This document shows positions 1 through 37,188 of a stretch of 37,188 nt of DNA, in pieces (position 1 is the stretch's first letter; every line of letters starts with the position of its first letter). This DNA comes from a virus (Duplodnaviria; Caudoviricetes), in the IMG/VR virus record IMGVR_UViG_3300020219_000034, positions 1-37,188 of that record; one strand, given 5' to 3'. The notes beneath the pieces are model-generated. The model saw only the letters and a list, made by a program, of their open reading frames with translations, was not told the DNA's origin and did not search any database. The translations under genes and the position numbers were made by a program.

Positions 1-32
1 ACGCGGGCGGCGGTGATGGTGTAGATGGTCAT
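1..32 (-). CDS. 5' end of a leftward hypothetical gene, truncated by the window edge (MTIYTITAAR...)
   Basis: Minus-strand AGGAG (complement of 41-45) followed by ATG at 32-30; frame stays open to the window edge. Confidence 0.55.
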   Translation of the reverse strand, partial: MTIYTITAAR

Positions 33-102
33 GGTCTGTGCTCCTGAAGGTCGAGTATCCGTCGCTGCCCAGGACCGCGCCCTGGGCAGAGCGGAGACTC
101 GA

Positions 103-321
103 CTAGCCGGCCGCGTGGATCGCGTCTGTGAATTCGTCGAGGGTGAAGGTGAGGCCGGCCGTGACATCGCCCGCTTCATGGAACGTGACGAAGGTAACAT
201 CTGCGCCAAGATGGCGAGAGTAGCGAACGGCCGTCGACTCAACAACCGCCTCGAACGTCTCCCCGTCGAGTGCGAGGGTGACGCGGGTGCCTGCTGTTAG
301 ATTCGTTCTCATGCTGCTCAT
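103..321 (-). CDS. Small hypothetical phage protein (72 aa)
   Basis: Natural amino-acid composition, AGGA RBS upstream on the minus strand, downstream of a sigma70-like promoter. Confidence 0.7.
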   Translation of the reverse strand: MSSMRTNLTAGTRVTLALDGETFEAVVESTAVRYSRHLGADVTFVTFHEAGDVTAGLTFTLDEFTDAIHAAG

Positions 322-385
322 GTCATCCTGCTCTCTGCCCTCGCGGGCCGGCGTCGAACAGTCACAAGCGACCGTCGATAGAGGG

Positions 386-415
386 AGGATATGCTACGCG
401 CTCAGCGCGTGTCAA
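386..415 (-). promoter_or_regulatory. Leftward sigma70-type promoter TTGACA-N18-TATCCT with a palindrome in the spacer
   Basis: TGTCAA at 410-415 and AGGATA at 386-391 on the + strand; palindrome ACGCGCT-C-AGCGCGT at 396-410. Confidence 0.65.
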
Positions 416-499
416 CAGCAATCGACACGAGACCGAAAGAAAAGTGCAGAGCCGTGCGACATCTCAGGAAACCCCAATGAAATCACCACGTGCCATCCC

Positions 500-718
500 A
501 TGACCGACGCCCAACTCAACGCCGAACTACTCGCCAGACGTGTGAGGCTCACGAAAGAGGCCAGCACGCAAGCGCTCGAGCTTCGCGCTCGGCAGCTCTC
601 AGGACAGCAGCATGTCGGCCCCTGGGCTCCGGCAGCGCGGCTCGCCAAGCCACGGCGGCCGAAGCTGCAGGTGGCGCAGGTGGTGCAGGTGCAGCAATGG
701 CGCCGCGTGCGAGCTTAA
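500..718 (+). CDS. Hypothetical basic protein (MTDAQLNAELLARR..., 72 aa)
   Basis: ATG at 500 within the 278..718 frame; helical, basic composition; weak RBS. Confidence 0.45.
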   Translation: MTDAQLNAELLARRVRLTKEASTQALELRARQLSGQQHVGPWAPAARLAKPRRPKLQVAQVVQVQQWRRVRA

Positions 719-868
719 ACAGTCAAGCAATCCGGCTCGATACCACGATTCGCCTACGTGGACTGCTTGAATCACACACTCAAAAGAGTGGGCAAAAAGG
801 GAAGTGGCCAGAAACGGCACGCCTTCCTCACTGGCGCCGCGCCTCGCCCTTCAGGTAGAGTCCCGGCC

Positions 869-1423
869 ATGCGCTACACGCTGAACGGCGAGTTACCTCG
901 CCATCTCTATTGCTGGGTGGACACGGCGCACACGCACCGAGAGCCGGTCGGATTCGTGCCCGCGGTGTGGTTTGGCCTGGTCAGTCATCCGGGCCGGATG
1001 TGGGGCTGCACGGTGCTGCTGGAGTCCGGCGCGATCTACCGCAATCTCCCGCCGCACGCGCTGGCGTTCGACCCTGCGCCGACCGGGCTGTGGACGCCTC
1101 AAGACGCGCAGACGTGGGATTGCTACGGCACCGACTTCACCGCCCTCGAATACGCGTATCTCGCCGGGCTCCGGTGCCTTGTGCGCGCGCACCGCCACGA
1201 CCACCTCGGCACCTACCTCTTCACCGTGGCCCCAGTCGGAGACGGCTACAGCGCCTCGCCAGACCAGGCCAAGGAATTCACGTTCGTGCAGCTCGATAGC
1301 GGCTGGCTCACGATCCAGCCCACCAACCACACGGTGTTCGAGGAGAAGAGCTTCACCAGCCCCACGCTCACGTTCCCACGCGGCCTGAAGCGACAGAGCC
1401 AGACGCCATGGACGACCGAATGA
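869..1423 (+). CDS. Hypothetical phage protein (184 aa; VWFGLVS, LESGAIYRNLPPHAL, QTWDC motifs)
   Basis: Globular-looking sequence with strong GC3 bias starting at ATG 869; function not recognised. Confidence 0.8.
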   Translation: MRYTLNGELPRHLYCWVDTAHTHREPVGFVPAVWFGLVSHPGRMWGCTVLLESGAIYRNLPPHALAFDPAPTGLWTPQDAQTWDCYGTDFTALEYAYLAGLRCLVRAHRHDHLGTYLFTVAPVGDGYSASPDQAKEFTFVQLDSGWLTIQPTNHTVFEEKSFTSPTLTFPRGLKRQSQTPWTTE

Positions 1424-1789
1424 CGATGGCGCCGCGCCGGCAGGGCCCTCCGCAGCCCCGCGTGCCCACCCGTAACGCTTTTCCACCGAAGCGGGGCATA
1501 CTGGCCCTCTCCGGTGGCTCGCTCGCACGAGCCGTCGGATGTTTGCCCGTCCGTGGTCGTGCCAGCCAAGCGCCGGTGCCAGCCACGGCCGGGCCTTTTC
1601 ACTCGCTAGGAGCAGGCGATGTCCGCTGACTACACCGCCGTCGCCATCGCCCGGCTCGCCCTCGAGGGCGCGTTGACGTGCGGGGTGACGACACGCTACG
1701 CGCCAAGCGGCACGCAATGCCGCAGACCGTCGGCCATCCCGTGGCAGAGGCGCCCACGGCTAGGGACTTCCACTCGTCAGGAGCAGACC

Positions 1790-2425
1790 ATGAACGCACG
1801 AGACACGATTCGGTATCGCACGGCGGAACTAGTGCGGCGCTTTATCGTTCAGCTCTCGGCCCTCGACCATTACCAGGCCCGACGCCTGGCGGAAGAGCTC
1901 GCCATGAGCATCGACTTGTTGCACGCCGAAGAAAAGGCTAAGGAAAATGCCCCCTCCCCACCGGCGGGAGACCCGCGAAACACGATTCGGAATCGCACGG
2001 CGGGGCGGATGTGGCGCTTTCTCGCCGAACTATCGGCACTGCGCACGGGGCCGCTGTCCGCAATGGTCGAATATCCCCCGGTCCGGCGCCTAGCCGAAGA
2101 TCTCGTCACGAGCATCAACGCGATGCATACAGACGAAAAAGCGAATGGAAATGCCACCTCCCCACCGTCTGGACACCCGTCGCAGACGCCTGGCGGCGCC
2201 CGCTGGTTCTGGACGCCGGAGGCCGATGACAAGGGGACACCCGAGCAGCCGCGGTACATGGGCAGCGAGGCCGTCCGGTTGGCCGCCACGAACGCGGCGC
2301 AGATGGTCATGGCCCCCGCGTTCCGCCACCTGTTCCCGCGCGCTGTGCTGGCGGTCGTGCTCGACCACCACGACCTCCCGACCTACAGCACGGCCGTCAT
2401 CCTCCCCGACCCGACGGCCCGATGA
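1790..2425 (+). CDS. Hypothetical protein with an internal tandem duplication; possible alternative in-frame start at 1619
   Basis: AGGAG RBS before ATG 1790; two ~57-66 aa repeats; stop overlaps the terminase start (ATGA). Confidence 0.7.
   Translation: MNARDTIRYRTAELVRRFIVQLSALDHYQARRLAEELAMSIDLLHAEEKAKENAPSPPAGDPRNTIRNRTAGRMWRFLAELSALRTGPLSAMVEYPPVRRLAEDLVTSINAMHTDEKANGNATSPPSGHPSQTPGGARWFWTPEADDKGTPEQPRYMGSEAVRLAATNAAQMVMAPAFRHLFPRAVLAVVLDHHDLPTYSTAVILPDPTAR
1799..2173 (+). repeat. Degenerate tandem repeat (1799-1969 and 1976-2173): R.TIR.RTA...RF...LSAL...RRLAE.L..SI...H..EKA..NA.SPP.G
   Basis: Visible in both protein and DNA (cacgattcgg(t/a)atcgcacggcgg). Confidence 0.85.
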
Positions 2426-3876
2426 CCATCGAAGCCGTCCAGCGTCTCCATGCCGCCACAGCGCGGCTCGTGGCGCTCGAGGGCTGCGAGCTGTACACCT
2501 ACTTCCCGGAGTCGGGCCCCGTCCGCCGCGAGCTGTACCCGCGGCACATGGACCACTTCAAGGCGGGCGCGCAACACCGGCAGCGGCTGTTCATGGCCGC
2601 GAACCGGGTTGGGAAGACCCGCTCAGGCGCCTACGAGGTTGCCGCGCACGCCACTGGCGAGTACCCGGACTGGTGGACGGGCCGCGTCTTCCCGCACCGA
2701 ATCGACGTCTGGGCCGCCGGCAAGGACACCGGCACCACCAAAAACATCTTGCAGAAGGCGCTCGTCGGCGCGGTAGGCGAGGATGGCACCCTCTCCGGGG
2801 GCGGGATGATCCCGCTCGACCGGGTGATCCACGCCACCCGCAAGCCGCACAACCCCGGCGCGCTCGACACGGTGTGGGTGAGGCACAACGACGGCGGCAC
2901 GAGCATCATCCAGTTCAAGTCCTACGAGCAGGGAAGTAAAAGCTTCGAAGGCACGGAGCAGCACATCGTGTGGTTCGACGAAGAACCTCCGCTCGACTGC
3001 TACGCCGAGGCGGTTGTCCGCACCATGACCACGTCGGGCCTGATGATCACGACCTTCACGCCGCTCCAGGGCATGAGCGACGTCGTCTCGATGTTCGTGT
3101 CACCGTCGCCCGAGGCTGCGCAGTATCTCCATCTGACCACCGCCGGGTGGGACCACGTCCCGCACCTCGGCGAGGCCGAAAAGGCTGAACTCCTCGCCAC
3201 GACGCCACCGTTCCAGCGTGACGCGCGCAGCCAGGGCATCCCCCAACTGGGCTCCGGCGCCGTGTGGGCCTTCCCCGAATCAGAGCTGCGCGTCCCCAAC
3301 TTCGAGATCCCGCCCCACTGGAACAAGTGCTTCGGCCTGGACGTGGGCGGCGGCGCGAAGGCGACAGCCGCGGTCTGGCTCGCGATCGAACCGTCCGCCG
3401 GGGGCCGCGTCATCGTGACCGACAGCTACAAGCGTGAGAGCCCCGAGCCCGCCGTGCATCTCTCCGCGATCCGCGCTCGCGGCGAGGGCATCCCCGGGTC
3501 TGGCGATGCGGCGGCGCTCATCGTGACGGCCGGCGACGCCGAACAGCTGATCCGCGTCTACCAGCGTGGCGGCCTCGACCTCGAGCTGGCCGACAAAAGC
3601 GTCGAAGCGGGCATCGCGTCGGTCTGGCAGCTCTTCTCGGATGGCCGCCTCAAGGTCTTCGCGAGCTGCACCGAGTGGTGGGACGAGTGGCGCATGTATC
3701 AGCGCGACGCGAAGGGCCGCATCGTGAAAAAGAACGACCACTGCATGGACGCCACCCGCTACGCGATATACTCCGGCATCAAGCGCGCGCGGCCGGTGAC
3801 GACCAAGGCCCAGCAGCGGCGCGTCGCGTTCAACCGCGGGCGCCAGGCCGGCGGCGGATCGTGGATGGGCAGCTAG
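2422..3876 (+). CDS. terL: Terminase large subunit, P22-like
   Basis: Walker A AANRVGKT, Walker B VWFDEEPP, coupling motif TTFTP, RNase H-like nuclease motifs GLDVG and DHCMDATRY. Confidence 0.96.
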   Translation: MTIEAVQRLHAATARLVALEGCELYTYFPESGPVRRELYPRHMDHFKAGAQHRQRLFMAANRVGKTRSGAYEVAAHATGEYPDWWTGRVFPHRIDVWAAGKDTGTTKNILQKALVGAVGEDGTLSGGGMIPLDRVIHATRKPHNPGALDTVWVRHNDGGTSIIQFKSYEQGSKSFEGTEQHIVWFDEEPPLDCYAEAVVRTMTTSGLMITTFTPLQGMSDVVSMFVSPSPEAAQYLHLTTAGWDHVPHLGEAEKAELLATTPPFQRDARSQGIPQLGSGAVWAFPESELRVPNFEIPPHWNKCFGLDVGGGAKATAAVWLAIEPSAGGRVIVTDSYKRESPEPAVHLSAIRARGEGIPGSGDAAALIVTAGDAEQLIRVYQRGGLDLELADKSVEAGIASVWQLFSDGRLKVFASCTEWWDEWRMYQRDAKGRIVKKNDHCMDATRYAIYSGIKRARPVTTKAQQRRVAFNRGRQAGGGSWMGS

Positions 3877-3885
3877 GAGCAGAAG

Positions 3886-4134
3886 ATGACCGCACGAGTC
3901 GTCGCCACCCTGAAGAGGCTCGCCCACGCGTGGCACCACCCCTCGCATACCACCGCGGTGGCCCACGAGGACGATGCGGTCGTCCTGATCTGGTGCCAGA
4001 CCTGCCGGGAGGTATTCTTCGATCGCATCCACCCGCCACGCACCGCCGCCGGCGTCATGGAGAAGGCCGCCCGCTCGGGCGCGCTGGCCCAGGCGGGACG
4101 CGCGCAGTCCCGCAGGCGGAGGCGCCGTCGATGA
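3886..4134 (+). CDS. Small His/Cys protein (HAWHH...CQTC) with an Arg-rich tail; possibly metal-binding
   Basis: AGGAG RBS; stop overlaps the next start (ATGA). Confidence 0.7.
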   Translation: MTARVVATLKRLAHAWHHPSHTTAVAHEDDAVVLIWCQTCREVFFDRIHPPRTAAGVMEKAARSGALAQAGRAQSRRRRRRR

Positions 4135-4391
4135 CGTTCACCTGGCGTGGCATCCCGTCTGACCTGTGGTCGGCGCTCGTCGCGCGGGCGGCGGCCGAGC
4201 GCATCGGGATCGCGGCGATCGTCTCGCGCGCAGTGCGCCGTGACCTCACCCCGGAGTGCGGCATCTGGGTCGTGATGGACCAGCACACGCTCGTCAGTGC
4301 CCACCTGACCGCCGAGGCCGCGAGCGTGGCGGCCGTGCGCGTCGACGCGGCGACGGTGGAGCGCGTCCCGCTCGACAACTGGCTGACGTGA
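4131..4391 (+). CDS. Ribbon-helix-helix (Arc/CopG-like) DNA-binding protein with a C-terminal extension
   Basis: MTFTWRGIPSDLWSALVARAAAERIGIAAIVSRAV fits the beta-strand/helix/helix RHH pattern; translationally coupled on both sides. Confidence 0.65.
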   Translation: MTFTWRGIPSDLWSALVARAAAERIGIAAIVSRAVRRDLTPECGIWVVMDQHTLVSAHLTAEAASVAAVRVDAATVERVPLDNWLT

Positions 4392-4972
4392 TGGGCGCCG
4401 CACCAACCACCGCCCCCGCGATGCAGATCATCCAGATCTTCGACGACGTCTTGCCTAACCCGCACGCCGTACGCGCCGCGGCGCTGGCGATGCCCCGGCG
4501 TTCGGTCACGTTCGGCGACGACACCTTCCACGGCATCGCGGAGCAGGCGACCATCGACCTCCTCGCGGCGCTCGATGCGCTGGTGCCCAGCTTCACGCCC
4601 ACGCTCTCGTTCACCAGGCAGAGCCCCCGCGGCCAAGTCGAACCGAACTTCATCCACTCCGACGCGATGATGGGCGACCTGACGGCCATCTACTACATGA
4701 CCCCGGTGGACGTCGCGGGCGACGGCACCACGTTCTGGCGCCACCGGCACTCTGGCGCGATCGATGGCGATTGGAATATCACGGTCATGCGGAACCGCCG
4801 GCTGTGGAAGCCGTGGGTCCGCGTCTCGGCCAAGTTCAACCGGCTGGTGCTGTTCAAGTCGGACCTGTTCCATTCGCGGAGCCTCGAGGAGAACCACGGG
4901 GAGGGCGATGGCGCGCGCCTCACGCACGTCGTGTTCGGCACGCTCGAGCCGCCGGTGATGTGGGGCTGGTGA
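4391..4972 (+). CDS. 2OG-Fe(II) oxygenase superfamily protein (DUF6445-like)
   Basis: IFDDVLPNP start, HxD (IHSD), GTTFW, FNRLVLF, distal His (LFHS) and 2OG-binding Arg (ARLTHVVF). Start could be 4421. Confidence 0.85.
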   Translation: MGAAPTTAPAMQIIQIFDDVLPNPHAVRAAALAMPRRSVTFGDDTFHGIAEQATIDLLAALDALVPSFTPTLSFTRQSPRGQVEPNFIHSDAMMGDLTAIYYMTPVDVAGDGTTFWRHRHSGAIDGDWNITVMRNRRLWKPWVRVSAKFNRLVLFKSDLFHSRSLEENHGEGDGARLTHVVFGTLEPPVMWGW

Positions 4973-5211
4973 TGACTCTCACGCGCCGCCGCTTCCTTGC
5001 CGCGACGACCGCCGCCGTCGCCGGCGCCGTGTTCGACCCAGAGCGCGCCCTGTGGATACCGGGCCAGCGGAGCTACTTCGACATCGTGCGCCCGCAGCAC
5101 GCCGAGTGGCCTCGATTACGGCGTCTCCGCCAAGGGGACGTGATCACCCTCTCCGGATACGAAGGCACGTTCGTCGTCACCAGCGTCGTCACCAGCGATG
5201 GCCGCCGCTGA
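4972..5211 (+). CDS. Small protein with a twin-arginine-like N-terminus (TRRRFL) (79 aa)
   Basis: [21 protein letters not shown]; TGATG coupling at both ends. Confidence 0.75.
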   Translation: MTLTRRRFLAATTAAVAGAVFDPERALWIPGQRSYFDIVRPQHAEWPRLRRLRQGDVITLSGYEGTFVVTSVVTSDGRR

Positions 5212-5354
5212 TGCCGTCGTGCGCCGTCCGCGACTGCGGGAATCCGGACTGCCACCTATGCGAACTGAACCGGCAGTGGGTCCGAGACGCGCTCGCCTTG
5301 CCGCCGCCGCCGCCGCGGAAGACGACGCCACCACGGAAAGCGTCAACGCGCTGA
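5211..5354 (+). CDS. Cys-rich peptide (C-x4-C-x4-C-x2-C) with a Pro/Lys/Arg tail (47 aa)
   Basis: TGATG coupling with the upstream gene; four Cys suggest zinc binding. Confidence 0.55.
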   Translation: MPSCAVRDCGNPDCHLCELNRQWVRDALALPPPPPRKTTPPRKASTR

Positions 5355-5370
5355 CGGTTTCGTGTATGCT
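5341..5370 (+). promoter_or_regulatory. Palindrome CGTCA-N6-TGACG followed by a -10-like TATGCT, upstream of the tRNA
   Basis: CGTCA 5341-5345, TGACG 5352-5356, TATGCT 5365-5370, six nt before the tRNA 5' end. Confidence 0.55.
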
Positions 5371-5376
5371 CTGGGT

Positions 5377-5451
5377 CGCAGGGTAGCTCAGTGGCAGAGC
5401 GCCAGGCTCATAACCTGGAAGCCGCGGGTTCAATTCCCGCTCCTGCAACCA
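5377..5451 (+). tRNA. tRNA with CAT anticodon, initiator-like (fMet), encoded CCA end
   Basis: Cloverleaf: acceptor CGCAGGG/TCCTGCA with C1:A72 mismatch, D stem GCTC/GAGC, anticodon arm CCAGG-CTCATAA-CCTGG, T arm GCGGG-TTCAATT-CCCGC, ACCA end. Confidence 0.95.
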
Positions 5452-5459
5452 ACGCCCAA

Positions 5460-5921
5460 ATGAGCCGCCCCTTCAAGCGCATCGAGAGCGAGTATTCGCC
5501 GCAGCAGATCGCGAAGCTGCACATCCGGCAGGTCATCGAGGGTATCTGCGCCGACGACCTGATCCTCTGCGAAGTCGTCGCCCAGGGTGAGAAGGTGTGG
5601 CGGGCAACGATGCGGGAAGCGTTCGCACCAGTCATGGACCTGCCGGACGAAATCTGCGACAGGGCCTATCTGTTTTTCTGCGGCGCGGTGCAGGCGCGGT
5701 TCACGCTCGACCAGGATCACGCGGAGGCCATGCACCTGGCTGGCGCGTTCCTCGACCAGGTGGAGCCCGTGACCCCGCCCACGCAGGCCGAGATCGACAA
5801 GTCGTGGGTCATCGAAGAGGCGAGCCACCCGGACGCGATCCGCCAGCAGTACGGCGACAAGTCCCCGCAGCAGTGGCTGGACGAGGCCATCGCTGACGGC
5901 CACGACAAGGGGATCGACTGA
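5460..5921 (+). CDS. Hypothetical acidic protein (153 aa)
   Basis: ATG after the tRNA (8-nt gap); strong GC3 bias; TGATG coupling to the portal gene. Confidence 0.8.
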   Translation: MSRPFKRIESEYSPQQIAKLHIRQVIEGICADDLILCEVVAQGEKVWRATMREAFAPVMDLPDEICDRAYLFFCGAVQARFTLDQDHAEAMHLAGAFLDQVEPVTPPTQAEIDKSWVIEEASHPDAIRQQYGDKSPQQWLDEAIADGHDKGID

Positions 5922-8689
5922 TGGCCACCACTCCAGGGCGCCGGCCCCCGTCGCTCCCCCGCATCGATCCGGTTGAGGGCACCAACAACGCCTACGGCGT
6001 GGACATGGTCAGCCGCGGCAGAGGCGACTACGACGCGATCGTGGAAGCCGGCGGCGACCCAGACGCGACCCCCGTCACGCCCGACGAGATCGCCCGCGCC
6101 GACGCCCTCCGCAAGCGGCACGCCCGCGCTATCCGCAACTTCAAGACCTCGAGCAGCGCCGACGAAGACCAACGCCGCGCCGAACTCGACGACCTGAAGT
6201 ACGCGCGCGCCCGCCTCGAGGACCACTGGACGGCTGGCGACATCACGCGGCGCAGCGGCGAGACGAATGGCGAGTCCGGCAAGCCGGGGTACGGGCGCCC
6301 CATGCTGGTGCTCGACAAGCTGGCCGTACCGAAGCGGCAGACGATGAACGAGGCCCGCAACGCGCGCCTCAGTATCCGCATCAAGGCGAAGGCGGGCCGG
6401 GCGACGAAGAAGAACGCCCAACTGGTGCAGGACGCGGTGCGGGCCATTGAAGTCGACAGCCGCGCGCACATCGCGCGCAACTGGGCCCTCGACCGCGTGA
6501 TCACCTGTGGCCGCGGCTACTACCGCATCGAAACGAAGTACGCCAACGACAAGGATCGCGACCTCGACATCGTCGTCAGTCGCATCCTGAACCAATTCGC
6601 GGTCTACCCGGACCCCTGGCGCAAGGAGCCGGACGGCTCGGACATGAAATTCTGCCTCATCACCGAGGACATCCCGACGCGGGACTATCCAGACCGCTAC
6701 CCGGACAGCAAGCTGGCCAAGAAGATCCGCAAGGCGCTCGAGGAGCAGACCTACGGCGAGATTCTGGCCGGGTCGGTAGTGGAAGACGGGACCGACGCGC
6801 AGCACGAGGGCGGCGCGCTTACAGGGACCGGCGACACGCCGCCCGGCTGGATTACCGAGGCCACGATCCGCGTCGCCGAGCACTTCTACGTCGAGTACGA
6901 GCGCCGCACCAAGCTGTGGGTGCCGACCGGGCAGGGCCATCAGGAGATGTGGGCCGACGAGATCCCGCCGACCGTGCAGTTACCGCCGGACGTGTTGAAG
7001 CGCGAGATCGTCACGCCGGTGGTGCGATGGGAAGTCCTTAACGGCGAAGAAATCCTCGACGAGGAGCAGTGGCCCGGCCGCTTCATCCCGATCGTGGAAG
7101 TCGTCGGCGAGGAGCACAACGTCAACGGCGAGCGGACCTTCAAAGGCATCTACACCGTGGGCAAGGACGCGAATCGGTCCTACGAGTATCACCGCTCGGC
7201 CCAGGTCGAAGCCGTGGCGCTCGCCCCCCGCGCGCCCTACATCGCCGCCGAGGGCCAGACCGAGCTCTATCCGGAGTGGGACACGGCGAACTCCGAGAAT
7301 CACTCGGTCCTGGTCTACAAGCCGACGAGCCACGACGGCCATCTCATGCCCCCGCCGCAGCGCAACACGTCTGAGCCGGCGATCCAGGCGATCACGATCG
7401 CCGCGCAAGCCGCCGACCAGGACATCAAGGACATCACCGGCCGGCACGAAGCGTCCCTCGGCCAATACTCGAGCGAGCGCAGCGGCAAGGCGGTGCAGTC
7501 GCTCCAGCAGCAGGCCCAGGTCGGCAGCTCGCATTTCCTCACGAACCTGGCCGAAATCTCGATGGCCTACGAAGCGCGCATCATCGTGGACCTCCTGCCC
7601 CACATCTACGACCGCCCCGGCCGCGTCATGCGCTTGCTCGGTGAGCGCGACCAGGAGGAGTACGCGATCGTCGGCGCCCCCTTCGTGCAGACCCCGGACG
7701 GGCCGCAAGCCGTGCCGGTCCCCCCAGGCATGCCGCCGGAGGGCATGGTCGGCCAGTCGGTGCAGATGCCGGGGATGGCGAAGCCGCAGCGCACGAAACT
7801 CTACACCTTCGACGCCGACGCCGATTACACCATCGCCGTGGGCGTCGGGCCAAGCACGCAGAGCGCGAAGGACCAGAACAGCGAATCGATCCGCGCCATC
7901 ATGGAAGCCGCCCCCGCCCTCGCGCCGCTCATGGCCGACCTGCTCGCCTCGCAGATGGAAGGCGACATCGCGGAGCAACTGTCGGCCCGCATCAAGGCGG
8001 TGCAGCCCGCAATCGCCAACCTGCCGGGCGACGAGGACGACGACTCGGACATGTCGCCGGAGGCGATGGCGAAGATCCAGGGTCTCACCATGCAGCTGCA
8101 GCAGATGCAGCAGCAACTGCAGGAGGCCACGACCGAGATTCAGACCCGGCGCAGCCAGTACCAGACGCAACTGATGATCGCGCAGGAATCCAACGCCTCC
8201 CGCGAGCGCACCGTGCTCGCCACGACGCGCACGCAACTGGCCATCGCGCAGATGAACGGCGGCGGCAAGGTGGACGTCGCCACGCTGCAGGGCGAGATCG
8301 ACGCCGCGATGGGCGAGTCGCAGCAGGCGCACGACGTCCTCATGGCCCGGCTCGAGGCGTCCCTCGAAGCGCAGCTCTCCGAGGACCAGGACCAGCGTGC
8401 CGCCCGTGCCGGCGACCGCGACGAGACGCGCGCGGTGCGCGGCGACGTGCGAAAGGAATTGATGGCCGGCAGCGCGGCGAGTCGGCAGCGCGCCCTTGCC
8501 CGCGAGCAGCGCGAGGGCGACGAGCAGCGCGCGAGCCGCGACGGCGTGCGACAGGACGTGCAGGCCGAGCGCGCCGACGCGCGGAAAGGCGCCCTCGCGG
8601 CAGCCACCGACCGCCGACAGGCCCAGATCGCCGAGGCGGCCACTGGCCGGGAGGCGCGCGCGACGAAGCCGAAAGCGGCAAAAAGTTGA
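5921..8689 (+). CDS. Portal protein, P22-like, with a long C-terminal coiled-coil extension (922 aa)
   Basis: GRPMLVLDKL, GRGYYRI, VYPDP, WPGRFIPIV, SGKAV and IYDRPGRVMRLLG match P22-type portals; position after terminase. Confidence 0.93.
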   Translation: MATTPGRRPPSLPRIDPVEGTNNAYGVDMVSRGRGDYDAIVEAGGDPDATPVTPDEIARADALRKRHARAIRNFKTSSSADEDQRRAELDDLKYARARLEDHWTAGDITRRSGETNGESGKPGYGRPMLVLDKLAVPKRQTMNEARNARLSIRIKAKAGRATKKNAQLVQDAVRAIEVDSRAHIARNWALDRVITCGRGYYRIETKYANDKDRDLDIVVSRILNQFAVYPDPWRKEPDGSDMKFCLITEDIPTRDYPDRYPDSKLAKKIRKALEEQTYGEILAGSVVEDGTDAQHEGGALTGTGDTPPGWITEATIRVAEHFYVEYERRTKLWVPTGQGHQEMWADEIPPTVQLPPDVLKREIVTPVVRWEVLNGEEILDEEQWPGRFIPIVEVVGEEHNVNGERTFKGIYTVGKDANRSYEYHRSAQVEAVALAPRAPYIAAEGQTELYPEWDTANSENHSVLVYKPTSHDGHLMPPPQRNTSEPAIQAITIAAQAADQDIKDITGRHEASLGQYSSERSGKAVQSLQQQAQVGSSHFLTNLAEISMAYEARIIVDLLPHIYDRPGRVMRLLGERDQEEYAIVGAPFVQTPDGPQAVPVPPGMPPEGMVGQSVQMPGMAKPQRTKLYTFDADADYTIAVGVGPSTQSAKDQNSESIRAIMEAAPALAPLMADLLASQMEGDIAEQLSARIKAVQPAIANLPGDEDDDSDMSPEAMAKIQGLTMQLQQMQQQLQEATTEIQTRRSQYQTQLMIAQESNASRERTVLATTRTQLAIAQMNGGGKVDVATLQGEIDAAMGESQQAHDVLMARLEASLEAQLSEDQDQRAARAGDRDETRAVRGDVRKELMAGSAASRQRALAREQREGDEQRASRDGVRQDVQAERADARKGALAAATDRRQAQIAEAATGREARATKPKAAKS

Positions 8690-8716
8690 CAGCGCCAACC
8701 GTTTGACGTGTAGAGT
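8686..8716 (+). promoter_or_regulatory. Promoter-like site for scaffold and capsid genes: TTGACA-N19-TAGAGT with embedded CGCCA-N6-TGACG
   Basis: TTGACA 8686-8691, near-palindrome 8693-8708, TAGAGT 8711-8716; the spacer is longer than canonical. Confidence 0.45.
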
Positions 8717-8734
8717 ATGAGCCGAGCAGGGACT

Positions 8735-9988
8735 ATGGCCGACACCCCCACCCCGATTGACGACTTCGCCGCAGCCCCCACGGTGGTCTCCGATGACGAC
8801 TTCGTCATCACCGATGGCGGGCAGATCCGGGAAACGGCCGAGGAACTCCGCCACACCCTGAGTCACGACACGCCGGCCGACGTGGCGCCAGGCGACGAGA
8901 CGCCCCCCGGCGAGCGCATCGAGCACGCGGACGGATCGGTCGAGTCCACCGGCGCCGGCAGCGCGAAGGCCGAGAAGGCCGAGAAGGCCACCGAGGCCGT
9001 CAGCAAGCCGAAGCGCACGGTCGAGGGGCGTGTGGCCGAACTCCAAAAGGAGATCGCCACCAGGACGCGCGAGAAGCACGACACCATCCGCGAGCGCGAT
9101 GCCGCCGCCAAGGAACTCGCGGACATCCGCGCCCAATTGGCCGCCTCCCGCGAGCAGGCCCGCCCCGGCTTCCCGCGCGACACCCCCGTGGCGCCAGACG
9201 CCGCCGCCGCCGCGCCGGCCACGCTCCCGAAGAAGCCCGTCTGGAAGGAATACGACGACGCGGGCAAGGACTGGGACGTCTTCAATGACGATCTCGAGGC
9301 CTACCGCGACGCGCGCGCGGCCGCCTCGGAAGGCGTGGTGAAAGGCCACTTCGCCGCCGAACTCGCGCGCGTGCAGGCGGAGGCGGTCGCCCGCGTCGAG
9401 AGCATCGAGGCGCGCGCAGCCGAAGCCACCATCAACGCCGGCCTGCAGGCCCGCGTCGATGCAGTCAAGGCCAGCACCCCCGACTTCGCCACCGCCATGG
9501 CGGACTTGCGCGCCGCGGGGGTTGAACAGACACCGTTCATGCGCGACGTGGTGCGGATGCATCCCAAGGGCGCCGATCTGCTCTACGCGCTCGGCAAGAA
9601 CGTCGAATCCGCGGCGATCCTGCAATCGCTGGACTTCTCGACGGTGATGTTCGACGCCATCATGGAGTCGGACGATCCTACGGCCGTGCTGTTGCATCTC
9701 GCGGAAAGCAGCGAGACGTTTGAACAGATTCGGTCGCTCGATTCGGCGTCTGCCGGAAGGCGGATCGCCGCGCTAGATGCGCGCCTCTCGTCCTCGTCCT
9801 CGCCCGAACCCCGTGCCTCCGGCTCGCGGCGTTCCGGTACGACTGTCTCACGCGCTGCAACCCCCATCCGGCCGGTGGGCGCGAGCAGCAAGGCGTCAGT
9901 AGTGGACGACGAGGACGACGAAGGCGAATCCTTCGAGTCGTGGATGTCCCGCGAGAACAAGCGGGACGCCGATCACGGCCGTCGCTAG
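8735..9988 (+). CDS. Capsid scaffolding protein
   Basis: Between portal and coat; acidic disordered N-terminus, coiled coils, GADLLYALGKN module, C-terminal acidic stretch then FESWMSRE helix. Start 8735 preferred over 8717 because of the RBS. Confidence 0.85.
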   Translation: MADTPTPIDDFAAAPTVVSDDDFVITDGGQIRETAEELRHTLSHDTPADVAPGDETPPGERIEHADGSVESTGAGSAKAEKAEKATEAVSKPKRTVEGRVAELQKEIATRTREKHDTIRERDAAAKELADIRAQLAASREQARPGFPRDTPVAPDAAAAAPATLPKKPVWKEYDDAGKDWDVFNDDLEAYRDARAAASEGVVKGHFAAELARVQAEAVARVESIEARAAEATINAGLQARVDAVKASTPDFATAMADLRAAGVEQTPFMRDVVRMHPKGADLLYALGKNVESAAILQSLDFSTVMFDAIMESDDPTAVLLHLAESSETFEQIRSLDSASAGRRIAALDARLSSSSSPEPRASGSRRSGTTVSRAATPIRPVGASSKASVVDDEDDEGESFESWMSRENKRDADHGRR

Positions 9989-10058
9989 ATCCTCCACCAC
10001 CGGCACCTGTCGTCTTTCGGGCGGTTCGCAGCACGCGACTGCTCCGTAGAGGTCTGAC

Positions 10059-11315
10059 ATGTCCGTATCGAACAGCCTGGTGACGCCGTCCTGGGTCATC
10101 AAGAAAGTCACGCAGCGTCTCACCAACACGCTCCGCTTTGCCGCCAACGTGACGCGGGGCTACGACAGCCAGTACACGATCTCCGGCGCCAAGGTGGGCT
10201 ATACCGTGAACGCGCGTCTGCCGCAGCGTTACATGGTCAACAAAGGCCAGGCGCTCAACCCCGTCAGCGCCAACGAAGAAGTGGTCCCGATCACCCTCAC
10301 CGATCAGGCGAACGTCGGCATCGAGTTCAGCTCGGCCAGCCTCCGGATGGAAGTGGACAACTACACCGAACGCTACATCGACCCGGCCGTGGAAGCACTC
10401 GGCAATCAGATGGACCTCGACGGGCTGCAGCGGATGTACAAGCGCGTGTTCCGCACGGTGGGCACGCCTGCCGTGGTCCCCACGACCAACGCGTCCTACC
10501 TCGATGCGACCGTGAAGCTCACGGAAGGCTCGGTCCCGACCGGCCGTCTCGTGGCGATTCTCACCGCGCAGATGCACGCGTCGCTGGCGAACGCCAATCT
10601 GGCGTTGTTCAATCCCGGCGCCGTGATCTCCAAGCAGTACCGCACCGGCAAGATTGCCGGCGAAGTGCTGGGCATCAAGGAGTGGTACATCGACGAGAAC
10701 GCGCCGACGCACGTGGTCGGCCCACTCGGCGGGACCCCCTTGGTCAACGTGGCGGCGGGCGCGGCCGGCGCCGCCTCCGGCGTGACGTCGCTCGTCACGG
10801 ACGGCTGGACCGCCGCCGCGGCCAAGCGCCTGAACGAAGGCGACGTCATCCAGTTCGACGGCGTCTTCGACATCAACCCGATGTCGTACCAGTCCACCGG
10901 GCGGCTCAAGGACTACGTGGTGAGCGCCGACGTCTTCTCCGACGGCAGCGGCAACGCGACGATCCCGTTCTCGCCCCCGCTGGTCTATGGCGCGAGCAAC
11001 GCCTACTCGACCGCCACGGGTCGCCCGGCGGACAACGCGATCATCACGATCTTCGGCCACGCCTCGACGCACGCGAACAAGGTCACGCGCACCGGCCTGG
11101 TGTATGACCCGAACGCCTTCACGTGCGTGATGGCGGACCTCCCCCTGCCGCAGGGGGTGTGGGTGAGCAAGCGCATCAGCAACGCGGCCATCGCCATGAG
11201 CGTCCGCTTCATCAAGGCGTACGACGTCATGACCGACCAGTCCCCGGCGCGTCTCGACATCCTGTACGGCTGGGCCGCAGTGCGCCCCGAACTCGCCGTG
11301 CGGATCCAGAGCTAG
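10059..11315 (+). CDS. Major capsid protein, P22 gp5-like
   Basis: SNSLVTP start, GAKVGYTVNARLP, RYIDPAVEAL, RLDILYGWAAVRPELAVRI end; GAGG RBS. Confidence 0.96.
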   Translation: MSVSNSLVTPSWVIKKVTQRLTNTLRFAANVTRGYDSQYTISGAKVGYTVNARLPQRYMVNKGQALNPVSANEEVVPITLTDQANVGIEFSSASLRMEVDNYTERYIDPAVEALGNQMDLDGLQRMYKRVFRTVGTPAVVPTTNASYLDATVKLTEGSVPTGRLVAILTAQMHASLANANLALFNPGAVISKQYRTGKIAGEVLGIKEWYIDENAPTHVVGPLGGTPLVNVAAGAAGAASGVTSLVTDGWTAAAAKRLNEGDVIQFDGVFDINPMSYQSTGRLKDYVVSADVFSDGSGNATIPFSPPLVYGASNAYSTATGRPADNAIITIFGHASTHANKVTRTGLVYDPNAFTCVMADLPLPQGVWVSKRISNAAIAMSVRFIKAYDVMTDQSPARLDILYGWAAVRPELAVRIQS

Positions 11316-11337
11316 CCGACACGCCCCAGCAGCGATC

Positions 11338-11378
11338 GCGGCGCGCGCGGTGAGGTTCACGCCTCCCGCGCGCACCGC
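11338..11378 (+). terminator. Long GC-rich hairpin after the coat gene (no U-tract)
   Basis: About 16 base pairs around a TTCACG loop, with one bulge and one mismatch. Confidence 0.5.
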
Positions 11379-11410
11379 CTTACCCCAGTTTCCAGGAAGG
11401 ACTCACGCTC

Positions 11411-12007
11411 ATGGCTATCACTCGCACCACTCTGTCGGCAGCGGCATCGAAGGATACCGACACGTTCTACCTCACCTCGGCCGCCGGCGCAGCCGCGGGC
11501 ACGATCGTGAAGGTGAACAACGAGTACTCGACCATCGTCCGCGTGGACGGCACCGCCGTGCGCGTTCGCAGCCGCGGCCAGAATGGCGGCCGCGCCATCG
11601 CCCACGCGCAGCTCTCGCCGGTCATGTTCGCCCTCGCCGCGGACCTCGCGCCCTACATCACCGAGCACGGCGGGCTGGCCTCCGAACTCGAGGAAATCAC
11701 CCTGAGCGCGGACGGGGCGATCGCGATCCCGACGCGCCACACCCGCATCAACATCATGAAGGGCTCCATTGCGGCGTTGACCCTGACGGCGCCCGGCTTG
11801 ACCGTCCTCGACGGGATCGAGTTGCAGATCCACGGCGTGTCGTTGTTCGCGCACACCGTCACCCTGACCGCGGGCTTCTACGGCAACACCACGACCTCCG
11901 ACGTCGCTACGTTCGCGGCCGGCGGCGGCGCGTGCTTGTCGCTCGAAACCAAGAACGGCCTGTGGGCGGTGAAGGGCGGCGGCACCATCGGCGTCACCTT
12001 CGCCTAG
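11411..12007 (+). CDS. Putative capsid decoration or minor head protein
   Basis: Directly after the coat gene; Thr/Ala/Gly-rich beta-type sequence; GGAAGGA RBS. Confidence 0.7.
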   Translation: MAITRTTLSAAASKDTDTFYLTSAAGAAAGTIVKVNNEYSTIVRVDGTAVRVRSRGQNGGRAIAHAQLSPVMFALAADLAPYITEHGGLASELEEITLSADGAIAIPTRHTRINIMKGSIAALTLTAPGLTVLDGIELQIHGVSLFAHTVTLTAGFYGNTTTSDVATFAAGGGACLSLETKNGLWAVKGGGTIGVTFA

Positions 12008-12024
12008 CGCGGTTCTCGCCAACT

Positions 12025-12070
12025 TGACCGGGGCCCGTGGGCGCTTCGCAGCCGCCTCGGGCGCCGGTCA
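12025..12070 (+). terminator. GC-rich intergenic hairpin (no U-tract)
   Basis: TGACCGG...CCGGTCA closing stem with an inner GCCCG/CGGGC stem. Confidence 0.45.
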
Positions 12071-12108
12071 CTCGTCCTGTCACCCGCTGCGAACAAGGAC
12101 GTTCACCA

Positions 12109-12438
12109 ATGGCAGACAAACCCCAGCCGGCGCAGTTCCCCAAGTGGATGTTTCACGGGGATCACGGCAAGCAGCTCTTCGAGTCGCCCTCGGAAGTCGT
12201 GGGCGACGGCTGGTGCGAATCACCCGCCGAGTGCGGCCTACCCCCGGCTTTCGTGCCAGCCGAACCCGGCGGGATGGTCCTCACCCCCGTGGGCGCCACG
12301 ACGCCGGACGCCGATATCCACCACGGCCTGGGCGAGATGACCCGCATGAATCGGGCCACGAAGCTGCAGCAGCCGGCCGAACTCATGACGGCGGCCCAGC
12401 AGCGCGCCGCCGTTGCCCGCACGGCCGCGAAGCGGTAA
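12109..12438 (+). CDS. Small head-associated protein (FPKWMFH...GWCESP motif)
   Basis: AAGGA RBS; motif recalled from small proteins lying between coat and gp4-like genes in P22-like phages. Confidence 0.75.
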   Translation: MADKPQPAQFPKWMFHGDHGKQLFESPSEVVGDGWCESPAECGLPPAFVPAEPGGMVLTPVGATTPDADIHHGLGEMTRMNRATKLQQPAELMTAAQQRAAVARTAAKR

Positions 12439-12449
12439 ACGTGACCTCC

Positions 12450-12482
12450 CCGGCTGGGCGGCCCTCGTGACCGCCCGGCCGG
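12450..12482 (+). terminator. GC-rich intergenic hairpin
   Basis: CCGGCTGGGCGG-N9-CCGCCCGGCCGG. Confidence 0.45.
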
Positions 12483-12506
12483 ACTCCCGTCCCAGAGAGA
12501 TTCCAC

Positions 12507-13235
12507 ATGGCCACCACCGCTCGCACGCTGATCACGAATGCGCTGCGCGACCTGGCGGCCATTGGCGCACGCCAGCCGGTCTCGGCGGACGATCTCGAGT
12601 TCGGCCTGACCACGCTCAATGAATGGGTGGGCAGCCTCCGCACGCAGCGCACGGCGACGTTCATGGTGTCGCGCCACGTCCTGCCGCTCACGGCCGGCGT
12701 CGGCAGCTACACGATTGGCCCCGGCGGCGCGTTCAATCTCGACCGGCCCAACCGTATCGAAGGCGTCGGACTCGTCTTCGACCGCACCGCCGCCACCGTG
12801 ACCGAGGTCAGCCTGGGCCGCCCCCTGAACGTGTCGGAGTATCAGCACGTCGTGGCCAAGGCCCAGGCCTCGACGCACCCCTACGGCGTCTACTACGACT
12901 GGGGCATGGCCGCAGGCTTGGGCACGATCCGCGTCATCCCGACCCCCTCCGGCGCGGTGAGTGACCTCGTGCTCTACCTGCCGAGCCCGGTGCAGCGGTT
13001 CACCGACCTGAGCACCACCTACCACTTCCCGGACGGCTACGAGCGTGCCATTCGCGCGAATCTCGCCATCGAGCTCGCCCCGGCCTGGGAGCGCGAGCCC
13101 GCCGGCGCGCTGGTGGCCCGTGCCAGCGAGGCGATGGCCGACGTGCGCCGCGCCAACCACCGGCCGCGCATCCTGAGCGTGGACGCCACGCTCCTGGGCA
13201 TCTCGGGCGGCTACAACGTCTGGACGGATCGCTAA
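12507..13235 (+). CDS. Head-to-tail adaptor (P22 gp4-like DNA stabilization protein)
   Basis: TARTLITNALRDL, GLTTLNEW and FPDGYERAIRANLAIELAP motifs; gene position. Confidence 0.85.
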   Translation: MATTARTLITNALRDLAAIGARQPVSADDLEFGLTTLNEWVGSLRTQRTATFMVSRHVLPLTAGVGSYTIGPGGAFNLDRPNRIEGVGLVFDRTAATVTEVSLGRPLNVSEYQHVVAKAQASTHPYGVYYDWGMAAGLGTIRVIPTPSGAVSDLVLYLPSPVQRFTDLSTTYHFPDGYERAIRANLAIELAPAWEREPAGALVARASEAMADVRRANHRPRILSVDATLLGISGGYNVWTDR

Positions 13236-13238
13236 CCG

Positions 13239-14690
13239 ATGGAGTATCCGAGCTTCGTCGGCGGCAGCTACAAGGCCAACAACCCGTTTGCGGCGAACGA
13301 GCTGACCATCAACTGGTATCCCGCCCCGCTCGAGTCGGAGGGCGCGCTGGCGCGCTGGCATCTCGTGCCGACGCCGGGCGTCGCCGTCTGGCCACGGTTC
13401 GACTCCGTCGGCCTGTCTGGGCCGGGCCGGGCCTTCGGGTTGTTCAACGGGCGCCTCTTCGCCGTGCTCGGCTCCGCCTTTGTGGAGTTCGTCAACGGTC
13501 TGCCCGGCGGCATCATCTATACCTACGGCACGATCGCCGGCACGCCCAACCGCGCGACGATGGCCTACAACGGCACCGGCGGCCATCAGATCCACATCAC
13601 GGGCGGCGGCATTTCGTACATCTTCGACACCGTGTCAGGCGTCCTCACGCTCGCCACCAACCAATCCCCGAGTGGCATGGCGTCGAGCACGGCCATGCTG
13701 GACGGCTACTTCTTCATGCTCGACCAAGCCGCGAACACCGTGTATCAGTCGGCGTTGCTGGACGGCAACCTGTTCAACTCGCTCGACAAGGCGCAGCGCA
13801 TCGTGGCGGATGACCCGTGGCGCCAGATCGGCGTCCTCGGCAAGGAACTCTTCCTCCTCGGCCAGTACACGTCGGAGGTCTGGTACGGGGCCGGCACGTT
13901 CCCCTTCACGATCGCGCCGCACCCGTCCGGCGCGATCGAGATTGGCATCGCGGCCGACTTCTCCCTGGCGAAGGTGGGCAGCAGCCTGTTCTGGCTGGCG
14001 CAGACGCGGAACGTGCGGGCGCAGGTCGTGCAGGCCGACGGGTTGCAGCCGCAGGTCGTCTCCGACTTGGCGGTGCAGGCCGCGATGGGGCGCTACGCCC
14101 GCATCGACGACGCGATCGGCTTCGCCTTCGCGGACGTAGACGGCCACGAGTTCTACGGGTTGACGTTCCCCTCGGGCGACACGACGTGGTGCTACGACCT
14201 CATGACGCGCCGCTGGCACGAGCGCCGCACTTGGTATGCGGAGCAATCCCGCTGGGGCTGCTGGCGCCCGCTTTACCACGCCCGGTTCGATGGCCAGAAC
14301 CTCACGCTCAGTCTCGACAGCCCCGACCTGCTGCAGCTCGTGGACACGCTCGGGACCGACCTCGACCGCCCCGTGCGCCGCGTCCGGCAGGCGCCGCACG
14401 TCACCAACCAGCTCGAGCGCATCTACTTCTCGCGGTTCCGGTTGCATCTCCACGCCGGCCAGGGCGCGATCAGCGGCCAGGGCGTCGACCCCATGGTCGA
14501 ACTCCAGGTCTCCAACGACGGCGGCGAGACGTTCTACTCGGAGGGCTACTCCGGCGCCGGCCGGCTCGGGGAGTACAACCGCTTCCCGGAGTGGACGCGC
14601 TTGGGCTCCGCAGAAAATCGCCAGTTCCGCATCGAGACCACTGACCCCACGCCCTGGCGCATCGTCGGCGCCTACCTGGACGCCACATAG
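13239..14690 (+). CDS. Tail hub/nozzle (P22 gp10-like DNA stabilization protein)
   Basis: FVGGSY start, INWYP, TPG, LDGYF, GHEFYGLTFP, TWCYD...WHER, SNDGGETF, WTRLG; beta-propeller-like. Confidence 0.9.
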   Translation: MEYPSFVGGSYKANNPFAANELTINWYPAPLESEGALARWHLVPTPGVAVWPRFDSVGLSGPGRAFGLFNGRLFAVLGSAFVEFVNGLPGGIIYTYGTIAGTPNRATMAYNGTGGHQIHITGGGISYIFDTVSGVLTLATNQSPSGMASSTAMLDGYFFMLDQAANTVYQSALLDGNLFNSLDKAQRIVADDPWRQIGVLGKELFLLGQYTSEVWYGAGTFPFTIAPHPSGAIEIGIAADFSLAKVGSSLFWLAQTRNVRAQVVQADGLQPQVVSDLAVQAAMGRYARIDDAIGFAFADVDGHEFYGLTFPSGDTTWCYDLMTRRWHERRTWYAEQSRWGCWRPLYHARFDGQNLTLSLDSPDLLQLVDTLGTDLDRPVRRVRQAPHVTNQLERIYFSRFRLHLHAGQGAISGQGVDPMVELQVSNDGGETFYSEGYSGAGRLGEYNRFPEWTRLGSAENRQFRIETTDPTPWRIVGAYLDAT

Positions 14691-14691
14691 C

Positions 14692-15300
14692 ATGGCTCAC
14701 CTGCCGCCCTTCCCGAGCCGCGACGACGTCATCACCACCCAGGCGCCGCGCAACCGCTTCACCAAGCGGATCGCGGACTGGCTACAAGCCGTGGTCGATA
14801 GCCTCGAGACGCTCGACACGCGCGCGTCGAGCCTCGTCGCGCAGGACGCCGCGCTGCTCATGGCCGATGTCGCCCTGGTCGCCGCTGTGGCGGCGTTGCA
14901 GCCCGCGACCGGCGTCTGGACCCCGGCGCTCACCTTCGGCGGCGCCGCGGTTGGTCTGACCTACTCCGACCGCGGGGGCTGGTGGGCGCGTCTCGGCAAC
15001 GTCGTCACGGTGAGCGGCCGCATTATCCTGTCGGCGAACGGCAGCAGCACGGGCACGGCGACGGTCGCCGGACTGCCGGTCGCGGCGATGGCCGCCACGC
15101 CCAATCCGAACTACACGGGCGCCGTGCTCTCTGGCGCCATGGTGGGCCTGACCTCCGGCGTGCTCGCCCGCGTGCAAGGCGGCAGCACGGTCATCGACCT
15201 GCTCGACACGGGCACCACGGGCGTGGCCGTGCTCGACGAGTCCAACTTCGGAGCGACGAGCGTGCTCACGTTCGCGTTCTCCTACTTGGTGCAGCCGTGA
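14692..15300 (+). CDS. Tail needle or short fibre-like protein (coiled coil plus beta knob)
   Basis: P22 gp26 position; heptad N-terminal part, then GVWTPALTFGG...W.RLGNVVTVSG...GLP, typical of fibre knob domains. Confidence 0.7.
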   Translation: MAHLPPFPSRDDVITTQAPRNRFTKRIADWLQAVVDSLETLDTRASSLVAQDAALLMADVALVAAVAALQPATGVWTPALTFGGAAVGLTYSDRGGWWARLGNVVTVSGRIILSANGSSTGTATVAGLPVAAMAATPNPNYTGAVLSGAMVGLTSGVLARVQGGSTVIDLLDTGTTGVAVLDESNFGATSVLTFAFSYLVQP

Positions 15301-15740
15301 CGACCATCCGTCACGCCGAACCGGCCGACCTGGCGCGCATCGTGGAGATGGGCGAGACGTTCGTCGCGTCGTCGCACTTCAAGGATCTCGGCCCCGCCGA
15401 CCCGCACCGTATTGCGGCGCTCACGCGGACGCTGGCCCAGCACCCCGACGGGTGCGTCTTCGTGGCCGAGGTCGAGGGCCGCGTCGTCGGGATGCTGGCC
15501 GGGCACATCCCCGTGCATCCGATGCTCGACGTGGTCATGGCGTCCGAGCTGGTCTGGTGGGTGGACGTCGCGCACCGCACCGGCCGTGTCGGGCTGCGCC
15601 TCCTGACCGCGTTCGAGGGTTGGGCGCGGGACCACGGCGCGTCCCATGTGCAGATGATCGCGCCGAACGAGAAGGTGGCGGCGTTCTACGACCGCCTCAA
15701 GTTCGAGCGCGTCGAAATTGCGTACGCGCGGAGGGTGTGA
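15297..15740 (+). CDS. GNAT-family acetyltransferase
   Basis: GTG start overlapping the upstream stop; IRHAEPADL, VFVAE..GRVVG, WWVDVAHRTGRVGLRLL, FYDRLKF. Confidence 0.9.
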   Translation: MTTIRHAEPADLARIVEMGETFVASSHFKDLGPADPHRIAALTRTLAQHPDGCVFVAEVEGRVVGMLAGHIPVHPMLDVVMASELVWWVDVAHRTGRVGLRLLTAFEGWARDHGASHVQMIAPNEKVAAFYDRLKFERVEIAYARRV

Positions 15741-15741
15741 A

Positions 15742-16317
15742 ATGGGTGTAGCCACGTCGATTGTCGTCGGGGGGATACTGTCCGCAGGCGGGGCGATCGG
15801 ATCGTCCAAGATCAACGCGAGCGCCGCCAGACGCGCGCAGCGGTCGCAAGAACGCGGGAATAGCGCCGCGATGTCGATGGAGGAGCGCGCCGAGGCGGGC
15901 CGCCTCGAGGAAGCGCGCCGCGTCGAAGACCAGAACCAGCGCAACTGGGAAGTGGAACAGTCGCGTGAGCAAGAGCGGTATCAGCGTGGCCGGGACGACT
16001 CGAGCCGCGCGGAAGCCGCCGACAGCGCCCGCTGGTCGTGGGACCAGCGCCGCCGCGAGCCCTACCGATCCGTGGGCCGTGGCGCCGTGCGCTCGCTGGC
16101 CGACCTCGCGGGCATCCAGGGCATCGAGGGCGAGGCCGCCCCAGACTTCTCGCAGGGCTGGGATGCCGCGTCGATGTCGCCGCAGCAGACCACGCCTGGC
16201 TTTACCCCGCCGCCGCCCGGCCCGCGCAGCCTCCCAGGCGACCCGCGCATCGTCTCTCGCGCGCCGGGCTCGATCTGGAATCCGACCATGGCGGATCTCG
16301 TGACGGAGCGCCAATAG
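15742..16317 (+). CDS. DNA ejection (internal virion) protein, P22 gp7-like
   Basis: Gly/Ala-rich hydrophobic N-terminus followed by a charged coiled coil and EPYRSVG; position after the GNAT gene. Confidence 0.75.
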   Translation: MGVATSIVVGGILSAGGAIGSSKINASAARRAQRSQERGNSAAMSMEERAEAGRLEEARRVEDQNQRNWEVEQSREQERYQRGRDDSSRAEAADSARWSWDQRRREPYRSVGRGAVRSLADLAGIQGIEGEAAPDFSQGWDAASMSPQQTTPGFTPPPPGPRSLPGDPRIVSRAPGSIWNPTMADLVTERQ

Positions 16318-17379
16318 ATGAACACGATGGACACGCTGGGCCTGAGTCCGGAGCACGCCGACCGCTGGGCCTACGACCGGCTGTTGAAGCGCCCGCAGCC
16401 GCCGCAGCAGCCCTACGGCGCGCCGCCGATGGCGCCGCCGATGGCCGCCCCCAACACCGTCGTCCCGCCGACGTCGCCCGCCCCGCCGCTCGCCGGCGCG
16501 CAGACGAGCTACACCGGTGGCGGGATGACGCCGAACGCCGGCGCGAGTCCGCGCGACCCGCGTATCGATGCGACGGCGGACGAGCAAGCCGCGTGGGACC
16601 GCGAGTACGCGGCGCTCCCGCCTGGCGGGTCGATGAATCGTCAGCGCCCCGGATCTGGCGCGTTGGCTGGCGGAGGCACGCCGGGATCAGGCTTTGGCCC
16701 AGGCGGGGCATCCAATCCCGGGTACCGCGGCCCTGGCAGCCCGGGATACAACTACGGCAACAACCCGCCCCCGGGCACGCCCCCGGGCACGTCTCCGTCG
16801 GGACGGACCACGCACGCCTACACCGGCGGCGCCTTGGACTACTACGGCACCGGCGACATCCAGAACGTCGACCACATCACCCGCGGCGACGTGGGAGTGA
16901 CGGCTGGCTTCACCGAGGTCGGGCTCAACGGCGACCTGAGCGTCCGGGGCAGCAACACGATCAAGAACGTCAACGGACGGTTCTTCAGCAACCTGCCGGC
17001 CAAGCCCTCGAGCATCCCGATCTTGTTGGCGAAACCGGAGTTCCGCGCGCTCTTCCCGAACGCCAAGCAAGTGGGCTTCGACAAGATCGATTACGGCGAC
17101 GGCAAGGCGGTCGACGTGCTCGAGAAAGCCGACCCGAACACCGACACGGCCACGGCGTGGGCTTGGATGCCTGAAAGCACCGCCGTGTCCCCGACGGCGG
17201 GCAGGGGCTACGCGACCTGGCTATCAGCGCAGGCGCCCCCGGTACCCCCGGGCACGCCCCCGGGCACGCCGCCTGGTGGTCCTGGCGGTCCTGGCGGCGA
17301 CGGCATCAGCGACGAAGCGCGGCGTCTCCTCGCCCGCGACCAGCAGCAGCGCCCGAATCTCTCGGATCTCGGTATCTAG
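16318..17379 (+). CDS. Pro/Gly-rich putative internal virion protein with a small globular domain (DKIDYGDG...DVL...WAW)
   Basis: Abuts the upstream stop; PPGT repeats; lies in the ejection cluster. Confidence 0.7.
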   Translation: MNTMDTLGLSPEHADRWAYDRLLKRPQPPQQPYGAPPMAPPMAAPNTVVPPTSPAPPLAGAQTSYTGGGMTPNAGASPRDPRIDATADEQAAWDREYAALPPGGSMNRQRPGSGALAGGGTPGSGFGPGGASNPGYRGPGSPGYNYGNNPPPGTPPGTSPSGRTTHAYTGGALDYYGTGDIQNVDHITRGDVGVTAGFTEVGLNGDLSVRGSNTIKNVNGRFFSNLPAKPSSIPILLAKPEFRALFPNAKQVGFDKIDYGDGKAVDVLEKADPNTDTATAWAWMPESTAVSPTAGRGYATWLSAQAPPVPPGTPPGTPPGGPGGPGGDGISDEARRLLARDQQQRPNLSDLGI

Positions 17380-17391
17380 GACGGTCCCCTC

Positions 17392-18438
17392 ATGGCCTAC
17401 CCCAACGCACAAACGTCCTATGGCTCCACGGCGCCCACGGTGGCGCCCACCGGGGCATCCACGGTGGCCGGCGGCGTCACGGTGTCACACGCGAACCCGG
17501 GCATGAGCACCGCCGGGCCGAGGCGGACGCCCACCGGGCCGCCCGTCTCCGTCGGCGCCACCCCTGGCGCACCGAGCAGTTGGCAGTTCCAGGGCATCAA
17601 CCCCACCGACTCGCGTACTGGGCTCCAGACGTTCGAACATCTCAGCGGCATCCAGGGCACGCCCCTGACGACCGCGCAGCAGCAAGAGGCGGCCCAGCAC
17701 ATCAACTACACCGATCCCACGGGCGCGGCGTCGATCACCGGCGAGAACTACAACCGGCTCATGCAGCTCGCCGCGCAGCGGTCAGGCGGGGCCTACAACC
17801 CGTACGCGGACTCGGCGCCGCCTTCGACGGGCGGGCCGGACCCCTACCCCACCGAGGGGCCACTGAACCCTGACCCCTACCCCACGGCGACCGTCGAACC
17901 CGCGCCGACGATCAACGCCCCGCGCTACCAGCAGCAGCAGTTCACGCCGCCGACGTTCGATGAGATGGTCGCCAACGACCCGACCTACGCGCGCCGGCTC
18001 GGCGAGGGCCTCGGCGCGATGGAGTCGCGCGCCGCCGGCCGGGGGATGCTCGGCACCGGCACGCATCTCCGCGACCTCAACACCGCCGCGCAGGACTACG
18101 CCTCGAACGAGTTCCGGAGCTTCTACGACCGCCGGGCCGGCGAGTATGGCGTGAACGCGGGCGAGCGCCGGTTCGGCCACGAGGCCGACGCTTCCGCCAC
18201 GCAGACCGAGTACGCGCCCCGCTTGCTGTCATGGAACCGCCAGCAGGACGAGAACTCGACCGGCCGGCAGATGACCTACGATCGGAACTGGCAGCGCGAA
18301 CTCTACGGCCGCGACGACGCCTGGCGGCGCTCGCGCGCGGGCGAAGACGATAGCCGCTTCCGCAACCAGGACATGTGGCGCTACCGCGACGAATCCGAGT
18401 CGCGGCGTCGCTTCCTGGCCGAACTCGGACAGCGGTAG
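17392..18438 (+). CDS. Putative DNA ejection protein
   Basis: DPTYARRLGEGLGAMESRAAGRGMLGTG...QDYASNEF resembles P22-like DNA transfer proteins. Confidence 0.75.
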   Translation: MAYPNAQTSYGSTAPTVAPTGASTVAGGVTVSHANPGMSTAGPRRTPTGPPVSVGATPGAPSSWQFQGINPTDSRTGLQTFEHLSGIQGTPLTTAQQQEAAQHINYTDPTGAASITGENYNRLMQLAAQRSGGAYNPYADSAPPSTGGPDPYPTEGPLNPDPYPTATVEPAPTINAPRYQQQQFTPPTFDEMVANDPTYARRLGEGLGAMESRAAGRGMLGTGTHLRDLNTAAQDYASNEFRSFYDRRAGEYGVNAGERRFGHEADASATQTEYAPRLLSWNRQQDENSTGRQMTYDRNWQRELYGRDDAWRRSRAGEDDSRFRNQDMWRYRDESESRRRFLAELGQR

Positions 18439-18447
18439 AGGGTTCTC

Positions 18448-20058
18448 ATGGGCATCGGACCGTATCAGGCGCGACCCTACGACAACAGCCGCGGCATGTC
18501 GCGGATGGCCGACCTCGCGCTCCACCGAGGCGAGATCGAGGCCGAAGGCGCGCTCCGATCCGGCCAAGCGTGGGCGAGCGGCGTGCAGCAGGTCGGCCAG
18601 ATCGCCGGCAGGACGATGGCGGACTTGGCCGAGTACCAGGACCAGAAGCCGATCCGTGACGCCGAACGGCAGCGGGCGAACGAGTCCCTGCAGAACAGCC
18701 GTCGCAAAGGCGAGTTCAACGAGGCGTTGAAGGAGGCTGGGACCAGGCCGCCCGACGAGGCGATCGAGTTCTTGCGGACGCGCGGCTTCGCGCCTGAAGC
18801 GTCGGAGATGGCGAAGGAGCTGGCCGAGACGCGGAAGCGCGCCATCGACACCAGTGTGGCGAACCTCGCGCTGACCAAGGGGACCTTCGAACAGGCCCTC
18901 ACGTTGCTCGGCAGCGTGCGCGAGGCCCCGGACCCCGGGGCGGCCTACGCGCAGTCGCTCCCGAAGATCCAGGAGATGGTGGGCGCCGATCTCGCGCAGA
19001 ACCTCCCCAAGACGTACGACCCCGCGAGCCTCGACAGGGTGATGGCGTGGGGGATGTCCACGACAGCGACGCTCGACAACAACGCGAAGTTGCTGGCCCA
19101 GACGCGGACGACGTTCAAGGATGCGGCCGACCGCGAGGATCACTTCACGAAGTCCCTGAGCCAATATCTTCCCACCGTGACGACGGCGGCCGACTGGACG
19201 GCCGGGCTCCGCTCGGCCGAAGAAGCCGGCGCCCCCAAGATCGCGCTGGACAAGTTCGCGGCCACCTACTCGCCGGAGGCCGCGGCGCGGGCCGCACAGT
19301 TGACCCAGCCCCGCCGGGCAGACGCCCCGTTGGGGAGCGCCGCGGACATCATCGCGGGCGAACAGACGCGTCTGGGCCGGGATCTGAACACGGACGAGAA
19401 GCTGGCGCTCGTGCGCCGGCAGGGCACCGCGGATCGCGCGCCGAGTACCGCCGGTGCCGGCGGCTTGACGCAGGTGCAGATCAACGCCGCGACCGGCCGC
19501 CGAGACACCGCGATCGCGGCCCTCAACCGGGAACGCCGCGACGCCGACGCCACGCTCACCGACGACATGTACGGCGACGAGCTCCACCGCATCGAAGCGA
19601 GCTACGCCCAGCAGATCGGCCAGCCGCCGCCGCCGCCGCGCCTTGGCGTGCAGCGCGGCGAGCCCGGCGCCCAGTCGTCCGCCGAGATGTCCTTCGAGGA
19701 GCAGCAGAACCAGGACTCCACCAGCATGGCGGACCTCGCGACCGCCCCGCCACTCCGCGCCGCCGGGGGCGGGGCCCCACGCCGGCTACCCGGATTCCCG
19801 CAGAGTGACCCCTCGAACGCCGCCGCCCCGCCACCGGCGCGGCCCTCGGCGCCCCTCGGTGCGGCGCCCGCCACCGCCGCGCGTCCGCCGGCTCCACGGG
19901 CGCAGGCGGCACCGCCTTCGGCTTCCGGCCAGATCACCGTCCAGACGCTCCCAGACGGCAAGTTCGCGGTGAAGCTGAACGGTCAGCGGATCATCGCCAA
20001 GAGCAAGGCCGAGCTTGACAAGTTCCTGAAGGCCAGCGGCTACGAGATGTCGAAATAA
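18448..20058 (+). CDS. Putative DNA ejection protein (helical, Pro-rich linker, small C-terminal domain)
   Basis: GAGG RBS; helical Ala/Gln composition; directly precedes the giant gene. Confidence 0.7.
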   Translation: MGIGPYQARPYDNSRGMSRMADLALHRGEIEAEGALRSGQAWASGVQQVGQIAGRTMADLAEYQDQKPIRDAERQRANESLQNSRRKGEFNEALKEAGTRPPDEAIEFLRTRGFAPEASEMAKELAETRKRAIDTSVANLALTKGTFEQALTLLGSVREAPDPGAAYAQSLPKIQEMVGADLAQNLPKTYDPASLDRVMAWGMSTTATLDNNAKLLAQTRTTFKDAADREDHFTKSLSQYLPTVTTAADWTAGLRSAEEAGAPKIALDKFAATYSPEAAARAAQLTQPRRADAPLGSAADIIAGEQTRLGRDLNTDEKLALVRRQGTADRAPSTAGAGGLTQVQINAATGRRDTAIAALNRERRDADATLTDDMYGDELHRIEASYAQQIGQPPPPPRLGVQRGEPGAQSSAEMSFEEQQNQDSTSMADLATAPPLRAAGGGAPRRLPGFPQSDPSNAAAPPPARPSAPLGAAPATAARPPAPRAQAAPPSASGQITVQTLPDGKFAVKLNGQRIIAKSKAELDKFLKASGYEMSK

Positions 20059-20061
20059 GCC

Positions 20062-23000
20062 ATGCCGACCCGCCCACTTGACCCGTTCGACGTGGCTCGA
20101 TCGATGGGACTCGCCGTCGAAGACGACACGCCGACGCTTGAGACGCACGACCAGGACTGGCAACGCCAGTCGATCCTGGCTGGCACGGCTGAGATGCGCC
20201 CGCCGACGCCGCGGCCTGCGGCGCGGACGCCGCGTGTGGACCCGTTTGATGTGGCCAGGACGATGGGACTCACCATCGAAGAGGACACGCCAGACCCCGA
20301 CCCGTTCGATGTGGCTCGATCGATGGGGCTCACCATCGAAGAGGACACTGATACACTCTCGCTAGATGCCGCGCTGCCTTCCGGGCCGACTCGTGCCGAC
20401 GATCCTCGCCGCGCTCTACCTGCTGCTGGTGTAGACGAGCCGACGTTCCAGGCGTGGTACGGCCAGCGCGCCAAGACGCTCGGCCTCGACCCCAACCCCG
20501 ACGCCCCCGAGCAGTCCTACGACTACCGCGCCGCCTTCGCGGCCGGCGCCGAGCCAGGGCCGGACGGCCACTGGCCATCGGCGTTCAAGAAGCCCGGACA
20601 CCCCAACGAGGTCGTGGGCGGCTTCAATACCCGCACCGGCGCGCGCGTGCCTGGCACGCCCCGCGCGTCTCGAGACGATCTCGTGCGCCTGGGCTGGGAA
20701 CCGGACGCGGCGGCCCGTCTCGACGCGACCCAGGAGCCGAGCGCCGCCAAGTCGATGGGCGACATCATGGGCCAGGCGACGGGCATCAGCCGCGCCCCAG
20801 AGCCCCGTGGCGCCCTGGGGACGTTGGCGGACTTCGGCATGTCCTTGCCGCGTCGCCTTGGCGTTGACCCAGTCATCAGCGCGGTGAAGGGTGCCATCGG
20901 CGCTGTGAATGTGCCGGTGGGATTGGCGGACATCGCGACCGGCGGTCGTGTGGGTCAGTTCCTCGAAGAGACGATCGGCTTCCGCCCCGCCGAGGCCACG
21001 AAGATCCTCTCGTCCTGGTATTCCAAGAAGCAGCGCGAGGGCAGCGCGGCCGTGCAGGCGGCTGATGGTGTGCTCGCTACCGCCGTGGCCGCACTCTCGA
21101 ACCCCGGCGTGGTCGCAAACACGGTTGTCGAGTCGGCGCCCATGATGCTGGCAGGGGGGGCTATCGGTCGCGCTATTCCGTACGCGAGTGCCGGTGTACG
21201 TGGCGCGCTCGGGGAGGGCATCGCCTCTGCCGGGAGCGCGGCTTCACACACCAGGGAAGGTTCCGAGGATGGCCGTCTCACGGTGAAGCAGTCCGCCCTC
21301 GCCGTCGCGACAGGCGCGGCGACGACCACATTCGGCCTGCTCGGCAATCGCATCGCGCAGTCGCTCGGTATCGCCGACATCGACACCATGATCGCCGCTG
21401 GTGCGGCCAGTCCTGTCGCCGCTCGTGGGCTGGCTACGCGTGTGGCGCTCGGCATGGTGCAGGAAGGTGTCCTCGAAGAGCTGCCGCAGTCGATCTCCGA
21501 ACAGCTCTTGGCGAACGTCGCTCAGGACCGACCGATCCTTGAAGGCGTGGACGAGTCCGCCGTGCTCGGCCTGTTTTCCGGTGCTGTGATGGGCGGCGGC
21601 GCGAACATCCGCCGTCCTCGCACGGCCGCCGGCGCCCCGCCAGCGCCGCCCCTGGCCGACCTCGCATCAGAGGCGCCGCCGGCCGGCCCGTCACCCGCTC
21701 CCGTCGACGTGCCGCCGGTGGCTCCACGCGGAGCGCCGCCCGCGTACGTGCCGACCGACCTAGAGACGCGCAACGTGCGCCGGCTGATGGCCGAGCCCGG
21801 CCGCACCACGATCAGCATCAACGATGTGAGCAGCGCCACGGCCATGCGCCCGCGTGAGGCAGGCGCCGCGATCGACCAGCTCGAGCGCGAAGGGCTTGTC
21901 ACTCCGACGTCGCAGGCGGGCACCTACACGCTCACGCAGCCGGCGCCAGCCGCAGAGGCACCGCCCGCGACGATGCGCGACGCCCTCGGGCCGCTGCCGC
22001 CAGGAGTGAGCGCCGAACAAACGCAGCAGTTGACGGCGCTCGGCTATGCGCCTGAACGCGTGGCGGCGATGACGCTGCCCGAGGTGCAGGAGGCGCTCCG
22101 GACGGGCACGCCTGCCGTGGAGCGGCGTCAACAGCCCCGCGGCCTTGTCGCCCCAGCCATCGCTGACCCGATGAGCCCTGAAGGGCTTGTGGCGCTTGGC
22201 ACGGAGTTCATGGAGAACCCTGCGCGGCAGGCGGATGTGGCGTCGATGCGGACGGCCACGCGAGCGGAGGCCCCGCCGAGAGAGGGCCGAGCCGAGTCGG
22301 AGCAGCGTGACCTGACCAATACGAAGGTTACGGACCACACCGGGGCGCCGATCGTGGTCTATCGCGGGCGCGATAGCAGCGGGACCGGGCGTGTACGTTC
22401 CGGTGCCGCCTATTTCACGGCAGACCAGACCGCCGCACGGCAGTACGCCGACGAGTATGGCGGGGACGTGCTGGCGGCACGCTTGTCCCTGACGAATCCG
22501 GCACGCGACACCGATATACGCCGAGTGGCCGCCACCGCAGAGATCGCCCTAGTTGACGACGGCCACCCGGTGGCATATCTCGACCAGAACACGGCATTGC
22601 GTGACGCGCTGGTGGCGGCCGGGTACGACGGGGCCATCGGGAACGATCGCCGGTTGGACGACCAGGGTGACATCACGTCGTACGTCGTGTTCGCGCCCGA
22701 CCAGATCGTGCCCGCAGATGATGCCAAGGCTGGACCATCAGCGCCGGAAGTGCTCGACGCCGCGCCGGAAGACCGCCAACGTGTCGCGGGCACACGTCCT
22801 GAAGTCCTGGACCGGGAACGTCCTGACCTCGGCATCGACGCGCGAGGCCAAGAGATAGAGGCGCAGGAGCCCATCCCGCGCCAGTCCTACGAGGACGACA
22901 CACGCTGGGAGGACTGGAAGGCGGGCGACACCCTCAAGCTCGTGGATGGCCGTATCGTCACCGTGGCTCGGGCCGCGGCCGATCCCTTCTCCGGTCTTCA

Positions 23001-26000
23001 GGTCACGCTCGACGGTCGTCGCTGGTCCGTCAACCAGGAGCTTGTCGAGGGGCGGGTGGATGCGGTTCCGACCGCGGCCACTGTCGTTGACGACGCCGCC
23101 ACGGTGGACGCTCGCGGCCTACCCATCGCGCCGAGAGACGCCGGCGTCATTCCGGCGCGCATGGCCGTGAAGTTCGCCAACGCCAGCAAGGGCGCCATCG
23201 AGGTGTCGACGCTCGTGGAGGCGAAGCGGGCCGCGCAGACACTCCAAGCTCAGCGAGACGACAACGGCCCCGGCGCCGGTCGGCTGCCCGTGATCTCCAT
23301 CATCGACGCTGAGACTGGCGAGCAGTTCGCCGTTATCTCCCCGAACGGCCGGATCTGGCGACAGGCCGCGGGGAAGAAGTGGACCCCGGCCACGAAAGAG
23401 ATCGATGCCAGCGTGGACGTGACGCCTGCTGCGGACGCCCAATCCCAGCCAGGCCAGTACGTCAAGCACCCGCTCATCGTTGACGGCAAGGAAGTGGGAC
23501 AGATCCTCGGCCGTCTTACCGCGCGCGGACGCGTGAAGGTCGTATCAGCAGGGCTCCCAGGCACGGTAGAGATGTCACTCGGCATCGGCGACATCGTTGA
23601 ACGTGATTCGTCCTGGCTGACGGTCCCAAAGAGCCAATGGCCCGGCATCTGGGAAGACGGCGAGCGTGTCGAGTCTTCCAAAAGCCTCGCAAAGGACGTC
23701 GCGGATGACGGACGGGCGCCAAAGACGATAGACCGGCCGACGCTTCGTGGCGCTCCCGCGCCAGTGCCGGACCCCAAGCCCGCCGCGGAGATGACTGACG
23801 AGGAAATGGCGGCCGAGATTCGCGCCCGGTTGACGCGGGAAGCGGAGGCCGAGGCGCCGGTCGCGAAGCCTACCAAAGGGGGCCCGCCGCGGAAGACGCG
23901 CGCGCCCAAGGCTGACCCCGCCGAGACGCAATGGGCGGAGGTGCTTGCGTCGGCACGCGCCGTGGACCCGGACGTCGACGAGACGGACCTGCGGGACGAG
24001 TACGACTTCCGCGAAACGCGAGCCTGGGACGAGGCGAAGGATGCCGCCGACGCCGGCACGCTGGTGCTGCTCAAGGAAATCGCGTCCCTGGGCGGCCTCC
24101 ACGAGAAGCAGGGCGGACAGGTCGAGGAGCTGTTCCGGCTCCGTCAGGGGCAGGCGTTCGGGGCGGTCGGCGGCGTCAGGGGCGTGCTCTCGATCGACCC
24201 GAAGCGTGGCCTCGCGCTCGACGACATGCTCGATCAGTTGCGCGGCGATGGCCGCTTCAATCAGATCGAGACGACCGACGACATTCTCGAGTTCATCAAC
24301 ACGGTCCAGATCAAGGGCGTGCCCAAGCCCACGCCGTCGCTCACGGCGCTCGGCGTCACTCCCGCGACCGCGTGGTGGAAGAATCGCCAGCGGCCCGAGG
24401 CGGACCCGGATGCAGGCTTCGCCAACGACAGCGTCGACCCCGGCAAGGGCGACATCAGCTTCGACGGAGACGCGGCCCCAGCCGCGCCTGACGTCGCGCC
24501 CACGGACGCCACCACGGCCCCTGGCGTCTGGGCGCCGTTCGCGATTGCCCGCGGGACCGAGGTCCAGATCCGGGACAACACGGAACGCGCGTCGATAGAA
24601 CTCAAGTTCGACGGCAAGCCGGACGAGACGGTGCGGGCGGCGCTCAAACGGGAGGGGTTCCGATGGTTCGGCCCCTCCAAGACCTGGTATTCCAAGGCGA
24701 AGGACCGACGGGCACGGGCTGAACGCGCACTGAACGTCACGCCCGCGCCGGCCGCGCCGGCCGCGCCCGCCGAGCGTCCCGTGTCGTCACAGGACGCGCC
24801 GGTCACGCTGATCATCAAACCGCTGTTCGGATCTGACGAGACGAGCACGGTCACGGTCGGCGGTCCCGCCACGACGTGGGGCCATGCGGCGAAGATGTCG
24901 CCAGGCGCCGAAATGGACTGGTGGGCGAACGCTACTGAGGAACTCGGCGCGGTGCGCGCCAGGGCCGGCGCCATCGGTGCAGGCGTCGTCCTGCGCGTGG
25001 ACAGCGGGAGCTTCACGCGCGTCTTGGTGTTCGAGCCCGACAACGGCGGGGGCCGGCAGGTCAAACTCGGCGCCGCGCAAGTCGAACCCGCATGGCGCGA
25101 CGGCAAACTCGTGCCGGAGCAGCCGCGGGAGGCCGCGAAGACGCCGAGCAAGACGGGAAAGCCCCCCACGGCCTGGGACGCAATCGGCACCAACGCGGTT
25201 GGGCAGACCATCTACGAGGATGAGCGCGGCGTGCGCTCGTACGTCGAGAACGGCGTGCGGCAGACCGAAGCGGTGGCGCTGGCGCCGACGCGCGGCGGGA
25301 CATCCAGAACTGGACCGACGCCACGGTCCTCGAGCCGGGCGACCGACTGGACGCTGCTGAAGGTGCATCCGTCCGTGGTCGACACGCGCGCCGACCTCGC
25401 CGAGGAAGCCGGCGCGCAGCAGCGCATCGCCACGAGCCGCGCCGAGTCGCAGGCCGCCAGCAAGGCCGCGCTCGCGGAGAAGAAGCCGGTCACGCCGCAG
25501 ATCACGCCCGCCAGGGCGCCAGACGCCGCCGCCGCCGCGCCGGCCGTCGACGCCAAGGCCGCCGCGCGCGCCGCGCGCCGCGCCGCGGTGCAGGGCGAGA
25601 TTGACTCCGCCGTCGCCGGCATCAAGGCCGAGCTTCGCAAGTCGGGCTCGACGCTGAGCAGCGGCCTGCCGGTCCCCTCTGACGTGCTCTTGGTGCAGAC
25701 GGTCAAGCTCGTGCGCGCCTACACCAAGGCCGGGATCATCGACGCACAAGAAGGCTGGGAGAACTTCCAGGAGGATCTCGGCGCGCTTGCGGCGCAGGCT
25801 CGCCGGGCGTTCACGATGGCCTGGGGGATGGTCCACGGCGTGGCCGAGCCCACCCTTGCGGATCTCGGCCCGCAGGCGCAGACTCAGGGAGAGGCACCCA
25901 ATGACGCAGCCCGCGAAGATACCGCCGCCGCCGCCGATGAGCCCGCAGGCCAAGGAGATGGCCCGCCAGATCCGCGTGGACGCACTACAAGCGGGGATGA

Positions 26001-29000
26001 GCCCGGATCAGGCGAGGGAATTGGCGGCGTACACGATGACGCCGGCCGACCCCGAGGATCTGACGCCGTACGAGGGACCGCTGGAACCGACTACCGAATA
26101 GCCGACGACGAAGCGGTCGGCGCCGGCACGCCCTCGGTCAAGATCCGCAATAACCTGGCGGCAATCGCGCTACTGAAGCAGATCGAGGCCGAGCGCCGCG
26201 ACGCCACGCCAGACGAACAGACGATCCTCGCCCAGTACGTCGGCTGGGGCGGGCTCAATGAGGCGTTCCACTACGGCACCAAGACGTACACGGCGCTCCA
26301 AGAGGCGCTGACCGACGAGGAATACGGCGCCGCTCGCGCGTCCACGCCGAACGCGCACTACACGTCGGTCCCGGTCGTGCGCGCTATGTGGGCCGCCGTG
26401 GAACGGCTCGGCATCACCAGTGGCCGCGTGCTCGAGCCGTCGATGGGCGTCGGCAACTTCTACGGGGCGATGCCGGATGCGCTGCGCGCGTCCACGCTGC
26501 GCGGCGGTGTGGAGCTCGACACCATCACCGCCCGCATCGCCAAGGTGTTGTACCCCGAGACGGACGTGCAGGCGCGCGGATTCGAGTCCGCCCGGCTCCC
26601 GGACGGCTTTTTCGACCTCATCATCAGCAATGTGCCGTTCGGGGACTATGCCGTCCATGACTCGGCGTTCCGCGGCAGGCCCAAGGCGCTCAGGTCGTCC
26701 ATTCACAACTACTTCTTCGCCAAGGCGCTCGACAAGACGCGCCCTGGCGGGCTCGTGGCGTTCATCACGTCGCGCTACACGATGGACGGCAACACGGCCG
26801 AACATGCGACTGTCCGCGACTATCTCGCCACGCACGCGGACCTGATCGGCGCGGTGCGACTCCCAGACTCCGCGTTCAAGGCGAACGCGGGCACGGAAGT
26901 CGTCACTGACATCCTCTTCCTGCGTCGGCGCACCGCGGACCTTCCTGCGAAGGGGGAAGCATTCACACGGTTGGCCGAGAGCGGCGTCGAAGACCCCAAC
27001 AGCGGCCAACCGATCAAGATCAACGAGTACTACGTGGCGCACCCCAGGATGGTCGTGGGCCTCCACACCGCCGACGCCAAGATGTGGCGCGGCGGCGGCT
27101 ACAACGTGAAGCACGAGGGGGGCGACTTCGAGGCCGATCTCCGCGCGGCGCTGAACCGATTGCCAGCCAACGCCATCACCTACGACGAAACGCCGACCAA
27201 GGCCGCCACTGAAGACGCCCGCCGCGAGTCGGTGCCGGCCCCGGAGTTCGTCAAGCAAAATGCCTTCGTCCAGCAGGATGGCCGGCTGTGGGTGAAGCGT
27301 GGCGACGAGATGGAGTCGGTAGACGACCTCCCCGACGCCACCAAGGCGCGGATCGTCGGCATGATGGGCGTGCGCGGGGCGGCGAGGTCCACCATGCGCG
27401 CCATGCTCTCGCCCGAGGCCACCGACAGCGCGATCGTTGCCGCGCAGAAGACGCTGAACACGGTCTACGACGCCTTCGTCAAGAAGTTCGGGCACCTGAA
27501 CGACCGTGCCAATGAAGAGGCGTTCGACGAAGACCCGGATCTTCCGCTGCTGATGTCCCTCGAGAAGACCCACGGCCAGGGGAAGCCGCCGACCAAGGCC
27601 GCTATCTTTACCAGGCGCACGCTGTCGCCCCGGAAGGACGTCACGTCGGCCGAGTCGCCAAAGGAGGCCCTCCTTGTCTCGCTGAACAACACCGGGCGCG
27701 TCGACCTGTCGTTGATGGCGCGGTTGACCAGTCAGTCAGAAGACACGGTTGCGGATGCGCTGGCGGGGATCATCTACCAGACGCCTGGCGGCGTGTGGCT
27801 GACGGCCGACGACTACCTGTCTGGCCCCGTGCGGCAGAAGTTGGCCGAGGCCGAGGCCGCGGCAAAGATCGACCCCAAGAAGTTCCAGGCGAACGTCAGC
27901 GCGCTCACCGCGGTGCAGCCGACGGACCTCGCGCCGGTGGACATCGACGTGCGGCTCGGGTCGGCCTGGGTTCCCCCCGAGGTCTACAGCCAGTTCGTGA
28001 CAGAACTCCTCGAAGTCCGTAGAGACGGCTTCCGCATCACCTATGCCGCCCCGCTGGCGGCGTGGAAAGTCGACCCGACCTACGCCAAGGGCACCAAGAA
28101 CACCGCCGCCAATGAAACCAGGTGGGGCACCCCGGAGATCCTCGGCCACACGCTGATCGAAGAGGCCATGAATCTCAAGCTGCCGACCATCTACCAGAAG
28201 GACGGCGAAGGGAAATCGTCGGTCAACCAGGAACGCACCGTGGCCGCGCGGGAGAAACAGCAGGCCATCAAAGACGAGTTCGCCAAGTGGATCTGGAAGG
28301 ACACCGCTCGCGCCACCATGCTCGCGGACATCTACAACCGCGACTTCAACAACCTCCGGCTGCGGTCCTACGACGGGTCGCACTTGCAGTTGCCCGGGAT
28401 GTCCGCCGAGTTGACGCTGCGACCGCACCAGAAGACCGCGATCTGGCGCGTGCTGCAGTCCGCCAACACGGGACTCGGTCACGTCGTCGGCGCCGGGAAG
28501 ACATTCGAGATGATCGGCGCGGCTATCGAGTTGCGCCGGCTGGGGATGTCCCGGAAGCCGATGATTGTGGTGCCGAACCACCTTGTGTCGTATTGGGGCG
28601 CGGAAGTGCTGCGGATGTATCCCACGGCCAACGTGCTCGTGGCCACCAAGGCCGATTTCGCGGGCGGGCAACGCCAACGCTTCATGTCGCGCATCGCCAC
28701 CGGCGATTGGGACGCCGTCATCGTGGCCCATCGGTCGTTCGAGTTCCTGCCGATCTCAGACGAGGCGTTCAACGACTACTTGAAGGACCAGATCGCAGAG
28801 TACGAGAGCGCCATCGCCGACGCAGCGGCCGCCACCGGAAAGAAGTCGGCGAGCGTGAAGCAGATGGAGAAGGCGAAGAAGAACCTCGAGGCGCAGATCC
28901 GCGACCAGCGAGACGTAGAGGACCAGGACAAGACGCTGACGTTCGAGGAACTGGGCGTGGACAGCCTCTTCGTCGACGAAGCGCACATGTTCAAAAACCT

Positions 29001-32000
29001 CCAATTCGCCACGAAGATGACGCGCATCGCCGGCCTGCCGACCACGGGCTCCGATCGCGCCTTCGACATGCGCTTGAAGGTGCTGCACATCCAGCGCCTC
29101 AAGGGCCGCACCGTGTTCGCGACCGGCACGCCGCTGAGCAACACGATGGCCGAAATGTTCACGATGCAGCGGTACCTGCAGCCGGACGACATGCGCGCGT
29201 CGGGCATGGCGCACTTCGACGCCTGGGCACAGCAGTACGGGTCGGTCGTGGTGTCACAGGAACTCGCCCCCGAGGGCACCGGCTACCGCTCGCGCACCCG
29301 CTTCGCCCAGTTCTCGAACCTCCCCGAGCTGCTCACCATGTTCCGGCAGGTGTGGGACATCGTCACGGCCAAGGACGTCAAACTTCCCACGCCGAGAATC
29401 AAGGGCGGCACGCCGGAAGTGGTCGCCGTGGAGCCGAGCGCCGCCATGAAGCGGCTGATGCAGAGCCTTGTCGTGCGTGCGGCGGCGCTCCGCGGAGAAC
29501 CGGTCACGGTCAACGGACTGACCTTCACGCCAGCGAAGCCCGATGCCAAAGACGACAATATGCTGATGGTCACAGGGGACGGGCGCAAGGCGGCGCTCGA
29601 CATGCGGCTACTCGGCCTGGGCTCGCCGCTCGAGGCGTCCACGAAGGTGCGTGCGGCCGTCACGCGCATCTCGGACATTTACAAGGCGAACACGCGCCGC
29701 AAGGGCGCCCAGCTCGTGTTCCTAGATCAAGGCACGCCAGGAAAGAAGAAGGGGAAAAGCTTCAACCTCTACGCCGACTTGCGCGATCGGCTCGTTCGCG
29801 ACGGTATCCCGCGCGACCAGATCGCGTTCATCCACGACGCCAAGAGCGACGACGACAAGCTCGCGATGGTCGAGAAGGTCAACACGGGCGAGGTCCGTAT
29901 CCTCATCGGGTCGACCGAGAAGATGGGCGCCGGCATGAACGCGCAGAAGAAGCTCGTCGCGCTCCACCATCTCGACGTGCCGTGGCGCCCGTCAGACATT
30001 GAACAGCGCGAGGGGCGGATCATCCGCCAGGGCAACGAGTTCTACGACGCCGACCCAGAGGGCTTCGAGGTCGAAGTGCTCCGCTATGTCACCAAGGAGT
30101 CCTTTGACGCCTACTCGTGGCAAACCCTCGAGAGCAAAGCCAGGTTCATTGAGCAGGCCATGCGCGGAGACATCACGGTCCGCAGGGCCGACGACGTTGA
30201 TGGCGGCGCGCTCACCTATGCCGAAGTGAAGGCGCTGGCGTCCGGCAATCCAATGGTGATCGACAAGGTGAAAGTCGATGCCGAGTTGCGGAAGCTCGAG
30301 TTGCTGGAATCCGCGCACAAGCGGGAACGGTGGCTCACCCAGCGGGAGGCCAGCGACCTCCCGGAACGTATCGAGGGAATCACGCGGACGCTGGCCGGCG
30401 TCAAAGCGATCCTCGCCGCCCGCAAGATCCCGGACACGTTCACCATGACGATTGGCGGCACGACGTTCGACAAACGAGACGAGGCTGACAAGGCGTTTGT
30501 CAAGGCCACCGACAGCGCGCCCCAGGTCGCCCGCGTCATCGCCACCTACGCCGGGCTGAACATCAGCGCCAGGCGATACAGGGGCGAAGGCTCGGGCGGC
30601 ACGACAGTGAACATCCTATCGGTGTACTACGGCACAGGCAGCCACCGCGAAGACACCGGCGACACCGTGCGGTCGATTGAGTTCTCGGTGAAGCACCGCG
30701 TCGAGGAACGGATCGACTCGCTCGAAAACGAATTGCAAGAGGCGCAGAAGAAGAGCGCCGACGTGGCGGCGTTGCTGGCGGAGCCGTTCGGGAAGACGGC
30801 CCGCATGGCCGAACTCGTCATCGAACAGAAGCGGCTGGCCGCGTTGCTGAGCCTCGACGTCAAGAGCCAGACGCTCGCCTCAGATGTCGAAGACACTGGC
30901 GGCGCCACGACCGGCACGTCCGAAGACGCGGCCATCGGCGTGTTCGCCCAGAGGAATCCCAGCCAGCGTGTGAGCCTGCCCGTGGCGCTGGTGCCAGTGC
31001 GTCAGGCGGCGCCACTCGCGACGATTCAGGGCGATGTCGCACTACCGGAACTGGTGATGTTCGCCCGCGAGCTTGCGCGCGACGTGCGCGTAGTGCGCGG
31101 GTTCCGCAACGCGCTGTCGGGGGCGAAGCACCGATCGGGGCACCTGATCTTCACCGCGGACCTGTTCAAGCCCGAGAACGTCGGGCAGTTGGCACAGATC
31201 GTCGCCCACGAAATAGGCCACCTAGTGGACTACCTCCCGACCATGACGATGAAGCGCGGCAACGTCCTCGGACGGCTGCGAACGCTCCACCGCTTCATGA
31301 AAGCCAGCTACACCGACGCTGATGGGCGCACCGTGACCAACCTCAAGGTGCGGAACGAACTCAAGAAGCTCTCCGCTGCATGGCGCCCCTGGCCGGACGC
31401 CCACGACGAGAAGTACCGCGCCTACCGGGACAGCGCCAAGGAGCTGTACGCCGACGCCATCAGCGTGCTGTTCAACAACCCCGAGCAGTTGAAGTGGCAC
31501 GCGCCGACGTTCTATCGGGAGTTCTTCGCCAACCTGGACCAGAAGCCTGACGTCAAAGCCGCCTACTTCGGGCTGCAAGAGCTGCTGTCTGGCACACGCG
31601 AGGAACTGATCGCCCGCCGCCGTCTCGGCGTACAGGGGATGTTCGCTGAAGCGGACACGAAAGCACTCGACCTCGAGGCGTTGCGCCAGGCCGAGCGCCA
31701 GAAGGCTCGCGGGGACTTCGCCTACCGAATGCGGCTCGAGCTTGTGGACAAGAACATCGCCGTGATCGACCGCATCGAAGCGCGTGAGGCGCAAGGGATC
31801 GTGCAGAACCCTGACGACGATGCCCGCTACTTCCTCAAGGAAATGCGCCACCTGGGCGCGAAGCAGCACGGGTTCCTCAACCGCACCTTCCAACCGATGA
31901 AGGACACCCTAGAGGCGGCCGGCGTCTCGTGGAGCCAGTTCGGGGAAGCCCTGATGTATGCGCGCATCGCCAGCGGCGACCGCACGGACATGGCGAACCC

Positions 32001-34260
32001 ACGCGGCCTGGACGTGGCCGCCGTGCCGGAGATGCTGGCGGCCGTCCGAGCCGAGCTGACCGACAAGGGCCGCACGGCGCTCGACGCGGCGCTCGCCAGC
32101 TTCCGCGCCGCCGTTAAGGGTGTCTCCAAAGACGCGTTCGACGCCGGGCTTTACACGCCCGATCTCTACGAGAAGATGGCGGAGAACCCGGCGTGGGCCG
32201 CGTTCCGCGTCGTGGACTACATGCACAAGGACGTGACCTCGACCGTGCATCACCAGATCGGCACGGTGAAGGACATCCAGAACCCCGCGGACGCGACGAT
32301 CCTCAAGTTGCTCGTGACCATCCGGGCCACCGAGTTCAACAAGATGAAAACGGCGGTGTTCGCCTCGATTCCGGACGAGTCCACGCCGGCCGTCATGGGC
32401 TTTGACGGCAAAGGCATGAGCCCGAAGCCGCCCGAGGACGCCGCGCTCGAACTTGTGGAATACCGAGAGAAAGGGCGGCGCAAGGGCATGTATGTGCCCA
32501 AGGACGTGGCCGTTGCCATCAACAACGAGAGCATCGGCGGGAATCTTGCGGTGCTCGAGGCCGTGCGGTTTGCCAACGCCAAGTGGTTCCGCCCGGTGTT
32601 CACCGGGATCAACCTGTCGTTCCAGGCCGCGAACCTCCTCCGCGACTTCCAGCGGACGTGGATGAACACCCCTGGCGCCACGCTCGGGAGCACTTTGAAG
32701 TACTACGCCAAGGCTGTGCCGCTGGCCCGGCAGCGCGCGTTCGGGCCGAGGGCGAAGCCCACCGCCAAAAACCTCGCGGTGGCGAAGCTGCTCGCCGACG
32801 CGACCGAGGCGCGCATTCTCGGCGTGACCATGAACGACCTCATCGCGGGACGGCCGAAGGAAGACAGCCTCGTCGAAGAACTGTTCTCGCAGCACGGCAT
32901 CAAGCGCGCGGGTCCGCCAGCCACCGGCCTCACCGGCCCAGTCATGGAAGTGGTCGACCGCGTCGAGAAGCTCGGCAACTTCATCGAAACGCTCCCCAAG
33001 GCCGCGAGCATCTACGAGATGACCTCGGACGGGCGCCAGATCAGCGACCTCGACGCGGCCGAGCGCGCCTTTATCCGCGAGAAGGTGGGCAGTCCCGATT
33101 TCCTGATCGGTGGCACGCTCAAGCCCATCACGAACGAAGTGGCCCTCTTCTCGAACGCCATCACGCAGGCGATTCGGGCGGACTATGCCATCGCCACGAC
33201 CAAGGGCACCCGCGCTCCGTTCTGGCGCAAAATGGCCGCAGCCGTGATGGTCCCCACACTCCTGACGTTCGCGATCGAGCATCTGCTGGGCGACGATGAC
33301 GACGACGACACCGGCTGGGGCTACGTGCGGCGCATCCTGCGTGGCGTGAGCGAGTACGACAAGACCAACTTCTACATCATCCCGAGAGGGCTGGACGAGC
33401 ACGGCAACAGCCGCTACTGGCGCATCCCGCGATCGGACGCCGGCCGGTTGATCGGCGGCGTGCTCCGCAAGGGGCTGCTCGCGGCCGGCGGCGAGGTCGA
33501 GGTACTCCAGTCAGCCGCGACCGTCTTCGACTACATCACGGGGCAGGCGCCGGGCCTCACGCCGAGTCTGGGCGTTCTGGCTGATACCGGACGGTTCCTG
33601 TCCGGCCAGAACATCTACGACGACTTCCGCAGCCGCGAAGTGTTCAGCCGGGATGAGATGGCGCTGCCGCTGCCCGAGCGCGCCAAGAAGTTCATCGGCT
33701 ACGAGATCCAACAGGTCGGCCCGAGCGCCATCGGCCGGTTCATCGCCGGAGACGCGCGCCCGCGCGACCTCACCACGGGGCAAGTCCTCCTCGAGATGAC
33801 GCCCGTCGCAGGCCGGTTCTATCGGATCTCGAACTACGGCCTGATCGAACGGCTCCGCAAGGCCCAGAAGCCCGTGCAGGCGTCCGAAGCGCGCAGCCGG
33901 CGGGCCGAGACGGCGGCGGTCGCTGGCGCTGTGCAGGCGTATCTCAAGAAAGCGCCCCCGTCGCGGACCCAGGCCGCGCAGGAAACCCTGGCGCGCAAGG
34001 TCGTCAAGGAACTCTACGCAGACCTTCCCCAGCGCGAACAGGACGAGCAGTTCCGAGACGTGAAGAAGAAGATCCGCATGGGCGCGGCCCGTGGCGGTCA
34101 CGACCCAGTCACCACGGCAGTGCTGAGCGCCCAGACCACGGCCCAGCGCGTGGCGATCATCGCCGAAGCCTTCCCGTCGGCCGCACGCCGTCGCGCGTGG
34201 GTCCAGCGCGCGGTGCAAGAGAAGGTCATCACCAAATCGGTCGCGCAGGCGGCACAATGA
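20062..34260 (+). CDS. Giant polyvalent internal virion protein (4732 aa): repeats, membrane-like segment, ART-PolyVal-like domain, DarB-like N6-MTase + SNF2 helicase, zincin HExxH, LPD38-like C-terminus
   Basis: [11 protein letters not shown] (26428-26460), NVPF (26629-26640), GHVVGAGKT (28477-28503), DEAH (28975-28986), [17 protein letters not shown] (30001-30036), HEIGH (31207-31221); position of the largest ejection protein. Confidence 0.92.
20080..20349 (+). repeat. Three copies of DPFDVAR(S/T)MGL(A/T)(V/I)E(D/E)DT at the N-terminus of the giant protein
   Basis: Copies start at 20080, 20239 and 20299. Confidence 0.95.
20349..20357 (+). promoter_or_regulatory. Internal extended -10 element TG-A-TACACT (leaderless-type)
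   Basis: TGnTAnnnT pattern ending 8 nt before the nested ATG at 20366. Confidence 0.45.
20366..20434 (+). CDS. Nested +1-frame hydrophobic peptide [22 protein letters not shown] (22 aa)
   Basis: 20 of 22 codons end in G/C in this frame; 13 of 23 end in A/T in the host frame (hand count); promoter-like element upstream. Confidence 0.45.
25856..25884 (+). promoter_or_regulatory. Internal sigma70-like promoter TTGCGG-N17-CAGACT
   Basis: Canonical 17-nt spacing; immediately followed by a GGGAGAGG RBS and the nested ATG. Confidence 0.5.
25901..26101 (+). CDS. Nested +1-frame gene (66 aa) overprinting the linker before the MTase domain
   Basis: GGGAGAGG RBS 6 nt upstream; 55 of 66 codons end in G/C versus about 35 of 67 in the host frame (hand count); helical protein-like core [27 protein letters not shown]. 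Confidence 0.72.
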
Positions 34261-34295
34261 GGGCACCGGCGCAGGCCGTGCGAAAGGAACAGTAA

Positions 34296-35477
34296 ATGCC
34301 AGGCACGCTCATGCCGGTTCCCCGGCACCAGTTCTTCGACGGCAACGGCACCCCGTTGGCCGGCGGCAAGCTCCACACCTTCCTCGCTGGCACCAATACG
34401 CCGTCGCCTGTCTACCAGGACTCCGCCTTGACCGTCCCGCACACCAATCCGGTGACGCTTGACGGCGACGGCCGAGAGACGTTCTTTCTGAGCGACGCTG
34501 TCAACTACAAGATCAATTTGAAGACGGCGGCGCTCGTGGACGTCTGGACCGTCGACAACGTGATGGGCGCGCTCTCAAGCGTCCTGACGGTCACCGCGGC
34601 CAATGTCCGCGGCCTGCAAATCAGCCGCTCCGCCGCCGACGCGGGCCTCAGCATCCAATCGATCGGCGGCACCGGCAAAACCTACGGGATCGTCTCGACC
34701 ACCGCGGGCGCGCTCATCATTCGAGACGACGCCGACGGCACGCCGTCGCTCACGTTCCTCGGCAACGACATCACCGCGGCACTCACGGGGCTCTTCACGA
34801 TCGCTGGCGGCCTCTTGTCGGTGACAGGGGCTGGCGACCACATGTTCGCTGGCGCCACTGCTGGCGCCAACCGGCTGGGGATTCGGAATATCACGAACGG
34901 CGCGGCCGCGGTCGCGTCCTTCCTGTTGGGGAATGACGCGGCCACCAACGTGGGCGCCCTGTTCGCCTTGAGCAGCGGGTACGTGACCGCCGGCGCCTAC
35001 GTGCAGGACGGGTTGGTGCTGGAATCCACACGAGTGGGGGGGCTCAGCATCTTCGCCTCGCACGTGAGTGGGGCCATTCGCTTCTTCGCGGGCGGGTTCG
35101 CCGTCACGCCGGCCATTACGATCTCCGCGTCCGGGGGCGTGTCGATTGGGGCGCTCACGCTCACGCCAACGAGTCCCCCGATTGGCACCACGCACAACTG
35201 GGCGATCGGCAACGCGAGCTGCATCCTCTTCATGAGCGGCTTCGCCGCCGCCGATTTCACAGGCATCGCGGGCGGCGTCAGCGGGCGGCAAATCTGGGTG
35301 GTCACGTCACCCGCGTCAGCGGCCTCGCTCACGCTACGACACGAAAACGCTGGTTCACTCGCGGCGAATCGCATCACCTGCGCCACTGGGGCGGACATCG
35401 TCGTGACAGCCACCAAAGCGGTGCAGATGATCTACGACGGGAACAGCAGCCGCTGGCTCGCGTTCGACGTGAAGTAG
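34296..35477 (+). CDS. Tail fibre/spike with a P22 head-binding-like N-terminal domain
   Basis: QFFDGNGTPLAGGKL.TF.AGT.TP...Y.D...NPV.LD..GR N-terminus; Gly/Ala/Thr-rich shaft; C-terminal ...YDGNSSRW domain; AAAGGA RBS. Confidence 0.85.
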   Translation: MPGTLMPVPRHQFFDGNGTPLAGGKLHTFLAGTNTPSPVYQDSALTVPHTNPVTLDGDGRETFFLSDAVNYKINLKTAALVDVWTVDNVMGALSSVLTVTAANVRGLQISRSAADAGLSIQSIGGTGKTYGIVSTTAGALIIRDDADGTPSLTFLGNDITAALTGLFTIAGGLLSVTGAGDHMFAGATAGANRLGIRNITNGAAAVASFLLGNDAATNVGALFALSSGYVTAGAYVQDGLVLESTRVGGLSIFASHVSGAIRFFAGGFAVTPAITISASGGVSIGALTLTPTSPPIGTTHNWAIGNASCILFMSGFAAADFTGIAGGVSGRQIWVVTSPASAASLTLRHENAGSLAANRITCATGADIVVTATKAVQMIYDGNSSRWLAFDVK

Positions 35478-35489
35478 TAGGACCCCCAC

Positions 35490-35711
35490 ATGGAAGAAGG
35501 AGTTGCAGGATGGATCGCCGAATCGCTCAAGTATGGACCCCTCGGGGCGGTGCTCGTCGCGAGCTACTTCCGGCTCTGGATGTGGCGCACGGACCACGTG
35601 GAGGCGCTCGCCGCCCAGACGGCGCTCTACGAGCGTATCCTCGACTTGCAGACCAAGCGCATCAACGACCTGGCACCCGATCGCGATCCGCTCAGAGCGA
35701 AGAGGACCTGA
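35490..35711 (+). CDS. Small membrane protein, holin-like
   Basis: One hydrophobic segment (YGPLGAVLVASYFRLWMW) plus a charged tail; first gene of the lysis cassette. Confidence 0.55.
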   Translation: MEEGVAGWIAESLKYGPLGAVLVASYFRLWMWRTDHVEALAAQTALYERILDLQTKRINDLAPDRDPLRAKRT

Positions 35712-35713
35712 CG

Positions 35714-35914
35714 ATGTGGCGGCGCATGGCGGCATGGGCGACGCGGGTGTGGCGGGCACGGGCGACATACACGGCGACGGGGCCGCCCCGGGTGGAATCG
35801 GTCGACAGTGTGGCGTTCCGCGCGGGCATCACGATAGACGAGCGCGAGGCCGAGGAGATGCAACGGATGCTCGACCATATCAATGCGGCGGCGGCGCGAG
35901 GGCGGGCATCATGA
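35714..35914 (+). CDS. Small hypothetical protein in the lysis cassette (66 aa)
   Basis: GAGGA RBS; amphipathic Trp/Arg N-terminus; ATGA coupling to the next gene. Confidence 0.55.
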   Translation: MWRRMAAWATRVWRARATYTATGPPRVESVDSVAFRAGITIDEREAEEMQRMLDHINAAAARGRAS

Positions 35915-36435
35915 CGGCGAGGACGCTCGCCACGCCGGCGGGGTGGTCGGTCGTGGCGATCGCCGTGGCGCTGCTCACGGAGCTGATCCCGCCGCCCGGG
36001 AATGCGCTCGCACGATTCTGGCTCCTGGCCACGCTGCTCATTCGGGACATCCTCGTCGCCAAGCACGCGGCAGCGGAGACGGCGCGCGAGTTGGCGGACG
36101 TCAAGTTCGCCCTCCTGCTCGCCAGCACCGCGCGCTCGAAGGAGTTCGCAGAGGCGAGCCTCCGGTTTGCGGACGTGGCGCGGAAGATGGAGAGCGACAA
36201 GACGACAGCGCGGACAGACCTTGAGGCGCAGACCACGACACTGTCGGCGAAGATTGCCGAGGGCACCAAGGCGTCCAAGGAGGCGCAGCGAGAGGCCAAT
36301 GACGTGAACCAGAAGATCGCGAGCTTGAACAAGCGCCTTGTGGACGCCATTCCGCCGCGCGCGCAGATCGACGACATCCAGCAGACCGGCGAAGAGACGC
36401 ACGACATCGTCCTCGGCGCGCTCAAGGACAAATGA
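35911..36435 (+). CDS. Membrane-anchored coiled-coil protein (holin/spanin-like)
   Basis: Two N-terminal hydrophobic segments, then a long coiled coil; ATGA overlaps on both sides. Confidence 0.65.
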   Translation: MTARTLATPAGWSVVAIAVALLTELIPPPGNALARFWLLATLLIRDILVAKHAAAETARELADVKFALLLASTARSKEFAEASLRFADVARKMESDKTTARTDLEAQTTTLSAKIAEGTKASKEAQREANDVNQKIASLNKRLVDAIPPRAQIDDIQQTGEETHDIVLGALKDK

Positions 36436-36959
36436 CCAGCGACGAGATCATCGCCGGCATCGTCGACCGCGAGGGCGGCTTCTCGGACCATCCCAACGAC
36501 CGTGGCGGCCCGACGAACCACGGGATCACGGTCAAGACGCTCGGCGCGTGGCGCAAGCTCGGACGCCAGGCCACGCGCGAGGAAGTGCGGAAGCTCACGG
36601 TCACGGAAGCCGCCGACATTTACCGCCACCGCTACATCCTCGGCCCCGGCTTCGACGCCATCACGTTCGAGCCGCTCAGAGTCCAGGTCGTGGACGACGG
36701 CGTGTTGTCGGGCCCCTACGAGGCCACGCAGACGCTCCAGGAGGCGCTCCGGGTGACGGCGGACGGCGTGTTCGGCGGCCGGACCAAGGCTGCGCTCGCC
36801 GGCGCCGATCCGGCCGTCATCCACATCCGCGTGCTCAAGGCCCGGCTGCTGCGCTACGCGACGATCGTGCGCGACAACCGCAGCCAGGGCGATTTCATCC
36901 TCGGCTGGACGACGCGCGCGCTCGGCTTTCTCGACGATCACGGCCGTCCGTCAAATTAA
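36432..36959 (+). CDS. Endolysin, glycoside hydrolase family 108 with a C-terminal peptidoglycan-binding region
   Basis: REGGFSDHPNDRGGPTNHGIT catalytic motif; LQEAL.V.ADG.FG..T; FILGW..R. Confidence 0.93.
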   Translation: MTSDEIIAGIVDREGGFSDHPNDRGGPTNHGITVKTLGAWRKLGRQATREEVRKLTVTEAADIYRHRYILGPGFDAITFEPLRVQVVDDGVLSGPYEATQTLQEALRVTADGVFGGRTKAALAGADPAVIHIRVLKARLLRYATIVRDNRSQGDFILGWTTRALGFLDDHGRPSN

Positions 36960-36979
36960 TGACACGGGTAGTGTATTCT
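36949..36979 (+). promoter_or_regulatory. Palindrome CGTCA-N6-TGACA followed by a -10-like TATTCT
   Basis: CGTCA 36949-36953, TGACA 36960-36964, TATTCT 36974-36979, upstream of ATG 36991. Confidence 0.55.
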
Positions 36980-36990
36980 CAGGTCTTCAA

Positions 36991-37188
36991 ATGAACATTC
37001 CACATATCGGTGACGACGAAAAGGGCGAACTGGCGCAGGGATTTGCGGTGATCGAGTGGCACGAGCGCGCCTCACCGAATGGCGCACGCGTGGACCTGTG
37101 CATCCGCTACGTCGAGGCGCGCCACGCGGGGCAGGGGCACCACGCGGCGCTGCGTTCGATGAACGCGCTGCTGCAGGAGTGGTACCCC
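36991..37188 (+). CDS. Hypothetical protein, truncated by the window end (MNIPHIGDDEKGELAQGFAVIEW...)
   Basis: Open to the edge with GC3 bias; promoter-like site upstream. Confidence 0.65.
   Translation, partial: MNIPHIGDDEKGELAQGFAVIEWHERASPNGARVDLCIRYVEARHAGQGHHAALRSMNALLQEWYP

Follow-up and report, generated by a model that had tools for sequence, protein, structure and literature searches.

The 37,188-nucleotide phage DNA analysed here (the window) carries, inside the gene of a giant DarB-like polyvalent protein and in its +1 frame, a small gene of 66 codons that, judged by its codon usage, is very probably real and translated. By profile comparison, its product belongs to a four-helix, TnpV-like family, of which it is a divergent form of reduced length. 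Our overall reading, to which we give a probability of roughly 45%, is that this nested, shortened TnpV-like protein binds the domain following the methylase core of the giant protein and likely keeps the enzyme inactive. The host gene and its relevant parts are:

20062..34260, + strand: gene of the giant DarB-like polyvalent protein, 4,732 aa (ORF list, Pfam, PHROGs).
22333..22722, + strand: ADP-ribosyltransferase domain (ART-PolyVal) within the giant protein (Pfam, E 1.7e-9, passing the cut-off).
25900..26100, + strand: host-frame linker, aa 1947-2013, rich in G, D, A, R and P, likely the overprinted frame (composition; host pN/pS in relatives).
26092..27100, + strand, end approximate: LPD36-type helical domain and adenine methyltransferase core (Pfam Eco57I, GxGU motif).
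27259..27585, + strand: domain after the methylase core, aa ~2400-2508, counterpart of the docking site predicted in the relative L002 (complex model and alignment).
28459..30033, + strand: SNF2-type helicase/translocase (Pfam SNF2-rel_dom, Helicase_C).

The giant gene follows the portal, coat, head-closure and DNA-ejection genes of a P22-like virion module, and from this position a role of its product in virion packaging and anti-restriction is putative. Under the definition of DarB-like polyvalent proteins in PMC5512222 it can be placed with DarB of P1 and the LPD36-methylase-SNF2 dyad, since one chain holds LPD36 with the GxGU motif described in section 14 of that paper (here GWGG, 26242-26253), an adenine methylase with NVPF (NPP(Y/F)-type; Pfam Eco57I at aa 2181-2262, below cut-off) and an SNF2 helicase (SNF2-rel_dom at aa 2800-2982 below cut-off, Helicase_C at aa 3253-3324 above it), together with ART-PolyVal in a virion module. 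In P1 darB, by contrast, the 1,128 codons fetched contain no nested gene and do not match the profile of the docking domain. The fetched stretches of Thermus phage Lalka27b and of a Streptococcus SNF2 gene likewise held no nested gene; the Streptococcus gene does have the docking domain. The main text of PMC5512222 contains no occurrence of TnpV or overlap.

The features of the nested gene are as follows:

25856..25884, + strand: possible sigma-70-type promoter TTGCGG-N17-CAGACT, weak (background-level score; post hoc geometry rule).
25888..25894, + strand: Shine-Dalgarno-like GGAGAGG, 6 nt upstream of the ATG (GGAGAGG precedes an ATG nowhere else in the giant gene).
25901..26101, + strand: nested gene, shortened TnpV-like protein, 66 aa (codon switch and family profile match).
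25943..26038, + strand: predicted helix-turn-helix hairpin, codons 15-46, with the G-x5-A-x-E motif and a predicted binding helix at residues 19-36 (AlphaFold2; interface of a relative by alignment).

The nested frame opens with ATG at 25901 and closes with the TAG ending at 26101. The first-pass annotation had counted a shift of G/C-ending codons to this frame, and our recount agreed with it (55/66 third positions against 35/67 in the host frame). Over the nested stretch, codon log-odds favoured the +1 frame (+10.4) over the host frame (−20.9); across the 4,531 other 66-codon segments of the giant gene the +1 frame stayed at or below −9.1 and the host frame at or above −4.4, and the nested stretch is the sole site in the gene where codon usage switches frame. 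Host CAI falls there to 0.32 (minimum elsewhere in the giant gene 0.37), and nested CAI is 0.61, within 2 standard deviations of the phage genes (0.71 ± 0.06). The observed +1 codon score was reached by none of 20,000 synonymous recodings of the host peptide, and the codon shift is thus far beyond chance. The open frame alone is uninformative, because 95.5% of the recodings also kept the +1 frame open. Other candidate genes in this region were discarded: a longer ORF that starts with TTG at 25787 shows the codon usage of the host frame up to 25901, the second in-frame ATG at 25937 lacks a Shine-Dalgarno sequence, and the remaining +1 and +2 ORFs of the giant gene have non-coding codon scores.

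The signals in front of the gene were found as first reported, with TTGCGG at 25856, CAGACT at 25879 and GGGAGAGG at 25887, upstream of the ATG. GGAGAGG followed by ATG occurs once in the whole giant gene, and this pair coincides with the point at which codon preference crosses to the +1 frame. The nested gene scores only 4 on our Shine-Dalgarno scale, where most relatives reach at least 5; a Shine-Dalgarno match of at least 5 nt precedes 100 of 113 non-redundant nested genes compared with 225 of 4,786 out-of-frame ATGs. Taken with the codon switch and the family match described below, this site bears out the earlier view of a real nested gene with its own ribosome-binding site. The same view extended to an own promoter, which fared less well and is unproven in the window: a scan for consensus promoters did not pick up TTGCGG-N17-CAGACT, its score of 6 was equalled or exceeded in 55 of 101 control segments of the giant gene, and it is favoured only by a positional rule, set post hoc, under which its geometry matches stronger elements in the relatives L003, L054 and L060. 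A near-consensus host-type promoter does lie directly upstream of the small gene in 5 of 56 relatives (7 of 926 control segments). General translational coupling to an internal host start was rejected, as a host-frame ATG lies within 30 nt of the nested stop in only 12 of 124 genes.

Conservation among relatives follows the nested frame. Over 18 disjoint pairs of relatives, pN/pS was 0.31 for the nested frame, 1.83 for the host frame and 0.12 for the methylase, and the nested value lay below the host value in 17 of the 18 pairs, which indicates purifying selection on the nested frame in these relatives. Two close copies, L081 and L001, are identical to the window over the nested gene (L081 is 98% identical in the methylase). 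The linker encoded by the host frame resembles in composition the host frame over 124 non-redundant nested relatives. The small gene had at first been called overprinted. Its free-standing relatives (18 of 30 canonical tnpV loci in five gut genomes, the other 12 being nested in a giant ORF) and the purifying selection on it point the opposite way, and on these sequence comparisons the small gene is therefore likely to have come first, with the host linker as the newer, overprinted frame. Where classical overprinting has an inner gene that is narrower and less constrained, the inner family here counts 6,757 clusters at E ≤ 0.001 and has free-standing members, and it is the outer frame that is unconstrained. 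An older two-gene cassette, the small gene followed by the methylase-helicase, would have become fused to upstream virion domains through read-through of the small gene in another frame, and the lineage of the window would later have shed both conserved helices at the N terminus, retaining the predicted binding hairpin. In a methylase tree made by a quick method, long and short types of the small gene cluster with the methylase; we do not count this as co-evolution, because linkage explains the clustering.

The first-pass annotation had also noted a loose resemblance to TnpV, and profile comparison strengthened it. A direct homologue search with the 66-mer found nothing, a PHROG scan gave no match, and Pfam TnpV (PF14198) gave none at E ≤ 0.1, its gathering cut-off of 27 bits not being reached. 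A family profile built without the nested locus matched the 66-mer with 15.7 bits (P 7e-7 for one sequence), a score attained by none of 2,000 shuffles, and the 66-mer was the best of 647 six-frame segments of the window (E 0.0015). The match spans only about 30-38 residues, in the C-terminal half of the family. The 66-mer retains the motif G-x5-A-x-E as GMSPDQARE, with the invariant A and the near-invariant E; the N-terminal W/Y-x4-P-x2-Y-x2-L-x3-G helices are missing, and no remnant of them was found in the other frames of the window. Its AlphaFold2 model has helices at 15-30 and 35-46, with pLDDT 95 over residues 21-40, and the family model has four helices and no strands (H7-19, H21-29, H33-53, H58-69). 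A similarly shortened member with a strong Shine-Dalgarno sequence occurs in L010. Two weak matches from a viral scan, besides the record of the window, were set aside, neither locus having a methylase match. A further viral scan, aimed at closer phages, gave no match apart from that record. Foldseek gave no match in the PDB at E ≤ 0.001.

The layout is shared by most related phages and conjugative elements. Of 79 other viral loci, 70 carry a family member upstream of the methylase, each in the +1 frame and within an open host frame; across the full set of 240 loci, 160 of the 170 matches are +1 and have a host frame that stays open as far as the methylase. The locus of the 66-mer has the same arrangement, in the +1 frame inside an open giant ORF, upstream of the LPD36-methylase. 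One profile unites the proteins in this position with the 66-mer, and 4 of 17 of them (among 20 scanned) pass the Pfam TnpV cut-off. Like TnpV of the Tn4451-type mobilisable elements, the 66-mer thus belongs to a family that has members in this nested position; unlike it, the 66-mer consists only of the C-terminal hairpin, has no Pfam match and lies in a phage virion gene rather than beside a recombinase. Near free-standing TnpV genes, no methylase-helicase was found among the neighbours scanned within 1.5 kb in the five gut genomes. The small gene is annotated on its own in none of 21 matching public phage records, and our literature search did not find this nested arrangement in print; a natural, widespread and selected gene-in-gene arrangement has therefore been missed by these records.

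That the small protein is a partner of the methylase-helicase had been proposed at the outset. The gene is no orphan, being a half-length member of a large family. A partnership is likely, since docking on the giant protein is predicted; the kind of partner, be it inhibitor, chaperone or loader, is what we infer. The docking was modelled on the pair of the closest relative, L002, where the complex gave an ipSAE of 0.68 (best of three controls 0.00), with at least 87% of contacts shared between runs and a partner pLDDT of at least 80. Among solved complexes, 116 of 157 attain the mark set for this score, as do 2 of 215 mismatched pairs; the mark is only roughly valid here, as own alignments were used. 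The predicted site is the helical domain after the methylase core, and 23 of the 25 best contact pairs lie in the segment kept by the 66-mer. No solved chain matched the profile of the module at E ≤ 0.001. We consider it probable that the small protein binds the giant protein.

Charges at the interface provide modest evidence of pairing. The docking patch is net acidic only in the giant protein of the window (1 of 27), and Arg22 and Arg25 of the 66-mer lie opposite to it. The charge score of this pair is +4, compared with at most +2 with 26 other partners, either way. In the charge test the native score was 43 against 30.8 ± 5.2 when shuffled (119/10,000, relatedness uncorrected); slid controls reached z 1.75, and a slide of +3 also gave the pair of the window +4. 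The acidic patch in this copy argues against a simple masking of a DNA-binding surface.

As a tentative best guess, the small protein is an inhibitor of the methylase-helicase, with a chaperone or loader as its main rival. It would likely hold the enzyme inactive in the producing cell. Both proteins would stem from the same late transcript, and the small one would therefore be present whenever the enzyme is made. At packaging and injection of the giant protein it would stay behind, and the enzyme thus freed would protect the incoming phage DNA. Against this reading count the free-standing TnpV genes (18 of 30), with no methylase-helicase among their scanned neighbours, and the three methylase-helicase genes in whose fetched stretches no nested gene was found.

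With the same binding site, the small protein might instead act as a folding chaperone, a packaging aid or a loader into the capsid or onto element DNA, a role we consider rather unlikely although nesting, selection and binding evidence fit it equally. P1, which had no nested gene in the darB codons fetched, uses Ulx, listed in Table 1 of PMC9024508 as 'Aids DarB localization'; Ulx is similarly a small accessory protein tied to DarB, but a separate, virion-borne one. Free-standing tnpV on mobilisable elements could likewise recruit the enzyme of a helper element. The family, however, serves both virion packaging and conjugative transfer, for which we know of no common loading machinery, and the near-consensus promoters before the small gene in some relatives suggest expression apart from assembly.

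Quite improbable, in our view, is that the family is functional and the copy in the window a decaying remnant with a non-working peptide, its codon bias a fossil of past selection. The lost N-terminal helices and the low family score would agree with decay, and the near copies, being identical over the gene, offer no selection signal against it. Against it stand the Shine-Dalgarno sequence and ATG at the codon-preference crossover, the nested CAI within the range of the phage genes over the lowest host-frame CAI of the giant gene, the retained A and E of the motif, charges that fit its own giant protein best, and L010, which is also short.

We regard it as similarly hard to credit that the gene is expressed independently of the giant protein and is a mere passenger, for instance as an early anti-defence factor or an Xis-like recombination accessory. 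Xis has a winged-helix fold. The family model is all-helical, and no Xis-like chain was found among the matches listed in two PDB fold searches; phages and conjugative elements alike keep the gene ahead of the methylase, and the complex model predicts binding. A serine recombinase gene does precede free-standing tnpV in 6 of the 17 free-standing loci scanned, and the postulate of TnpV as an Xis is repeated in PMC3158075. According to PMC5704250, however, the Tn4451 recombinase functions without a directionality factor. Our literature search found no function of TnpV in print beyond the Xis postulate.

It is very improbable that ribosomes shift frame out of the giant ORF and so produce a shortened virion protein with the TnpV-like module at its end. 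In the GenBank record of the Sinorhizobium phage PBC5, orf33 (probably the single good match in BFVD) does end in frame with the small gene, possibly through a sequence error, but the close relative Atu_ph08 has the ordinary nested layout, and Shine-Dalgarno sequences and start codons are conserved where the small gene itself begins.

An inhibitor docking after the methylase core would assign TnpV a function open to testing, where the sole published role found for this very common gene of mobile elements is a doubtful analogy to Xis. It would also point to a regulator of DarB-type anti-restriction enzymes and name a surface for testing, with the copy in the window narrowing the functional core to one helical hairpin, and it suggests that giant polyvalent proteins are assembled by read-through. 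More speculatively, TnpV, DUF1896 and the nested genes could belong to a single superfamily whose members are dedicated to controlling DarB-type methylase-translocases. Polyvalent genes would then grow by read-through of partner genes, which become entombed in the +1 frame behind disordered linkers; free tnpV would switch off or hijack the enzyme of a helper, and the phage of the window would hold a sufficient minimal hairpin of 30 residues, the charges of both interface partners being swapped. Where TnpV is fused to other domains, the fusions were too idiosyncratic to serve as a functional clue.

The fold that best matched the family model was that of DUF1896 (PG0816; PF08989, PDB 2APL) of Bacteroidota conjugative elements (Z 6.2, rmsd 2.1, 61 residues). 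Its sequence match was weak (E 0.48; profile-profile E 0.0024, probability 12%), and Pfam itself gave no DUF1896 match. The two share the G...A-x-E hairpin, and the DUF1896 gene lies directly before a methylase gene in 2 of the 3 genomes with a match; unlike the nested genes, it is free-standing and longer (~145 aa). The likeness is weak enough that it may reflect a common helical arrangement.

The gene comS lies as a small gene inside the larger srfA-B. As in that pair and in Rz1/Rz, a small same-strand gene lies here wholly inside a larger one, in another frame, with products that would work together; unlike in those pairs, it is probably the inner gene that is older, with a disordered linker arising from domain fusion as the outer frame, and the products are related to neither spanins nor ComS. 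The embedded class of Rz1 within Rz among the spanins is described in PMC9144972.

The window comes from a P22-like podophage, and its terminase, portal, coat, adaptor, head-closure and DNA-ejection genes lie 5' of a giant open reading frame; our reading of the gene order places a "scaffold-like" gene among these virion genes as well. The two overlapping genes are:

20062-34260: giant ORF of 4,732 codons, after the DNA-ejection genes and followed by tail and lysis genes
25901-26101: nested gene in the +1 frame, 66 aa

Four domains were found on the giant protein: ART-PolyVal, LPD36-type (with the motif GWGG), adenine methylase and SNF2 helicase. The last three match the dyad that PMC5512222 describes for DarB-like polyvalent proteins. 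The N-terminus (window 20062-20360) carries three copies of the motif DPFDVARxMGL, perhaps a packaging or processing signal. The 536-aa gene 5' of the giant gene (18448-20058) gave weak scores with the profiles of the small gene (residues ~84-129; E 0.05 and 0.003 among 647 window segments), probably a chance helical likeness.

The first-pass annotation had claimed an overprinted gene with its own promoter and ribosome-binding site, and the motifs and counts it quoted all proved correct on re-check of the sequence. A codon model trained on 13 window gene stretches, overlap excluded, gave the nested ORF +10.4 in the +1 frame versus −20.9 in the host frame; elsewhere in the giant gene the host frame equalled or exceeded the +1 frame in all 4,531 other 66-codon windows. 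The codon-preference crossovers, at ~25870-25900 and ~26050-26080, coincide with the ends of the nested ORF. Synonymous recoding of the host peptide retained the open +1 frame in 95.5% of cases and never reached the observed +1 score (0 of 20,000). GGAGAGG followed by ATG occurs once in the giant gene. The claim of a real nested gene with a ribosome-binding site is supported. The claimed promoter fared worse: the TTGCGG-N17-CAGACT element was not detected in a consensus promoter scan, its score was that of background (55 of 101 windows equal or better), and it was favoured under a post-hoc rule alone (TTG, 16-18 nt, then xAxxxT ending 14-22 nt 5' of the start). The element satisfies this rule, as do 10 of 2,000 other giant-gene positions, 5 of 56 relatives and, for comparison, 292 of 11,200 controls. 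We regard a promoter of the nested gene as possible only.

A direct homologue search with the 66-aa peptide found none. With the methylase as query, 80 loci were taken from each of three collections; these were the top-scoring ones out of 181 confirmed stretches in the first collection and out of at least 571 and at least 546 in the other two. The family profile was built up from segments in the +1 and +2 frames, with the window locus left out throughout. Of the other 79 viral loci (best 80 of 181) it matched 70, in the +1 frame every time; 63 matches lay immediately 5' of the methylase and 7 farther upstream, and 7 of the 9 unmatched loci had, at the corresponding position, a +1 segment of weak score. 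In this set of the best 80 of 181, the host frame was open from small gene to methylase in 70/70 matched loci and stayed open upstream for 100 codons or more in 65, the other five reaching a contig edge (4) or an upstream stop (1). A six-frame scan of all 240 loci (best 80 of each collection) showed that +1-frame relatives recur upstream of the methylase: 160 of 170 matched loci had a +1 gene with open host frame, and no family match was found in the other 70, whose flanks are often short. Near-duplicates are common among the loci, and the distinct nested genes number 124.

Several family members pass the Pfam TnpV cut-off. The window peptide scored 15.7 bits on the family profile (maximum of 2,000 shuffles, 8.7), the highest of 647 window segments, over profile positions 46-74 only; the TnpV likeness raised in the first-pass annotation is supported. 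Among cultured phages, 21 records from 12 phages gave matches, with no separate annotation beneath the match among these records (three opened). The gene is also present in Burkholderia phage JC1 and in Ralstonia phage Gerry. The fetched stretches of P1 darB, Thermus phage Lalka27b and a Streptococcus SNF2 gene showed no nested gene. TnpV within a methylase-helicase gene is not described in the covered text of the literature searched, which included PMC5512222, PMC3158075, PMC9144972, PMC9024508 and PMC5704250. We conclude that the nested gene is real and belongs, at half the usual length, to a widespread TnpV-like family whose members are probable partners of DarB-type enzymes.

Selection was assessed on 18 disjoint pairs of relatives from 93 pairs with identity of at least 70% and at least 6 differences. 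Here pN/pS was 0.31 for the nested frame, 1.83 for the overlapping host frame and 0.12 for the methylase, the nested value being below that of the host frame in 17 of 18 pairs, so constraint follows the nested frame. Constraint on the inner frame would itself be expected to raise the host-frame ratio above 1, and this ratio is not read as positive selection. SD matches of at least 5 nt preceded 100 of 113 genes versus 225 of 4,786 control ATGs, the former figure being inflated by choosing the best among several starts. In a gut sample of five genomes picked for methylase presence (30 of 36 TnpV matches fetched), 12 TnpV genes were nested within a long ORF and 18 were free-standing; a serine recombinase gene precedes 6 of the 17 free-standing genes scanned. 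With an E cut-off of 0.001, the family profile retrieved 6,757 clusters from a set of 1.84 billion representatives, and the host linker over nested genes is rich in G/A/D/E/P/R/S. Given the nested-frame selection, the free-standing members and the wide family, the older frame is most likely that of the small gene, with the linker as the overprint, which reverses the direction originally proposed.

The full-length member from the closest relative's locus, L002 (methylase 62% identical), is predicted to form four helices (pLDDT 83.5), and the predicted fold of the window's peptide corresponds to the last two. The top solved fold match was PG0816/DUF1896 (Z 6.2; runner-up 4.9), a score that common helical arrangements can also reach; sequence support is weak. 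DUF1896 occurs in 3 of 81 genomes of one Bacteroidota order; it stands directly before the methylase gene in 2 of the 3, the third reaching a contig end.

The complex of the L002 pair was modelled from paired 58-row alignments, with 90 residues of the small protein and 760 of the giant one, starting at LPD36 and leaving out the helicase lobes. It scored an ipSAE of 0.68 against 0.00 for the best control (contact agreement across three runs at least 87%, partner pLDDT at least 80); the score mark, roughly applicable here, was attained by 116 out of 157 solved complexes and by 2 out of 215 mismatched pairs. The model supports binding to the giant protein, so that the proposed partnership with the methylase-helicase stands as predicted binding for this pair rather than as a demonstrated one. 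The predicted contacts fall in the domain after the methylase core (equivalent to aa ~2400-2423 and 2480-2508 of the window's giant protein) rather than in LPD36 or the core itself. Predicted contact residues of the L002 small protein are 2-11 and 42-59, the latter equivalent to 19-36 of the 66-mer and holding 23 of the 25 best contact pairs. Among 27 short-type pairs (34 minus 7 of different register; 24 long-type rows excluded), the window phage alone has a net acidic docking patch (E2485, E2486, D2489), predicted to lie opposite R22 and R25 of its 66-mer. Its own pair scored +4 for charge, versus at most +2 for 26 swaps in either direction. Over all pairs the native score was 43 versus 30.8 ± 5.2 when shuffled (119/10,000, kinship ignored), with slid controls up to z 1.75. 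This is suggestive of a short peptide that still tracks its giant partner.

Our preferred reading, held at a probability of about 0.45, is that the small protein is a bound off-switch. It would be made from one transcript with the giant protein, its binding would keep the enzyme off, and it would stay behind at packaging. Two findings sit uneasily with this: the acidic patch and the occurrence of free-standing tnpV genes. The main rival, a role as chaperone or loader, accords with the same results and seems somewhat less likely. We consider it improbable that the window copy is a decaying remnant, and give similarly little credence to the small gene as an independent passenger. A frameshift product is highly improbable.

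Across the 240 loci, duplicates counted, all 134 codon-shifted, SD-bearing nested ORFs were +1 and 5' of the methylase, with none in +2 or within methylase or helicase. A second class of charged nested genes (49-65 aa, GGAGG-type SD in 5 of 6) was seen in the following loci:

L012, 1274-1471, +1 frame: second nested class
L015, 1319-1486, +1 frame: second nested class
L014, 1325-1474, +1 frame: second nested class
L175, 1752-1910, +1 frame: second nested class
L023, 1793-1984, +1 frame: related to this class
L075, 1841-2029, +1 frame: related to this class

In four loci a region of the giant protein with a zincin-like HEFxH peptidase motif lies directly 5' of the second-class gene, which may encode an inhibitor of the peptidase or an immunity function. 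A divergent nested +1 family (IANRWMxGWP ... HLARHEIAELYG; L058, L066, L069, L072, L074, L080) occupies the same position as the TnpV-like gene and scores weakly on its profile. In L022 and L024, a +1 segment just 5' of the TnpV-like gene, at ~360-480 nt from the methylase, contains CxAFPxGIP, a motif of small genes adjoining ADP-ribosyltransferase toxins. L081, a near copy of the window locus, has an 18-nt in-frame duplication within LPD36 (2721-2738, versus window 26311) and 22 substitutions 5' of 25901, with none across the nested gene or downstream. In Sinorhizobium phage PBC5 (AF448724.1; L250:1-4309), a frame change just 5' of the small gene turns the latter into the C-terminal end of orf33 and breaks the giant gene in two, through either a sequence error or a natural fusion. 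JC1 (L242:2613-2801) and Gerry (L246:1193-1372) carry a further ~60-aa +1 ORF with an SD in the DarB-like gene; the two are mutually similar and their codon signal is weak.
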